From Acidobacteriota bacterium (lineage in GTDB: Bacteria > Acidobacteriota > Blastocatellia > RBC074), in NCBI GenBank assembly GCA_031414155.1, contig JANNUY010000037.1, forward strand, positions 1 to 59,622: a DNA stretch of 59,622 nt. The letters run 5' to 3'. Of the stretch, positions 1-59,622 are shown in pieces. A program made the position numbers and the translations under genes. Numbering within the stretch: the first letter of the stretch is position 1; the number at the start of each line of letters is the position of its first letter. The notes beneath the pieces were generated by a model. It searched no databases, was not told where the DNA came from, and saw nothing but the letters and a program-made list of their open reading frames with translations.

Positions 1-599
1 CGAAATTCGCCGCGTGGTGCGCGGGCGCAACGGGCTATCCGATGATTGACGCCTGTATGCGCAGCCTGCGCGCGACGGGCTGGTTGAATTTCAGAATGCG
101 TTCGATGCTGGTGGCGTTTGCGGCTTACGACTTGTGGCTGCACTGGCGCGAACCATCGTTGTTTCTGGCGCGGCAGTTTCTTGATTACGAGCCAGGCATT
201 CATTACTCGCAAATGCAGATGCAAGCGGGCACGGCGGGTCACGCGACGATTCGTTTATACAACCCTATCAAGCAAGGGCAGGATCACGACCCGCAAGGCA
301 CGTTTATTCGCCGCTGGCTGCCTGAACTCGAACGCGTACCGACTTCATTCATTCACGCGCCGTGGCTGTTGCCGTCGGCACAGCAAGCCGCGCTCGGTTG
401 CGTGATCGGTAAAGATTATCCCGCGCCCGTCGTCAATCACGACGAAGCCGTCACCCGCGCGCGCCAACGCATCGCCGCCTTTCGCCGCAATCCTGATCTG
501 AAAAAAGAAGTCGCTCACGTATTCGCCAAACACGGCAGCCGCCGCCGAACCTCACCGCAACAGCCCGCCGTGTCAGAGCGTCAGTTACGCTTGTTTTAA
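1..599 (+). CDS. Cryptochrome/photolyase-family protein, C-terminal FAD-binding domain (5' end outside window)
   Basis: The frame of ORF 42..599 stays open back to nt 3. The translation KFAAWCAGATGYPMIDACMRSLRATGWLNFRMRS...WREP...YNPIKQGQDHDPQGTFIRRWLPEL matches the TGYP-IDA-MR-L-TGW and NP-Q-DP-G-IR-WLPEL signatures of photolyase FAD domains. TAA stop at 597..599. Confidence 0.85.
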   Translation, partial: KFAAWCAGATGYPMIDACMRSLRATGWLNFRMRSMLVAFAAYDLWLHWREPSLFLARQFLDYEPGIHYSQMQMQAGTAGHATIRLYNPIKQGQDHDPQGTFIRRWLPELERVPTSFIHAPWLLPSAQQAALGCVIGKDYPAPVVNHDEAVTRARQRIAAFRRNPDLKKEVAHVFAKHGSRRRTSPQQPAVSERQLRLF

Positions 600-605
600 T
601 CACCG

Positions 606-3600
606 CTAAGGTTTGCCGTCCCAATTGCCTGCGACGGGCAGGTCACCGGCTTGGCCGAAATTCACGGTGAAGGCTTCGCTGGCTTTGAAGCTCTGAAAGC
701 GATTCGTCAGCGTAAACACGCCGTTCTTGAATATGCCGAACGTGTCTGCGCCGTCGCCGTTCCAATCGCCTGCGACGGGCAGATCATCTGATGCACCGAA
801 AAACCCTACCTGAAAGGCTTCGAGCGGATTGAAATCTGCCAGGCGATTGGTGAACAACCAGCTTCCGAGAGGAAAAATGCCGACCGTGTCGAATCCGTCG
901 CCGTCCCAATCACCCGCCACCGGCAAGTCGCCCGTGACACCGAAAGCAAACGTCGCATCCGCCGGTGGCGCAGAGCCGTTGACGTTTTGACCGTTGATGC
1001 CATTCGTCACGACAAACAGTCCTGCACGAAAGACGCCGGGCGTATCAATCCCGTCGCCGTTCCAGTCGCCTGCTATCGGCAAATCATTCGACTGACCGAA
1101 CACAATCGTTCGGGTAATCGCCTGACATTGCGGCACGCCGCAACCAGGCACGCCAGGCCGCAAGATCAGCGTGAACTGTCCGACCGAAGGGCGAAAGAAG
1201 CCTGTGTCATCATCGCCGTCACCATCCCAATCGCCTGCCACAGGAATCGCGTCGGAGACAAAATTAAAGTTCACCGTTTGGTCAGCCGCGCCCGTCGTAT
1301 TGGAATTGCGCAGAAAAAAATCGGTGAGTGCAGGCCGAAAGACGCCTATCGTTTGGGCAAAGCTCGGACTGAATTTGGCAATGAAGCCATCGGCAGTTCC
1401 GCCTTGAAACGTCCCCTGAAAAGCGCCCGACGTAACCGTCAGATTGCCGTTCGTGTTCCCCGCCAGATAGACATTGCCTTTCGGGTCGAGCGCGACTCCG
1501 CCCGTCGCAAAGGTGTTGGTTCCGCCAAAGGTTGTTGAGTAAAGCAATTTCGCCGGGGCCGTCGCAGAAACCGTATTTTCGATTTTTGCTAGAAAGCTCG
1601 AGCCAGCCAGATTGACCACCAACGGATTGGCCGTCAGAAAGCTCACGCCAGAATCCGTCGTGCCCGTCACATAGGTATTGTTGGCCTGATCAAGAGTAAT
1701 GCCCAGTCCCGTTTCGGCACCATCTCCCCCCAGATAGCTGCAATAAAACAGCGCCGTTCCATCCGCATTCAGCTTGGCAATAAATGCCTCTTTTTCGGCG
1801 AGCGTCGCCCTGAAAGCATTCTTGAGCGGAAAGCTGCTGGGAAAAGATGAGGTTTCACCAGTGATGTAAACGCGTTGTTGTGCGTCAACCGCAATGGCAT
1901 TGATCGCGTCAAGGCCATCGCCTCCAAGATAAGTCAGGTAAGTTAGCGAAGCGGCTCCGCTGGCTTCCGTATCAATCTTGGCGACAAAACCGTTTCCGAA
2001 TCCTTTGAGATTGCTTTGCAGCGGTGGCAATGATTGTCCGGCGGGGCTTTTCACTGGCAGGTCGTCAGAAAGCGTCGTTCCGGCAACATAAGCATTGCCC
2101 ACGTTGTCTACGGCGACATCAACATCAAGTCCGAGCGCGCCTTCAAGGTCGCTGCCGCCCAGAAAACTCGCATAAAGCAATGAACTGTTGCCGCTGAGCG
2201 CCGGATTAAACACCGCAATATAGGCATCCGAAAAAGCTAGGCTGGCGCGAGAATTCTGAAAGCCGTTTTTGGTGGGCAGATTGGAAACAGAAAAACCAGC
2301 GACATAGATTTTGCCAGCGGCATCCACCGCAATGGCTTGACCTCCGTCAGGCCCACCGCCACCGTAATAGCTGGAATAAACCAGGTTGTTACCAGCAGCA
2401 TTCAACACCGTTACGAATCCGTCCTGACCGCGACAATTCAAGATCAAACACGAGAGGAAAGTGCCGTTGCCCTGAAAGGCTCCATCCGTCGTGGGGAAAT
2501 CGGCTGTGCCGCGCGTCTCGGTAATTCCGGTCACGCAAGCCTGACCATTGCTCATGACAGCGATATCCGCACCACTATCGCTATTGCGGCTGCCCAGATA
2601 AGTGCAATACACAGTGTCGGTCCCGCTGGCGTTGAGCTTGAGTACGAAAGCATCTGCGTCAGCATCTTTAGGCAGGCTTTGAAAAGCCCCTTTGACCGGA
2701 AGATTCGCTGAAAAAGTGACGCCGGTTATGTAAGCGTTGCCCGCCGCATCCACAGCAACGGCGTTGGCGGCGTCACCCAGACTACCTCCAACGTAAGTCG
2801 CATAAAGCAGTCGCGGATCAATCACCAGCGGACGGCTCGCGTCATAAGCGCCCAATGCAAAACTCACTTCGCTCTTTTCGTTCAACACGTATTTGCCCGT
2901 CACCGTCTCGCGGCCTTGCGCGCCGTCTTGATAAATCACCGGCGCGTGCTGGATGAGTTCGCCCGCCAAAGTTTGCAACACCAGATTGCCCGCGTCATCA
3001 AGCCGCAGCGTTTCCGCACCTTCAAACACAAGTTTGATCTGACGGGCATCAGCGCCCGGTTGCACAATGAAATCGTATTCAAGCGTGCGCTGATTGCCGT
3101 ACCAAACCATGTCCACGCCCGGCCAGACTTCGCAATATTTCACCTGACGATAAGTCGGCACATCCGTCTGCCACTCGCGGCGATCATTGCCGATCAGGTA
3201 ATTGCTCTTGCCTGCGAGCGGGTCGAGCGCCTCGGCGACCGGCGCAACGTTCGCGCCTGCGAGTTTGAGTTTCAACCAACCGCGCCAAGATTTCTTTTTG
3301 TCTTTACGGCTCAACGCCAACGTAGCCTCACCGCCCGACAAATAAAGCGAATAACCATCGCCCCGCGACAAGTATTCAACCGATTCGTCGGCTTGCCCGC
3401 GATTGGGCTCAAAGGCCAGCGGCAATTTGCCGTAAGTTTCGCCGTAATTTTTAATGATGCGCGCTTTCGCCTCAGCCTCAGTCACGCCGCTCGCCTGCGC
3501 CTGGGGCACGCGCGACCATCGTGCCAGTCCGCCAATTCCGACCAACAACGTAACTATCAATGCCGTTCCGATTAAGGGTTTGCGTCTTTTCGCCAACCTG

Positions 3601-3617
3601 TTCATGAGCTTGCTCAT
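606..3617 (-). CDS. Secreted SBBP-type beta-propeller repeat protein with C-terminal FG-GAP/VCBS-like repeats
   Basis: ORF 606..3689. I moved the start to ATG 3617 (MSKLMNRLAKRRKPLIGTALIVTLLVGIGG, a signal anchor). It has a PLAFEPNRGQAD N-terminal motif and many Y-x-[ST]-Y-L-G-G...A[VI]D..GN.Y[VI].G repeats. Five C-terminal DLP[VI]AG[DN]W[DN]GDG.D..G[IVF]F repeats are present. Confidence 0.85.
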   Translation of the reverse strand: MSKLMNRLAKRRKPLIGTALIVTLLVGIGGLARWSRVPQAQASGVTEAEAKARIIKNYGETYGKLPLAFEPNRGQADESVEYLSRGDGYSLYLSGGEATLALSRKDKKKSWRGWLKLKLAGANVAPVAEALDPLAGKSNYLIGNDRREWQTDVPTYRQVKYCEVWPGVDMVWYGNQRTLEYDFIVQPGADARQIKLVFEGAETLRLDDAGNLVLQTLAGELIQHAPVIYQDGAQGRETVTGKYVLNEKSEVSFALGAYDASRPLVIDPRLLYATYVGGSLGDAANAVAVDAAGNAYITGVTFSANLPVKGAFQSLPKDADADAFVLKLNASGTDTVYCTYLGSRNSDSGADIAVMSNGQACVTGITETRGTADFPTTDGAFQGNGTFLSCLILNCRGQDGFVTVLNAAGNNLVYSSYYGGGGPDGGQAIAVDAAGKIYVAGFSVSNLPTKNGFQNSRASLAFSDAYIAVFNPALSGNSSLLYASFLGGSDLEGALGLDVDVAVDNVGNAYVAGTTLSDDLPVKSPAGQSLPPLQSNLKGFGNGFVAKIDTEASGAASLTYLTYLGGDGLDAINAIAVDAQQRVYITGETSSFPSSFPLKNAFRATLAEKEAFIAKLNADGTALFYCSYLGGDGAETGLGITLDQANNTYVTGTTDSGVSFLTANPLVVNLAGSSFLAKIENTVSATAPAKLLYSTTFGGTNTFATGGVALDPKGNVYLAGNTNGNLTVTSGAFQGTFQGGTADGFIAKFSPSFAQTIGVFRPALTDFFLRNSNTTGAADQTVNFNFVSDAIPVAGDWDGDGDDDTGFFRPSVGQFTLILRPGVPGCGVPQCQAITRTIVFGQSNDLPIAGDWNGDGIDTPGVFRAGLFVVTNGINGQNVNGSAPPADATFAFGVTGDLPVAGDWDGDGFDTVGIFPLGSWLFTNRLADFNPLEAFQVGFFGASDDLPVAGDWNGDGADTFGIFKNGVFTLTNRFQSFKASEAFTVNFGQAGDLPVAGNWDGKP

Positions 3618-3804
3618 TGCCCTGTTCCGCCTTTCTGGAAGTGTCTGGTAAAGAATGAAAGTGATTTGCGACAGACAGAACATAGGCAACCTTGTCAGAG
3701 AAGTCTTAAAGGCGTTTTGAATTCTTTGTGAAAGATTTCTAAAGGCTCACAACTCAGCTACGCTCAAGCTCTTTTCTTCTTTGCGGCTTTGCGTGAGCGA
3801 CTGG

Positions 3805-5340
3805 CTAAACAGGTAACAAGGCAGGTTCGGCTAAGCGTATGAGCGCGGCGCTGAGTTCGCGCTGAAAAGGCCCGCACAGGTGCGTGAGGTCAATTGTTGG
3901 CATGTCATCACGTAACTGACGATAAAAAGTAATGGCTCCCAAAGCGCGCCCATCCTCATCGTTGAGCGGTACGCGCAATTGCCAATGTTGTTGCAGCGAA
4001 TCCGGTGTGGGAGTTACCTCGTCAGCCAAGGGGTTGCGCCACAACCACACCAATCGTTGAGAATTATCAGGCAAACTAAATGACAGCGGAGGAGCGTCGA
4101 GCGAAATATCTTTTGTTACTTCCAGCGTGACCAAGTCGAATTCTTTCGTCGTCAGCATCGTTTCCAGCGCCGCAAAAAAATCCGACGACGTCTCAGCGTT
4201 CGCCAGGCTGTTATAACTGCGCCTGACGCCAACGTTCACCGCCAACGCGCGCCGTGTGCGGCTAACACCCTGCTTGATCTGACTGCCCAATTCGCTGAAC
4301 TCGGCGTAACGCAAATGCTGCACGCCGTAAATCAAGCCAATGCCCAGAATAAAAAAAACCAGCGCGCCTAATTCACGCTTCGGGTTAAGTAACATAAGCC
4401 CGAATAACGCAAACACCGCACTCACCGCGTAAAGCGCAATGACGACTTGTCGCTGCGACAAACCTCTTTCGAGCAACACGTGATGAATGTGCCTGCGATC
4501 TCCGGCAAAAATCGGCTTGCCACTCAAAAAGCGCCGCACAATAGACAACCCGACTTCCATTAACGGCAACCCGAACGAAATTAACGGAATTGCCACGGCC
4601 ACCAATGTTGTGCCTTTTTGCGAACCGGCCAACGACAACACCGCCGCCATAAATCCCAAAAACAACGCTCCGCAATCGCCTAAAAAAATTGTCGCCGGAT
4701 TAAAGTTGTAACGTAAAAATCCGATCACTGCGCCGATCAAAATCACCGCCAACAAGCTAATTTCCGGCTGGCCTTGCACAACCGAGAACACCAGAATTGA
4801 AGTCAGCGCAAACACCGAAGCCCCCGCCGTCAAGCCATCAATACCGTCAATTAAATTAAAGGCATTGGTAATGCTCAAAATCCACAGAGCCGTGGCTGGA
4901 AAATTCAACAACGTCGGCAACTGCCAAAATCCACCCGGCGTAGACAACACGTTAATTCGATAGCCGCTGGCATAAACCAAACTGGCTGCGCATAACTGAA
5001 CCGCGAATTTCAACGTCGCACTGGCATTCTTAAAATCGTCGTAAACTCCCAGCGCAAAAACCAGCGTCGCCGGAGCTAACAGTCCGAATAACAAAAGCGG
5101 CAAATCCTGCCTGAAATTGCGGCTGACTAAATTACCTAAAAATGGAACGCAACAAAGCGTCAGAATAAAAGCGAGGTAAATAGCTACGCCACCGAATTGC
5201 GGCGTCGGTTGAGAATGAATGCGCCGCTCACGATCAGGAATCGCCATCGCCCCCCACGCAATCGCCCAACGGCGCACAAAAGGCGTCAATAACAACGTGA
5301 GCAAAAAAGCCAGTCCGAATAAAATTACGTAAGAACGCAT
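3805..5340 (-). CDS. WecA/MraY-family polyprenyl-phosphate HexNAc-1-phosphate transferase (initiating GT) with a ~170-aa C-terminal soluble extension
   Basis: Polytopic membrane protein with GVYDDFK and NAFNLIDGIDGL motifs typical of the MraY/WecA family. Residues ~341-511 (nt 3808-4320) lie beyond the last TM segment. Confidence 0.85.
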   Translation of the reverse strand: MRSYVILFGLAFLLTLLLTPFVRRWAIAWGAMAIPDRERRIHSQPTPQFGGVAIYLAFILTLCCVPFLGNLVSRNFRQDLPLLLFGLLAPATLVFALGVYDDFKNASATLKFAVQLCAASLVYASGYRINVLSTPGGFWQLPTLLNFPATALWILSITNAFNLIDGIDGLTAGASVFALTSILVFSVVQGQPEISLLAVILIGAVIGFLRYNFNPATIFLGDCGALFLGFMAAVLSLAGSQKGTTLVAVAIPLISFGLPLMEVGLSIVRRFLSGKPIFAGDRRHIHHVLLERGLSQRQVVIALYAVSAVFALFGLMLLNPKRELGALVFFILGIGLIYGVQHLRYAEFSELGSQIKQGVSRTRRALAVNVGVRRSYNSLANAETSSDFFAALETMLTTKEFDLVTLEVTKDISLDAPPLSFSLPDNSQRLVWLWRNPLADEVTPTPDSLQQHWQLRVPLNDEDGRALGAITFYRQLRDDMPTIDLTHLCGPFQRELSAALIRLAEPALLPV

Positions 5341-5347
5341 AGCTAAA

Positions 5348-6616
5348 CTATTGCATCAAAGAAGACGACACCGCATCACCATCGGCCAACATCGCCAACG
5401 GCGAGAAACGCTCTTGCAACGCCGCGACATAACGCTGTGCTAATTTTTCCCGTAAGTAATGCGCCAATACAAACGCCTTGCCTTGCTCTCCCAACTGCCG
5501 CCGTAATGGTTCATCATCGCGTAACTGCTCAATCGCCTTGACCCACGCCGTTACACTATCCGGCTCGATACACAAACCGCCTCGCGCGCGTTCGACCAAT
5601 TGCGCCGCTTCACCCACCACGTTGCAAATCAGCGGAACACCGTTCCCCATTAACTCGAATAACTTGGAAGGCAGCACTTTTTGAAACAACGGTAAATTTC
5701 TGAGCGGAACCAGACTCACATCACTGGCGCGATAAAAAGCCAACAAGCGATCACGCGGTTGCTGGTCAATAAACCTGGCATTGGTTAAATTCATCGCCGT
5801 TGCTTCGGCCTTGAGTCGAGCCTTTTCGGCGCCTTCGCCGACGAATAAAAAAGCAACTTGCGGTAACTTAACCGCAGCCTGCAAGATTTCTTCCAGCCCG
5901 TGAGACATCCCATGCGTGCCGATATACGAAACAATAAAATTGCCTTGCAAGCCTAGCTCTTCCCGCAATTTTGCCGGCGCAAGACTCGGCGTAGCTAAAT
6001 ATCCCGCATAAATGCCATTAGGAATCACGACGATTTTTTCCCGCGCAATTCCCTTCTCCAACAAATAAGGCGTGGTTGATTCCGCCACTGGTATAATCAA
6101 AGCCGCGCGGCGATAAAGGAATAACTCAATCGCTTCGAGTGCGGCAATTACATATCGGTTCCGCAAAACGCCCAACTCAATCGCCGATTGCGGCCAGATG
6201 TCACGTACTTCAAACACAAAAGGCGCTCGTTTCAACACGCTGAATAAATAAGCCGCCACCGCGCAAAAAAATTGCGGCGAAGTCCCAACCACTACGTCTG
6301 GCCTGCGCGTAAATAAACTCCCCAACGACAAAGACGAAACAAAAAAAGATAGAAAATTCAGCACCCGCTTAACAAAACCTTTATTCGGCGCGACATATAA
6401 CCAGGTGCGCAACAGCGCAACGCCATTCACCATTTCGCGCCGCATCCAAACGCCTCGATACTCAGGACGAATCACGCCCGTCGGATGATTCGGCATTCCC
6501 GTGATGACCGTCACCTCATGCCCCGCCGCCGCCCAATGCTGCGCATGATCCGCTGTGCGCGCCGCTGGCGCCCCCATTTCAGGTGGATAGTATTGGCAAA
6601 AAAACGTAATTCGCAT
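5348..6616 (-). CDS. GT4 (GT-B) glycosyltransferase, WcaI-like
   Basis: N-terminus MRITFFCQYYPPEMGAPAARTADHAQHWAAAGHEVTVITGMPNHPTG is typical of WcaI-type GT4 enzymes. A C-terminal E-x7-E-like region (LFELMGNGVPLI) is present. Confidence 0.8.
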   Translation of the reverse strand: MRITFFCQYYPPEMGAPAARTADHAQHWAAAGHEVTVITGMPNHPTGVIRPEYRGVWMRREMVNGVALLRTWLYVAPNKGFVKRVLNFLSFFVSSLSLGSLFTRRPDVVVGTSPQFFCAVAAYLFSVLKRAPFVFEVRDIWPQSAIELGVLRNRYVIAALEAIELFLYRRAALIIPVAESTTPYLLEKGIAREKIVVIPNGIYAGYLATPSLAPAKLREELGLQGNFIVSYIGTHGMSHGLEEILQAAVKLPQVAFLFVGEGAEKARLKAEATAMNLTNARFIDQQPRDRLLAFYRASDVSLVPLRNLPLFQKVLPSKLFELMGNGVPLICNVVGEAAQLVERARGGLCIEPDSVTAWVKAIEQLRDDEPLRRQLGEQGKAFVLAHYLREKLAQRYVAALQERFSPLAMLADGDAVSSSLMQ

Positions 6617-6619
6617 TGC

Positions 6620-8419
6620 TTATTGACCAGGTTTAATTCGATAACCGATAACTTGCGGATTGTCGCCTTGTCTCAACACACAACTCAACACGATCACCGA
6701 ACTCGGCATCGCAACCCCAAACTCAGGAAACCACCAACCTTGCGCCTGTGGCGGCGAGACGCCCGCGACTAACTCAAGCGTAACCTCGCCGAAAGGCTCA
6801 ATCACGATTTTCCCGGTCGGCGTTTCACACCAAAAGCTATTTCCCGCTCGCGTCACGCTAACTGCTGGATGCAGGTGAATAAAACTTTTCGCAACGTGCC
6901 CTGTGTCTTTAACTTTGCGCAACCAGAGTTGATCTTTCACCTCCCATTCACCGCCAGAAAATCGCCTCAAACTACGCAAATGCCGTAATCCATTAGCCCC
7001 ATAACCCTCCACTTCGCCCTCAAAACGCCATCCGTCGGCATTCTCAACGGCTTCCGCACGCAACACTTGTGCTCGACGTGCCATCCGAAACGTTCCCCAG
7101 ACTTCCGATTGCTCTACGTCATCAACCATCACGGTGTTATGCGCGCGCGTCGAACGGCAATACTCCCGAAACTCGTCGCCACCATAGCCGTGTACGCCCG
7201 AATCAACCACCAACGGCCCTCCGTTCATCCACAACTCATAACTCAGCACGTCGCAATGCGCGTGCGCCGTGTTATACGCCGCTGACGGCTCGCCCGCGTC
7301 AACCAAAATCTTTTCACGCTGATCTGCTGACTGCCACACGTAATAACCGCTGTCAGGAAAATTAACCGTTGAGCTACTCACTTTTTCACCACAAACTCGG
7401 CTCACAACATCAAGCAAAGGCAGCGGGCGCGTCTCAAAAGCTTTGGCCGAGTCATTAAATAAAGCGAGTGAACCATCAGCATAACTCAAAGCTGCCAGAT
7501 GACGCGCCATCTGAACCAACTGGTCACGCATACTTTCCGTGGCGCTCGACCGCCCAAATGCTTTTAGCAACGCATAACATTCCAGCGCATCACCTAACGT
7601 CTGGGCGTGATACATCGGGGCGCGCTCGTAATGCCCGCCGTCTGGCAAAACCTGTTCTGCCAACTCGCGTGCTAGCTCGTTCTCTCCTACAGCTAGCCAC
7701 TGCTGTCCGCGCTCTGTGTGAGCGAAAAACAGCCCGCCAATAACTAGGGCTTTTATATTTTTGAAAAGATGATTAGCCAGCAAATGCTTTTCTAAATGGT
7801 AGCTCAAAAAATCCAATTGCTGAAAAATACTCGTTCGCCAGCGAGCCTGAAATGCCGGGTCGCTCTCGCTTTCGACAGCCAATGCGTACGCGTAAATCCA
7901 ATTCACCGTCCGCATCGAAAGCGGATAAGCATCCCATCCATCGCTGATACCAATTCGCGCCGTTGCCATCCAGCTTTCAATTAACTCAACAGCGCGCCCT
8001 CTCGCCTCATCCTTTCCTTTTTTAGCCGAGGCGCGCATTAACCAAACGATATAATCCTGATAATGAAGCTGATAATTCCACAAATGACTAACATAACGCA
8101 CGTTCCAATCAGGCTTGGCTATTTTTTTTGCCTGATTAAGAAAGCGAAACTCGCCGCGTTTTAGTTGTTCAAGCTGGGCTTCTGCCTCTGCCGCTGGTTT
8201 ATTCCAATGAGAAAACTTTGTTTCAAAAACCTGACGAAATAGAGATAACGTCTGGGCGGGAAAATCAGAAACAGACCGGTCAAGCCTCGTCCAATTTCTG
8301 GTGATGAAAGGGAACGTGCGATAACTTCGATATTGCAACAAACGCAAAGGCCGATAGACGAGTTGCTCCCAACGCAAATAAGGAAGCGTACGGCCAATCA
8401 ACACAAGTCGAGTAAGCAT
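6620..8419 (-). CDS. Heparinase II/III-like family protein (no signal peptide seen)
   Basis: 599 aa. N-terminal LPYLRWEQLVYRP motif and a central alpha/alpha toroid-like region followed by HAHCDVLSYEL...HNTV motifs, as in heparinase II/III-like proteins of polysaccharide loci. Confidence 0.7.
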   Translation of the reverse strand: MLTRLVLIGRTLPYLRWEQLVYRPLRLLQYRSYRTFPFITRNWTRLDRSVSDFPAQTLSLFRQVFETKFSHWNKPAAEAEAQLEQLKRGEFRFLNQAKKIAKPDWNVRYVSHLWNYQLHYQDYIVWLMRASAKKGKDEARGRAVELIESWMATARIGISDGWDAYPLSMRTVNWIYAYALAVESESDPAFQARWRTSIFQQLDFLSYHLEKHLLANHLFKNIKALVIGGLFFAHTERGQQWLAVGENELARELAEQVLPDGGHYERAPMYHAQTLGDALECYALLKAFGRSSATESMRDQLVQMARHLAALSYADGSLALFNDSAKAFETRPLPLLDVVSRVCGEKVSSSTVNFPDSGYYVWQSADQREKILVDAGEPSAAYNTAHAHCDVLSYELWMNGGPLVVDSGVHGYGGDEFREYCRSTRAHNTVMVDDVEQSEVWGTFRMARRAQVLRAEAVENADGWRFEGEVEGYGANGLRHLRSLRRFSGGEWEVKDQLWLRKVKDTGHVAKSFIHLHPAVSVTRAGNSFWCETPTGKIVIEPFGEVTLELVAGVSPPQAQGWWFPEFGVAMPSSVIVLSCVLRQGDNPQVIGYRIKPGQ

Positions 8420-8422
8420 CGC

Positions 8423-10555
8423 CTAGAACGAAACCGCCACCGGCTTGCCGGTACGCAACGCATCCTCAACACCCAACGTCGCCAATGTGGTCAGCGCCAA
8501 ACTTCGATAGCTTATCGGCATCGCACCTCCTTGCTTAACCGCTTGCACGAAAGAACCCAACGCTTGATCGAATCCTTTATCCTGCGTCAACCGCTTCGTC
8601 ACCGTGCGCTTCCCTTCGCGCCATTCTTCTAACAACCGGAAATCATCCAGAATGGCAGTGCGATTGCCGCCAAAAACTTCAACTCGTTCCTTCGCCAGTC
8701 CACGATCTCCGGTAGCGAAATAATTTATGTTACCGACTGAACCGTTGCTGAATTTAATCACGATGCTTAACGTATCCCGACCTGCCGCGCTGGCATAAGC
8801 AAATACTTCAACTGGTTCTTCTTCCGTCAGAAACTGCATTAAATCTACGAAATGACAGACTTCACCGATAATCCGCCCGCCTCCTTCGGCTTGCTGAATC
8901 CAGCTTTCGCGCGGAACGGCTCCGGCATTGACCCGGTAGCTAATCGCCAGCGTCTGCGCATCGGCAAAAACGTTTTTTAGTTGTGCGGCTAACGTCGAAA
9001 AGCGACGATTAAATCCCACAAAAACACGCTCACCGTGCGCGGCTACCGCTTCATTGATTTGGTGCAATCCTGCTTCATCAACCGATAAGGGCTTTTCCAC
9101 ATAAACCATTTTCCCCGCTGCTAACGCTTCTGACGTTATCCGCGCATGGCTATCGTGGCGCGTAGCAATTAAAACCGCGTTCACCTGTTCATCCTGTAAT
9201 AACTCACGATAATCGGTCGTACACGTGGCAAAGCCATATTGCTCGCCTACGGTTTTGGCGCTTCGCCCGGTTGCCGTAGCAATGCCTAATAACTGAATAT
9301 CTTTGAGCTTGGCTAAACGCGGCAATAAAACGCCCTTCGCAAAATTCCCCGCGCCAATCACTCCCAATCGAATTTGCGGGTGCGCTTTGACTGAACTTCC
9401 CAGTGCTATGGTTCGCGGCCCTTGCGCGGAGAGGTCGCCGTAAGTTAGCAAAACGCCAAGGTATGACTCTTTTTTCTTACCCGTAATAATGTCGTAAGCC
9501 ATTTCAGCCTGAGCAATAGGAAACCGGTGAGAAATAAGTCGAGTTACATTTACCGCCTTGACTGAAATCAACCGCAAGAATTCCTGCATATTGCGCCGCT
9601 CCGTCCAACGCACATAACCCAGCGGATAATCTACGCCTTGCTCTTCATATTGCGTGTCGTAACGTCCCGGCCCATAAGAACGAGACAACCTCAACTGTAA
9701 CTCTTTTTCGTAGTATGATTTGCGCGGCAAATCCATTTTTACCGCTCCCACCATTGAAACAATCGCCCGATCACGGGCAATTTCTCCGGCTAACTCAAGT
9801 GGGTCGTTCGTGTCAGTCGCCGCTGTGATGATAATGGCATCAGCACCGCCGCCCGCCGTCATCTCGCGCACCGCCAGCTCAACATCTGCGCTGCGCAACA
9901 CAGCAACATCAGATCCCAAACTGCGAGCTAGATCCAGCTTGTTAGTCTCAAAATCAATCCCGATAACCCGACAGCCTGCCGCTTTTAGAATTTGTACGGT
10001 TAGCAACCCCAAAATTCCCAAGCCAATAACAGCGACACATTCGCCTAGCTTAGCCTCTGAGGTTCTAACACCTTGCAGCGCAATCGCGCCTAAAGTAACA
10101 AACGCAGCTTCTTCAAAAGTAACTTCTTCAGGGATTTTTACCGTTAAATTTTTAGGAACGTAAACCACCTCTGCGTGCGAGGCATAGTTCATACCGGCAC
10201 ACGCCACACGCTCGCCCGTCTGAAACTCTTCCGCTCCTACGCCGACCTCGCAAATTGTTCCAGCGCAGCTATACCCCAAAGCCAGCGGCGCATCGAGTTT
10301 AGCATTGACCGTGTTGAGCGTATTCATTAGCCCATCGCGTTTGAGCTTTTGCCATACCTGACGAACCAAATCAGGCCGCTCTTTGGCCTTACCCACCAAC
10401 GATTTTTGCGCGAGGCCAATCGTCATCTTCTCTGTCCCTGCGCTGATTAACGAAGCGGCATTCCTAACCAACACTCCGCCCCCTTTGCCCATCGTTTTCG
10501 GCACCTCTGCGATTTCTAGTTTTCCCGTGCGAAAGTTTTGTAAAACCTGCTTCAT
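8423..10555 (-). CDS. Bi-domain oxidoreductase: Zn-type alcohol dehydrogenase (MDR) fused to Gfo/Idh/MocA
   Basis: The N-terminal half has a GroES-like domain plus a Rossmann fold (VAVIGLGILGLL). The C-terminal half has IRLGVIGAGNFA...EKP, a Gfo/Idh/MocA signature. Confidence 0.8.
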   Translation of the reverse strand: MKQVLQNFRTGKLEIAEVPKTMGKGGGVLVRNAASLISAGTEKMTIGLAQKSLVGKAKERPDLVRQVWQKLKRDGLMNTLNTVNAKLDAPLALGYSCAGTICEVGVGAEEFQTGERVACAGMNYASHAEVVYVPKNLTVKIPEEVTFEEAAFVTLGAIALQGVRTSEAKLGECVAVIGLGILGLLTVQILKAAGCRVIGIDFETNKLDLARSLGSDVAVLRSADVELAVREMTAGGGADAIIITAATDTNDPLELAGEIARDRAIVSMVGAVKMDLPRKSYYEKELQLRLSRSYGPGRYDTQYEEQGVDYPLGYVRWTERRNMQEFLRLISVKAVNVTRLISHRFPIAQAEMAYDIITGKKKESYLGVLLTYGDLSAQGPRTIALGSSVKAHPQIRLGVIGAGNFAKGVLLPRLAKLKDIQLLGIATATGRSAKTVGEQYGFATCTTDYRELLQDEQVNAVLIATRHDSHARITSEALAAGKMVYVEKPLSVDEAGLHQINEAVAAHGERVFVGFNRRFSTLAAQLKNVFADAQTLAISYRVNAGAVPRESWIQQAEGGGRIIGEVCHFVDLMQFLTEEEPVEVFAYASAAGRDTLSIVIKFSNGSVGNINYFATGDRGLAKERVEVFGGNRTAILDDFRLLEEWREGKRTVTKRLTQDKGFDQALGSFVQAVKQGGAMPISYRSLALTTLATLGVEDALRTGKPVAVSF

Positions 10556-10567
10556 GCTCGCCTTAAT

Positions 10568-12466
10568 TTACCAATTATTCGTAATGTACTTGCGGTACCA
10601 CGCGTCAAAAATTAAAATTGAAAATAGCTCGTATGAGTTATCGCGCTTACCTCGCCGATGCTCTTCACGCATTTTCGTAATCGCGTCATAGTAAAAGATG
10701 CCTTCCCGCTCGACATAATCACGGGGCAACAACTCGTCAAAATAACTGTCAAGCTTGGTACGCATCCAGTTACCTAAGGGTACGTTAAAACCTTTTTTCG
10801 GTATTTTTTGATTTTCCGATGGAATTAAATCGGCAAACGCGCGCCGCAAAATTTGCTTACTACCCTGCGCATTAAGCTTCAGCGAAAAAGGGATGCGAAA
10901 GGCCAACTCCACCAATCGGTAATCGAGATAAGGCACGCGCAACTCAAGTCCCCAAGCCATGCTCATCTTGTCTGAATACTCTAACAAGTTGTCCGGCAAA
11001 AATGTCTCTACATCAAGTAGAGAAAACCGGTTTCCATCTTCTAAATTTTTAGGATAGTCATCTAAATGCCGCCTCAGCACTCGATGCGAAGGTAGCACAG
11101 CTTTTGCGCGCGGCTGCAAAAGTTGCCCTTTTCGCTCTTCGTTCAAGTAATAAACCCATTGCAGGTATTGCCGCGCCTCGTCTTTATCTAAGCCATCCAA
11201 TAAAGCTCGCCAGCGGTGTAAACGGCGATCAGCGAAACTATCTGACGCAACCGACAGTAATTTCAGCCCAGCTTTGGCTATCGGAGATGGAATAAATTTT
11301 AACCAGCGCGCCGCTTGCACCGCACGATAACGCGGATACCCACCGAACAATTCATCCCCTCCCGCCCCAGACAATGCCACCGTGACATGCTCGCGCGTGT
11401 ATTGCGACAACAAATAGGTTAAAAAAAAAGTCGTGTTACCAAACGGCTGATCGAAATGCTGAACCATATCGAGCATCTTTTCGGGATGAGAAAGATCAAT
11501 CGGCAACTCATAATGCTCAGTGCCAAAACGTTCCGCCACTCTGCGCGCTTCTACTCGCTCGTCGTAATAATCCAACCCTGCGCCTTCAAACAACACCGTG
11601 AACGTTTTAACCGGTTTTCGGGATGCCTGCGCCATCAGTCCGACAATCAGGTTGGAATCAACGCCACCCGATAAAAAAGCACCCAACGGCACATCGCTGA
11701 CCATCTGCTTATGCACTGCGTCAGTAAATAAATCACGTACTTCTTTCTCTAACTGCCTGGAGTCTCCTGTTTTTTCGACTTGCTTAACCTCCATCACCCG
11801 CCAGTAAGACTGAATTTTAACAATTCGCTTTGCCTCAAGATCGAACTCAAGCCAGTGCGCGGGCGGCAATTGGAAAATACCCTGGTAAATAGTTTGCGGG
11901 CTTGGCACGTATAGAAAAGAAAAGAAATCAGAAACCGATTGCTCATCAATGACTGGGGAATAATAACCCGACGCAAGTATTGCTTTAATTTCTGACCCAA
12001 AAATAAACTTGCCGCCTGACTGAGTGTAATAAAGCGGCTTAACACCGAGATGATCCCGCACCAAAAATAGCCGCGCTTTCTTAACATCATAAAGCGCGAA
12101 AGCAAACATACCGTTTAGCATGCCGAAGGCCGCAACTCCACGTTCTTCATATAAGTGCAGGATGATTTCCGTGTCGGAACCTGAGCGAATTTGATGGCGG
12201 GGCAGATCTAGCTGTTTTTTTAGTTCGAGATAATTGTATATTTCTCCGTTAAAAGTGATCCAAACACTTTCATCTTCATTAGCCATAGGCTGCCGCCCCA
12301 GCGATGAGAGATCAATGATGCTTAGGCGACGATGCCCCAACCCTAACTCATGGCGCGTGAGCATCTCCACCCCCTCTGCGTCAGGCCCGCGGTGTGCAAG
12401 GGTGCGCGCCATCCTTTCCACTACCGCCCGTTCTGAAATTCCAACGACACCGCAAATGCCACACAT
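10568..12466 (-). CDS. Asparagine synthase-like glutamine-dependent amidotransferase (AsnB family), copy 1
   Basis: Starts MCGICGV (Ntn Cys2). Has HRGPD, RRLSIIDL and the PP-loop SGGVDS. Confidence 0.9.
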   Translation of the reverse strand: MCGICGVVGISERAVVERMARTLAHRGPDAEGVEMLTRHELGLGHRRLSIIDLSSLGRQPMANEDESVWITFNGEIYNYLELKKQLDLPRHQIRSGSDTEIILHLYEERGVAAFGMLNGMFAFALYDVKKARLFLVRDHLGVKPLYYTQSGGKFIFGSEIKAILASGYYSPVIDEQSVSDFFSFLYVPSPQTIYQGIFQLPPAHWLEFDLEAKRIVKIQSYWRVMEVKQVEKTGDSRQLEKEVRDLFTDAVHKQMVSDVPLGAFLSGGVDSNLIVGLMAQASRKPVKTFTVLFEGAGLDYYDERVEARRVAERFGTEHYELPIDLSHPEKMLDMVQHFDQPFGNTTFFLTYLLSQYTREHVTVALSGAGGDELFGGYPRYRAVQAARWLKFIPSPIAKAGLKLLSVASDSFADRRLHRWRALLDGLDKDEARQYLQWVYYLNEERKGQLLQPRAKAVLPSHRVLRRHLDDYPKNLEDGNRFSLLDVETFLPDNLLEYSDKMSMAWGLELRVPYLDYRLVELAFRIPFSLKLNAQGSKQILRRAFADLIPSENQKIPKKGFNVPLGNWMRTKLDSYFDELLPRDYVEREGIFYYDAITKMREEHRRGKRDNSYELFSILIFDAWYRKYITNNW

Positions 12467-12471
12467 AATCG

Positions 12472-14229
12472 TCAGATCCGCCCTAACTCGAATAAAGCAT
12501 AATGCTCATCTTTCCATAATAACTGACAGCGAAAATATTGCGGTAGCCGGGTAGTGTCAAGGCTAAGGTTTTGAGGTAACAAGGCGTAACGTAACGGCTC
12601 TAGAACATTTAGCTTAGGCTCTCTCTCCCAAGCCTTGAAAAGCTGTTGAAGGTCTCTTTCCATTGACTGCATGCGCAACTGGCTTTCGACATTTGGCGGG
12701 CGTTGGAGTTGCTGAAAAAATACATCAATGGGCTTGGTTTTTAACCAGACAGAAAAATCATCTTCACTCACCCCGCGCAACCATTGCGTGGCTACGACTC
12801 GCTCTCTCATTGCCACCTCGGTGGCTGCTGTTTCATTCAACAACATATAGCGTGAGAAATACGAGATGGCATTGGTATAAAGCGGGATAGCCTCACGCAC
12901 TTGCTCGACAGGGCAATAAACTAGCGCCCCGGCGGGCAGGTATTGCCGTATAGCTTGCATTGCGGCCTGACCGAGAGCCGCTTCACGCCCTAGCGAAGCT
13001 ACCTCTCGGTAACGCGCGCATTGAAAAACGACCGCAACAATCAAACAACCCGCAATCGCTGCTAATTGTAAATAACGCGCGAACAACGAAAAGCGAATCC
13101 AACGTTGAATTATCCAAAGACCTAGCTCTGCTATCGCCAAGTTCATCGCGGGACGGCCAAAATAATGCAAATAATGATAGGGCTGGATAAAAATCCCGGT
13201 CAGAACGTTTTGCAAAGCCCCCAGCGCGATTACTAGGTTTAATACGAAAGGAACCCATAATCGAGCGCGCTGTTCGCGGTTGAAAAACATTACCCCCAAT
13301 AACACCGCACTCATCGTCAAGGTAATCCATATAGCCGGGTCGGTAGGCAAAATCCGCGTATGCGCTGAAGCAGCAGATTGGCTAACCTGGCTAAAGTTCT
13401 TTATTACTGACAAAAAATAAGGCAGCGCAATGATCAGTCCAAGCAGAGCAGCAAACAACCAGCCTTTCAGCCTGTCAGGGTGCTGCCAACGAACCACCAA
13501 AGCGCCTAGCACAAACCAGCCTAGCAATATCGTCCAACTAAAATAGTAACAATAAAAGCTGGCGCCAAAGCCGATGCCAACAAGAACACTTATGCTTCGA
13601 TATAAATTCTGGCGGTTTACCCGCAATAAGGCCAGTGACAGAGCTATGGTGAAATAATGAATTACGGCGCTGAGCTGAGGCTGATAGCGCCTGCTATAAG
13701 ATAACGACAAATGAAATCCAGGATCGGAACCAGTCAACAAAGCCGTAGTGTAACGGAATTGCATCAGCCACAGCACGGGCGGAAGCATAAGTAATGAAAA
13801 AATGACGCACAATACTATGCTCGAAGTTTCTTTTATGCCGCTTAACCAGACGATGTATGAAAATAAAAAACCAATTATTGTAGGTAAAACGAAACTACCT
13901 AACATCAATAGGGCCGTGACTGACAGATTGGTTAATCGAGCCAATTGCCCGATAAACCAGGACGGGAAAAATTGTGCCGTCGCAAAAGAAAATGGAGCCG
14001 CCGACCATGGATCAATGTGGTAAGGGTCAGGTTGCGCTACATGCTCACCGGCGGCACGTGAAGCCCCTACGGCATAAGAAATTTCGTCATAATTTTCTTC
14101 GAGCAATAATTGAGGGGAATGCCAATGCCATAGGTGAAAAAGCTGCGGTAAAAAATAGACCGCCCCTATCACCAATGCTGTCAATAAAGCCCATTTGAAA
14201 GGAAATAGCGCGCCGGAAGAAGAGGTCAT
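12472..14229 (-). CDS. Polytopic membrane protein of unknown family (possible GT-C-like) with a ~190-aa C-terminal soluble domain
   Basis: ORF 12472..14235 begins at TTG. The in-frame ATG at 14229 overlaps the upstream TGA by 1 nt (TGATG). There are about 11-12 hydrophobic segments, and an acidic EENYDE motif follows the first of them. I recognise no family signature. Confidence 0.6.
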   Translation of the reverse strand: MTSSSGALFPFKWALLTALVIGAVYFLPQLFHLWHWHSPQLLLEENYDEISYAVGASRAAGEHVAQPDPYHIDPWSAAPFSFATAQFFPSWFIGQLARLTNLSVTALLMLGSFVLPTIIGFLFSYIVWLSGIKETSSIVLCVIFSLLMLPPVLWLMQFRYTTALLTGSDPGFHLSLSYSRRYQPQLSAVIHYFTIALSLALLRVNRQNLYRSISVLVGIGFGASFYCYYFSWTILLGWFVLGALVVRWQHPDRLKGWLFAALLGLIIALPYFLSVIKNFSQVSQSAASAHTRILPTDPAIWITLTMSAVLLGVMFFNREQRARLWVPFVLNLVIALGALQNVLTGIFIQPYHYLHYFGRPAMNLAIAELGLWIIQRWIRFSLFARYLQLAAIAGCLIVAVVFQCARYREVASLGREAALGQAAMQAIRQYLPAGALVYCPVEQVREAIPLYTNAISYFSRYMLLNETAATEVAMRERVVATQWLRGVSEDDFSVWLKTKPIDVFFQQLQRPPNVESQLRMQSMERDLQQLFKAWEREPKLNVLEPLRYALLPQNLSLDTTRLPQYFRCQLLWKDEHYALFELGRI

Positions 14230-15155
14230 CAACAATTAGGACTGGGGGCAGAAGGTGTTAAAGCCGGACGCAAAGGCTGCCTTTGTTTTAATTGCTGTTC
14301 ATAGAGTTTGGCTGAGATTACTGATTCGTGCATCATCATTAACGAGCAAAATAAAAGCCCCGCGCGTCCATCCAGAAATCCGCGCTTGACTATATACATC
14401 CAGATAAATCGCAACAGCGGTCTTGCGGGCAAACGTGCCCACCAATATTTGATAAAACGTTTTCTCTCAACCGGTGAGCCAAAAAAAGATGCATTAATCG
14501 CGTCGCTTCCTGTCGCATTATTCGCCAAATTAAAATAGACGCGAGCCTCCCAGGTTGAATAGCGATTGTGTCGCTCGACGAAATGATAAATGCTTTTGAA
14601 GTCTTCGTGAAGCAGATCGTTTTTTAAATACGCGACCTGCCCTGAAAAAACTACGTGTTCATGAACTTCGACATCGCCAGCGTGTTGAATATCCTCTGTC
14701 TTTAATTGCTCAAAGCGACCCATTCGATGCTTAAATAAACGTAAGTTCCAGCTAGGATACCAACCGCAATGCTTTATCCAGCGGCCTAAAAAGATCAGCT
14801 TGCGATTGACGTAATATCCTTCGACCTTATCGGCTTGCCTCCATAGGCGGCGAATCTCTGCCTCTAACTCAGGAGTGACGCGTTCGTCAGCATCTAGTAA
14901 CAATATCCACTCATTCGAAAAGCTCAGAGTTTCCAATGCCCAGTTTTTCTTTTTTGGGCCGCCCAGTTGCCAGTCAAATTGAACCACCTTGGCACGATGC
15001 GATTCAGCCAGAGCTACCGTTTCATCGGTACTATGCGAATCAACCACCCAGACTTCGTCAGCCCAGGCAACCGAGGCTAGGCAGTCTGCAATATTCATGG
15101 CCTCGTTTTTGACTGGGACGATAACCGATATAGGTAATTTATCTTGGTTAGACAT
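14229..15155 (-). CDS. GT2 (GT-A) glycosyltransferase
   Basis: ISVIVPVKNEAMNI...VVDSHSTDETV...LLLDADERV (DxD). It abuts the upstream gene's stop (15156). Confidence 0.85.
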   Translation of the reverse strand: MSNQDKLPISVIVPVKNEAMNIADCLASVAWADEVWVVDSHSTDETVALAESHRAKVVQFDWQLGGPKKKNWALETLSFSNEWILLLDADERVTPELEAEIRRLWRQADKVEGYYVNRKLIFLGRWIKHCGWYPSWNLRLFKHRMGRFEQLKTEDIQHAGDVEVHEHVVFSGQVAYLKNDLLHEDFKSIYHFVERHNRYSTWEARVYFNLANNATGSDAINASFFGSPVERKRFIKYWWARLPARPLLRFIWMYIVKRGFLDGRAGLLFCSLMMMHESVISAKLYEQQLKQRQPLRPALTPSAPSPNC

Positions 15156-16343
15156 TCAGTGGTCTGATTGAGCCATAGTTTTATCAACCAATTGCATAAG
15201 ATTGGTTACGTGGTCGTCCCATGAGAACTCTTTAGCGCGAGTGCTTCCCTCTTGAATAAGCTTATCGCTTAACTGCCGATCACGTATAACGCGAATTACT
15301 TGGTCGGCTAATTGCTGCTCGTTAAAAACGTCAAAATAAACCGCCGCCTCTGCGCAAACCTCTCGATGTACGGGCAGATTCGCCGCCACAATGGGCAGGC
15401 CATGAGCCATCGCTTCTAACATAGGGTGCCCAAAACTTTCCGCGTAAGAGGGGCAGACATAAACATCCGCAGCCTTATAGACGTTGACAAGCTGATCATA
15501 CTCAACCGCCCCTAACATAGTAAGGCAATCTTCGATCTCATTTTTTTTTACCAACACCGCTACTTTATCAGTATTATATCCACCATATTTTTTGCCGCCT
15601 TTCAAATCGGTGGTAAGGATTAACCGAATCGGCACGCCAAGTGATTCTTTGATAAGCGGCAAAGCAGCTAAAAGTGTTTCAAAGTTACGGAAATAGTTAT
15701 AGTGGCTAACGTAAAGCAGGCTTTTCGCTTCATGCGGGTTAACGAGTTTTCTCGCTTGAGCAAGGGACGCCCCTTGCTGCTGTTTCATAAAAACTTCTGA
15801 ATCAAACCCGAATGGAAAAACGTTTACTTTTTCACTTGGCACGCCCGCGCACATCAAATGTGCAGCCATCGCCTTAGTAGGAGTTACGTAAGAAGTGGAT
15901 GCCCGCAAGGAAAGATTCGACAGCCAAGTTTTCACTTTATGGTCAATCAGCATCCTCCATTCTTTACGCTTACGTAAGTCTGTACTAAAGTATTTAGAAA
16001 AATAAAGCTCGTTTCGACAGAATAAAATTTGCGGAACAGGCGATCTCAAAAGCGCAAAATTACCCAGTGAAATTAACAAATCACCTTGTTGCTGAAGAAT
16101 AACATCCCGAAGCGAACGCTGCTCCCACCAAACGCGCGCGGCAGTTCCTGTTAAAGCAGGAGCCGGTATGATGGTAAGAAATGATCGGCATTGTTCTACC
16201 CAATCAGCGCTGTGCTTGGCTGGTAAGAAAACCAAAAACTCATGCAAGTGGCTCCATGCGGAAAGCCGTGGCAATACATTTCGTAAATAGGTAACACCGC
16301 CGCCTGCGGTTGAGGCTAAAGCGTTTATGAAGATTTTAGCCAT
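15156..16343 (-). CDS. GT4 (GT-B) glycosyltransferase
   Basis: The C-terminal domain carries ESFGHPMLEAMAHGLPIV (EX7E motif). Confidence 0.85.
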   Translation of the reverse strand: MAKIFINALASTAGGGVTYLRNVLPRLSAWSHLHEFLVFLPAKHSADWVEQCRSFLTIIPAPALTGTAARVWWEQRSLRDVILQQQGDLLISLGNFALLRSPVPQILFCRNELYFSKYFSTDLRKRKEWRMLIDHKVKTWLSNLSLRASTSYVTPTKAMAAHLMCAGVPSEKVNVFPFGFDSEVFMKQQQGASLAQARKLVNPHEAKSLLYVSHYNYFRNFETLLAALPLIKESLGVPIRLILTTDLKGGKKYGGYNTDKVAVLVKKNEIEDCLTMLGAVEYDQLVNVYKAADVYVCPSYAESFGHPMLEAMAHGLPIVAANLPVHREVCAEAAVYFDVFNEQQLADQVIRVIRDRQLSDKLIQEGSTRAKEFSWDDHVTNLMQLVDKTMAQSDH

Positions 16344-17601
16344 AAGCCGCAGATGGTTCTTTGTTGGCCGTCACCGTCAGCGTGTAACTTAACCACCCCG
16401 CAACCCAGAGCAGTGCCCAAACTTGATGAGACATAACAAAAGTCTCCCACCACCAAGTTTTCACCACCCCATCAAAAAAATAGCCGCGATTTACAGCCCA
16501 AGCGAGCGCTGCCGCTCCTGGTACCAAAAAAGGCAAACAACCCGTAAAAACAGCACGGGCGGAATATGTTGTCGTTACTCCTTCACCCCAGAGTGAAAGC
16601 GCCCACGCCACAACAAAAAGCAATAGACTCGCATCATAAAACCTATGATAAAAAGGCAGCAAAGCAATTGTCACTACAGCGGCTGACGTTAGTAGCGGGG
16701 GCGGAAGTTGTTTTTTATTTTTGTGCCTGGCGATAAGCCCAATCGCTAATAAGCCTATCAAAACCAACATCACCCCACTCACCACCAACTGACTTTCGAA
16801 GACTGTATAAAGCAGCCTTTGTAAATTTATCAGATCGTGACGCAAAGGGTTCGCCGACGACGGGTCATTTTCATGGCCTGCAACTAAAAATGCTTTTATC
16901 AGTCGGCTGTAATCTCCCCACCAGCCAGGGGCCTGCTTCTGCATCCATAACGCAGTGGCGATAAATATCACTACCCAGCCTGTGAGGCTGGCAACGACGG
17001 GCTTCCAGCATCGCCGAAGCATTAACATAACAATAAACACTGCTCCAATCTGCGGCTTCAACATCAGGCTTACCAACAGAAAGGCGCTAGCTGCCCAAAT
17101 CCGCTGCCGCTCACTTGCCCACCATCCAATAATTCCTATACTAATTGCCGGAATAGCTAAATTTCCCGTAGCCATTCCGGTGTGCCACGGAGCCCAAGCC
17201 AGACCCGTAATCCACAAAACCAGCGATTGCGGGCGGTAAAACGCGCCGCCTAGCGAGAAGCTCAACACGGCCAGCACTGCGACCAGCCCAGCCGTGTCAA
17301 TAAAGAGTAAAAAGTAGCGAAAATACTGCCACGGCAATTGAGAAAATATGGAAAGTATAACAAGCGTTGTAGGCGGGTAAATGGCCGAAGTAAATGTCGG
17401 GATTGAGGTATCGCCGGATTTGTTTGTGAGTTCCAATCTGGCACTTTCAAGTAACGCGCCATTATAAGGATTATGTTTTTTTACTAGCAGTTGTGAGCCT
17501 AAATAAGGGCAAAGGCTGTCGCGCGTTTCAGACATTCGCATCGGCCCACGCCAAATAAACCAACAAACAGCGAGTGCTAGTAAAAAAAAATATTTAGCCA
17601 T
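16336..17601 (-). CDS. DUF2029 / GT87-like polytopic membrane glycosyltransferase (GT-C fold candidate)
   Basis: About 10-12 TM segments and an AIYPPTTLVILSIF motif (the YPP motif typical of DUF2029). 8-nt overlap with the downstream GT4. Confidence 0.6.
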   Translation of the reverse strand: MAKYFFLLALAVCWFIWRGPMRMSETRDSLCPYLGSQLLVKKHNPYNGALLESARLELTNKSGDTSIPTFTSAIYPPTTLVILSIFSQLPWQYFRYFLLFIDTAGLVAVLAVLSFSLGGAFYRPQSLVLWITGLAWAPWHTGMATGNLAIPAISIGIIGWWASERQRIWAASAFLLVSLMLKPQIGAVFIVMLMLRRCWKPVVASLTGWVVIFIATALWMQKQAPGWWGDYSRLIKAFLVAGHENDPSSANPLRHDLINLQRLLYTVFESQLVVSGVMLVLIGLLAIGLIARHKNKKQLPPPLLTSAAVVTIALLPFYHRFYDASLLLFVVAWALSLWGEGVTTTYSARAVFTGCLPFLVPGAAALAWAVNRGYFFDGVVKTWWWETFVMSHQVWALLWVAGWLSYTLTVTANKEPSAAYG

Positions 17602-17617
17602 TTAGGAAACAATTAGT

Positions 17618-19009
17618 TCATAACCCTGCTTGTCGCGGCAAGCGATGCAAATCGTTAAAAGCAATGAGTGGGCTTTCGTTGGCAGGTTTCGGTGCAACAG
17701 CCCATCCCCATTGCGCAACGATACCACTGATAGGTACCCAGAACATCAGTGAGATGATATTGCCAACCGAAAACATCCAGCTTTCGAAGAAAGCGTTTAC
17801 GGCTCCCGATAAAAAGATAGAGATAAACACTGCATTGATATTCCGCTGCAAAAAACTTTCGTGCCGCTGCACTAGGTTCACGCCGCAGCTCCAAGCGCGA
17901 TAAAAAATCAGTAATAATAATCCAATGCCGGGCAAGCCTAGGTCTCCAAACAGTTCTAAATAACTGTTATGTACGTGGCGGCCCGCCGTTTTGTCTCCGG
18001 TAAAAGGGAAAGCCAACAAATGTGACGTTGCAAACCCATAGCCGGTCATCTTCTCTTTCCAATACAACGGCCATACGCCCATCCATAGTCCATAACGACG
18101 CTCTTCTAGAATTTGTGTGGCGACGTCGGTGATTTCCGCTCGTTCGACCGTGTCTTTCCGAATAAAGCTCATGACATTGTTTTTCACCGTCGGGAATATG
18201 ACAAATGCCAAAGCTAAAGCAACGGCAGCAATAATTATTTTCAGGCGGCTTTCAAGATTTACAATAAAAAAATAAACGCTGACTGAGATTAAAGTAGCTA
18301 ACAAGCCCCCGCGCGAATTTGATAACCACAAGCCGATGAAAATTACAGCTAACAACCCTAAATCAATAATTCGGTCACGACGGGTTTGGGCATCTACGTG
18401 CCAATGAAAAAGCACGTAAGGGGTAATGAGGGCGGAAAAAATACCAAAAAGATTTTGATTACTGAACGGGCCTGCGTATTGCCCCATCAACACGGTCGCG
18501 CCGTACTCGCCTAAACCGGTAAGGTGCAGGGCGAGCGGTAGCGGTAACAAGCAAAGCGCAATGTAATAATGAAATCGAAAGAATTGCAGGCACTTGGCTC
18601 GCCAATACAAATATCGCAACGATCCCGTAACAATGGATAATGCAACTAACACAAAACTGGCTGCTCGCATAAACGAGTAGCTAATGTCCTCGGCATACGT
18701 CGTAGAAATAAATACGTCCAACAGAAACAATCCTGTTAAAATCAACAGCACGGAATCTACGCGCATTTCGTCAGGTTGTCGTTCCCGCAACGAAACTAAA
18801 ACCATCACCCCGAGTAACGCCCAGCGTATCAAGCTAAGCACACCTTGCGACTCACCACTCAGGGCTTCCGCCTCTGAAAGTGAGCCTTTATTCGTGATAA
18901 AAAATAACAGAATAAGAAAAAAAGCGCCGTAAGCGCGTAAAAAGCCATGCGTGAAGCGATAATAAAGAAGATATAAAACCGTCAATATCAGTACGATTGA
19001 AACAATCAT
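17618..19009 (-). CDS. wzy: O-antigen ligase/polymerase family protein (Wzy-like)
   Basis: Polytopic. SNSRGGLLATLISV and HNSYLELFGDLGLPG motifs are characteristic of the Wzy_C/O-antigen ligase domain. Confidence 0.75.
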   Translation of the reverse strand: MIVSIVLILTVLYLLYYRFTHGFLRAYGAFFLILLFFITNKGSLSEAEALSGESQGVLSLIRWALLGVMVLVSLRERQPDEMRVDSVLLILTGLFLLDVFISTTYAEDISYSFMRAASFVLVALSIVTGSLRYLYWRAKCLQFFRFHYYIALCLLPLPLALHLTGLGEYGATVLMGQYAGPFSNQNLFGIFSALITPYVLFHWHVDAQTRRDRIIDLGLLAVIFIGLWLSNSRGGLLATLISVSVYFFIVNLESRLKIIIAAVALALAFVIFPTVKNNVMSFIRKDTVERAEITDVATQILEERRYGLWMGVWPLYWKEKMTGYGFATSHLLAFPFTGDKTAGRHVHNSYLELFGDLGLPGIGLLLLIFYRAWSCGVNLVQRHESFLQRNINAVFISIFLSGAVNAFFESWMFSVGNIISLMFWVPISGIVAQWGWAVAPKPANESPLIAFNDLHRLPRQAGL

Positions 19010-19020
19010 AGGAAGTTTTG

Positions 19021-20223
19021 CTAATTATGACGACAAAGTGCCAAATCAATTACTTGCTTAAGCTGAGACGATGCTCGTGGCATTGACCAATCACGTATCC
19101 GTTCCAGTGATTTTTGCTTAAGCGATTTCAACCTGACACGATCATGAGCAATAAAAGATAGAGCGGCAGCAATCTCTTCAACCGCGAAGCTCTGCAACAC
19201 AACACCGTTTTCCTTATCTACTAAATCTAACGTTGCCCCGCAATGTTGATGCGAAATAATCGCCAGCCCACTTGCCATAGCTTCATTAACTACCAACCCC
19301 CAAGGCTCTTCGCGCGCAGGTAAAATCAACGCATCCGACAACGCGTAATAAAGCGGCAGCTCGTTCTGCGTCGCTGCGCCGACAAAACGGATGTAAGAAC
19401 TCTGATCTGCCAGTCTTTCTAGTTTCTCTCGCTCCTCTCCGTTACCCACAATCAATAATGCGACTGGCAAGTTAGCCAGTCTCTGCAAAGCAGAGATTAC
19501 AGCTTGGATATTTTTTCGAGGGATTAAACGACCTACATAGATAAATACTGTGTGATCTTCCCAGCCCCATTCTCGCTTTAGCTTGGCAGCATTATCTTTC
19601 TGTTGAATTGCATTTTTTCTGAAAAATTCATTATCAACCGCGAAGCCTACGTGAAAAAGTCGCTCTGGCAATGCGCCGTATGCTTCCCAGAACATTCGGC
19701 AAGCAGTGCCTACCGTCACGATGGCCGAGGCACGCCGCGCCAGCCAGCCCAGCCAATGCCTTTTCACGAACCGTTTCCATCCTGAAGTCTTATCAGAGTA
19801 ATAGTTAGCGTCACCCGCGATGGCAAAAGGGGTATTCCGTAACAACGCCCAAGCAATCAAAAATAACTGCGGTAACTGCGTGTAACCATAAATCAGAAAA
19901 AAATCATATCTTTCTTTAAGCACCTGAAAGAAAAGCGCCCAGGCTGCGAACGCCTGTTGACTCTTCCAACCACCCGTATGCCGCGTCAGTATTGTATCTG
20001 CCGAGTTAGAAAAATGAGTAGCGTTTTGCGGCACCCAACCTACGCCTTCGTTCCAGGCAGAGATATAGCAAGTTTTTAACTTCCACTCGGCAGACTGGGC
20101 GAGCAAGGAAAAGACCGGAGAAAAATAAGGGGACAGCACATTACTCAATAGCAATCCCTGCTTTTGCTTCACCGTGGGCAAACGCTTATCCATAATTAAG
20201 GCATTAAGGCTGTCGGTGTTCAT
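19021..20223 (-). CDS. GT4 (GT-B) glycosyltransferase
   Basis: EPWGLVVNEAMASGLAII (EX7E). An alternative start at M11 (20193) would remove the 20-nt overlap with the upstream gene. Confidence 0.8.
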   Translation of the reverse strand: MNTDSLNALIMDKRLPTVKQKQGLLLSNVLSPYFSPVFSLLAQSAEWKLKTCYISAWNEGVGWVPQNATHFSNSADTILTRHTGGWKSQQAFAAWALFFQVLKERYDFFLIYGYTQLPQLFLIAWALLRNTPFAIAGDANYYSDKTSGWKRFVKRHWLGWLARRASAIVTVGTACRMFWEAYGALPERLFHVGFAVDNEFFRKNAIQQKDNAAKLKREWGWEDHTVFIYVGRLIPRKNIQAVISALQRLANLPVALLIVGNGEEREKLERLADQSSYIRFVGAATQNELPLYYALSDALILPAREEPWGLVVNEAMASGLAIISHQHCGATLDLVDKENGVVLQSFAVEEIAAALSFIAHDRVRLKSLKQKSLERIRDWSMPRASSQLKQVIDLALCRHN

Positions 20224-21148
20224 AGCGCCGACCTAATGTTTTACCGATTAAAACCTGAGAGAAATCATCCAGCAACTTGCCAGTAAAGGCCGCGTAATCA
20301 GAGCGAGAAGCTTGCTTTATTTTCAGACAGAGCTTCAGCGCCAACAAAGCTGTTGAAACAACGGCGTATCCCCACGCCTCGAGATAACTGTCAATTTTTA
20401 TTAAATAATGCACCGAGTTACGTTTCAGTAATAGCGCCACTGAACTGGTTTCGCTGTAGCCTGCTATTTTTTGTTCATGAATGACACTGTCAATGGGGAA
20501 ATAGGCGATTTCCCAACTCATCAAATTTGCCCGATAGGCCAAATCGGCATCTTCGATATACATAAACAACGACTCGTCGAATAAGCCGATTTGCTGCATG
20601 CATTCCGCACGTAATAACACACATACGCCATTGAGCATTTGCGCCCGAAGCGGTTCCCCGCCAGAAAGCTGCGCAAAATTTGGATTCCAACGGTACCTAA
20701 ACCAATGCAAAAGATTCCGCCAAAATGCAGGCGGAAATAAAATGGTATTTTGCACGGAATCAATTGAACGCAAGAATACTCGTGCGCCTGCGATACCAAT
20801 TTTGGGCTGCCGCTCTAGTTCAAACACTAAATCGTTCACAAAAGCTGGGTTCAATAACACCGTGTCAGGGTTAACGATTAAGACGTACTGACAGCCTTGC
20901 GCTAGCGCTGCTGCGATTCCCAGGTTGTTGCCGCCGGTATAACCGTCATTCGACTCAGCACATAACAGGTTACATTGAGGGAACTTATTTTTTACTAAGC
21001 TCACCGTGTTGTCGCTCGACACATTATCCACTACCCAAAAAATTGCATTGGGATAGCTCAACGTCGAAAAAGAACGTAAGCATCGCTCGATGATTGCCTC
21101 TGAGTTATAGGTCAAAACGATAATTGCGACTGACGGAGAAACTTTCAT
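20204..21148 (-). CDS. GT2 glycosyltransferase
   Basis: VAIIVLTYNSEAII...VVDNVSSDNT...NDGYTGGNN...YIEDADL. ATGA overlap with the upstream gene. Confidence 0.85.
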   Translation of the reverse strand: MKVSPSVAIIVLTYNSEAIIERCLRSFSTLSYPNAIFWVVDNVSSDNTVSLVKNKFPQCNLLCAESNDGYTGGNNLGIAAALAQGCQYVLIVNPDTVLLNPAFVNDLVFELERQPKIGIAGARVFLRSIDSVQNTILFPPAFWRNLLHWFRYRWNPNFAQLSGGEPLRAQMLNGVCVLLRAECMQQIGLFDESLFMYIEDADLAYRANLMSWEIAYFPIDSVIHEQKIAGYSETSSVALLLKRNSVHYLIKIDSYLEAWGYAVVSTALLALKLCLKIKQASRSDYAAFTGKLLDDFSQVLIGKTLGRRYEHRQP

Positions 21149-22089
21149 CGCCTAGCCAGTAACGCTGCGTCAATCAGATAGTTCTTGCGCTGAATTTTCT
21201 TTTTATACTTCCCTGAAACGATGACGGGAACCACGAGAAAAAGAGCCCCCAGCGATTCCAATAATCCAAGTCGGCATAATTCGAGAGCAGCCGCAGGTTT
21301 TTTGAATAACCAGCTTAAGGCGTCCTTAAATTTCGAAAGCGGAAGCGCGATAACCGCCAACAAGATTACGCGGCTAACCGGATGACTAACGGTATATCGC
21401 GGCCACCCCAAATAACCGTAGCGAAAACCCATAATTAGCACGTATTCCCAATGCCTTAGCTTTTTAATGACGGTTGACGCTGTTATCCGGCGACGCGGAT
21501 GGTAAACCACGGCGTCAGGTTGCCATGCAATATCCCCCCAAGGGCGAATTCGTGCGGCTAGCTCAACGTCCTCATAAGCGGGATAAGGAAAAGATTCGTC
21601 GAATCCGCCTGCCTTTAGCAATACATCGCGCCGGTAAGCGCAATTACAAGTGAGATAAACGCCGCCGTTTAAATTCGTCGGTCCTTCGCCTAACGCGCCA
21701 AACTCATCAGGCTTTTCTGCGGTAACTTTACCTTCTACCGCTACCGCTCGTGGGTTAGCTTGCAACGCCGCCATTAATTGCGCCAGCCACTCACGATCGG
21801 GCAACGTATCGCTATCTGTCATTGCCACAATCGGCGCGCGCGCATTTCTAATTCCTAAGTTGCGCGCGGCGGCTGGCCCTTTCGGCATTTGCCATAAATA
21901 AACCAAGTTCAACTTGGCTTGAAATGGCGTTAACGCAGATTTCAAACCTTCTGTTGAGCCGTCATCACATATCAGGATTTCGTAATCTTCCGCAGGAAAA
22001 GTTTGTTGCTGCATCGCCTCAAGGCAAGCAACTAACTCACGCTGTCGGTCGCGTGTCGGAATAACTACCGAGACCTTATATTGCCTCAT
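21145..22089 (-). CDS. GT2 glycosyltransferase
   Basis: VSVVIPTRDR...ILICDDGSTE...GPAAARNLG...TDSDTLP...YEDVEL. Confidence 0.85.
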   Translation of the reverse strand: MRQYKVSVVIPTRDRQRELVACLEAMQQQTFPAEDYEILICDDGSTEGLKSALTPFQAKLNLVYLWQMPKGPAAARNLGIRNARAPIVAMTDSDTLPDREWLAQLMAALQANPRAVAVEGKVTAEKPDEFGALGEGPTNLNGGVYLTCNCAYRRDVLLKAGGFDESFPYPAYEDVELAARIRPWGDIAWQPDAVVYHPRRRITASTVIKKLRHWEYVLIMGFRYGYLGWPRYTVSHPVSRVILLAVIALPLSKFKDALSWLFKKPAAALELCRLGLLESLGALFLVVPVIVSGKYKKKIQRKNYLIDAALLARR

Positions 22090-23005
22090 AGCCGTTGAGT
22101 TTCAGGCGATCAGCACGCCATTTGCGCCAAATAGCCAAGCTCTGGCGCAGGATTGATAATTGCATCCACGCCAGCGTCAGTAATTGAGCATATCGCATTG
22201 CCACCAAGGCTTCCTTCCCTTTAACTAAAAACGTTTGCGCGTAATTAATGAGGTTACTCACTATTGCCTGATTTGGCGCGGTAAGCGAGTAAATAAACTG
22301 GCTTTTATCGCACTGATAAGCACGCGCAACACGTTTATCTTCATCCGACTCCCACACGCCTCCACGCTGGTGATGGAAACGGCTTTGTGTAACCAAACCA
22401 GTAAGAAAGCCGTGGTGACGGGCACGGCGACAATAATCAAGTTCTTCGTAAAAAGAAAAATAAATAGAGTCAAATAAACCGACAGCTTCTAACACTTGAC
22501 GTTTGATCGCAAAACAGGAACCCTCGACCCATTCCATTTCCAGCCAACTGGGGCAATCTGTTTTATTTAATAACAAGGCTTGTTGCTCAGGCTTTAGGGC
22601 TGCGCGCGTCCAGCTATTCCACTCGTCGTTTTCATAGCTCAATTGCAGTGCGCCTAAAATGCCGAGGCTCGCTTCCTGTTCGCCAACTTCAATCAAACGC
22701 GACAGCCAGCCTGGCTTAACTTTAGTGTCGGGGTTGAGCAACACGACATAATCGGCTTGATAAGCCAGTGCGTGGTGAATCCCTACGTTGTTGCCCACTG
22801 AAAATCCTAAATTCTCTTTTTCAGCTAGCAACGTTACTTGCGGATAATAATCAGTAATTATTGCACAACTATTGTCAGTGGAAGCATTATCAACAACGAT
22901 TGCAGAAAAGTTTGTATAGTCTGTTCGCGTCAACGCATCAAGACACGGCGGCAACCAACGCGCACCGTTGTAATTCACAATCACAACAACCACACGCGGA
23001 GTCAC
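22076..23005 (-). CDS. GT2 glycosyltransferase
   Basis: VVVVIVNYNG...VVDNASTDNS...NLGFSVGNN...LNPDT...YEELDYC. GTG start overlapping the upstream TGA (GTGA). Confidence 0.85.
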   Translation of the reverse strand: MTPRVVVVIVNYNGARWLPPCLDALTRTDYTNFSAIVVDNASTDNSCAIITDYYPQVTLLAEKENLGFSVGNNVGIHHALAYQADYVVLLNPDTKVKPGWLSRLIEVGEQEASLGILGALQLSYENDEWNSWTRAALKPEQQALLLNKTDCPSWLEMEWVEGSCFAIKRQVLEAVGLFDSIYFSFYEELDYCRRARHHGFLTGLVTQSRFHHQRGGVWESDEDKRVARAYQCDKSQFIYSLTAPNQAIVSNLINYAQTFLVKGKEALVAMRYAQLLTLAWMQLSILRQSLAIWRKWRADRLKLNGYEAI

Positions 23006-24108
23006 GAGCGAACAGCCTCCTGCAGAAATAACGGCGCTGGGGTTTCCAATAATAATTTTTCAAATGCATTCACTGACCGTTCCCACGTGAAGCGGCCCAC
23101 AGATCGCTCGGCAGCCGTAGCTAAACGAACGCGCAGGCTGTCATTCGTCAGTACTTCATACAAACTTTCAGCCAATAAATCAGGCCGCCTTACTGGCACT
23201 AACAAAGCATTTTCTCCCGTTTGGGTAAAATCGCGGACGCCCTGATTGTCAGCAGCCACCAAAGCGCAACCGCACGCCATCGCTTCCAACGCGGGCAACC
23301 CCCAGCCTTCGCTAATGCTGGGGCATAAAAATGCGGCAGCATTATTATAAATTTCGCGTAACTTGTTTAGCCCGGGTTGCTGAACATATTCGCACCAATC
23401 AGGTGCGTTGGTTGGGCGTGGCTCGACACCAAATAATATAGCTTGTAACTCAGGAATGCGCTCCTTTACGAGTCGCAAGGCTTCTAGCCCATCAGGAGTT
23501 CCCTTAAAAGTAAGCGAATGTGTCATCATTGCTACGCGCGGCTGCCGACGTTCGGCAATTGAGTTAGTCGTATGAAACTCCGAGAAATTCAATCCGTAAG
23601 GAATATAGGCAGTTTCACCCGCAACACCTAACTCGCGCGCGATGTCGAATAACCATTGAGACACGACGATTTTTTGCAGGGGCAATTGCCAAGTAGCCCG
23701 CACACGCGTCGCGGTGCCATTCCAGTCTTCAAAATGCTGGATAAAATAATACTTGCGGCCTTTGGTGGTGTTACAGGCGTTCACGGCAAAAGCCGTTTCA
23801 AAGGCGGTGGCAATAATCACATCAGCATCGGGCAAGTAATGATCGCGCAAATCAGGTGTCAGTTTTACCTGGGCTTCAGGAACCAGCGGGAACCAGCCAA
23901 TTAACGGGCGATGCTGCCAGCGCAATTTCATCGGCCATAAATAACTTTTCGCCGTTTGAGTCCAGCCAGCTTGCGGTTTCAGGTTCCGCGGGTGAACCAC
24001 CGTCACCTGATGGCCGCGCGCCTGCAAACGATTGGCGTATTCATACACCATCTTAAAACCACCTGCCGGAGCCGCCACAAACATAGGTAACACAAAAGTT
24101 ATTCGCAC
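23002..24108 (-). CDS. GT4 (GT-B) glycosyltransferase
   Basis: (V)RITFVLPMF...EGWGLPALEAMACGCALV (EX7E). GTG start. Confidence 0.8.
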   Translation of the reverse strand: MRITFVLPMFVAAPAGGFKMVYEYANRLQARGHQVTVVHPRNLKPQAGWTQTAKSYLWPMKLRWQHRPLIGWFPLVPEAQVKLTPDLRDHYLPDADVIIATAFETAFAVNACNTTKGRKYYFIQHFEDWNGTATRVRATWQLPLQKIVVSQWLFDIARELGVAGETAYIPYGLNFSEFHTTNSIAERRQPRVAMMTHSLTFKGTPDGLEALRLVKERIPELQAILFGVEPRPTNAPDWCEYVQQPGLNKLREIYNNAAAFLCPSISEGWGLPALEAMACGCALVAADNQGVRDFTQTGENALLVPVRRPDLLAESLYEVLTNDSLRVRLATAAERSVGRFTWERSVNAFEKLLLETPAPLFLQEAVRS

Positions 24109-24118
24109 GTTTCTTTAG

Positions 24119-25012
24119 CTATGACCATCGCCTCAAAATAAGGGCGGCTAAAATCCAACGAATGACCAAAGGGTGACGGCTGTATTTTAACGCCGCGCCT
24201 GCCTTGCCTATAGCTGCGCGCCATTCGCGGCGACGCTTCCAGGCGTGCGCAGCGCGAATTTGCAGTCGCGCCAATAACTGCCCACGATTTACGCCCGTGC
24301 GTTGCCAGAGATCGGGATGTAACAATTCCACCGATTGCAAGGCGATGACGGCATCCCGTACGCCACGATTAATGTCATGGTTATCACCCACCAAGCTATT
24401 AGGCCGAAGCCGGTAATAAGCCAGCGGGCGTGCAATTCCGGCTAACTTAAACCGGTAAGAAACGCGCATCAGATATTCGTGGTCTTCAGCGCGTATCAGG
24501 CTTTCGTTCATTCCACCCACTAATTCACGACAATTGCGCCGCATCACAATGGTGTTAGTCGGAATACAATCGCCGTATAGCAATAACTTAAGATCAGGAT
24601 TTATTGTATAGCCTACTTTATCAGTAATCACACGATGCTTTCCCTGCTGCATCATTATCCATGATTCGGCGTAAACCAATCCGACCATTGGATATTGATC
24701 GAGAAAAGCGACTTGCGTCTCTAACAACTCAGGACGCCATAAATCATCACTATCCAGCCAAGCTATATATTCACCTTGCGCGTGTTGAAAGCCTAGGTTA
24801 CGTGCCGCAGACGGGCCTTTATTTTTTTGAGTGAAGATGCGCAAACGCGGCTCATAACTGCGCGCCAATGATAAAGTGCCATCTGTCGAACCGTCGTCTA
24901 TCACCAAGACTTCGTAATCCTGAAAAGTCTGAGCAAAAACGCTCTGCAAGGTTTCGGCGAGATAAGGTTCGGCGTTATACATAGGGATAACGACGCTAAC
25001 TTTAGGCGGCAC
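24119..25012 (-). CDS. GT2 glycosyltransferase
   Basis: VSVVIPMYNAEPYL...VLVIDDGSTDGT...GPSAARN...LDSDDLW. GTG start. Confidence 0.85.
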   Translation of the reverse strand: MPPKVSVVIPMYNAEPYLAETLQSVFAQTFQDYEVLVIDDGSTDGTLSLARSYEPRLRIFTQKNKGPSAARNLGFQHAQGEYIAWLDSDDLWRPELLETQVAFLDQYPMVGLVYAESWIMMQQGKHRVITDKVGYTINPDLKLLLYGDCIPTNTIVMRRNCRELVGGMNESLIRAEDHEYLMRVSYRFKLAGIARPLAYYRLRPNSLVGDNHDINRGVRDAVIALQSVELLHPDLWQRTGVNRGQLLARLQIRAAHAWKRRREWRAAIGKAGAALKYSRHPLVIRWILAALILRRWS

Positions 25013-25023
25013 AGGAAAGTGAG

Positions 25024-26043
25024 TCAGATGACAAACAAATCACGTTGAACGTACTGATTTAATAAATGCCGTTTGATTGCGCCCGCCGTCATACGAGTAA
25101 ACCGCATTGCCGGGTCGAGGCAAGCCAGATAACTTAACTTCGCTGCGCGATAAACTCTCGAACGTTCGTGATCGTGCTCAAATTCATTGAGTAACTTCAG
25201 CCATTTTTTGTGTCGCAGTTTTCGATCACACAGTGCGCGTAATGCGGGCGAAGAAAGCGTATGCCCGAATTTTTCCCATAATAGAAAATGCTCTGCCTCA
25301 AACCGTTCTGCCTGAGCGGTGGTTTTTGACGCAGCGTGCAAGCGAAAACGCGCGACGGCGTTCGTCAGATAATGGGCGTTCGGATATTTAGATAAATAAC
25401 GTAACGTCATCTCCCAATCAAAAACATAATGATAACGCTCATCAATCGCTCCGCATTCGAGCAGCGGCACGCGACGCAACCAGACGGCGGGCTGATGATA
25501 AATCGTATTCGGATGAAAACCGAGTAAGCCAGCCAACGTCAGATTTGCATTAGTTATGGGCTGCTCAGCGCCTTGCCCAAAATTTATGCAGGTAGCCGCA
25601 ACCACATCAGCCTGCGTTTCGGCAAAACTCTGTGCAATGACCGCTAAAGCACCGGGCATCAACAAGTCATCAGAATTAATCCAGTTAAAAATTTCGCCGG
25701 TCGCTCGTTGCAGCCCTTTGTTGATTGCGTGCGCTTGCCCGCTATCTTTTTCGCTAACCCAATAAGAAAGCCACGGCGCATAACGTTGAATAATAGATTG
25801 ACTCTCATCCTCGCTGCCGCCATCAATAACAAAATATTCTAAGTTGGGGTAATTTTGCAGCAAGACTGAGCGCAGAGTTTCTTCGAGGTACCTTCCTTGA
25901 CGATAAGAAGGCGTTACCACAGTAATACGCGGCCAGGGCGATCCATCCGACATCCGTGGCGGTAAAACAGGCGAAGTTTCAGCCCATGGCCATCCGTGTT
26001 TATCAACCGGCGGAATGGGTAATTGAGAAAGTAACTCAGACAT
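25024..26043 (-). CDS. GT2 glycosyltransferase with GWPW N-terminal extension (paralogue A)
   Basis: The ORF starts at GTG 26049, and ATG two codons in (26043) is more likely. HGWPW...ITVVTPSYRQGRYLEETLRSVLLQNYPNLEYFVIDGGSED...INSDD. Confidence 0.85.
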   Translation of the reverse strand: MSELLSQLPIPPVDKHGWPWAETSPVLPPRMSDGSPWPRITVVTPSYRQGRYLEETLRSVLLQNYPNLEYFVIDGGSEDESQSIIQRYAPWLSYWVSEKDSGQAHAINKGLQRATGEIFNWINSDDLLMPGALAVIAQSFAETQADVVAATCINFGQGAEQPITNANLTLAGLLGFHPNTIYHQPAVWLRRVPLLECGAIDERYHYVFDWEMTLRYLSKYPNAHYLTNAVARFRLHAASKTTAQAERFEAEHFLLWEKFGHTLSSPALRALCDRKLRHKKWLKLLNEFEHDHERSRVYRAAKLSYLACLDPAMRFTRMTAGAIKRHLLNQYVQRDLFVI

Positions 26044-26064
26044 TACCACTGATAAAAATAAAAA

Positions 26065-27012
26065 CTAAAGTAACTTCCGCCGCTCGCAATGCAATATTCC
26101 CGCTTGATCGTATGACACAAAGCGAGTGGCCTGTTGATAAAACGGCTTTAATGCATCCCGCCATTCCATTCGCTCATGCAAGCGAAGCTTCCTGAAAATA
26201 CGATAAGCGTAAGACAGCAATGAGTTTTCTTTACGGCCTAAACAAGCCCAGGCTTCCTGTTTATACAATACTGTTTGATGGGCGCTGCGTTGATCGGCGT
26301 GGTGCCGAAAGCAACCGAGCCGCGCGTCAAGCAAAGCCAAGTCGGCGTATGTAAAGAAACGTCGCCATAGGTCAAAATCATTCGCCATTCGCAACGACTC
26401 ATTCAGGTGACTGCCTGTCTTTTCCCATAAAGACTTCCGCCAAAACGTGGATTCCTGCTGGATAAAGTCGAGCGCAAAAGATTCAAACCCTAAATAACCG
26501 CCTGCCATAAAAAACGATTTAGAGAAGCCTGGGACAAAAGAAGCGTAAGTGCCTGTCTCTTCGCGGTAATGACCTTGTTGCGCAGCAGTCAGCCAGTTAA
26601 TTTCCGGGAAAGCCTGAAAGACCTGAGCAATGCGATGCAACGCTTGCGGGAAATAAAAATCTCCGGCGTTAATCCAAGCCAGAATTTCCCCCGTGCTACG
26701 GGCAAATCCTTTATTGAGCGCGTGTGCGTGGCCGCGATCTGGCTCACTGACCCAATAACTAATGAAATTGCTATAACGCTCAAGTATCTCGACCGTCCCA
26801 TCCTTGCTACCACCATCAATGACGATATATTCCAAATTCGGGTAGCCTTGTAACAAGACAGAGCGGATGGTTTCTTCTAAATAATGCCCGTGTTGAAAGG
26901 TTGGCGTCACGACGCTTATTTTCGGATAAGTTAATGTTGGCGAATAAATCGAAGGGCTATCATTTTCCCACGGCCATCCGGTTCTATTGACAGGCGCAGC
27001 AGGCAGTAACAT
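26065..27012 (-). CDS. GT2 glycosyltransferase with GWPW N-terminal extension (paralogue B)
   Basis: I moved the start to ATG 27012, which overlaps the TAA of the upstream AsnB by 1 nt (TAATG). TGWPW...ISVVTPTFQHGHYLEETIRSVLLQGYPNLEYIVIDGGSKD...INAGD. Confidence 0.85.
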   Translation of the reverse strand: MLLPAAPVNRTGWPWENDSPSIYSPTLTYPKISVVTPTFQHGHYLEETIRSVLLQGYPNLEYIVIDGGSKDGTVEILERYSNFISYWVSEPDRGHAHALNKGFARSTGEILAWINAGDFYFPQALHRIAQVFQAFPEINWLTAAQQGHYREETGTYASFVPGFSKSFFMAGGYLGFESFALDFIQQESTFWRKSLWEKTGSHLNESLRMANDFDLWRRFFTYADLALLDARLGCFRHHADQRSAHQTVLYKQEAWACLGRKENSLLSYAYRIFRKLRLHERMEWRDALKPFYQQATRFVSYDQAGILHCERRKLL

Positions 27013-28916
27013 TAAATAATAACATCGGCAAGATTGAGTCCAACCCAACGACTCAAAACATACAGACTCCACACGCGTGACCAGGTGAGCCGTTCCTGTT
27101 GAAAGTCATTCCATAAGGCCGTTAAAGCTGGAATATGCAAAAGGTGACGGAGCGGAGTTTCATTAAACTCACGCTCAACCTCAGTGCGCAACTCGTTACG
27201 CAACCAGAGCTTGAAAGGTAATTCAAACCCGCGTTTAGGACGACGCACAATCTCGTTGGGCAAATCAGCCACGGCATTAACTAATAATCGCTTAGGCTCA
27301 TTCACACGTACTTTCAAGTTACCGGGCACGCGCAACATAAACTCAACCAGCCGGTGATCAATGAGTGGCACGCGGACTTCAAGACTATGCGCCATGCTCA
27401 TTGTGTCAGTATCGCGTAATAATGTGTTACTCAAATATCCGCCTAGCTCCAACACTGACGCCTGATTAATTACATCAGGCGATAAAGCCGCTTGAGCTTG
27501 CCGCTGCAACCAGCTTTTTAGCGCATCGTCCTCGTACTCGCTTGCAGAACAAATACTGTTTAGCAGCAACGTTCGTTGCTGCTCATCGGTAAAGAGACGG
27601 CGTTGCAAAAATACCGAGTGATCATCGAGGTGCTCGCTACGTAACAAAGAACTTAACTTATGCGCACGGGTTGAGCCTGCCATCGCTCTTACCGCTGAAG
27701 CAGCAGCGCGGCGAACCAATGGTGGCACGCGCAGCAATTGGTGGCGCAGGCGTTCACTTTGCGTAATTCGCTGAAAGAACTTATAGCCTGCAAATACTTC
27801 GTCACCGCCTGCGCCCGAAAGAGCGACTTTTAAGCCTGCGGCAGCAACAGCTTCGCTAACGATGTAAGAGTTAAAACCGTCAACTGCTGGCTGATCGAGC
27901 GCAGCCAGCGCACGGGGTAATTTTGCGAGCAACTCAGTCTCGGTAACTGTGACGGTCTGATGTTCCGTGTTGAATTGACGCGCGATTTGTTCTGCGTAAA
28001 CGCCTTCGTTGAACTCAGTAGCGGGAAACGTAACGGAAAAACTTTTGATGGCGCTGTTAGTTGCGCGCCGCATGAGCGAGACGAGTGCGCTTGAATCAAT
28101 CCCTCCGCTCAGGAATACGCCGACCGGCACGTCTGAAACGAGGCGTAACTTAACGGCTTCGCCTAACAAGTTTTGTAATTCTTCAGTTAAGGTAGCTTCA
28201 TCCGTAGGGCAGCTACTGGCTTCGGCAGATAATTCCCAGTATGGCTCAGTGTGAATTCGCTCATCGGCGAACGTCAAAGAGTGACCGGGTAACAATGCGA
28301 ATACGTTCTCGATAATCGTAAGCGGCTGTTGCACTGAGCCGTAAGACAAATAACTTTCGATGGCGGCGTGAGAAAGGCGGCGCGGAACCAGTCCGGTAGC
28401 TAAGAGCGCACGCACTTCGGAAGCAAAGACAAATTGCTTGCCGTCATAAAAATAATAAAGCGGTTTGATACCTAAGCGGTCGCGCAACAACGTCAGCCGC
28501 CGCTCACGAGGTTGCCAAAAGCCAAGTGCGAACATGCCGCGCCAATCGGTGACGGCAGCCAAGCCTTGCGCACCAAGCCCTTGCAGGACGACTTCGGTGT
28601 CGCTGTTAGAACGAAAGCGATGGCCGCGCGCCGCGAGCGATGCACGGACTTCGTGAAAGTTGAAAACTTCGCCGTTATAGGTGACCCAGTTACCGGTGGC
28701 TTCATCGCGCATCGGTTGATGCCCGGCAGCAGAAAGATCAAGGATCGCCAAGCGGCGTTGACCGAAGGCAACCGTGAGCGGGTCGTCAGTGGAGGTCAGG
28801 AATTCGACGCCTTCGTCATCGGGGCCGCGATGCGTGAGGGCATCTGTGCCTTTTTGCAAAGCGTGCGTGATGGCGGTGCGCCGCTGATTAGTTACGATTC
28901 CAATAATTCCGCACAT
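27012..28916 (-). CDS. Asparagine synthase-like glutamine-dependent amidotransferase (AsnB family), copy 2
   Basis: I moved the start to ATG 28916 so the protein begins MCGIIGIV (obligatory Ntn Cys2). Has HRGPDD, RRLAILDL and SGGIDSS. Confidence 0.9.
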   Translation of the reverse strand: MCGIIGIVTNQRRTAITHALQKGTDALTHRGPDDEGVEFLTSTDDPLTVAFGQRRLAILDLSAAGHQPMRDEATGNWVTYNGEVFNFHEVRASLAARGHRFRSNSDTEVVLQGLGAQGLAAVTDWRGMFALGFWQPRERRLTLLRDRLGIKPLYYFYDGKQFVFASEVRALLATGLVPRRLSHAAIESYLSYGSVQQPLTIIENVFALLPGHSLTFADERIHTEPYWELSAEASSCPTDEATLTEELQNLLGEAVKLRLVSDVPVGVFLSGGIDSSALVSLMRRATNSAIKSFSVTFPATEFNEGVYAEQIARQFNTEHQTVTVTETELLAKLPRALAALDQPAVDGFNSYIVSEAVAAAGLKVALSGAGGDEVFAGYKFFQRITQSERLRHQLLRVPPLVRRAAASAVRAMAGSTRAHKLSSLLRSEHLDDHSVFLQRRLFTDEQQRTLLLNSICSASEYEDDALKSWLQRQAQAALSPDVINQASVLELGGYLSNTLLRDTDTMSMAHSLEVRVPLIDHRLVEFMLRVPGNLKVRVNEPKRLLVNAVADLPNEIVRRPKRGFELPFKLWLRNELRTEVEREFNETPLRHLLHIPALTALWNDFQQERLTWSRVWSLYVLSRWVGLNLADVII

Positions 28917-29155
28917 AGCTCGGCAGTTGACAGACTTGAAAAACACTTCCGCCGTCAAGCAACCATAAAGGAAACCTCGTGTCGAGGCAGCGATAATTTG
29001 TGACTGACCGCTTATCGAGTCTTAGTTACACCACAAGCTAGACAAACGCGCCGTCCGAAACTGCAACGGTTGCAGATGTCTGCGCCGCCACAAGAGTGTG
29101 TGTGTGGGAAATGCAAGGCAAGCCTAAAGGGGTTAAGCTAACTTGTTGTCAGGGA

Positions 29156-31480
29156 TTAGTCCGCACCGACGGCGCTGTCTCTTTCACCATCACCGCCGCT
29201 GTAATAATAACGACTGTAATAACTCGAATAATAATAGTAATCGTGCGGTTGTAACTTAATCTGATTAATGACGACGCCCAGTATTTTGGCACCGACCGAT
29301 TGCAAGTGGGCTTTAGTGCGCTGGGCCATTTCGCGCGGAGTGAAGCCGCTGCGCACGACGATGATTACGCCTTCGACCAGCGAAGATAAAATCAAGCTAT
29401 CGGCAAACGAAGAAACCGGTGGCGAATCAATGACCACATAATCAAAATTCGCGGCCAGCGTTTCAACGACAATTTTCATTTTGCTCGAACCCAATAACTC
29501 CGCCGGATTAGGCGGCAGAGGGCCGACGGGCAAAACGTACAGGTTCGGCATGGCAATTTGAATCAGCGAAGCCAAGTCGCAATCGCCTGCCAGATAATTA
29601 CAAAGCCCTACGTTATTTTTGAGGTTGAAAATTTTATGTACGCGCGGGCGACGCAAGTCGGCGTCTACAATCAATACGGACGCGCCGGTTTGCGCGAGCG
29701 AAATTGCTGTGTTCACACTCGTCGTGGTTTTACCTTCGGCAGGCTGGCTGCTGGTGACTAACAAGGTGCGCGGTGCGTGTCCGGCGGACGAAAGCAACAA
29801 CGAGGTGCGCAACTGACGGTAGCTTTCGGCAATGGAAGAATTAGTTTCGACCTGCGTGAGAATTACGCTGCCGTTACTGTTGCCATTGTTGATATGAGCG
29901 AGTTCGCGGCTTTCGCTTTCTTCGCCGCTGGTGAGCGCCTTGCGGTTTTTAGGTTGTTCAAAAACCGGAATGACGCCCAGCGCGGGCAAGCGCAGGTAAC
30001 GGTCAATGTCTTCGACGGAATCAATTTTATTGTTGATGTAATCGAGAAATAACACCAGTGCGATGCCGCCTAACAAGCTCAACAATAAGCCCAGCATAAT
30101 GTTTTGCAGGCGATTGGGCGCGACCGGAACGCGCGGCAAAGGCGAGTTATTACGGACAAAGATATTCGTCGTAATTAAGCCCGCCGCTGACACTTCGACC
30201 TCAGACTGGCTTTCCTGCAACTTGGTCAGCATATTGCGGTTGGTATCAACTTCCTGCTGCAACATCTTTGCCACAATTGAATCTTCGCTTTGGGTTAAGG
30301 TATCTCTTTCCTGTTGCTTGAAAGCCGCCTGCAGGCTGTTTTCTTTTTGCACCGCAGATTGATAAATGTTTGCAATCGTGCTGAGAATCCGCTCTTGCGC
30401 TGCACGCTTCTCGCCTTCAATTTGAGCGATTTGTTGATTAACGGTTTTAACTCCGGGCCACTCTTCGGTGTAATCAACCAGCAGCTTTTCGCGGTTCTGC
30501 CTTAGCTCAGTCAGGCGGCGCGTAAGGTCTTGCACCAACTGATCTTTTTGAATCTCAGGAATAATCGCCGAGTCTTTTACGCTCTTGCTTAACTCATAGG
30601 CCAATTGCGCCGCTTTACGATCCTGCTCGGCATTAAGCAGCATGTTATTCAGAGCGCTCAAGCGCGTTTGCACGGTATTTTCTTTTTCATTGCCGAAAGG
30701 AACGAATTTATGCGTGCGCGTATAGTTCAGCAATGTCTCTGAGGCATTGCGTAACTTGAGCTTGTAATCAGAAATACTCGTAGTTAGAAAATCTGCTGAT
30801 TTACGATTCGCACGCTGTTGATCCAACACATCGTTCTCAACAAAAACTTCACCCCATTTATCTGCAATTTTACGCGCCATTTCAGGATCGGTATGCCGAT
30901 AACGAATATCCACTAAATGCGTGTCGCGTAATGGCGTAAATTTTACGCCGCCTAGCAAACCGTCTACATAAGGTTGCAAGCGTTCCATTTCGGCGCGCTC
31001 GTTGGCGTCGTCTTCGCTGATCGCCAGCTTGCCCAAAGGGCGCGCGCTTTGATTGCCTGGCATGAAACCGCCACTACGGTCGAGTTGCAACGCTTTAGCT
31101 ACGCGATAGGCGATTTTCGGGCTTTCGAGAATTTTAAGTTGCGTGGCGAGGTAAGCCGGGTCTTCGGCTCCGCCCAGATTAAGCTGCACGTCTTTGAGGT
31201 TGACGACGCGATCTTTGCCCGCGATTTCGATGCGCGTGACGCCCTCATAAATCGAAGGCAGTCGCAAGTTATAAATCGTCGTCAGGGTTACGGTCAGCAC
31301 CATTACCGTCAGCGGAACCCAGAGGCGACGACGGATGACGCGCCAATAATCGCGCAAATGAGTTTCTTCGGTTTCATTAACTCCGCCACGCCCGTATCCG
31401 TAATCGCGCCGCAATAAATCTAACTGGGCGGCGGCATCATCGGCGGTGATTAATTTGTTGTTACGATCTTCTGGTTGCAT
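29156..31480 (-). CDS. wzc: Polysaccharide co-polymerase / tyrosine autokinase (Wzc/GumC-like, fused BY-kinase)
   Basis: N-terminal Wzz-type domain with two TM segments and a coiled coil. Walker A SSQPAEGKTTT, Walker A' LIVDADLRRP, Walker B DYVVIDSPP. C-terminal tyrosine cluster YYYYSSYYSRYYY (nt 29201..29239). Confidence 0.9.
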   Translation of the reverse strand: MQPEDRNNKLITADDAAAQLDLLRRDYGYGRGGVNETEETHLRDYWRVIRRRLWVPLTVMVLTVTLTTIYNLRLPSIYEGVTRIEIAGKDRVVNLKDVQLNLGGAEDPAYLATQLKILESPKIAYRVAKALQLDRSGGFMPGNQSARPLGKLAISEDDANERAEMERLQPYVDGLLGGVKFTPLRDTHLVDIRYRHTDPEMARKIADKWGEVFVENDVLDQQRANRKSADFLTTSISDYKLKLRNASETLLNYTRTHKFVPFGNEKENTVQTRLSALNNMLLNAEQDRKAAQLAYELSKSVKDSAIIPEIQKDQLVQDLTRRLTELRQNREKLLVDYTEEWPGVKTVNQQIAQIEGEKRAAQERILSTIANIYQSAVQKENSLQAAFKQQERDTLTQSEDSIVAKMLQQEVDTNRNMLTKLQESQSEVEVSAAGLITTNIFVRNNSPLPRVPVAPNRLQNIMLGLLLSLLGGIALVLFLDYINNKIDSVEDIDRYLRLPALGVIPVFEQPKNRKALTSGEESESRELAHINNGNSNGSVILTQVETNSSIAESYRQLRTSLLLSSAGHAPRTLLVTSSQPAEGKTTTSVNTAISLAQTGASVLIVDADLRRPRVHKIFNLKNNVGLCNYLAGDCDLASLIQIAMPNLYVLPVGPLPPNPAELLGSSKMKIVVETLAANFDYVVIDSPPVSSFADSLILSSLVEGVIIVVRSGFTPREMAQRTKAHLQSVGAKILGVVINQIKLQPHDYYYYSSYYSRYYYSGGDGERDSAVGAD

Positions 31481-31504
31481 GGAATTCCGCCTGGCTCAGG
31501 TAAT

Positions 31505-32605
31505 TTAATAAGGTCGAATAACACGCAGCGGCAATTGTCCTGCCGTCGGCGCGATTAGTCCTAATAAACTGCGTCCGATGCCTTTAACTGTCGAAGCTGG
31601 CACTTCGATAACATCGCTCGGTCGCAAAATTAAATCTTCTGCTTTCTTTTTTTCGATAGCTTCAAAATCAATCGTTTGAATTTCCCGCTGGGTCGAACCG
31701 GCAATCTGGCGGCTCACGCGAATTTTATTTTTCGATACGTCGGTGAAAAAGCCGCCCGCCATGCCAATCGCCTCCGACAACCGCAACGTCTGCCGCATCA
31801 CAATGGGGCCGGGACGCATGACGCCGCCCACCAGAAAAACCTGATCGGCGTCAGGCACACTGATGGTATCGCCCGGTTCAACATAGATATTCGTCTCAGG
31901 CGTACCCAGCAAGACATCGCGCAAATTAAGCGTAATCAACTGTCCAGCAAATGCCTCATCCGTGGATTTCTCGCCGTTGGCAGCTTCGTCCGGTTTCGCA
32001 TCCTGCTTCGCAACCGCAACGGGAACCGCGACGCCAGTCGGGTTGCGGCAATAGTTATATTCCTGGCTGCGGATAAGATTGATCGTCGTACCGGAGTTAC
32101 CGTTCACGCCCCCAGCCTGGCCTAAAAGTTCGAGCAAACGGATGCGGCGTTGCAACTTAAACCGTCCGGGTTGCATGACCGCGCCGATCACAGCAATCGG
32201 CTGGCTTTGAAAATCCTTGACGAAAACGTCCACCATCGGCGTGCGTAAATACTTGCTATATTTTTCTTCTAGCATGCGCGCGACCTGCAATTCGGTCATA
32301 CAGGCGACGGTCAGGTCTTCTTTGATGAAGACGGGACGGATGCGCCCCTGATTATCTACGCGAAAGTCCTTGCTCATTTCCGGCTGGCCGAACACCCGAA
32401 TTTCGAGGGTATCGCCCGGGCCAATGCGATAGAGCGTGTCTTCAGCTATCGGACGCCGCGCCACCGTAACCGCCGTCGCGGACGCAGGTGCAGTAATGCT
32501 GTTAGCAGGAACAGACGTTGGCGTTTGCCCGAAACTGGAAAGTTGACCCAAAGATAGACTGATTCCGCCTAACAGGATGGCGCTTAAAAACTTTTTGACT
32601 GACAT
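31505..32605 (-). CDS. wza: Outer-membrane polysaccharide export protein (Wza/Poly_export + SLBB)
   Basis: I moved the start to ATG 32605 (MSVKKFLSAILLGGISLSLG signal peptide; GGAGG 9 nt upstream at about 32616-32620). YRIGPGDTLEIRVFGQPEMS motif and repeated SLBB-like segments. Confidence 0.85.
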   Translation of the reverse strand: MSVKKFLSAILLGGISLSLGQLSSFGQTPTSVPANSITAPASATAVTVARRPIAEDTLYRIGPGDTLEIRVFGQPEMSKDFRVDNQGRIRPVFIKEDLTVACMTELQVARMLEEKYSKYLRTPMVDVFVKDFQSQPIAVIGAVMQPGRFKLQRRIRLLELLGQAGGVNGNSGTTINLIRSQEYNYCRNPTGVAVPVAVAKQDAKPDEAANGEKSTDEAFAGQLITLNLRDVLLGTPETNIYVEPGDTISVPDADQVFLVGGVMRPGPIVMRQTLRLSEAIGMAGGFFTDVSKNKIRVSRQIAGSTQREIQTIDFEAIEKKKAEDLILRPSDVIEVPASTVKGIGRSLLGLIAPTAGQLPLRVIRPY

Positions 32606-32875
32606 AAAGCAATACCTCCATACGTAAAAGGACCCGGCAGCATCTCTCGCTGCCTTCACTAACCAAAGTAACCTATGGCGCGATACCCGGTTCGCACAAA
32701 AAGATTGCAAAAGCTGCATTGGGGGAGGTGCAAAACAGGCTCGCCTAAACCATCAAATTGCTATCAAATGCTACTCAGGGGATTCCGCAAGGGGTTTCAG
32801 CAAACTGGCTCTTTCAATGTGGACGTTAGTATCGCCAACGAGTTCAATGCTGTCAAAAGTCGGAAAGCCACTCGC

Positions 32876-33910
32876 TCATTTCGCCATTGCGTCTGTGACC
32901 TTAATCTTGCCTGCGATGATGTCGCGTTTGGCCTGTTCGACTTTTTCCAGCACCGAGGGCGGAATCAGCGCCTTATTGTAATCATCTAGCGCGTAACCCA
33001 CGCCGTCGTTATCCAAGCCGAACACGCGCACGCCACCTTTGAATTTCCCTTCCGTCTCTTCTTTCACCACGCTGTAAACCGCGTTGTCTATGCGCTTAAT
33101 CATGCTGGTCAGGATGAATCCGGGCTTGACCCAGTTTTGATTGGCGTCAACGCCGATGGCAAAGCGTTTGTAACTTTCCGCCGCATCGAATACGCCCAAG
33201 CCTGAATTCCCGGCTGCCGCGAAAATCACATCCGCGCCTTGCTCGAATTGCGAGTTCGCCAGTTCGCGCCCCTTACCTGGATTATTCCAGGCCGCGTCAG
33301 TGATGCCAACGTAATTTTCCGAGACCTGAATGTTCGGGTTCATATACTTCGCGCCTTCGGCATAGCCGGTGGCGAACTTATGAATCAACGGAATGTCCAT
33401 TCCGCCGATAAAACCCAGCTTGCCAGTCTTGCTGGTCGCGGCGGCGATCATGCCGACGAGGAAGGAGCCTTCGTGTTCTTTAAAGAGCAGGCTTGCCACG
33501 TTGGGCACATCAACCTTGGAATCAATGATGACGAAATGCAGTTGCGGATAATCTTTGGCGACCTGTTCGAGAATCGGGCCTTGCGCGAAGCCCACGCCGG
33601 TCACGAGGTTGTAACCGTATTGCGCAAAGGCACGCAGCGCGGGTTCGATGCTGGTGGGGTCGCCCGGTTCTACGTCGCGGTAAACGATAGGCAGTTCTTT
33701 CTTCGCGCGCAGCATGCCCTGATAAGCCGCCGCGTTGAACGAACGATCATCCTTGCCACCGATGTCGAAGACGATGCCGACTTTGGTACTCTTGCTATCG
33801 CGCGCTTCAGCGGTGAAATCGCGCGTCGCACAACCGGTGATGACCAGCACGCTCAAGCACAGGGCGGCAACGCAAGGCAGACGAAAAGCAAACAGGTTCG
33901 ATGAATCCAT
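32876..33910 (-). CDS. BMP-family (PnrA/Med-like) substrate-binding lipoprotein
   Basis: Start moved to ATG 33910 (GGAG upstream). Lipobox LVITGC. GIVFDIGGKDDRSFN and GFIGGMDIPLI motifs of the basic membrane protein family. No ABC permease or ATPase genes are adjacent. Confidence 0.8.
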   Translation of the reverse strand: MDSSNLFAFRLPCVAALCLSVLVITGCATRDFTAEARDSKSTKVGIVFDIGGKDDRSFNAAAYQGMLRAKKELPIVYRDVEPGDPTSIEPALRAFAQYGYNLVTGVGFAQGPILEQVAKDYPQLHFVIIDSKVDVPNVASLLFKEHEGSFLVGMIAAATSKTGKLGFIGGMDIPLIHKFATGYAEGAKYMNPNIQVSENYVGITDAAWNNPGKGRELANSQFEQGADVIFAAAGNSGLGVFDAAESYKRFAIGVDANQNWVKPGFILTSMIKRIDNAVYSVVKEETEGKFKGGVRVFGLDNDGVGYALDDYNKALIPPSVLEKVEQAKRDIIAGKIKVTDAMAK

Positions 33911-34157
33911 AAACAGGCTCCTTTGTGATGACGTGCGATTATCGCTGCGCAACGGGTTTCTGCCAATCCCTGTGATGAACTGAAGTGAAAGGCCAAGAAA
34001 AATAACTCATAACTTAGAATTAAATTGACGAAATCACCGCAAGCGTGTTACTTACTCGTCATCATAAAAGTAGTAATTGAGTTTTCGTTTTTCGGATAGA
34101 TTCATTTTTCTGAATTTCGCCGAATTCTTTCAATCAACGTTTAGGTTTTAACTTCAC

Positions 34158-34420
34158 ATGCATAAGCATAACGCAAATAATTTTGGATTCGCCGCAGGCA
34201 CTAAACCTGTTGCGATGCCGTTTGCGTTGGTTGCGCCGCTCACTACGTGGTGCTCGCTTATGCCGCAAACGGTAATTAACCGCCGCGACGTATCGCGTTA
34301 CGGCGCTTACCGGTGGAAGTTGCTATCGCTTCTGAAAGAAAACAGCTAATCGCTACTTTCAAACAGATTTCAGCAACCCTGACCGGTACTTAAAAAGATC
34401 GGTCAGGGTTTTTGCTTTTT
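34158..34420 (+). other. Candidate small transcript (sRNA or 63-codon ORF) that ends at an intrinsic terminator
   Basis: An AT-rich stretch at 34010-34150 precedes it. A GC-rich, hairpin-rich body follows (for example CCGTTTGCG...CGCAAACGG and CGCGAcgtaTCGCG). A strong terminator lies at 34375-34420. The ORF 34158..34349 has no SD sequence and no recognisable protein features. Confidence 0.3.
34375..34420 (+). terminator. Rho-independent terminator
   Basis: AACCCTGACCG (34375-34385) pairs perfectly with CGGTCAGGGTT (34400-34410), followed by TTTGCTTTTT. Confidence 0.8.
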
Positions 34421-34439
34421 GGGCGACAGCATTTTTAAG

Positions 34440-34731
34440 TTTGCGTCTTCAGCCCAAAGCCACGGCGTGCCAGTCGTAACGGCACGCCGTATCCACTATT
34501 AACAGTGGCAAAGACGGTGAAGCCAAAGTAATCGCGGCACGGGCGTGTCCAAGTTATAATTGGTCGCACTTAATCGTCCCCGCTAGTAGCTGGTGAGAGT
34601 CCAGCCGCCGTCTTCGAGTTAATTTTGCACGATGAGTTGGTAACTCACGTTGCCGTTGCGTGCGGCAACGTTGAGGTGACGTGTAATTTAATTAATCAGC
34701 AATTAACAAAAAAACGCGCAGGAAAAGAATT
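34440..34731 (+). promoter_or_regulatory. Hairpin-rich 5' leader upstream of the MFS transporter (class unknown)
   Basis: 10-bp perfect stem 34462-34471/34481-34490. CCACT/AGTGG at 34493-34508. Long-range AAGACGG (34511-17) / CCGTCTT (34608-14) encloses the GCTGG-tgagagt-CCAGC hairpin (34589-34605). 8-bp stem 34648-55/34663-70. Confidence 0.3.
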
Positions 34732-36012
34732 ATGCAGTCCATTAGTTACTCCGAATTATTGCAAAAGAACGTGCCCTTTCGCCGCTTATGGTTTGGGCAG
34801 GTGATTAGCGAACTCGGTACGTGGTTTTCTGCGATTGCCGAACTGGGATTGGTGCGCGTGTTATCTGGTTCGACAGCGATGACGGCGGCGGTGCTGGTCG
34901 CGCGTACCTTGCCATTTCTGCTGGTTTCCCCGCTGGCTGGCGTCGCCGTTGATCGCGGGCATCGCAAACAGATTCTCATCGCGGCGGATTTGTTGCGCGC
35001 GGTCGTGGCCTTGGGCTTTCTCACTACCAATTGGGGAGCGCCCGCGTGGGTTGTCGTCGTTTGCACCGCGTTGATGTCTTCTATCGGAACGTTCTTCGAA
35101 GCCGCAAAAAACGCGGCGATTGCGAATCTGGCGAATAAGCAGGAGTTGTTGACGGCGAACGTGTTGATGTTCGGTACGCGCTTTTTGCAACTCACACTGG
35201 GCGCGGCGCTGGGCGGCATCACGGCGGCTAAGTTCGGTTACAACGCAGCGTTTCTCATCAACGCGCTTTCGTTCTTAGCGTCGGCTTATTTCATCTGGCG
35301 CATCCCTGACGAACTGATGTCGCAGAGCCAAGCCGAAACCACGCGCAGCGAGTTTTGCCAACAGGTGCGCGAAGGGTGGGCTTATATTAGGGCGACGCCT
35401 TTCGTACGCAATGTGATGTTGGTGAATATCGCGTGGGCGATGGGTGGCGGAATGAACAACCTGTTGCTTGATCGCCTGGCGAGCAGTGAATTCAAACACA
35501 GCGGCGCAGACGTGGCGCTCGCTTCGTTGTGGACGGCGGCCGGCGCAGGCCTGTTCATCGGCATGATGCTCGCACGTCGCGCGGGCGCGTGGGCTTCAGA
35601 AGAACGCCGCGCCGGTTTGCTCGTAGGCTGGGCATTGTTGATTCACGGCGTAGCGTGGGCAATGAGTGGCTTTATGCCGTCGCTCTGGAGCATGGCAGCC
35701 GCCATTATCGTGAGCCGGTTGATTCTGGGCGCTGAATTTGGCGTACAAGAAACGCTCGTGATGCGCGTCATCCCCGATGATTATCGGGGACGCGTTTTCA
35801 CCACTGACCGCGCGCTCGAACTCACGATGATGACGGTTTCGATGGTGACGGCGAGCGTATTGTTACGCTGGTTTACACCGCGCCAGATGATGGTGGCTTC
35901 GGGCTTGTTATCGGCGAGTCCGGGGCTGGTGTGGTTGCTGGCGCTGTGGCTGAAACGTTTCAGCGTGCCTGAACTCGCTGTGCGCGAACCACAACCCGTC
36001 GCTGGTGATTAG
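34732..36012 (+). CDS. MFS transporter (EntS/MFS_3-like)
   Basis: 12-TM-type profile. N-terminal FRRLWFGQVISELGTWF and D-R-G-H-R-K loop motifs are typical of this MFS subfamily. AGGAAAAG lies upstream of the ATG. Confidence 0.85.
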   Translation: MQSISYSELLQKNVPFRRLWFGQVISELGTWFSAIAELGLVRVLSGSTAMTAAVLVARTLPFLLVSPLAGVAVDRGHRKQILIAADLLRAVVALGFLTTNWGAPAWVVVVCTALMSSIGTFFEAAKNAAIANLANKQELLTANVLMFGTRFLQLTLGAALGGITAAKFGYNAAFLINALSFLASAYFIWRIPDELMSQSQAETTRSEFCQQVREGWAYIRATPFVRNVMLVNIAWAMGGGMNNLLLDRLASSEFKHSGADVALASLWTAAGAGLFIGMMLARRAGAWASEERRAGLLVGWALLIHGVAWAMSGFMPSLWSMAAAIIVSRLILGAEFGVQETLVMRVIPDDYRGRVFTTDRALELTMMTVSMVTASVLLRWFTPRQMMVASGLLSASPGLVWLLALWLKRFSVPELAVREPQPVAGD

Positions 36013-36269
36013 ACGAAATGAGCCGTCAAAACTCGCAATAGTTTTGACGGCTCATGGTGTGAGCAACTGTTTTTTTTCGCCATTCGAGCAGAAAGTAATC
36101 GTCACAGAGCGGCGCGTAAATGAGTGGCAAGGCACCAGAGTGGCTCGTAAATGAATGGCAAGGCATGGTTAGAAAGTTAATTCGCTGACGGTCAGCCAAC
36201 ACACAACTGGCCTTTTTGTCAGGCAATGGCTACATTCGTCGAACTTCACGGTTGCGAGTTGATTCACCT

Positions 36270-36596
36270 ATGTTGTTGTCGAGATTTGAAGTGCTGGCCT
36301 TATTGCCGGATACACCTGAAATAATCGGTTACGCGATTGAGGTCACGCCCTCGGGCAAGGCAGTGCTGGAAGAGTGGAAGCTCAACTACGAAATTTTCGT
36401 AGACGGTTTGCCCGAACAACTCGACGCGCGGCTGGCCTGGCATAAATCGCGGCAGGAACTCGGCCTGCTCATCCTCATCAAAACCGGTACGGAAGAAAAA
36501 AAGAAGGTCAACTTTTATTTGAAGCCCGATCCGGTAAAAATCCGCAGGCGTTATCAGGTGAATCCCTTTCGCCCGAAGCCCAAAAACGATAAATAA
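36270..36596 (+). CDS. Hypothetical protein (108 aa, basic C-terminus)
   Basis: ORF 36216..36596 begins at TTG. The first ATG is at 36270. I recognise no motif, and there is no TM segment. Confidence 0.4.
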   Translation: MLLSRFEVLALLPDTPEIIGYAIEVTPSGKAVLEEWKLNYEIFVDGLPEQLDARLAWHKSRQELGLLILIKTGTEEKKKVNFYLKPDPVKIRRRYQVNPFRPKPKNDK

Positions 36597-36611
36597 AACA
36601 AGCCAGTGTGT

Positions 36612-37619
36612 ATGAAGGCAAAAGGCTTACGAATGGACTATTCAATCGTCGTCCCTTTTCACAACGAAGAAGGCAACGTGCCGGAACTCTATCGCCGCCT
36701 GACACAGGTGATGGAAGCGTTGCCAGTTGAAGGCGAAGTTGATTACGAACTGGTGTTCGTGGATGACGGCAGCAGCGACCGCACGCCGCTTCAGTTACGC
36801 GACCTCGCGGCGCTCGATCCGCGTGTGGTGGGGCTGCGTTTGCGGCGCAATTTCGGGCAGACGGCGGCACTGGCGGCGGGCTTTGACCGTGCGGCGGGCA
36901 GCGTCATCATAGCGATGGATGGCGACTTGCAACACGCGCCCGAAGACATTCCGCGCTTTGTCGAAAAGTTGCAGGAAGGTTACGACATTGTCAGCGGCTG
37001 GCGGCAGCATCGGCGAGATGGGATGCGGCGAACTTTTCCGTCGAGAATTGCCAACCGCTTGATGGCAAAGGCTTCGGGCGTAGCCATTCATGATTTCGGC
37101 ACGACGTTCAAAGCCTATCGCCGCGAGGTGCTGGAACGCATTCCGCTTTATGGCCAAATGCATCGTTTCATTCCCGCGATGGCGAGCATCGAAGGCGCGC
37201 TGATTGCCGAAGTTCCCATCGAAGATCAGCCGCGCGCTACGGGCAAGTCGCATTACGGTTTGTCGCGTACGTTTCGCGTGATGTTCGACATTCTGACGAT
37301 TCGTTTGCTGGTGCGTTATCTGTCGCGTCCGCTGCACTTTTTCGGTGGCATTGGCGCAGCGATGATTGCGGTGGCGATGACGCTGGCGATGTGGTTGCTC
37401 GCCAAAAAGACGATCTGGCGCGAAGACATCTTCATTCAAAACGGCCCGATGCTGTTGTTTGCTGCGGTGATGTTTTTAGGCGGAATTCAGTTTTTAGGAC
37501 TGGGCTTGTTGGGCGATTTGTTCGCGCGGCTTTATTACGCTCCGGCGCAACGCAGCATTTATAGCATCGCACAAGTTTACCGCAGCGAATTGCCTGCCGA
37601 TCATCTGACCGGACGGTAA
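36612..37619 (+). CDS. GT2 polyprenol-phosphate glycosyltransferase (DPM1/GtrB/ArnC-like) with two C-terminal TM helices
   Basis: [17 protein letters not shown]...[10 protein letters not shown]...MDGDLQH...IANRLM plus a C-terminal hydrophobic pair. Alternative start at ATG 36633. Confidence 0.85.
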
Positions 37620-38272
37620 AACGCGGCGAGGCGATGGGGCGATACGCCGAGCCAATACAACACTTGCAAACACGACCAATGGGCAAAGGTACGCAGAAAG
37701 CGCCCTTCAAACCGACGCGAAGAAGTCGTGGCCTCTGCCGCCAATCGCACGAATTTGCCGTGGCGTTTCATGCGACGAAAAAGGTCAATGTCTTCAAACA
37801 GCGGGAAGTCTCGATAGCCGCCCAGTTCCTCAAAGACGGCGCGTCTGATGAAGATCGCCGAATCGCCATAACACATCCCGCCCCAACGCAAGAACGGATA
37901 CAGCCACGTCAAACAAGTCGCCGCACGCGTGCCGCCATCGAAACATAAACTGAAATTTCCGCCGCATACGCTCGCGTCGGCCAATGCGTTATGAATCAAC
38001 CTTTCGGCGTCAGGCGGCAAGCGCGTGTCTGCGTGCAAGAACAGCAGCACTTCACCCTTTGCCGCCCACGCTCCGGCATTCATCTGGGTGCCGCGACCGC
38101 GCGGAGCCGCAACCACTCGCCACCCGTAAGTCGTTGCAAGTTGAGCCGTTGCGTCTGCGCTACCGCCGTCCGCGACGATAATTTCAGCGATTCCGGCGGC
38201 AGGCAGGCAGCGCGCTTGTGCCGCCAGCGCAACGGCTTCGTTTAGGGTGGGAATGATGATAGATAAGGACAT
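37601..38272 (-). CDS. Small soluble GT2-family glycosyltransferase (from memory, resembles the TIGR04283-type family)
   Basis: [12 protein letters not shown]...[12 protein letters not shown]...FLHADTRLP...[10 protein letters not shown]...FEDIDLFRR...TSSRRFE...LGVSP. The 3' end overlaps the convergent GT2 by 19 nt. Confidence 0.75.
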
Positions 38273-38731
38273 AACAGAACTGGCAAAAACTAATTTTCAG
38301 GCAAGCCATCCTGCCAGAAATTTCGTGCATCCGTGTCCTTGCTGCGGATAAAACTGCGGACCAGCAGCGACCTTAACAAGAGCAAATTTACTACTGGGGT
38401 TCCAGATTAATTCGATTCGCGCTGACACCAGTTTAAGGGTAAGATGTTTTCAGCCCTAAACCCCAAGTGTCAATTACTTACATGTTTTCCAGGAAGCAAA
38501 AATTCCTGAGTGTAGGCGAATCGTGCGGAGCAAAACATTTTTGGCGAGACTGCTCCTAACCCCAAAACAGCGACTCAGTCTGTTCCCCCAGTGCGACGGT
38601 TTGCTCAAGTTCAATCAGATAAGCTCTGGCGGTAAGCCCTGAACCCCCTGCCTTACCGTGTGGCCCGCGTTACTTGTCAATTCAATCTTTTAATTTTTAT
38701 GTTTTTGTATTCTCTGGAAGGAGTACGCCTC

Positions 38732-41700
38732 ATGTTGTCTAAAATGAATCAGGCGGCGAAGTCGGCGAAGCCGTGGGTGCGACTGACGCTCGGTTTGTGT
38801 TTATTGGGTCTGACTGTCGCTAGTGTCCATAAGTTCGGCTGGCAATCACTGGCGTCGGCCAAAACGTGGTCGCGTGCCGCAATGCCGCAAGAGCCGGTTA
38901 GTGAGTCGCACCAGTTAAAACTGGTTTCAACCAGTGCCGCGCCCGGCAGCGAAGCCGTCTTGCCACTCGCGTTCAACGCCGACGGCACAGAAAGCCGCAT
39001 TCATTTCAGCCTGCGCTTTCCCGCGAATGCGCTGCTCAAGCCGCGCATCACGCTGCCCAATGAATTGGCTGGCAGACAACTTGGTGCGCAACTCACCGTG
39101 GACAACAGTCTGCTTGCCGAAGGCAAACTAGGCATTGAGATTAATTTACCCGCAGGCGTCACGCTCACTAAAGGCTCGCATCGTTTACTAAATGTGTATT
39201 TCACGATTGCGCGCAAGGCCGGAGCGGCTGCGTTGCCGGTGGAGTTCGCCGACGAACCCATCACGCGTGGCGTGTGGAACGACAAAGCCCAAAGCGTTTC
39301 AACCGGATTCATCAATGCCGTCGTCGTTTCGGCTCCCGGCTTGGAAGGCGATGTCGCGCCGCGCCCTGACAGCGGCAACGGTTCGCTTTCGGTCGCCGAT
39401 TGGGCGCAAGTCGGACGCTTCGCCGCCGGGCTTGATAACCTGACAGAAGGCAGCGAATTTCAACGCGCCGATTGCGCGCCGCGTGCTGAAGCTGGTAATG
39501 GGCAACTCACGCTGGCCGATTGGGTGCAATCTGGACGCTATTCTGCCGGACTGGATACGCCTGCGATGGCAGGTGGGCCGAGCGCGCCAGTCGCTACCGC
39601 TTTGGTTACTGAATTGGCTTCAGCCTTAGCGCCAGAACAGCAAGCGCGCGTCATTCGCGTGTTGCCTGCGACGCTCACACGCGGACAGCAGGGAGCTGCG
39701 GCGATTGAGATGGCTGCCCAAGGCAATGAATTCGCGGCGGGTTTCGTACTCAATTTCGATCCTACACAATTAACTTTCGTACGTGCGGTCGCAGGTTCCG
39801 ACGCGACGGGCGCGAACGTGATTGTCAACAGCAATGAGGCAGCTAACGGACGCATTGTCTTCAACTTATCTTTGCCTTTCGGACAAAAGTTCACTGTCGG
39901 TGCGCGGCAAATCGGTGTCATCACCTTTGCCGTACCGCAAACCAGCACGGTGAATTCAACCACGGTGAGCTTTTCTAACGGCTCAGTCGTTGATGAACTC
40001 GCCGCGACTTTGCCTGCCACGTTTACCGCAGGTGTCATTACGCTCACGCCCACGGTCAGCCAAACGCCGCGCCTGACCACTTTAAGCCCCGCGTCAGTCA
40101 CGGTCGGCAGCAACGATTTCACACTGACGGTCAATGGCACGAACCTAATTGACGGCTCCATTGTGCGCGTCAACGGACAAGAGCGCGTGACCGAATATGT
40201 CAACGCCTCGCAACTGCGCGCGACATTGCTGGCAAGCGATGCCGAAGAGCCGGGAACGGTAAGCATCACGGTGCGTACGCCTGACAACGTCGTCACGAAC
40301 GCGCTCAATCTGAACGTCAATAATCCTGCGCCTACGCTGACGGCGATCAATCCGACTAGCGTCCAGACGGGCACTTCCGGTTTTGCGATGACGGTGACGG
40401 GTACGGGTTTCGTGCCGGGCGTAACGGCGAAAGTCGGCACGACCAATCGCCTCACCAATTATGTGAGCAGCACCCAACTAACAGTGCAAATTCCGTCTTC
40501 AGCCTTGAACACGGCAGGGACGTTTGACGTGACGGTCACCAACCCCGCGCCGGGCGGCGGAACTTCCAACGCGATTCCTTTCACGGTCAGCGCGCCCAAG
40601 CCTATTCCGCGCATCACGACTATTTCTCCCACCTCAAAGCAAGCGGGCACGGAAGGCTTTACCTTGACGGTCAACGGCACGGGTTACGTGCGTGAATCCA
40701 TTGTGCGTTGGAACGGCGCAGACCGCGTGACGACTTATGTCAGCGCCACGCAATTGACGGCGGCGATTACGGCAGAAGACATCGCCAGCGCAGGCACGGC
40801 GAGCGTGACGGTTTATAACGCGCCGCCGGGCGGAGGCGTTACTGCCGCGAGTGTCTTCAACATTACGCAACCACCCACCCCGGTGCCGACGCTGACGGCG
40901 TTGGCTCCGAACTCAGTCACGGCGGGTGGCTCGTCTTTCACCTTAAATCTGACCGGCATGGGCTTCGTGCAAAATTCGGTCGTGCGCGTCAACGGACAAG
41001 ATCGCCAAACCGCTTTTGTCTCGGCGACGGAATTGCGCACGGTTATTTTTGCGGCAGACATTGCCAATGGCGGCTCGCTGACGGTGCGTGTTTTCAATCC
41101 TGCGCCCGGCGGCGGCCAATCGGCTGAACTCACGCTGACGATTGCGTTTGGCGTGCCGACGATTGCTTCGCTGAGTCCGATCTCGGCGGTCGCGGGCGGC
41201 CCGGCTTTCACATTGACGGTGTTGGGTGCGAATTTCGCGCCGGGTTCGGTCGTGCGCTGGAACGGCGAAAACCGTCCGACGACCGTTGTCAGCGTGATGG
41301 AATTAGCCGCGCAAATTTCGGCTGCCGACATTGCCAACATTGGCTCGGCACGCATTGCGGTGTTCAGTCCGGTGGGTGGCCCGCAAGGCGCGACTTCAGC
41401 GGAAAGCACTTTCACCATCAATCAGGCGACGCGCCCGATTCCGCGCCTGACCTCAATCACGCCGTCTTCGGTTGAAGCGGGCAGTGCGGCGTTGACGCTG
41501 ATCGTCAATGGCTCAAATTTCGTTAGCGATTCAACCATACGTCTGAATGGTCAAGCGCGCCCGACGGCTTTCGTGAACAGCACGCAACTGACGACCAGCC
41601 TTTCGGCTGCTGACTTAGCCATCATTACCAACTTTTCCATTACGGTCTTCACGCCTCCGGCAGGCGGCGGCGAATCGAACTCGCTGACGTTCAATGTCAC

Positions 41701-44700
41701 GGCTCCACCCAATCCGCGACCAACGATCAGCGGAGTGAATCCGACCGCTTTGGCAACGGGATCGAACGGCGCAACGTTGACCGTGAATGGAACGGGTTTC
41801 ATCGTCAATTCGGTCGTGCGGCTGAATGGTGATGTACGTCAAACGACGTTTGTCAGCGCGACGCAACTAACGGCGCAACTGACAGCGAACGATCTGTCGG
41901 TATCGGGTACGGCAACTGTCACGGTCTCCAATCCCACGCCGGGCGGCGGCACGTCGAATGCCGTGACGTTGAGCATTACCAACCCAACGCCCGTGATCAG
42001 CGGGGTGACGCCGAGCGTGCTGGCCGTGGGGAGTTCAGCGGTTTTGCTCACAGTGACCGGCACGGGCTTTGTGCCGGGCGCACAAATTCTGGTCAACGGG
42101 CTGCCGCGCTTATCGTCGCTGGTGAACGCGACGACGTTGACGACGCAAATCACAGCAGCCGATCAAGCCGCGCCGGGCACGCTGAACCTTCAGGTGCAAA
42201 ATCCCGCGCCGGGCGGCGGCGTGTCGAACATCGTTGCGTTGCCGGTGCGAGCGCGTAACCCATTGCCGCGCATCACCAATACCAATCCGAGTTCAGTGGC
42301 GGCGGGGGCGATTGGCTTCTCGCTGTTGGTGAACGGTGCGAACTTCGTGCAAGGTTCGGTCGTGCGCTGGAACGGTCAGGATCGTCCAACCGATTTCGGT
42401 TCTGACAGCTTGTTGGTCGCGCAAATTTCCGCCAGCGATCTAGCGATGGGAGCCAACAACATCATCACCGTTTTCAACCCTGCGCCGGGCGGCGGCACTT
42501 CGGGCGGAACGGCGTTCCAGGTCATCAACCCTGCGCCGCGCGTGACCAGCATCAACCCTGACACCGCGATCGCAGGCAATGGCACAGTCACATTGCTAGT
42601 CAATGGAGCCAATTTCGTCGGCAATTCGTCGGTGCGTTTCAATGGCGTAGACGTGCCGACAACTTTCGTCACCAGTTCGCAACTGAGCGCCCAAGTGCCC
42701 GCGAGTGCGGTCGCTTCAGGCGGTACTTATGGGGTGAGCGTCTTCAATCCGGCTCCAGGCGGAGGCGCTTCCGGTTCGTTGAATTTCGTGGTGACAAATC
42801 CGGTGCCGACAGCGACGCAATTGCTGCCCGAAAAAATTTCGGCGGGCAGCCCGAACTTCTCGCTTACGATCGTCGGTACAGGCTTCGTGCCTACGTCAGT
42901 CGCGCGCTGGAACGGCCAAGAGCGGCAAACGATGTATGTCGCGCCTTCGCAACTGACTGTAGCGATTTCAGCGAGTGATGTGGCGCAAATGGGTACGGCA
43001 CAAGTCACCGTGACCAACCCCGCACCGGGCGGCGGCACGACGGCGGCGCTGACGTTCACCATCACGAACGAACCGAATCCCTTGCCCGCTATCACGGCGC
43101 TGACGCCCAACTCGACTTTCGTCGGCGGGCAGTCGTTCACGATAGTCATCACGGGAAGCGGTTTCATCGGCAGTTCGCGCGTGCAATGGAACGGCGCTGA
43201 TCGTCCGACGGCGTATGCCAGTGCCACGCAATTGACCGCACAAGTGAGTGCGACTGATTTGACCGCAACGGGTACGATCAACATCACGGTCGTCAATCCG
43301 CCTGCGGTGGGCGGCGGTGGCGGAACCTCCAACGTGCTGGGCTTCGGCATTTTGGAACAACCCGCGCCGATGCCGGTGATCGTGGCGGCGAGTCCAAATA
43401 CGATTATCGCGGGTGGCAACGCTATCACGCTGCTGGTCAACGGAGTCGGCTTCACTGCCAATTCCAAAGGACGCTGGAACGACATCGAGCGTCCGACTAC
43501 GTTTGTCAGCGCCACGCAATTGACCGTGCAACTTTCGAGCGCAGACATCGCCAGCGCGGGCAATGGTTCGCTGACGGTTTACAACGCATCAACCACGGGC
43601 GGTGGCGGCGGCATTTCCAACCCGGCGAACATTCGCATCGTTGCGACCCCAGCGGCGCAAATCACCGTCTCGCCAGCGGTGCCAACCACCGACGATGAGG
43701 TGGTTCTGCTCATTTCAGGCGAATGGCACAACGGCTGTGTTCCGCAAAACCCGCAAGTCACGCTGTTAGGGAATGAGATAAGAATCAATACCAGCAACCC
43801 AAGCCAAGTGTGTACGCAAGCCACCCAACCGTGGAGCATGGTCGTCACGGTGGGCCGTCTGGCCGCGCCGGGCAATTACACGGTGCGCGTCATTCACACT
43901 TCGCCGGAAGGCATTGCTGAAATCGGTCGCCTGTCGTTTGGTGTCGGCAACGGCAGACCCGTCATCAACGCCATCACGCCGAATCAGGCGCTGGTGGGCG
44001 GAGGCGCTTTCACCCTGACGGTCAGCGGCAACAGTTTTGCCAAAGGCGCTACGGTGTTGCTGAACGGAACACCACGTGAAACCACCTTCCTGCGTCCAAC
44101 GCAATTGTCGGCGTTAATCACGGATGCAGACTTAGCGGCGGCGACGGTTTATAACGTCACGGTGGTCAATCCGCCTGCCAATGGCGTAGGCGGAGGATCT
44201 TCAAACGCCGTAGCACTGACCGTGAGTAATCCCTTGCCCTTGCTGACCTTCCTGAGTCCAGGACGTGTCACGACCGGTGGCGCGGCGTTCAATTTGAAAG
44301 TCACCGGCCTCGGTTTCGTCGCTGGTTCGGTCGTTCGCTGGAACGGCACTGAGCGTCCGACAACGTTTGTGGATAGCGTGACGCTGACGGCGCAAATTTC
44401 AGCGCAAGACATCGCCACGCAAGGCACGGCGAACATTACTGTCGTCAATCCCGCCCCCGGCGGCGGCACGTCAGCGGCGTTGAGTCTGGTGATTGACAGT
44501 CAGCCCATCTGCCAAACCGCGTGCTTCCAGGCGCCGCAATATTACATGTTGAATCTGACGCGCTTGCCTAGCGGTTCGGTCTTTATCGGCGGCGTGAATT
44601 TCAACTCGCCGGTTTCGATTCAAGAGTCGTTGCCCGACATTCGCCGCGCCCTGCAAGGCGGACGTTCGGTCTTGCAATCGCTCAACGCAGAGTTCGTCGC

Positions 44701-44998
44701 CGCGCAAATCAGTGTCATTCAAACTGCTGGAGGCGGGCAACAACAAGCTGGCATTCTGAATGGCAGCTTGCGTTGTTACGGATTGAACTTCGAGCCAATC
44801 GTGCTGGATAACGGCTATGTCATCACGGTGGATTCCACCATTGGTGAACTGTTTGCCCAATCCCGTTCGGCGATTACCGACGCGCGTTCGACCGATCAAT
44901 TGCGCCTCGCGCAAATGCTCGATCAAATCAACGGCAACAGTCCGTCAAGCCGTTGCGGCGGATTCCTAACCGGAACCGGTTCAACTGAAAACCGCTAA
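38732..44998 (+). CDS. Giant secreted surface protein (2,088 aa): cohesin-like / dockerin-like pair / cohesin-like head + 15 IPT/TIG-like modules + orphan C-terminal domain
   Basis: Start moved to ATG 38732 (GGAAGGAG 9-10 nt upstream). Signal-like [20 protein letters not shown]. See the repeat features and findings for module coordinates. Confidence 0.9.
40067..43645 (+). repeat. 13 consecutive ~90-aa IPT/TIG-like coding repeats
   Basis: Each unit reads P-x-[IL]-T-x-[IL]-x-P...[FL]TLTVxGxxF...VR[WV]NG...T.[FY]VS.TQLTA...NPAPGGG.SN. The AAyCCyGCnCCGGGCGGCGG DNA motif recurs near 40540, 41097, 41931, 42200, 42477 and 43017. Confidence 0.85.
43955..44497 (+). repeat. Two further IPT/TIG-like modules after a ~100-aa unrelated insert (43646..43948)
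   Basis: Same consensus as the 13-unit array ([24 protein letters not shown]... and [24 protein letters not shown]...NPAPGGGTS). Confidence 0.8.
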
Positions 44999-45031
44999 CG
45001 CGAACAGTTCAAAACGGCTTCATCAAAAATC

Positions 45032-45076
45032 AAAGGGCGCTGGCAAGTTATGTTGCCAGCGCCCTTTTGATTTGCG
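45032..45076 (+). terminator. Rho-independent terminator after the giant gene
   Basis: AAAGGGCGCTGGCAA (45032-45046) pairs perfectly with TTGCCAGCGCCCTTT (45053-45067), then TGATTTG. Confidence 0.8.
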
Positions 45077-45084
45077 ACCAAGCA

Positions 45085-45116
45085 AAACGGCGGCCTTGAG
45101 TTAGAAGCCGCCGTTT
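45085..45116 (-). terminator. Probable terminator of the HU/IHF gene
   Basis: On the minus strand ACGGCGGC-12 nt-GCCGCCGT is followed by TTTGCTTGG. It lies 40 nt downstream of the stop at 45158. Confidence 0.55.
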
Positions 45117-45157
45117 AGATCAAGCCATATTTTGAAAGAGGTCGAAGAAAAGAGCCG

Positions 45158-45421
45158 TCAAGATTGCAATTCTTTGCCTGGTTTGAACCGAATGGTTTTG
45201 CCTTCGGGAATAGCGACTTGCGTACCCGTGCGCGGGTTGCGCCCGATGCCGCGTTTGCGAGGCTTCACGATGAATACGCCAAAGCCGCGTAACTCAATGC
45301 GCTCGCCTTTTTTCATGGAAGTTTTCATGGCTTCAAAGAGCGCTTCGACGGCCAGTTCAGCCTTATTCTTAGGCACCCCGGTTTTATCGGCGACGTTGTT
45401 AATGATGTCGAGTTTAATCAC
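45158..45421 (-). CDS. HU/IHF-family DNA-binding protein
   Basis: 87 aa. ELRGFGVFIVKPRKRGIGRNPRTGTQVAIPEGKTIRFKPGKEL is the classic beta-arm signature. GTG start with GGGGGAG 11 nt upstream. Confidence 0.9.
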   Translation of the reverse strand: MIKLDIINNVADKTGVPKNKAELAVEALFEAMKTSMKKGERIELRGFGVFIVKPRKRGIGRNPRTGTQVAIPEGKTIRFKPGKELQS

Positions 45422-45588
45422 GAATGCTTCTGCTCCCCCAGTCGGGTAATTAGTCGGGTAAACGGTTTATCTTATTGTATTTATTGGTCTTTTCGTAAAG
45501 CGCGCGCATTATAGGTAGCCCTTCGCAAAACTGTCAAACGCTTCGGCCATACACCCAAACGGCTTGGGTTGAATTTCTCTATAGGGGT

Positions 45589-46062
45589 TTAATCCGGCAA
45601 AAGTTTGAGTTTGGGAAGCAGTTTAGATTTCGGCAATGGTCCGAGTTGAGTGAAATACGAAACTTGTTTCTTGTCGTTGACGACCCACACTTCCTGCGCG
45701 CCCTGCGCCAAATAAATCGCCACTTTGTTTTCGATTTCCAGTTTGGTGTTGGAAGGGGAAACAATCTCGACACAAATTTCCGGCGCTTGCGGATAAGGCG
45801 TCTGCTCGCCATACGCCGCCAAAAATTCTTCAGAAGCCCAAGCAACATCGGCGACTTTGACGCCGTCGGGCGTGTCTATCGAACATTCATTGATGACACG
45901 CCCTTTCCGCTTGCGACGACGCAGCTCATAGCCGACATCCGATTGAATCATCCCGTGCCGATTCGACGCAGGACTCATCAGTACTTGCCCGAAGCGATTC
46001 AATTCGATCTTAAACGGCAGGTTCTGTAAAAACGGATTCGTCAATACCTGTTCCCACGTCAT
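45589..46062 (-). CDS. Uma2-family (DUF820) putative endonuclease
   Basis: ELNRFGQVLMSPASNRHG...ADVAWAS...PEICVEIVSPSN matches the PD-(D/E)xK-like Uma2 pattern. Confidence 0.75.
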   Translation of the reverse strand: MTWEQVLTNPFLQNLPFKIELNRFGQVLMSPASNRHGMIQSDVGYELRRRKRKGRVINECSIDTPDGVKVADVAWASEEFLAAYGEQTPYPQAPEICVEIVSPSNTKLEIENKVAIYLAQGAQEVWVVNDKKQVSYFTQLGPLPKSKLLPKLKLLPD

Positions 46063-46072
46063 CGCTCAGACC

Positions 46073-46975
46073 TCACTTGCGCTTTCCGTCATACACGCAT
46101 TTCGTGTTATCAGCTTTCACGTAATAGCTCTTAAAGTTTTTCGCTTTCGCGTCCATACAGCCAACCAGGTTCAGCAACTCGACTTTGCGGAACTCAATCG
46201 GATGGCTTTCGCTTTGCAGCGAAATGTAGCCTTCGCTCAACATCATTCCGTCTTTTTTCACCGCCGGATCGTGTCCGCTCACATTGCCGCCGCCGATTTG
46301 GGGTTTCTCGTAACTCAACACCGTTTGCCCATCAATGATGTGCTTGATGCTTTCGTTCCCGCGCACTTCTAACTCAACGCGTACCCATTGATCGCCGTCA
46401 TAAGTCTTCGAGCTTGAGGTTACGCAATGCGGCGTGAACAGCTTACCGTCGCGTTCGACGTTCGTACCCGGCGTGCAAAGATTAGCCGTCGTGCGCGGAC
46501 CTTTGCCGAGTCCGCCTAAGAATTGGGCTTCGATAGAAATCGGGAAATCCTGATCTTTGCCCATCGTTTTGGGGTCGAGGCAATGCAACATCGCACCGCT
46601 GTTGCGTGTCGCCCAGCCTTCACCGCCGGTGGCTTGTTCGCCGATGAAACGATATTCGACCACAAGTGTGTAATAAGAAAACGGCTCTTTGAAAAAGATG
46701 TGACCGTAGCGTTTGTTGAACTGATCGTATTTCTCATAACCCACTTGCATCATGCCGTTGGCGACACGAAAGGTGTTGCCGAAATTGTCATTCAGCGCAT
46801 AACCGTTGATTTTCGGCATCCAATCTTTGAGGTCTTTGCCATTAAAAAGCTGCCGCCATTCTTTTTGGTCAGGATTGTTAGCAACGGCTTTCTTTTTAGT
46901 TTGGGCTAAACCAGTGACAGCGCAGGCCAGCACAAGGGCAACGGTCATAAACTTTCGCGCGAAGGTTTTCGGCAT
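46073..46975 (-). CDS. DUF1080 (3-keto-disaccharide hydrolase-like) secreted protein
   Basis: Signal peptide MPKTFARKFMTVALVLACAVTGLAQ. WRQLFNGKDLKDW...FRVANGMMQV...YISLQSESHPIEFRKVELLNL is the typical DUF1080 pattern. GGAGA SD. Confidence 0.8.
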   Translation of the reverse strand: MPKTFARKFMTVALVLACAVTGLAQTKKKAVANNPDQKEWRQLFNGKDLKDWMPKINGYALNDNFGNTFRVANGMMQVGYEKYDQFNKRYGHIFFKEPFSYYTLVVEYRFIGEQATGGEGWATRNSGAMLHCLDPKTMGKDQDFPISIEAQFLGGLGKGPRTTANLCTPGTNVERDGKLFTPHCVTSSSKTYDGDQWVRVELEVRGNESIKHIIDGQTVLSYEKPQIGGGNVSGHDPAVKKDGMMLSEGYISLQSESHPIEFRKVELLNLVGCMDAKAKNFKSYYVKADNTKCVYDGKRK

Positions 46976-47022
46976 CGTGATTTCTCCAGGTTAAGTGTGG
47001 TACGACTTTAACGAACAATGAT

Positions 47023-47559
47023 TTAGCGCGTCACGTTCAACGAACGCACGCCATGCTGTTTGAACAAATAATCGGCCAGCGCCTCTTTCTCATCATCTTT
47101 CACCGTCGCGCCCCAGCGCGTCATCTTTTCGATTTCGCGTACCCACGCGGCGCGTGCGAGGCGTTGTTGTTTGATGAGATCGTCGCCGTGGCAGTTGAGG
47201 CATTGGGCTTCATATACGCCTTGGCCGCGCGCGACGTTGTCAGCCGTTTTCGCCGCCTTCACCGGAGCGAAGTGCGCGGTGAAATAATCAGCCAGCGTTT
47301 GTTTCTCTTCGTCAGAAACGCGCGCGCCCCAACGGGTCATCTTTTCGATTTCGCGCACCCAACCCGCGCGCGCGAGCTTTTGCGCGACGATGTGATCGGC
47401 TTCGTGACAGCCGAGACATTTGGCGCGGGCGAGTTCGACGCCTGCGCCTGCGGGCAATTCGACTTGTGCGGCGCGCGAAACGGTGAGCCAACCACTCAAG
47501 GCGATTACGGTCAGCAAGCCAAGCAACGAGCGTTTGAAGTTGAAGTTACGCTTTAACAT
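47023..47559 (-). CDS. Diheme c-type cytochrome (internally duplicated), likely electron acceptor of the adjacent molybdoenzyme
   Basis: The ORF starts at TTG 47562 and ATG 47559 is more likely. Signal peptide present. Two CxxCH motifs (CLGCH, CLNCH) sit in two ~72-aa repeats. Confidence 0.85.
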   Translation of the reverse strand: MLKRNFNFKRSLLGLLTVIALSGWLTVSRAAQVELPAGAGVELARAKCLGCHEADHIVAQKLARAGWVREIEKMTRWGARVSDEEKQTLADYFTAHFAPVKAAKTADNVARGQGVYEAQCLNCHGDDLIKQQRLARAAWVREIEKMTRWGATVKDDEKEALADYLFKQHGVRSLNVTR

Positions 47560-48733
47560 CAATCCTCACTTTCTCGATTACGTTCCAGAGATAGCCTGAG
47601 GGATTCCATTGCGGCGCGACCGGTTGCGCGTTGCCTTTGTCATCAGTGGCACGCGCCATCAGCAAATATGAACCTGACACTGTGAGATTGAATTCCGCTT
47701 CGAAGCCTTGCCACGCATAGCGTTCTTTTTCTTTGCCGAGCTTCGCCAGCTTCCACGAAGCACCGTTATCCATAGAGACTTCGACTTTGGTGATGAATGA
47801 TTCGCCCGCCCAGACAAAGCCCGCCATTTTGACGACGCCGGGTTTGAATTTCGCGCCTTCGAGCGGCGTGTGGATGAGCGATTTCACTACGAGGCCTTTG
47901 ACTGGTTCCATATCGGCGGGCGCGACGGCTTCGCCGGGAGCTAGGCGCCGATTGGGGTAACGATACGCCGTTTTCACAAAAAAGCCGTCGTGTTCTTGCG
48001 CAATCACCGAAACGTGATTGAGCCATTTGACGGCGTAAGCGCCTTCCCATCCCGGAATCACAGCGCGCAACGGAAAGCCGTGCAAGGCGGGCAGCGGCTC
48101 GCCATTCATTTCATAAGCCAGCACCGTATCAACGTGCATCGCTTTTGCCAGCGGTACGTTGCGTTGAAATTCAGGTTGCTTGCCAACGGCTTTGTCGGCT
48201 CCATCAAGCAACACGTACTTGCCCGCCGCTTTGACACCGGCTTTTTTCAACACGTCCGCCAATCGTGCGCCGGTGAAACGCGCCGTACCGACCGCGCCAC
48301 GTTCCCACTGAATGCCAGGCACCGTGGGTTCATAAAACGCACGCCCATTGCCTGCGCATTCGAGCGTGACTGTGACCGTAGCCTTCGGCAGTTTCTTCAA
48401 TTCGTTGAGTGTGAGCGTGTATGGTTTTTCGACTTCGCCATCAACCGTCAGCTTCCAGTCGCCTGCGTTCACCGTCGGCGCATAGGCATGATGCCGCACG
48501 TAAAACAATTCTTTCGGCGTGAGATAAGTATTCAGCAAGCCGACCGGCGTTTCGAGGTCTTCGGGACGTAGCGAGCGTACGATCAGTTTTTCTTTGCCAG
48601 CAACGACACCAGCGGTGACCTTGTCTTGCCCCAACACACTGACTGGCAACAACTGACTCGCAACCAACGCGGCGCTGGTTTGCGCTGTGCCAATCAAAAA
48701 GTCACGGCGCGAGCCGGAGCGACGATGGCTCAT
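47546..48733 (-). CDS. Sulfite-oxidase-family molybdopterin oxidoreductase (SorA-like), Tat-exported
   Basis: Start moved to ATG 48733 (GGAGGA 8 nt upstream). Twin-arginine signal SRRDFLIGTA. Moco-Cys motif TLECAGNGR. C-terminal dimerisation-like domain. Overlaps the cytochrome gene by 14 nt. Confidence 0.85.
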   Translation of the reverse strand: MSHRRSGSRRDFLIGTAQTSAALVASQLLPVSVLGQDKVTAGVVAGKEKLIVRSLRPEDLETPVGLLNTYLTPKELFYVRHHAYAPTVNAGDWKLTVDGEVEKPYTLTLNELKKLPKATVTVTLECAGNGRAFYEPTVPGIQWERGAVGTARFTGARLADVLKKAGVKAAGKYVLLDGADKAVGKQPEFQRNVPLAKAMHVDTVLAYEMNGEPLPALHGFPLRAVIPGWEGAYAVKWLNHVSVIAQEHDGFFVKTAYRYPNRRLAPGEAVAPADMEPVKGLVVKSLIHTPLEGAKFKPGVVKMAGFVWAGESFITKVEVSMDNGASWKLAKLGKEKERYAWQGFEAEFNLTVSGSYLLMARATDDKGNAQPVAPQWNPSGYLWNVIEKVRIDVKA

Positions 48734-48807
48734 GTGATGTTCCTCCAATGAGTGAATGAGTAATGAGTGGGATTACGTATTGCGCGACGGATTCTAGGGA
48801 GCGCCCT

Positions 48808-48866
48808 AAAAAAAGAAAAGCCGCCTTTGATTCAACCCGGTAATTACACCTGACGATTGAGGCGGC
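48808..48866 (-). terminator. Possible terminator downstream of the kinase fusion gene
   Basis: On the minus strand GCCGCCT...AGGCGGC (48866-48860 / 48826-48820) is followed by TTTTCTTTTTTT (48819-48808). The 33-nt loop is unusually long. Confidence 0.4.
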
Positions 48867-48960
48867 GGCGGGCTTTAAGAAATCGGCGACGCCGGGCATC
48901 GTCTTCACGGAATGCCAGCAACAAACCAGCGGTCTAGAGGTAGTTGTGGGAGTACCTTAT

Positions 48961-51657
48961 TCATCGGCTTCCGCGTTCAACCGCATAAAGCCGCCACTCA
49001 CCTAAATGCCCCAGCATTTGCGCGCCGTGTTCGGCGAAATTCAGCCCTGAGCCTGCCACCAAATCTTTTACGGTATTCGACACCAGCACTTCATTGGGCG
49101 CAGCGTGCGAGGCGATTTGTTCGGCGAGTTCGACCGCCGTGCCGGCGGCGTGGTCGGGGAAGACTGAGCATTCGCCGGTGTGCAATCCGGCTTGCAGCTT
49201 TAGCCCCAAGCGTCGCGCGGAATCGCTGATCGCACAGGCAGCGCGAACGGCACGGGCGGGGCCATCAAACAACGCTACGACGCGGTCGCCCGCGACGGTG
49301 AGGGCACGGCCTTTGAACATTTCGATTTCGCGGGCGGCGTGCGATTGGTGGCGCGCGAGTTGTTCGCGCCAACGCGGATCGTCGAAGCGACTGATATTGG
49401 TGGCGGAACCTACGGCGCGCGTGATGAGGACGGTGGCAAGTACGCGGTCGGCTTCGGTGGCGTGGCGTACGCCGGTCAGGAACTCTTCGATTTCGTCGAG
49501 CAAGGTTTCCTGATCGCCGACAAAAGGCAGGTGATCGTTGCCGGGCAGTTCGACGAATTTCGCGCCGGGGATTTGTTCGGCGAGATAGTGGCCTTCTTCT
49601 ACGCGCAAAGTTTGGTCGCCGGTGCGATGCAAGACGAGCGTGGGTACGCGAATGCTTGAGAGGATGGGGCGCACGTCAATTTCCGCGTTCATGCGGGTGA
49701 GCGCGAGCGCCGCGCCGGGACTGGCTCCCATACGCAAATAGGTCGCCCACCAGTCACGAAACGCTGGGTCTTCGGCGAGGCTGGGCGCGCGAGTGTCTAT
49801 GCCTACGGGGCCGCCCCAATCGTGGCGTAGTTCCTCAAAGAAATGTTCGCGCTGTTCTTCGGTCGGGCCCCACGGATAATCTTCTGACCGCAGCCTGCGC
49901 GCGTAGCTGCCAATCATCACCAGCGCCGCAGTCTTTTCGGGGTACGTTGCCGAAAACAAGCAACTCATCGGGCCGCCTTCTGACACGCCGCACAGCACGG
50001 CGCGCTCTGAACCTACGGCGTCCATCACGGCGCGTACGTCGTCCATGCGCTGCTCTAACGTAGGCAGTTCGTTGAGCGGTACGCGGTCAGACAGGCCCGT
50101 GCCGCGCTTGTCGAACAGGATCACGCGCGCGAACGAAGCCAGCCGATTCAAGAATTTCGCAAAGGTCGGTTCCTTCCAAAACCATTCGAGGTGCGAAACC
50201 CAGCCCATCACGAATACGAGGTCGAGCGGGCCTTCACCGATGACTTGATAGGCGATGTTTACGTCGCCGCTGAGCGTGTAACGGACTTCGGGAATCAGAT
50301 AGTTTTCGCGGCTCTGATAGACCGGCGTTGAGGCAGGCGTAGGGAGCGGCATTTCGCTCAAACGCGCTTGCAGTTCGATTTCCTGTTGCAGTTGTTTGAG
50401 GTCGAGTTGCAGGTCTTTGATGGTTTGATAGCGTTCTTCGCGGTCTTTGCGCAATGCCTTGCTCACGATGCGTTCGAGTTCGGCGGGGCTGCCGGGCAGC
50501 AAGTGAATCAAGCGCGGCGGTTCGTGCTCGAGAATGGCAGCCATCACGTCGCTCGCCGTAGCGCCGTCGAAAGGCGTGCGTCCAAGCAGCATTTCGTAAA
50601 GCACGATGCCGAGGCTGAAGATGTCGCTGCGGCTATCGCAATCAAGGCCACGTGCCTGTTCGGGCGACATGTAATTCACCGTACCCATCACCGTGCCGGG
50701 GTCGGTGTGAACGGCTGACAAACCTTTGCCAATTTCTTTAGTTGTCTTAGCTAGCCCAAAATCCAGCACCTTAACGTAACCGTCCGGCCTGACCATGATA
50801 TTTTCGGGTTTGATGTCGCGGTGAACGACGCCTGCGTGGTGGGCGGCGTCAAGCGCGGCGGCGACTTGCCCGGCGAGTTGCAAGGCTTGCGCAAGTTTCA
50901 TACGGCCTTGCGCAAGGCGTTGGCGCAGCGTGTGGCCTTCGATGAACTCGGTCGCCATGAAATGAATGCCGCCGATGGTGCCGACTTCGTGAATGGTGAC
51001 GATGTTGGGATGGTTGAGCGCGCTCGCGGCTTTAGCCTCGTGGCGAAAGCGTTTGAGCCATATCTGGTTTTGCGTGAATTCGCGCGAGAGCAGTTTCAAC
51101 GCGACGCGGCGTTCGAGTTGCGTGTCGTGCGCGGCGTATACCTCACCCATGCCGCCGACGCCGATGCGCGAGACGATTTCGTAACGACCGAGTTTCGTGC
51201 CGTTTTGAATTGCGCCAAGCGGAGCCGTCGCGGGTTCTTCGTCTGGAGCAATCGTTGCCTGCAATGCTTGCCGATGTTGCGCGGCAAGCGTGAGATAAGC
51301 CTTCGTCGGTTGGTGCTGAATCTTTTTGACTGCGACTGCAAACCGGTAACCGCGCTTGGGAACGGTTTCGATGAATTGCCCGCCGCCGGGTTTTTCGCCC
51401 AGCACCTTGCGCAACATTGAAATATGTTGGGCGAGATTGGCTTCTTCGACAAAGGTGTCGGGCCAGATCAGCTCCATCAATTCCTCTTTGGTCATGATGT
51501 GCCCACTGTTTTCAACCAGAACAATTAGCGTGTGGAAGGCTTTAGGCGTGAGATTGATGATCGCGTCTTCGCGCCACAGGATGCGTTCGGTGGGATCGAG
51601 ACGATAGGGGACAAATTCATAAACGGTCATCACTCGTTCTTGGGCTTGTTTCGACAT
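48961..51657 (-). CDS. Four-domain signalling protein: OmpR/CadC-type winged-helix DNA-binding + Ser/Thr protein kinase + alpha/beta hydrolase + degenerate class III nucleotidyl cyclase
   Basis: The ORF begins at TTG 51672. ATG 51657 has GGAG 10 nt upstream. wHTH (51334-51624: LTPKAFHTL...ETVPKRGYRF). Kinase (50413-51186: GVGGMGEVY, ALK, HRDIKPEN, DFG, SPE). Hydrolase (49468-50283: GVSEGG, GNDH). Cyclase-like (48979-49446: RVLATVLITRAVGSA...AGD...GLHTGE...GTAVELAEQ). Confidence 0.85.
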   Translation of the reverse strand: MSKQAQERVMTVYEFVPYRLDPTERILWREDAIINLTPKAFHTLIVLVENSGHIMTKEELMELIWPDTFVEEANLAQHISMLRKVLGEKPGGGQFIETVPKRGYRFAVAVKKIQHQPTKAYLTLAAQHRQALQATIAPDEEPATAPLGAIQNGTKLGRYEIVSRIGVGGMGEVYAAHDTQLERRVALKLLSREFTQNQIWLKRFRHEAKAASALNHPNIVTIHEVGTIGGIHFMATEFIEGHTLRQRLAQGRMKLAQALQLAGQVAAALDAAHHAGVVHRDIKPENIMVRPDGYVKVLDFGLAKTTKEIGKGLSAVHTDPGTVMGTVNYMSPEQARGLDCDSRSDIFSLGIVLYEMLLGRTPFDGATASDVMAAILEHEPPRLIHLLPGSPAELERIVSKALRKDREERYQTIKDLQLDLKQLQQEIELQARLSEMPLPTPASTPVYQSRENYLIPEVRYTLSGDVNIAYQVIGEGPLDLVFVMGWVSHLEWFWKEPTFAKFLNRLASFARVILFDKRGTGLSDRVPLNELPTLEQRMDDVRAVMDAVGSERAVLCGVSEGGPMSCLFSATYPEKTAALVMIGSYARRLRSEDYPWGPTEEQREHFFEELRHDWGGPVGIDTRAPSLAEDPAFRDWWATYLRMGASPGAALALTRMNAEIDVRPILSSIRVPTLVLHRTGDQTLRVEEGHYLAEQIPGAKFVELPGNDHLPFVGDQETLLDEIEEFLTGVRHATEADRVLATVLITRAVGSATNISRFDDPRWREQLARHQSHAAREIEMFKGRALTVAGDRVVALFDGPARAVRAACAISDSARRLGLKLQAGLHTGECSVFPDHAAGTAVELAEQIASHAAPNEVLVSNTVKDLVAGSGLNFAEHGAQMLGHLGEWRLYAVERGSR

Positions 51658-51985
51658 TTCGGGAGACTCCAAACACTACGCGGGGGATCGTCAAGTCACT
51701 TTGTTACTTTGAAAAAGACATTTCGCCACAGCCGTCCGCAAAAGTCTTGAGCAGGCAATGCCATAAGAAAAATATTTTTGCTCTATTCAAAGGACTTACC
51801 CTCTTTCAAAACTCTTTCATAATAAATTCAACGCCAGCCTAAGACTTCAACAGCCGTTTTTCTTACTTTGCCGTCCGTACAAACAATACATCTGCGCGGA
51901 ACCTGAAAACCCCTGATGAGTGATTTGGCTCTGGTCGAGTCCTCACTCGTCTTTATGCAAAACAACGCCAGGAGGAAGTGAAATT

Positions 51986-54253
51986 ATGAACACCAAAATG
52001 CTCAAGCTGTTTTTATGCTTGGCAACCGGAGCAGGCGTAGGCTTGATGGCTTATCAACAAATGCCGCTGGCGAATCCCACCGCCACCGCGCAAGCCAGCG
52101 CCGTCGGGCCTACGCAATCAAGTCCGATTGCCGTGTCATCCAACGGACGTTTCGTTTGGGTCGCCAACCCTGACGCCGATTCGGTGTCGGTGATTGACGC
52201 CACCAACGACGCCAATCAGAAGGTCGCCGAAATTGCCGTCGGCGATGAACCCAACAATCTGGCGCTTTCTGCCGCCGGACGCGTTTATGTCGCCAACACG
52301 ATTACCGGTACGGTGTCGGTGATTGATGCGGCGTCGCGCGAAATCATTGCTTCGATTGCGGTCGGCACCGAACCTTACGGCCTGGCGCTCACGCCCAACG
52401 GCAAGAAGCTCTATGTCGTGAACGCGCGCTCAAACGATATTTCAGTGATTGACACTGCGACGAACGGCGCGATTCGTACCATCACCGGCGTCGGCACCGA
52501 ACCGCGCGGCATCGCCATCACGAGTGACGGTGACGCCGACGACAACGACGAAAAAGTTTATGTGGCGGAATTCAATTCCGTAGACATTCCCGGCAAAATC
52601 ATCGGCGCGGATGATTACAAAGAAGGCCGCGTCACCGTGATTGCTTCGGGCAGCGATCAGGTAATCGGACAAGCCGTATTGCCGCCGATGGATAACGTAG
52701 GCTTCAACTCGAACGGTTCAGCGCTCAAGCGTATCGCCGCGACCAATCCGGCGACGTTTACCGTTGCGACCGGCGCTTCTCCGAATTCGCTGAACGCGCT
52801 CGCCATCAAAGGCACTCGCGTTTATCTGCCGAATAACGCGGCTTCAGCGGATGGCCCCGTGCGTTTCAACGTGAACGTGCAATCGTTCTTGAACGTGATT
52901 GATGTTGCCACCGACAAAGAAGGCATCGCCGACGGCAAACCGCAATCCATCAACATGAATCGCGGCATCAACTTTGAACCAGCCAGCGCGCAAAAACTTT
53001 TCTTAGGCATGCCGTGGCATCTGGCCTTTGAACGCAACAGCAACGAAGGCTGGGTCGTGGCTTCGGCGGCGAACATTCTCGTCAAAGTTGTGCTCGACGC
53101 GAACGGTACGCCGACGATCAACCCGCCCGCAGCGGCGGGTGCAGCGAGCGGCATCGTTCGCATCGCCACCGGACAAAAACCAATTGGCGTGGCGATCAGT
53201 CCTGACGATGCGCGCGCTTACGTCGCCAACGAAGTCTCGCGCGACGTGACCGTTATTGACCTCAACACCAACCAAGTCATCACCACGGTCAGCACGGCTG
53301 CGTTGCCGAAAACCGGTACGCTTGAAGCGACGGTGCAATATGGCAAAGGCATTTTTTATAGTTCAGCTGCTGTGAATCTGCCTACGCTCGGCCCCGTCAT
53401 TCCCGTGGGCCGCCTCTCAAACGAAGGCTGGAGCGGTTGCGTCTCGTGTCACGCGAACGGATTCACCGATCAAGTGGTGTGGATTTTTGGCGCTGGCCCG
53501 CGGCGCAGCGTACCGTTGCACGCGACCTTCAATCCAAAAGACCCGACCGACCAGAAGATTCTGAATTACTCAGCGATCTTCGACGAAGTGCAGGATTTTG
53601 AGAACAACATTCGCGGCGTTTCGGGCGGACTCGGACTCATCACATTGGCTGACGGCGTGACACCTGACCCAACGCTGAACGCTTTCCCGCTGCCCAACAC
53701 CGGACGCAACGCTTCGCTTGATGCGTTGGCGACGTTTATCGCACGCGGCATTCGCGCACCGATTTCGCCCGCGCGTCGTGTTTCTGCGACCAGTCGTGAA
53801 GGTCGTGAAATTCAGTTGGGACGACAGCTTTTTGCGCAAGCGGGTTGCGTGAATTGCCACGGCGGCGGCGGTTGGTCGCTCGCGCGGCGCAATTACGTGC
53901 CGCCTCCGGCAGCGGCTGATGTCGTCAATGCGCAAATCATCGGCTTGTTGCGGCAGGTGGGTACGTTCGACCCGGCGAACGTGAATGAGATTCGCCAAAA
54001 CGGTGCCGCACCGCTGGGTGCTGATGGTTACGCCGCGCCTTCATTATTTGGCGCGTGGGCGATGGGGCCGCTGTTGCACAACGGTTCGGCGATCACGATT
54101 GATGACATTCTCGACAACGTGACGCATCGTCGCGCCGGACAAAACCGCTTCCAGGCCGACCCGTTGAACAACGCCGCCAATCGCGAGGCGCTCATCAAGT
54201 TCCTCAAATCCATTGACGCTTCGACGACGCCGTTTAACGTCGGTTTCAATTAA
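51986..54253 (+). CDS. Secreted YVTN/YncE-like beta-propeller fused to a diheme cytochrome c peroxidase (CCP/MauG)-like domain
   Basis: Start moved to ATG 51986 (GGAGGA at 51971). Signal peptide present. Repeated V.V.N....VSVID......I.VG.EP.G[LI]A motifs. CVSCH at 53438-53452 and CVNCH at 53846-53860 are 136 aa apart. A PSL...GPLLHNGS..T[IL] motif follows the second heme. Confidence 0.8.
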   Translation: MNTKMLKLFLCLATGAGVGLMAYQQMPLANPTATAQASAVGPTQSSPIAVSSNGRFVWVANPDADSVSVIDATNDANQKVAEIAVGDEPNNLALSAAGRVYVANTITGTVSVIDAASREIIASIAVGTEPYGLALTPNGKKLYVVNARSNDISVIDTATNGAIRTITGVGTEPRGIAITSDGDADDNDEKVYVAEFNSVDIPGKIIGADDYKEGRVTVIASGSDQVIGQAVLPPMDNVGFNSNGSALKRIAATNPATFTVATGASPNSLNALAIKGTRVYLPNNAASADGPVRFNVNVQSFLNVIDVATDKEGIADGKPQSINMNRGINFEPASAQKLFLGMPWHLAFERNSNEGWVVASAANILVKVVLDANGTPTINPPAAAGAASGIVRIATGQKPIGVAISPDDARAYVANEVSRDVTVIDLNTNQVITTVSTAALPKTGTLEATVQYGKGIFYSSAAVNLPTLGPVIPVGRLSNEGWSGCVSCHANGFTDQVVWIFGAGPRRSVPLHATFNPKDPTDQKILNYSAIFDEVQDFENNIRGVSGGLGLITLADGVTPDPTLNAFPLPNTGRNASLDALATFIARGIRAPISPARRVSATSREGREIQLGRQLFAQAGCVNCHGGGGWSLARRNYVPPPAAADVVNAQIIGLLRQVGTFDPANVNEIRQNGAAPLGADGYAAPSLFGAWAMGPLLHNGSAITIDDILDNVTHRRAGQNRFQADPLNNAANREALIKFLKSIDASTTPFNVGFN

Positions 54254-54417
54254 CCCCACAGACCGCGCCAATCGCCTTTGTTCCCCACAAACAAAGAGCG
54301 GTTGGCGTCGTCATCACTTTAGCCGAACGTTTTTGGCGTGACGGCTAAACTCGCAAAGCGAAGCTCCGACCAACCGCGCAGGAAGGGCTTCGCTTTTGCG
54401 GCTTTTAGATAACGATC

Positions 54418-54837
54418 TTAGTGCGTCCAGTCTTCAATTGGTAAATTTGGTATCAGGCTGAAGTCTTTATAGTTGCGTGTCAGCTGAATGGTGTTATGCG
54501 CCAAGGCAATCGCGGCTATACGACGATCTTGTGTATCCATGCGCGGCCTTTGCTGTCGCAATGATTGATCAATCGTTTCGGCTTCCTCATCGAAAGCAAG
54601 AATCGGCAACAGGTTCAGATCGTGGATGGTTTCGCGCAATTGGCGATAGGCAGTTACGCAAAGCGGCCCTTTCGGAAACTTGCGCACCTGCAAAAAACGG
54701 CCACGTAATTGTTCTTCGGCGGTGATGATTGAAATTGCTAGCAGGCTTGGGTCGGTGGCGGATAAGCGGGCAGTGAGCGTTGGATGTCCGCGTTGAAAGA
54801 GGCTGAGATGATCGGTGTCGAGTACGTAACGAATCAT
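54418..54837 (-). CDS. vapC: PIN-domain toxin (VapC family)
   Basis: MIRYVLDTDHLS...ITAEE...DRRIAAIAL...LTRNYKDF carries the conserved PIN acidic residues. ATGA overlap with the upstream antitoxin gene. Confidence 0.85.
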   Translation of the reverse strand: MIRYVLDTDHLSLFQRGHPTLTARLSATDPSLLAISIITAEEQLRGRFLQVRKFPKGPLCVTAYRQLRETIHDLNLLPILAFDEEAETIDQSLRQQRPRMDTQDRRIAAIALAHNTIQLTRNYKDFSLIPNLPIEDWTH

Positions 54838-55163
54838 GGCATTGCGGTGGTTGACGCAGTTGGTTGACTAGCTTCTGCTTCGTTCAACTCTTGCCGGTAA
54901 GCAGACATATTCGCTTGGAAGTCGTCCCACAAAGGATCGTCCTGATATTTGCCCGCCAGCTTGAGCCACGGATTTTCTGTAGATTCGTTTTCCAGTTCCA
55001 CCGTAATGACCTTTCCTTGCGCCAGTCGCTGGCGTAACGCGGCTTTGACGTTGCCGACGGCCTCGTCTTCGGTGTGGCCTTCTGCCATGCAATCAGCCAA
55101 GCCTAGGACGATTGCCTGATAGCCATTTTGCGGTTGCGGTTGCACAAAGATTTGATAACTCAT
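54834..55163 (-). CDS. Putative antitoxin, HicB/UPF0150-like fold (109 aa)
   Basis: Start moved to ATG 55163 (MSYQIFVQPQPQNGYQAIVLGLADCMAEGHTEDEAVGNVKAAL...). The position and 4-nt overlap with vapC support the call. Confidence 0.65.
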   Translation of the reverse strand: MSYQIFVQPQPQNGYQAIVLGLADCMAEGHTEDEAVGNVKAALRQRLAQGKVITVELENESTENPWLKLAGKYQDDPLWDDFQANMSAYRQELNEAEASQPTASTTAMP

Positions 55164-55248
55164 TCTGTCACCCGCCGCGCATTCTATGGACTTTGCCCTA
55201 CGCCCGCAATTGCGCATCGTATTTCGGCTTGTTAGTTTTTCCCGCGCT

Positions 55249-55959
55249 ATGCAACCCGTCATTCAATCACTAACCTTGCTTTGCCTGTTCGCGTTTACCG
55301 CCCTTGCGCAAACGCCGCAGGAAGCCGACCGTCTGTTCACGCAAGGCGAAGACTCAAACAAAGATATTCAGGCTTTGGGCATCGCCACGCGCGCGTTGCA
55401 GTCTGATGCGAACAACTATCAGTGGCTGTGGCGCGCGGCGCGCGGGCACTATTACGCGGGCGATGCGGCGAAAGGCGCCGATCGTTTGAAAAATTATCAA
55501 GCGGGCATCAGTTATGGTTTGCGCGCTACAACGGTGGAACCGAATGCCGCCGAAGGCCACTTCTGGCTGGGCGCGAGTTACGGCGGCGTTGGCGAAGAGA
55601 AAGGCGGCGTCAAGGCGTTGGGCATCGTTAAGAAAGTACGCGCCGAAATGGAAACCGTCTTGCGCCTCAATGATCGTTATGCCGAAGGCGGCGCTTATCT
55701 CGCGCTCGGCGAACTCGACCGACAAGTGCCGCGCTTGTTCGGCGGGAATCTCACGCGCGCGATCACGCGATTGGAAACCGGCGTCAAACTCATTCCGCCC
55801 AACCTCGAATTGAAATACTCGCTGGCAGAGGCTTACCGCGACGCCGGACGCAAAGACGACGCACGGCGCACGCTTAACGAAATCATCAGCGGCACGGCGC
55901 GCAAGGCTTCTGAGCGCGATCTGCAAACCAAAGCGCGCAAACTTATCACTCAACTGTAA
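55249..55959 (+). CDS. Secreted TPR-like helical repeat protein (hypothetical)
   Basis: The ORF starts at 55186. M22 (55249) gives a clean signal peptide, MQPVIQSLTLLCLFAFTALAQ, and leaves room for divergent promoters. The rest is helical repeat-like. Confidence 0.5.
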   Translation: MQPVIQSLTLLCLFAFTALAQTPQEADRLFTQGEDSNKDIQALGIATRALQSDANNYQWLWRAARGHYYAGDAAKGADRLKNYQAGISYGLRATTVEPNAAEGHFWLGASYGGVGEEKGGVKALGIVKKVRAEMETVLRLNDRYAEGGAYLALGELDRQVPRLFGGNLTRAITRLETGVKLIPPNLELKYSLAEAYRDAGRKDDARRTLNEIISGTARKASERDLQTKARKLITQL

Positions 55960-55963
55960 CCAC

Positions 55964-56812
55964 ATGGCTTATCTCAACGACGCACAATTGCAGCAATACC
56001 AACGTGACGGCTTTCTCGTGTTGAAGGATTTCGCCACCGCCGCACAATGCGACGCGTTGCGCCAGCGCGCGCGCGAAATCGTCGCGGCTTTCGACCCCAC
56101 CGAAGCCGTTTCTGTTTTCTCGACAGATGAACAAACACAACAAGCCGACGAATACTTTATGGCTTCGGGCGATCAGATCAGATGCTTTTTTGAAGAAGAA
56201 GCCTTTGACGAACGCGGCCAGTTGCGCCAAGCCAAAGAACTTTCGATCAATAAAATCGGCCACGCCTTACATGAACTCGATCCGTTGTTTGAAGCGTTTT
56301 CGCAACAAGCAGCGTTGCGCGAACTGGCGCAGGACTTGGGTTACGTTGATCCGCGTTTGCTGCAATCCACTTACATCTTCAAACAGCCCGGCATCGGCGG
56401 CGAAGTCGTCTGCCATCAAGACGCTACGTTTTTGCTGACCGAACCGATGAGCGTGACTGGTTTCTGGTTCGCGCTCGAACCCGCCACGATTGAGAACGGC
56501 TGCTTGCGCGTCTTGCCCGGCGGACACCGACAAGGCTTAAAAAAACTGTGGCTTCGCAACGAAGCCAATCAGATGCACTTTGAAACGCTGGATGAAACCG
56601 CTTGTGCTGAAGACGCGCTCGTTCCGCTTGAGGTCGAGACCGGCACGATGATTATGTTCGATGGATTGTTGCCGCATCGCAGCTACGCCAATCGTTCGCC
56701 GCGTTCGCGGCACGCTTACACTTTGCACTTGATCGAAGGCACGGCAAAGTATTTGGAAAGCAACTGGCTGCAACGCGCCAAGCCCGCACCGACTTTCACG
56801 GAGTCCGCGTGA
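55964..56812 (+). CDS. Phytanoyl-CoA dioxygenase (PhyH) family Fe(II)/2-oxoglutarate oxygenase
   Basis: LNDAQLQQYQRDGFLVLKDF N-terminus. HQD (H-x-D) iron motif and a distal LLPHRSYANRS motif. Confidence 0.8.
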   Translation: MAYLNDAQLQQYQRDGFLVLKDFATAAQCDALRQRAREIVAAFDPTEAVSVFSTDEQTQQADEYFMASGDQIRCFFEEEAFDERGQLRQAKELSINKIGHALHELDPLFEAFSQQAALRELAQDLGYVDPRLLQSTYIFKQPGIGGEVVCHQDATFLLTEPMSVTGFWFALEPATIENGCLRVLPGGHRQGLKKLWLRNEANQMHFETLDETACAEDALVPLEVETGTMIMFDGLLPHRSYANRSPRSRHAYTLHLIEGTAKYLESNWLQRAKPAPTFTESA

Positions 56813-57327
56813 TGGAAATCAAGCTGCGCACTTGCATGCTGCGATATTGGCGACGCGGCGACGAAGCGTCGCTGGTGCGCCACGCCAACAATTACGACAT
56901 TTGGCGTAACCTTCGTGATCGCTTTCCGCACCCATACACGCACGAAGACGCACGCGAGTGGATTGACCACACGCTCAACGAAGACCCGCCCGTCAACCTC
57001 GCCATCACGGTCAATCACGAAGCCATCGGCGGCATTGGCATCATTCCCGGCAGCGACATTCATCATCGTTCGGCGGAAATCGGTTATTGGCTCGGCGAAG
57101 AATTTTGGGGACGCGGCATCGCCACCGAAGCCGTCAAAGCCGCCAGCCAGTGGGCGGTTGATAACTATGACTTGAACCGTTTGTGGGCAGGCGTGTTTGA
57201 ACACAACGCGGCTTCGGCGCGCGTGCTGGTCAAGGCGGGTTACCAGTTTGAAGCGCGTTTACGTCAAGCGGTCACCAAAGAAAGCCGCGCGCTCGATGAA
57301 CTGATTTACGCATTGGTGCGCGAATAA
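56812..57327 (+). CDS. GNAT N-acetyltransferase (RimJ/RimL-like)
   Basis: ATG 56812 overlaps the PhyH TGA by 1 nt. EIGYWLGEEFWGRGIATEAVKA...L.RLWAGVFEHNAASARVLVKAGYQFEARLR is a typical GNAT A/B motif. Confidence 0.85.
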   Translation: MEIKLRTCMLRYWRRGDEASLVRHANNYDIWRNLRDRFPHPYTHEDAREWIDHTLNEDPPVNLAITVNHEAIGGIGIIPGSDIHHRSAEIGYWLGEEFWGRGIATEAVKAASQWAVDNYDLNRLWAGVFEHNAASARVLVKAGYQFEARLRQAVTKESRALDELIYALVRE

Positions 57328-57439
57328 TATTTATTGGACAAGGCTTGCTTACCGTTCGGTCAGTAGCTTATATGATGGAGTTTCACACGCATTTATCAAT
57401 TCACGTAATTCAACCAATTTTCACTAGGAGCTGGCAGCA

Positions 57440-59622
57440 ATGAGCGAAGCAATCAATCCCCTTATTTCATTCGACCGCGATGGCGACATCGGCGTCATTA
57501 TCGTGAACAATCCGCCGGTGAACGCGCTTAGCCCCGGTGTGCCTGAGGGCATTCTCGCGGGCATCAAACGCATCGCTGAAGACGACACGATCAAAGGCGG
57601 CATCTTGATTGGCAGCGGCCAAACTTTTATTGCAGGCGCAGACATCAAGGAATTCGGCAAGATTACGTCGGGCAAGCAGGGCGGCATTCGGCTGAATGAA
57701 ATTTTGGGGCCGATTGAAGATTGCCCTAAACCATTGGTCGCGGCGATTCACGGCACGGCTTTTGGCGGCGGACTCGAAACCGCTATGGCGTTGCATTACC
57801 GCGTAGCTATCGCTTCTGCTCAAGTTGGTCAGCCCGAAGTCAAACTCGGCTTGATTCCCGGCGCGGGCGGTACGCAACGTTTGCCGCGTCTCGCGGGTAT
57901 CGCCAAAGCCGTGCAAATGTGTGTGGACGGCAATCCGATCAAAGCTAAAGAAGCCTTAGATTGCGGAATTATTGATCGTATTGTTGAAGGCAATGATACC
58001 AACGATTTGCTAAAAGGGGCGCTAGCGTTTTTGCGCGAAAAGATAGCTGCTGGCGAGCAACCGCCGAAAACAAGGCAGCGAGACAGCAAGCTCCTTGCTG
58101 TGTCTCAGGGAATGTTTCCGGGAGTAGGTAGTAGCTGGGACGAAGCACTTGACAACAGTGCACAACAAGCAACCGCTCAACAAGCAAGCATTTTTGCTGC
58201 TGCCCGTGCCCAAGCAAAAAAACTAATGCGCGGTGAACTCGAATCCATCAAGGCACAACTGGCTGCCATTGAAGCCGTTGAAGCGGCGACGACATTACCT
58301 TTTGCTGAGGGCCTTGAACATGAGGCCAAACTCTTTCAAGAGTGCCTTTTCTCTAAACAATCCAAAGCCGCGATTCACGTTTTCTTCGGCGAACGCGAAG
58401 TTGCCAAAATTCCCGACGTACCCAAAGACACGAAACAAATTGAAATCAAACAGGCCGCAGTTATCGGCGCGGGCACGATGGGCGGCGGCATTGCGATGAA
58501 TTACGCCAACGCGGGCATTCCGGTGATTTTGAAAGAAACGACGCAAGAGGCTTTAGATCGCGGCGTAGCGACGATCACCAAAAACTATGCGAACTCCGTC
58601 AAGAAAGGCCGCTTCTCGCAAGCCGTGATGGATCAACGCCTCGCGCTCATCAAACCGCAACTCACGTGGGATGGATTCGACCAAGCCGACATCATCACCG
58701 AAGCCGTGTTTGAAGGCATGGCGCTCAAGAAAGAAATCTTTGGCGAAATTGATAAGGTGGCGAAGCCAGGCGCGATTCTGGCGTCGAATACTTCTACGTT
58801 AAGCATTGATGAAATCGCGTCGGCGACTTCGCGGCCTGAGTGGGTTATCGGCCATCACTATTTCAGTCCGGCGAACGTGATGCGCTTGCTTGAGATCGTA
58901 CGCGGCAAGGCGACCAGCAAAGAAGTCATTGCGACTTCGATGGCGCTGTCAAAACGGCTCAAGAAAATCGGCGTACTTGTCGGCAACTGTTATGGCTTCG
59001 TAGGCAACCGCATGCTGCATCCTTACGGTTCGCAGGCGCAGTTCCTCGTCGAAGAAGGCGCGGCTCCGCAAGACGTAGACCGCGTGCTTTATCAATTCGG
59101 CTGGGCGATGGGACCGCTCGCCGTCGGCGACCTCGCCGGACTCGATGTCGGTTGGCGCATTCGCAAAGAACATGCTCACCTGCGTGACCCGAACGTCCGT
59201 CATCCATTAGTCGCTGATGAACTTTGCGAGCGCGGACGCTACGGCCAAAAGACGAGCGCGGGCTGGTACAAATACGACGAGAACCGCAAAGCCATTCCCG
59301 ACCCTGAAGTAGATGCGCTGATTCTCGAACTCGCCACCAAAGCGGGCATCGAACGTCGCACGATCACGGAAGAAGAAATCATCGAACGGACGCAATACGC
59401 GCTGATCAACGAAGGCGCAAAAATCCTGCAAGAAGGCATCGCGTTGCGCGCCGTAGACATAGACATCGTTTACCTGAACGGATACGGCTATCCGGCCTGG
59501 CGCGGCGGCCCGATGTGGTATGCCGACACAGTTGGATTGAAAAAAGTCTATGACCGCGTGTGCGAATTCCATCAGCAACACGGCGCAGCGTGGGAACCGG
59601 CGACGTTGTTGAAAGAATTGGC
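57440..59622 (+). CDS. Bifunctional enoyl-CoA hydratase / 3-hydroxyacyl-CoA dehydrogenase (FadB/FadJ-like), 3' end outside window
   Basis: This ORF is not in the supplied track because it runs off the window. ATG 57440 has AGGAG at 57426. MSEAINPLISFDRDGDIGVIIVNNPPVNAL...FIAGADIKEF (crotonase fold), then AAVIGAGTMGGGIAMNYANAGIPV (NAD-binding) in the same frame at about 58454. Confidence 0.9.
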   Translation, partial: MSEAINPLISFDRDGDIGVIIVNNPPVNALSPGVPEGILAGIKRIAEDDTIKGGILIGSGQTFIAGADIKEFGKITSGKQGGIRLNEILGPIEDCPKPLVAAIHGTAFGGGLETAMALHYRVAIASAQVGQPEVKLGLIPGAGGTQRLPRLAGIAKAVQMCVDGNPIKAKEALDCGIIDRIVEGNDTNDLLKGALAFLREKIAAGEQPPKTRQRDSKLLAVSQGMFPGVGSSWDEALDNSAQQATAQQASIFAAARAQAKKLMRGELESIKAQLAAIEAVEAATTLPFAEGLEHEAKLFQECLFSKQSKAAIHVFFGEREVAKIPDVPKDTKQIEIKQAAVIGAGTMGGGIAMNYANAGIPVILKETTQEALDRGVATITKNYANSVKKGRFSQAVMDQRLALIKPQLTWDGFDQADIITEAVFEGMALKKEIFGEIDKVAKPGAILASNTSTLSIDEIASATSRPEWVIGHHYFSPANVMRLLEIVRGKATSKEVIATSMALSKRLKKIGVLVGNCYGFVGNRMLHPYGSQAQFLVEEGAAPQDVDRVLYQFGWAMGPLAVGDLAGLDVGWRIRKEHAHLRDPNVRHPLVADELCERGRYGQKTSAGWYKYDENRKAIPDPEVDALILELATKAGIERRTITEEEIIERTQYALINEGAKILQEGIALRAVDIDIVYLNGYGYPAWRGGPMWYADTVGLKKVYDRVCEFHQQHGAAWEPATLLKEL

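What the first reader, a model, noticed from the sequence alone, without database searches (positions are those of the whole stretch)
48961..51657. wHTH + Ser/Thr kinase + alpha/beta-hydrolase + catalytically degenerate class III cyclase in one 898-aa protein
The domain order can be read directly from the motifs. It runs: an OmpR/CadC-type winged helix, a Hanks kinase with all catalytic motifs intact, an alpha/beta hydrolase with GxSxG (GVSEG) and a GNDH histidine, then a class III cyclase homology domain.

In the cyclase domain four positions differ from the canonical catalytic pattern:
- The first metal Asp of F-T-D-I-V-G-S-T reads I-T-R-A-V-G-S-A (Arg codon at 49417-49419).
- The adenine-specifying Lys before GD is Thr (LTVAGD).
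- The transition-state Asn in G-x-x-V-N-x-A-x-R is replaced by Glu (GTAVELAEQ).
- The transition-state Arg in the same motif is replaced by Gln.

The cyclase domain is therefore predicted to be inactive and probably serves as a dimerisation or sensor module. A one-component DNA-binding kinase with a hydrolase and pseudo-cyclase sensor is an unusual architecture. It sits between a periplasmic sulfite-oxidase-type operon and a propeller-peroxidase gene, and it might regulate them.
Basis: partly seen in the sequence, partly recalled or inferred. Interest (0 to 1): 0.65.

Follow-up and report, generated by a model that had tools for sequence, protein, structure and literature searches.

The report
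DNA-binding kinase with hydrolase/dead-cyclase sensor
This is a real single 898-residue signalling protein from a conserved but unstudied soil Acidobacteria family, joining a DNA-binding domain, an intact protein kinase, an intact hydrolase and a dead cyclase domain, and it probably switches on the neighbouring peroxidase gene and several secreted-protein genes through a repeated TGAAA site.

Summary
Window 48961-51657 (-) encodes one 898-aa cytoplasmic protein with four domains: a CadC/OmpR-type winged helix, a Hanks Ser/Thr kinase, an alpha/beta hydrolase, and a class III cyclase-homology domain (CHD).

It is not an assembly chimera and not a one-off. At least 120 sequence clusters, mostly Blastocatellia, share the full architecture. 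Kinase motifs and the hydrolase triad are near-invariant. The cyclase catalytic positions are degenerate family-wide.

The hydrolase+CHD pair is a LipJ-like cassette, which also occurs alone or fused to other signalling domains. Stand-alone copies mostly keep the cyclase residues (63/89). Copies fused to a winged helix or kinase never do (0/18).

Sister proteins lacking the kinase share the same recognition helix. They also share the same upstream triple 11-bp-phased TGAAA repeat (window 51802-51831). In the window this repeat sits in front of a promoter-like element facing the divergent propeller-peroxidase gene. About eight further copies in the genome precede mostly secreted-protein genes.

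Best reading: a one-component regulator in which the hydrolase senses, the dead cyclase is a dimer scaffold, and DNA binding plus phosphorylation are the outputs. Nothing supports a link to the sulfite-oxidase operon. Verdict: an uncharacterised variant of known kinds, moderately interesting.

The parts
48961..51657 (-). Whole gene: 898-aa four-domain regulator (ATG at 51655-51657, TGA at 48961-48963)
51313..51636 (-). N-terminal CadC/ToxR/OmpR-type winged helix (residues ~8-115). Recognition helix is VEEANLAQHISMLRK.
   Evidence: Pfam PF00486, 65 bits. NCBIfam CadC/HilA partial hits. Helix is conserved in box-bearing orthologues.
50425..51183 (-). Hanks Ser/Thr kinase domain (residues ~159-411), with K188, E207, HRD-D281, N286, DFG-D299, activation-loop T318 and SPE
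   Evidence: Pfam PF00069, 167 bits. Motifs are invariant in 120/120 members and T318 is T in 115/120.
49453..50271 (-). Alpha/beta hydrolase domain (residues ~463-735) with triad S559 / D681 / H709. It is the most conserved domain of the protein.
   Evidence: Pfam PF00561. Triad conserved 120/116/120 of 120. 79% mean identity. Closest folds are KAI2/D14, TM 0.80-0.85.
48973..49452 (-). Degenerate class III cyclase-homology domain (residues ~736-895): R747, T787, D791, E843, Q847
   Evidence: 1ybt E=3.8e-32. PF00211 only 14.1 bits. Family-wide degeneracy. Anchored alignment.
51802..51831 (-). Triple direct repeat with 11-bp period, TTGAATTTATTATGAAAGAGTTTTGAAAGA. Candidate operator of the winged helix.
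51840..51869 (+). Promoter-like element facing the propeller-peroxidase gene: TAAGAC, 18 nt, TACTTT. It lies directly downstream of the repeat box in that direction.
   Evidence: Conserved next to the box at the other genomic box sites and in orthologous loci. The generic sigma-70 scan found nothing. Inferred.
51986..54253 (+). Divergent YncE-type beta-propeller + dihaem cytochrome c peroxidase-like gene. Predicted direct target.
   Evidence: Pfam. Start codon with AGGAGG. Orthologue is adjacent in L001, L006 and L058.
3717..3746 (+). Second copy of the box in the window, with the same promoter-like element facing the DUF7948+SBBP secreted-protein gene (606-3689, -)

Best explanation
The gene encodes a soluble one-component signal transducer of a conserved Acidobacteriota (mainly Blastocatellia) family.

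**Shown.**
- It has four real domains in one polypeptide.
- The kinase catalytic set is intact and invariant.
- The hydrolase Ser-Asp-His triad is intact and near-invariant.
- The cyclase-homology domain has lost metal Asp 1 and both transition-state residues in the whole family.
- The protein has no membrane segment.
- The hydrolase+CHD pair is a LipJ (Rv1900c)-like cassette. Elsewhere it stands alone, usually with cyclase residues intact, or is fused to wHTH, SARP, kinase, STAND or TIR modules.
- A triple TGAAA direct repeat with 11-bp phasing is tied to the regulator locus across the class. In this genome it is repeated at about eight other intergenic sites, mostly in front of secreted-protein genes.

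**Inferred mechanism.**
1. The hydrolase domain is the input. It binds or turns over a small ester- or lactone-type ligand, in the manner of the receptor-hydrolases RsbQ, KAI2 and D14.
2. The dead cyclase domain is kept for its obligate head-to-tail dimer. It transmits the ligand state and holds two chains together.
3. Dimerisation lets the RD-type kinase trans-autophosphorylate (T318). It also places the N-terminal winged helices on the phased TGAAA repeats.
4. From there they activate the adjoining weak promoters: in the window the divergent propeller-dihaem peroxidase gene, elsewhere secreted beta-helix, SBBP-propeller and other envelope proteins.
5. The kinase is a later insertion into an older wHTH-hydrolase-pseudocyclase regulator. 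It adds a phosphorylation layer or a second output.
For: **Architecture and residues.**
- Domains and residues.
- Family size, full-length coverage and independent contigs.
- Only one such protein among about 60 Hanks kinases in the genome.
- No hydrophobic segment (maximum KD19 of 1.19).
- Domain conservation runs ABH 79% > kinase 66% > wHTH 61% > CHD 58%.

**Cassette distribution.**
- 4,888 representatives at E<=1e-30. Of the best 150, 88 are stand-alone and the rest are fused to wHTH, wHTH-BTAD, kinase, AAA_16-TPR or TIR.
- The catalytic D/D/R set is kept in 63/89 stand-alone copies against 0/18 wHTH- or kinase-fused copies (Fisher p=9e-9).

**Relation to the three-domain form.**
- Three-domain wHTH-ABH-CHD proteins of the same class are 60-69% identical in the cassette. 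They group with the four-domain proteins in the tree (73-row set, support 96).

**Repeat box.**
- It is conserved between regulators only 64% identical.
- It scores above every shuffle upstream of about 20/29 regulators, always in the same orientation.
- In G171, G191 and G211 the only genome-wide strict match lies at the regulator.
- With one mismatch, 7 of 13 regulator-bearing genomes have a hit within about 0.6 kb of the gene.
- The own genome has 9 strict hits against 0 in the reversed control. PWM hits above 20 bits number 14 against 1-2 in shuffles.
- The recognition helix NLAQxIS goes with the box, and a different helix goes without it.

**Targets.**
- Box-adjacent gene families recur beside regulators in other genomes (Beta_helix and DUF7948-SBBP in L054; the 338-aa secreted protein in L042/L043).
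- The promoter-like element is conserved beside the box.

**Analogues.**
- The hydrolase fold is closest to KAI2/D14.
- RsbQ is reported to perceive butenolides: bioRxiv 10.1101/2023.12.05.570042.
- The ToxR consensus TNAAA-N5-TNAAA is a close analogue of the box: PMC4829181, PMC8517210.
Against: - No experiment exists on any member. No ligand, DNA binding, phosphorylation or dimerisation has been shown.
- The box could be bound by another factor. The genome has several other Trans_reg_C proteins.
- Total box counts at one mismatch do not differ between genomes with and without the regulator.
- The KAI2/D14 resemblance is only about 22% identity. Ordinary esterases score almost as well, so the hydrolase may simply be an enzyme.
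- The generic sigma-70 scan found no promoter in the intergenic region.
- Some SARP/STAND-fused cassettes keep a Pfam-detectable cyclase domain, so fusion does not always mean loss.
- The tree is a FastTree with open forks. The order of kinase gain and loss is not resolved.
Confidence: 0.55

Rival explanations
1. The protein is chiefly a kinase. The C-terminal cassette regulates phosphorylation of other proteins. The winged helix only autoregulates or tethers, and the TGAAA box and its secreted-protein genes belong to a different regulator or a dedicated sigma factor.
For: - Kinase motifs are invariant in 120/120 members.
- A subclade keeps kinase+cassette without the wHTH.
- One orthologue is followed by FHA, PP2C and further kinases.
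- Other Trans_reg_C proteins exist in the genome.
- Box counts at one mismatch do not track regulator presence.
Against: - Kinase-less three-domain orthologues carry the same box and the same recognition helix.
- In several genomes the only strict box lies at the regulator gene.
- The recognition helix changes where the box is absent.
Confidence: 0.2
2. The hydrolase domain is a working metabolic esterase or lactonase rather than a sensor. The protein is a moonlighting enzyme-regulator whose DNA binding reports substrate flux. The CHD is an inert relic of the LipJ ancestor.
For: - The triad is strictly conserved, and the ABH is the most conserved domain.
- LipJ is listed as a characterised esterase (PMC10865251).
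- There are NCBIfam partial hits to enol-lactonase PcaD and to macrolide esterases.
Against: - The receptor-hydrolases D14 and KAI2 also keep their triad, so conservation does not discriminate.
- CHD structural motifs (GLHTGEC in 118/118 members, FDGPAR, STVKDLVAGSG) are strongly conserved, which is not expected of a relic.
- The same cassette is repeatedly fused to signalling modules.
Confidence: 0.15
3. The degenerate CHD is itself the sensor. It has become a nucleotide- or small-molecule-binding pseudo-enzyme pocket (ATP, cNMP or bicarbonate-type ligand) that gates kinase and DNA binding.
For: - One metal Asp is retained here (D791).
- The invariant E829-C830 follows the GLHTG strand in 118/118 members, which hints at a conserved site.
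Against: - D791 is Asp in only 44/120 members. The Lys, Asn and Arg positions vary widely, so no nucleotide-binding set is conserved.
- The CHD is the least conserved domain.
Confidence: 0.08
4. The CHD is still catalytic as a heterodimer with the genome's one canonical class III cyclase.
For: A bona fide PF00211 gene exists on contig C517 (106 bits).
Against: A heterodimer site needs both metal Asp from one chain and Lys/Asp/Asn/Arg from the other. This CHD lacks metal Asp 1 and also lacks Asn and Arg, so it can supply neither half.
Confidence: 0.02

Closest known systems
LipJ / Rv1900c of Mycobacterium tuberculosis (NCBIfam NF058673; CHD structures 1ybt, 1ybu)
   Same: Same alpha/beta-hydrolase then class III CHD cassette, aligned end to end (residues 460-898). 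The CHD is the best PDB match (E=3.8e-32).
   Different: LipJ is a stand-alone two-domain protein with D, D, H, R catalytic residues. Here the score is 390.7 bits against a cut-off of 800, metal Asp 1 and the H/R pair are replaced, and a wHTH and a kinase are fused in front.
wHTH-hydrolase-pseudocyclase three-domain regulators of Acidobacteriota (uncharacterised; seen in 18 of the 25 cassette-bearing genomes, out of 401 phylum genomes)
   Same: Same wHTH recognition helix, same cassette (60-69% identity), same degenerate CHD and same upstream TGAAA box.
   Different: They lack the roughly 300-aa Hanks kinase that sits between the wHTH and the hydrolase here.
ToxR / CadC family (N-terminal OmpR-type wHTH one-component regulators)
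   Same: N-terminal wHTH without a receiver domain. Partial NCBIfam hits to CadC and HilA. The ToxR consensus TNAAA-N5-TNAAA resembles the TGAAA-N6-TGAAA box (PMC4829181, PMC8517210).
   Different: ToxR and CadC are membrane-anchored with periplasmic sensors. This protein has no membrane segment and senses through a cytoplasmic hydrolase/CHD cassette.
Hanks kinase / OmpR-type regulator pairs AfsK-AfsR and PknH-EmbR (own knowledge)
   Same: A Ser/Thr kinase controls a winged-helix activator. SARP-type (wHTH-BTAD) fusions of the same cassette also exist.
   Different: There the kinase and regulator are separate proteins. Here they form one chain, and no FHA or BTAD domain is present.
Receptor-hydrolases RsbQ (Bacillus) and KAI2/D14 (plants)
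   Same: The best structural matches of the hydrolase domain (TM 0.80-0.85; sequence E down to 2.7e-17). These are catalytic-triad hydrolases that act as small-molecule receptors feeding a signalling partner (bioRxiv 10.1101/2023.12.05.570042).
   Different: Only about 22% identity, and ordinary esterases score similarly. There the partner is a separate protein (RsbP, MAX2). The ligand here is unknown.

Membership tests
LipJ equivalog (NCBIfam NF058673) | Whole-protein score at or above the curated cut-off (800 bits) | tested here: not met
   390.7 bits, although the model is covered 7-449 of 449
LipJ equivalog (NCBIfam NF058673) | Two-domain hydrolase + catalytically competent CHD (D, D, H/N, R) | tested here: not met
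   R747, E843 and Q847 replace D, H and R of Rv1900c. Two extra N-terminal domains are present.
Class III nucleotidyl cyclase (Pfam PF00211) | Pfam gathering score (21.9 bits) | tested here: not met
   14.1 bits, E=0.036, on the isolated domain. No hit on the whole protein.
Class III nucleotidyl cyclase (Pfam PF00211) | Homology to a solved CHD | tested here: met
   1ybt E=3.8e-32 and Ma1120 E about 1e-9. The AF2 model is confident, with the expected secondary-structure order.
Class III nucleotidyl cyclase (Pfam PF00211) | Two metal Asp plus transition-state Asn and Arg | tested here: not met
   Only D791 is kept. The family-wide pattern is R/K/H/Q, E/D and Q/E at the other positions.
Hanks-type Ser/Thr protein kinase (PF00069) | Gathering score and the catalytic set: G-loop, VAIK Lys, alphaC Glu, HRD, Asn, DFG, APE | tested here: met
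   167 bits against 31.7. All motifs are present and invariant in 120/120 members.
Hanks-type Ser/Thr protein kinase (PF00069) | Phosphotransfer activity | not testable with these tools
   Needs an in vitro autophosphorylation assay
OmpR/PhoB/CadC winged helix (PF00486) | Gathering score | tested here: met
   65 bits against 26.2
OmpR/PhoB/CadC winged helix (PF00486) | Binds phased direct repeats | tested here: inconclusive
   An 11-bp-phased triple repeat is tied to the gene and covaries with the recognition helix. Binding itself is untested.
ToxR/CadC-type membrane one-component regulators | Transmembrane helix and periplasmic sensor after the wHTH | tested here: not met
   No hydrophobic 19-mer above 1.2. 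A kinase and a cytoplasmic cassette follow instead.
Alpha/beta hydrolase fold (PF00561) | Gathering score and Ser-Asp-His triad on the canonical elements | tested here: met
   57 bits against 25.8. S559/D681/H709 are conserved 120/116/120 of 120.
RsbQ/KAI2/D14 receptor-hydrolases | Close fold and sequence relationship | tested here: inconclusive
   They are the top Foldseek and phmmer hits, but at 21-23% identity, and esterases score nearly as well.
RsbQ/KAI2/D14 receptor-hydrolases | Ligand perception coupled to a signalling partner | not testable with these tools
   Needs ligand screening and mutant reporters

The most novel reading that the evidence does not exclude
The LipJ-type hydrolase/cyclase cassette is a widespread, portable small-molecule receptor. 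Its original cAMP output has repeatedly been replaced by DNA-binding, kinase, STAND or TIR outputs, with the cyclase domain decaying into a dimer scaffold each time. In this protein it would form a bacterial receptor-hydrolase one-component system, analogous to RsbQ/KAI2/D14. That system would control a regulon of secreted and envelope proteins through a ToxR-like TGAAA repeat, with an inserted Hanks kinase as a second output.
Probability: 0.35. Interest if true: 0.65.

Novelty: new variant of a known kind. Interest (0 to 1): 0.45.

Why it matters
- Acidobacteria are abundant in soil, and their signalling is almost unstudied.
- The family offers a compact test case for how an enzyme-linked second-messenger module (hydrolase + adenylyl cyclase) is rewired into a direct transcriptional and phosphorylation switch.
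- It gives a natural series: stand-alone active cyclase, then wHTH fusion with a dead cyclase, then kinase insertion. Each evolutionary step can be examined along it.
- The predicted operator and about eight candidate target promoters make the hypothesis directly testable in E. coli or in vitro, without culturing the organism.
- If the hydrolase proves to be a receptor, it would add to the few bacterial examples of the RsbQ/KAI2 principle.

Tried and rejected
- **Assembly chimera or fused ORFs:** rejected. At least 120 full-length homologues lie on independent contigs, and the reading frame is uninterrupted.
- **Active cyclase, alone or as a heterodimer with the C517 cyclase:** rejected on residues.
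- **Membrane-anchored ToxR/CadC-type protein:** rejected, no hydrophobic segment.
- **Conserved operon with the SorAB-like genes:** rejected, adjacent only in the window (tblastn; contexts).
- **Universally conserved neighbour:** none found. Clustering of neighbours gives only genus-level synteny, plus a recurrent downstream GT2.
- **Box as a dispersed repeat or MITE:** similarity among the genomic copies stops after about 75 nt of box plus promoter-like element, and the flanks are unrelated.
- **Box as merely the promoter of a leaderless regulator mRNA:** considered because it abuts the ATG in L006/L058. It does not explain the conserved middle repeat, nor the loci where the box lies 145-220 nt upstream.
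- **Phylogenetic profile of box counts at one mismatch:** uninformative, because noise equals signal.
- **Literature:** searches found no description of this architecture. PMC2447327 holds only part of its text.
- Two literature queries failed on syntax.
Full report
**The gene**

Window 48961-51672 (-) is one open frame. The gene as called in public data starts at the ATG at 51657 and gives 898 aa (P0002). I re-derived all residue coordinates from the DNA.

Domain matches:
- Pfam finds Trans_reg_C (residues 39-111 of the 903-aa frame), Pkinase (164-416) and Abhydrolase_1 (486-718). It finds no cyclase domain.
- NCBIfam's LipJ model covers residues 460-898 from its first to its last position, at 390.7 bits against a cut-off of 800.
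- The last 171 residues match the solved cyclase-homology domain (CHD) of Rv1900c/LipJ (1ybt) at E=3.8e-32, and Ma1120 at about 1e-9.
- On its own, this domain reaches only 14.1 bits against Pfam PF00211, whose cut-off is 21.9.

In the HMMER alignment to 1ybt and a MAFFT alignment anchored on Rv1900c and Ma1120:
- Metal Asp 1 is Arg747 (codon 49417-49419).
- The substrate-specifying position (Lys in Ma1120, Asn in Rv1900c) is Thr787.
- The transition-state Asn/His is Glu843.
- The transition-state Arg is Gln847.
- Only the second metal Asp (D791) remains.

The kinase has every catalytic element: G-loop, K188, E207, HRD-D281, N286, DFG-D299 and SPE. The hydrolase has S559 in GVSEGG, D681, and H709 in GNDH. 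A 19-residue hydropathy scan peaks at 1.19, so the protein is soluble.

**It is a family, not an accident**

- A search of 5.8 billion proteins returned at least 120 clusters at 54-93% identity. Almost all cover 95-99% of the query. They lie on many independent contigs, mostly Blastocatellia/Acidobacteriota MAGs with a few labelled Xanthomonadales. NCBI names them "alpha/beta fold hydrolase". JGI's automatic names list all four parts.
- In an alignment of 120 members, the kinase motifs are invariant and the hydrolase triad is 120/116/120.
- The cyclase positions are degenerate throughout: R/K/H/Q at metal Asp 1 (D in 2 of 120), Asp at metal 2 in only 44, E/D at the Asn position, Q/E at the Arg position.
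- Structural CHD motifs are nonetheless very well kept (GLHTGEC in 118/118, FDGPAR, STVKDLVAGSG).
- Mean identity to the window protein is highest in the hydrolase (79%), then kinase (66%), wHTH (61%) and CHD (58%).
- The activation-loop residue T318 is Thr in 115/120 members.
- The source genome is a 6.5-Mb MAG with 1204 contigs. It has about 60 Hanks kinases but only this one carries the cassette. It has one canonical class III cyclase elsewhere.

**The hydrolase+CHD pair is a portable cassette**

Residues 460-903 were searched against 1.84 billion representatives. This gave 4,888 hits at E<=1e-30. I classified the best 150 with HMMs built from the family's own domains and with Pfam:
- 88 are stand-alone, LipJ-like proteins.
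- The rest carry an N-terminal wHTH, wHTH-BTAD (SARP type), a kinase, AAA_16-TPR (STAND) or a TIR domain.
- One has the order kinase-wHTH-cassette.

I scored the two metal Asp and the Arg in each:

| Architecture | Keep all three residues |
|---|---|
| Stand-alone | 63 of 89 |
| wHTH- or kinase-fused | 0 of 18 (Fisher p=9e-9) |
| Other N-terminal fusions (mostly SARP/STAND) | 8 of 36 |

Loss of cyclase chemistry therefore goes with gaining an alternative output domain, though not in every fusion type. I infer that the hydrolase is the constant, input-like part, and that the CHD survives as a structural element when its product is no longer the output.

**Relation to a kinase-less form**

- In 401 genomes sampled across the phylum, 25 carry the cassette at E<=1e-40. 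That is 14 of the 34 same-class genomes listed, the window's own included.
- Six-frame domain mapping of those loci gave this split:

| Architecture | Genomes |
|---|---|
| Three-domain wHTH-hydrolase-CHD, 60-69% identical to the window cassette | 18 |
| Four-domain (the window and one genome of the same family) | 2 |
| Kinase-containing, N-terminus not determined or absent | 4 |
| Cassette only | 1 |

- In a FastTree of 148 cassettes, the four-domain and kinase-bearing proteins fall with these three-domain proteins. They share a 73-row set (support 96), and inside it a 63-row set (support 82).
- The four-domain label needs 5 changes on that tree. The forks are open, so a single insertion of the kinase between wHTH and hydrolase is the simplest reading but is not shown.

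**Neighbourhood**

I examined thirteen four-domain contexts.
- The SorA-like molybdoenzyme/cytochrome pair is adjacent only in the window (tblastn).
- The divergent YncE-propeller + dihaem peroxidase-like gene (Pfam) is adjacent and divergent in four contexts:
  - the window;
  - L001 (regulator 81% identical, neighbour 84.5%);
  - L006 (regulator 64%, neighbour 60-70%, frame-broken in that assembly);
  - L058.
- On the tree these belong to two different subclades. The closer relatives L002/L004/L005 instead have a TPR-histidine kinase-sigma54 regulator operon on that side.
- A 325-aa GT2 gene recurs downstream in seven loci.

**A conserved cis element**

Aligning the divergent intergenic regions revealed about 50 nt conserved between loci whose regulators share only 64% identity.

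*Form and occurrence*
- Its core is three TGAA(A/G) units spaced 11 bp apart. In the window this is 51802-51831, read on the minus strand as TTGAATTTATTATGAAAGAGTTTTGAAAGA.
- A weight matrix finds it, always in the regulator's orientation, upstream of most four-domain and three-domain regulators of the class. Scores exceed the best of 100 shuffles in about 20 of 29 loci.
- It is absent in distant, GC-richer members.
- Those distant members also have a different recognition helix (VGDAALKV... instead of VEExNLAQxIS...).

*Genome-wide matches*
- The strict pattern TGARNNNNTTNTRAANNNNTTNTRAA has 9 matches in the window's genome and 0 for the reversed control.
- In G171, G191 and G211 its only genome-wide match lies directly upstream of the regulator.
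- With one mismatch, 7 of 13 regulator-bearing genomes have a match within about 0.6 kb of the gene. Each genome has only about 2 matches in 4-5 Mb.
- Total counts at that looseness do not separate genomes with and without the regulator.

**Where the box points**

- In the window's genome the matrix gives 14 hits above 20 bits, against 1-2 in locally shuffled sequence.
- The strong ones are all intergenic. Flanking similarity stops after about 75 nt, so they are not a mobile repeat.
- Beside every copy, on the side opposite to the regulator's orientation, lies a conserved (T)TTAAGAC, then 18-19 nt, then TAnnTT. In the window these are TAAGAC at 51840-51845 and TACTTT at 51864-51869, facing the peroxidase gene, which starts at 51986 behind an AGGAGG.
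- The same arrangement, with TATnTT, is seen in the orthologous loci whatever the divergent gene is.
- This is the geometry of an activator site just upstream of a weak -35. The generic sigma-70 scan does not call it, so the promoter is inferred.

Genes on that side of the box in the window's genome:

| Site | Gene |
|---|---|
| Window | propeller-peroxidase |
| C816 | 338-aa secreted protein |
| C436 | 168-aa secreted protein |
| C510 | secreted Beta_helix protein |
| C390 | 341-aa secreted protein |
| Window 606-3689 (box at 3717-3746) | DUF7948+SBBP protein |
| C14 | AMP-binding enzyme |

A MatE exporter lies beside the C242 box, on the regulator-orientation side.

Homologues of three of these families sit next to regulators in other genomes:
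- Beta_helix and DUF7948-SBBP lie beside P0041 in L054, which has two boxes.
- The 338-aa protein is the divergent neighbour of three-domain regulators in L042/L043.

**The hydrolase fold**

- An AlphaFold2 model of the cassette is confident (mean pLDDT 91, pTM 0.66).
- Its best PDB matches are the butenolide receptor-hydrolases KAI2, D14, DAD2 and HTL (TM 0.80-0.85 on the target, 21-23% identity). Bacterial esterases come close behind.
- Sequence search agrees, with KAI2-type proteins at E=2.7e-17.
- This is a resemblance, not membership.
- RsbQ, the bacterial relative, is reported to perceive butenolides (bioRxiv 10.1101/2023.12.05.570042).
- LipJ itself is listed among characterised esterases (PMC10865251).

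**Interpretation**

*Shown*
- The architecture, the residue states and the family.
- The cassette's modular distribution, and the link between fusion and cyclase decay.
- The box's tie to the regulator locus, and its multiplication in this genome.

*Inferred*
- The winged helix binds the box. The 11-bp-phased direct repeats suit OmpR-family domains, and the ToxR consensus TNAAA-N5-TNAAA is similar (PMC4829181, PMC8517210).
- It activates the adjoining promoters.
- The hydrolase is the ligand input and the dead CHD is the dimer scaffold.
- The kinase autophosphorylates at T318 and adds a phosphorylation layer.

The rivals are listed separately:
- It is mainly a kinase, and the box belongs to another factor.
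- The hydrolase is an ordinary enzyme.
- The CHD is the ligand pocket.
- The CHD is active as a cyclase heterodimer.

**Novelty and score**

- The components and the LipJ cassette are known. The family is in the databases and has been met repeatedly in this scan.
- My literature searches found no description or experiment on the four-domain or three-domain regulators.
- I rate it a new variant of known kinds, with moderate interest.
- What is new is the pattern of output swapping with cyclase decay, and a concrete, testable operator and regulon prediction.

Noticed in passing
window 3717-3746 (+), next to 606-3689 (-): A second copy of the TGAAA triple-repeat box, with the same TAAGAC-N18-TATGTT element. 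It faces a DUF7948 + SBBP beta-propeller-repeat secreted protein. The likely true start of that gene is the MSKLMN Met at about 3617, not 3689.
   Followed up: partly
own genome contigs C816:5383, C436:4192, C510:9721/9732, C390:1542, C242:1662 (= C196:6489), C14:2494: Further strong copies of the box, all intergenic. Most face signal-peptide proteins of unknown function, a Beta_helix protein, or a CarboxypepD_reg/DUF4139 protein. C510 carries four phased repeats.
   Followed up: partly
P0135, P0151, P0174, P0125 (representative proteins): The LipJ-like cassette also occurs behind a TIR domain, behind AAA_16-TPR STAND modules (some with SARP wHTH-BTAD, 1246-1550 aa), and in the order kinase-wHTH-cassette. 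Some STAND/SARP fusions keep a Pfam-detectable cyclase domain.
   Followed up: partly
L006:3431-5763 (-): In this assembly the orthologue of the propeller-peroxidase gene is split into two or three frames (called as 451 + 265 aa). It is intact (774 aa) in the closely related L058. This is probably an assembly frameshift.
   Followed up: no
L002/L004/L005/L057, upstream of the regulator: In one subclade the divergent neighbour is a TAtT/TPR protein followed by a HAMP histidine kinase and a sigma54-dependent response regulator. It lies behind the same box and promoter-like element, which suggests a regulatory cascade.
   Followed up: no
L054:8178-12593: One orthologue is followed by an FHA-trypsin protein, a PP2C phosphatase and two more Hanks kinases. 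This may be a Ser/Thr phospho-signalling neighbourhood.
   Followed up: no
family alignment, residues 824-831 of P0002 (window about 49165-49188): GLHTGEC is invariant in 118/118 members and is followed by D in 104, although the catalytic positions around it are free to vary. The role of the conserved Glu-Cys(-Asp) is unexplained.
   Followed up: no
L039, L042-L046 (genus g6): A stand-alone alpha/beta-hydrolase paralogue of about 340 aa lies 2.7-5.8 kb from the three-domain regulator. It clusters with the regulator's hydrolase domain in all-against-all BLAST.
   Followed up: no
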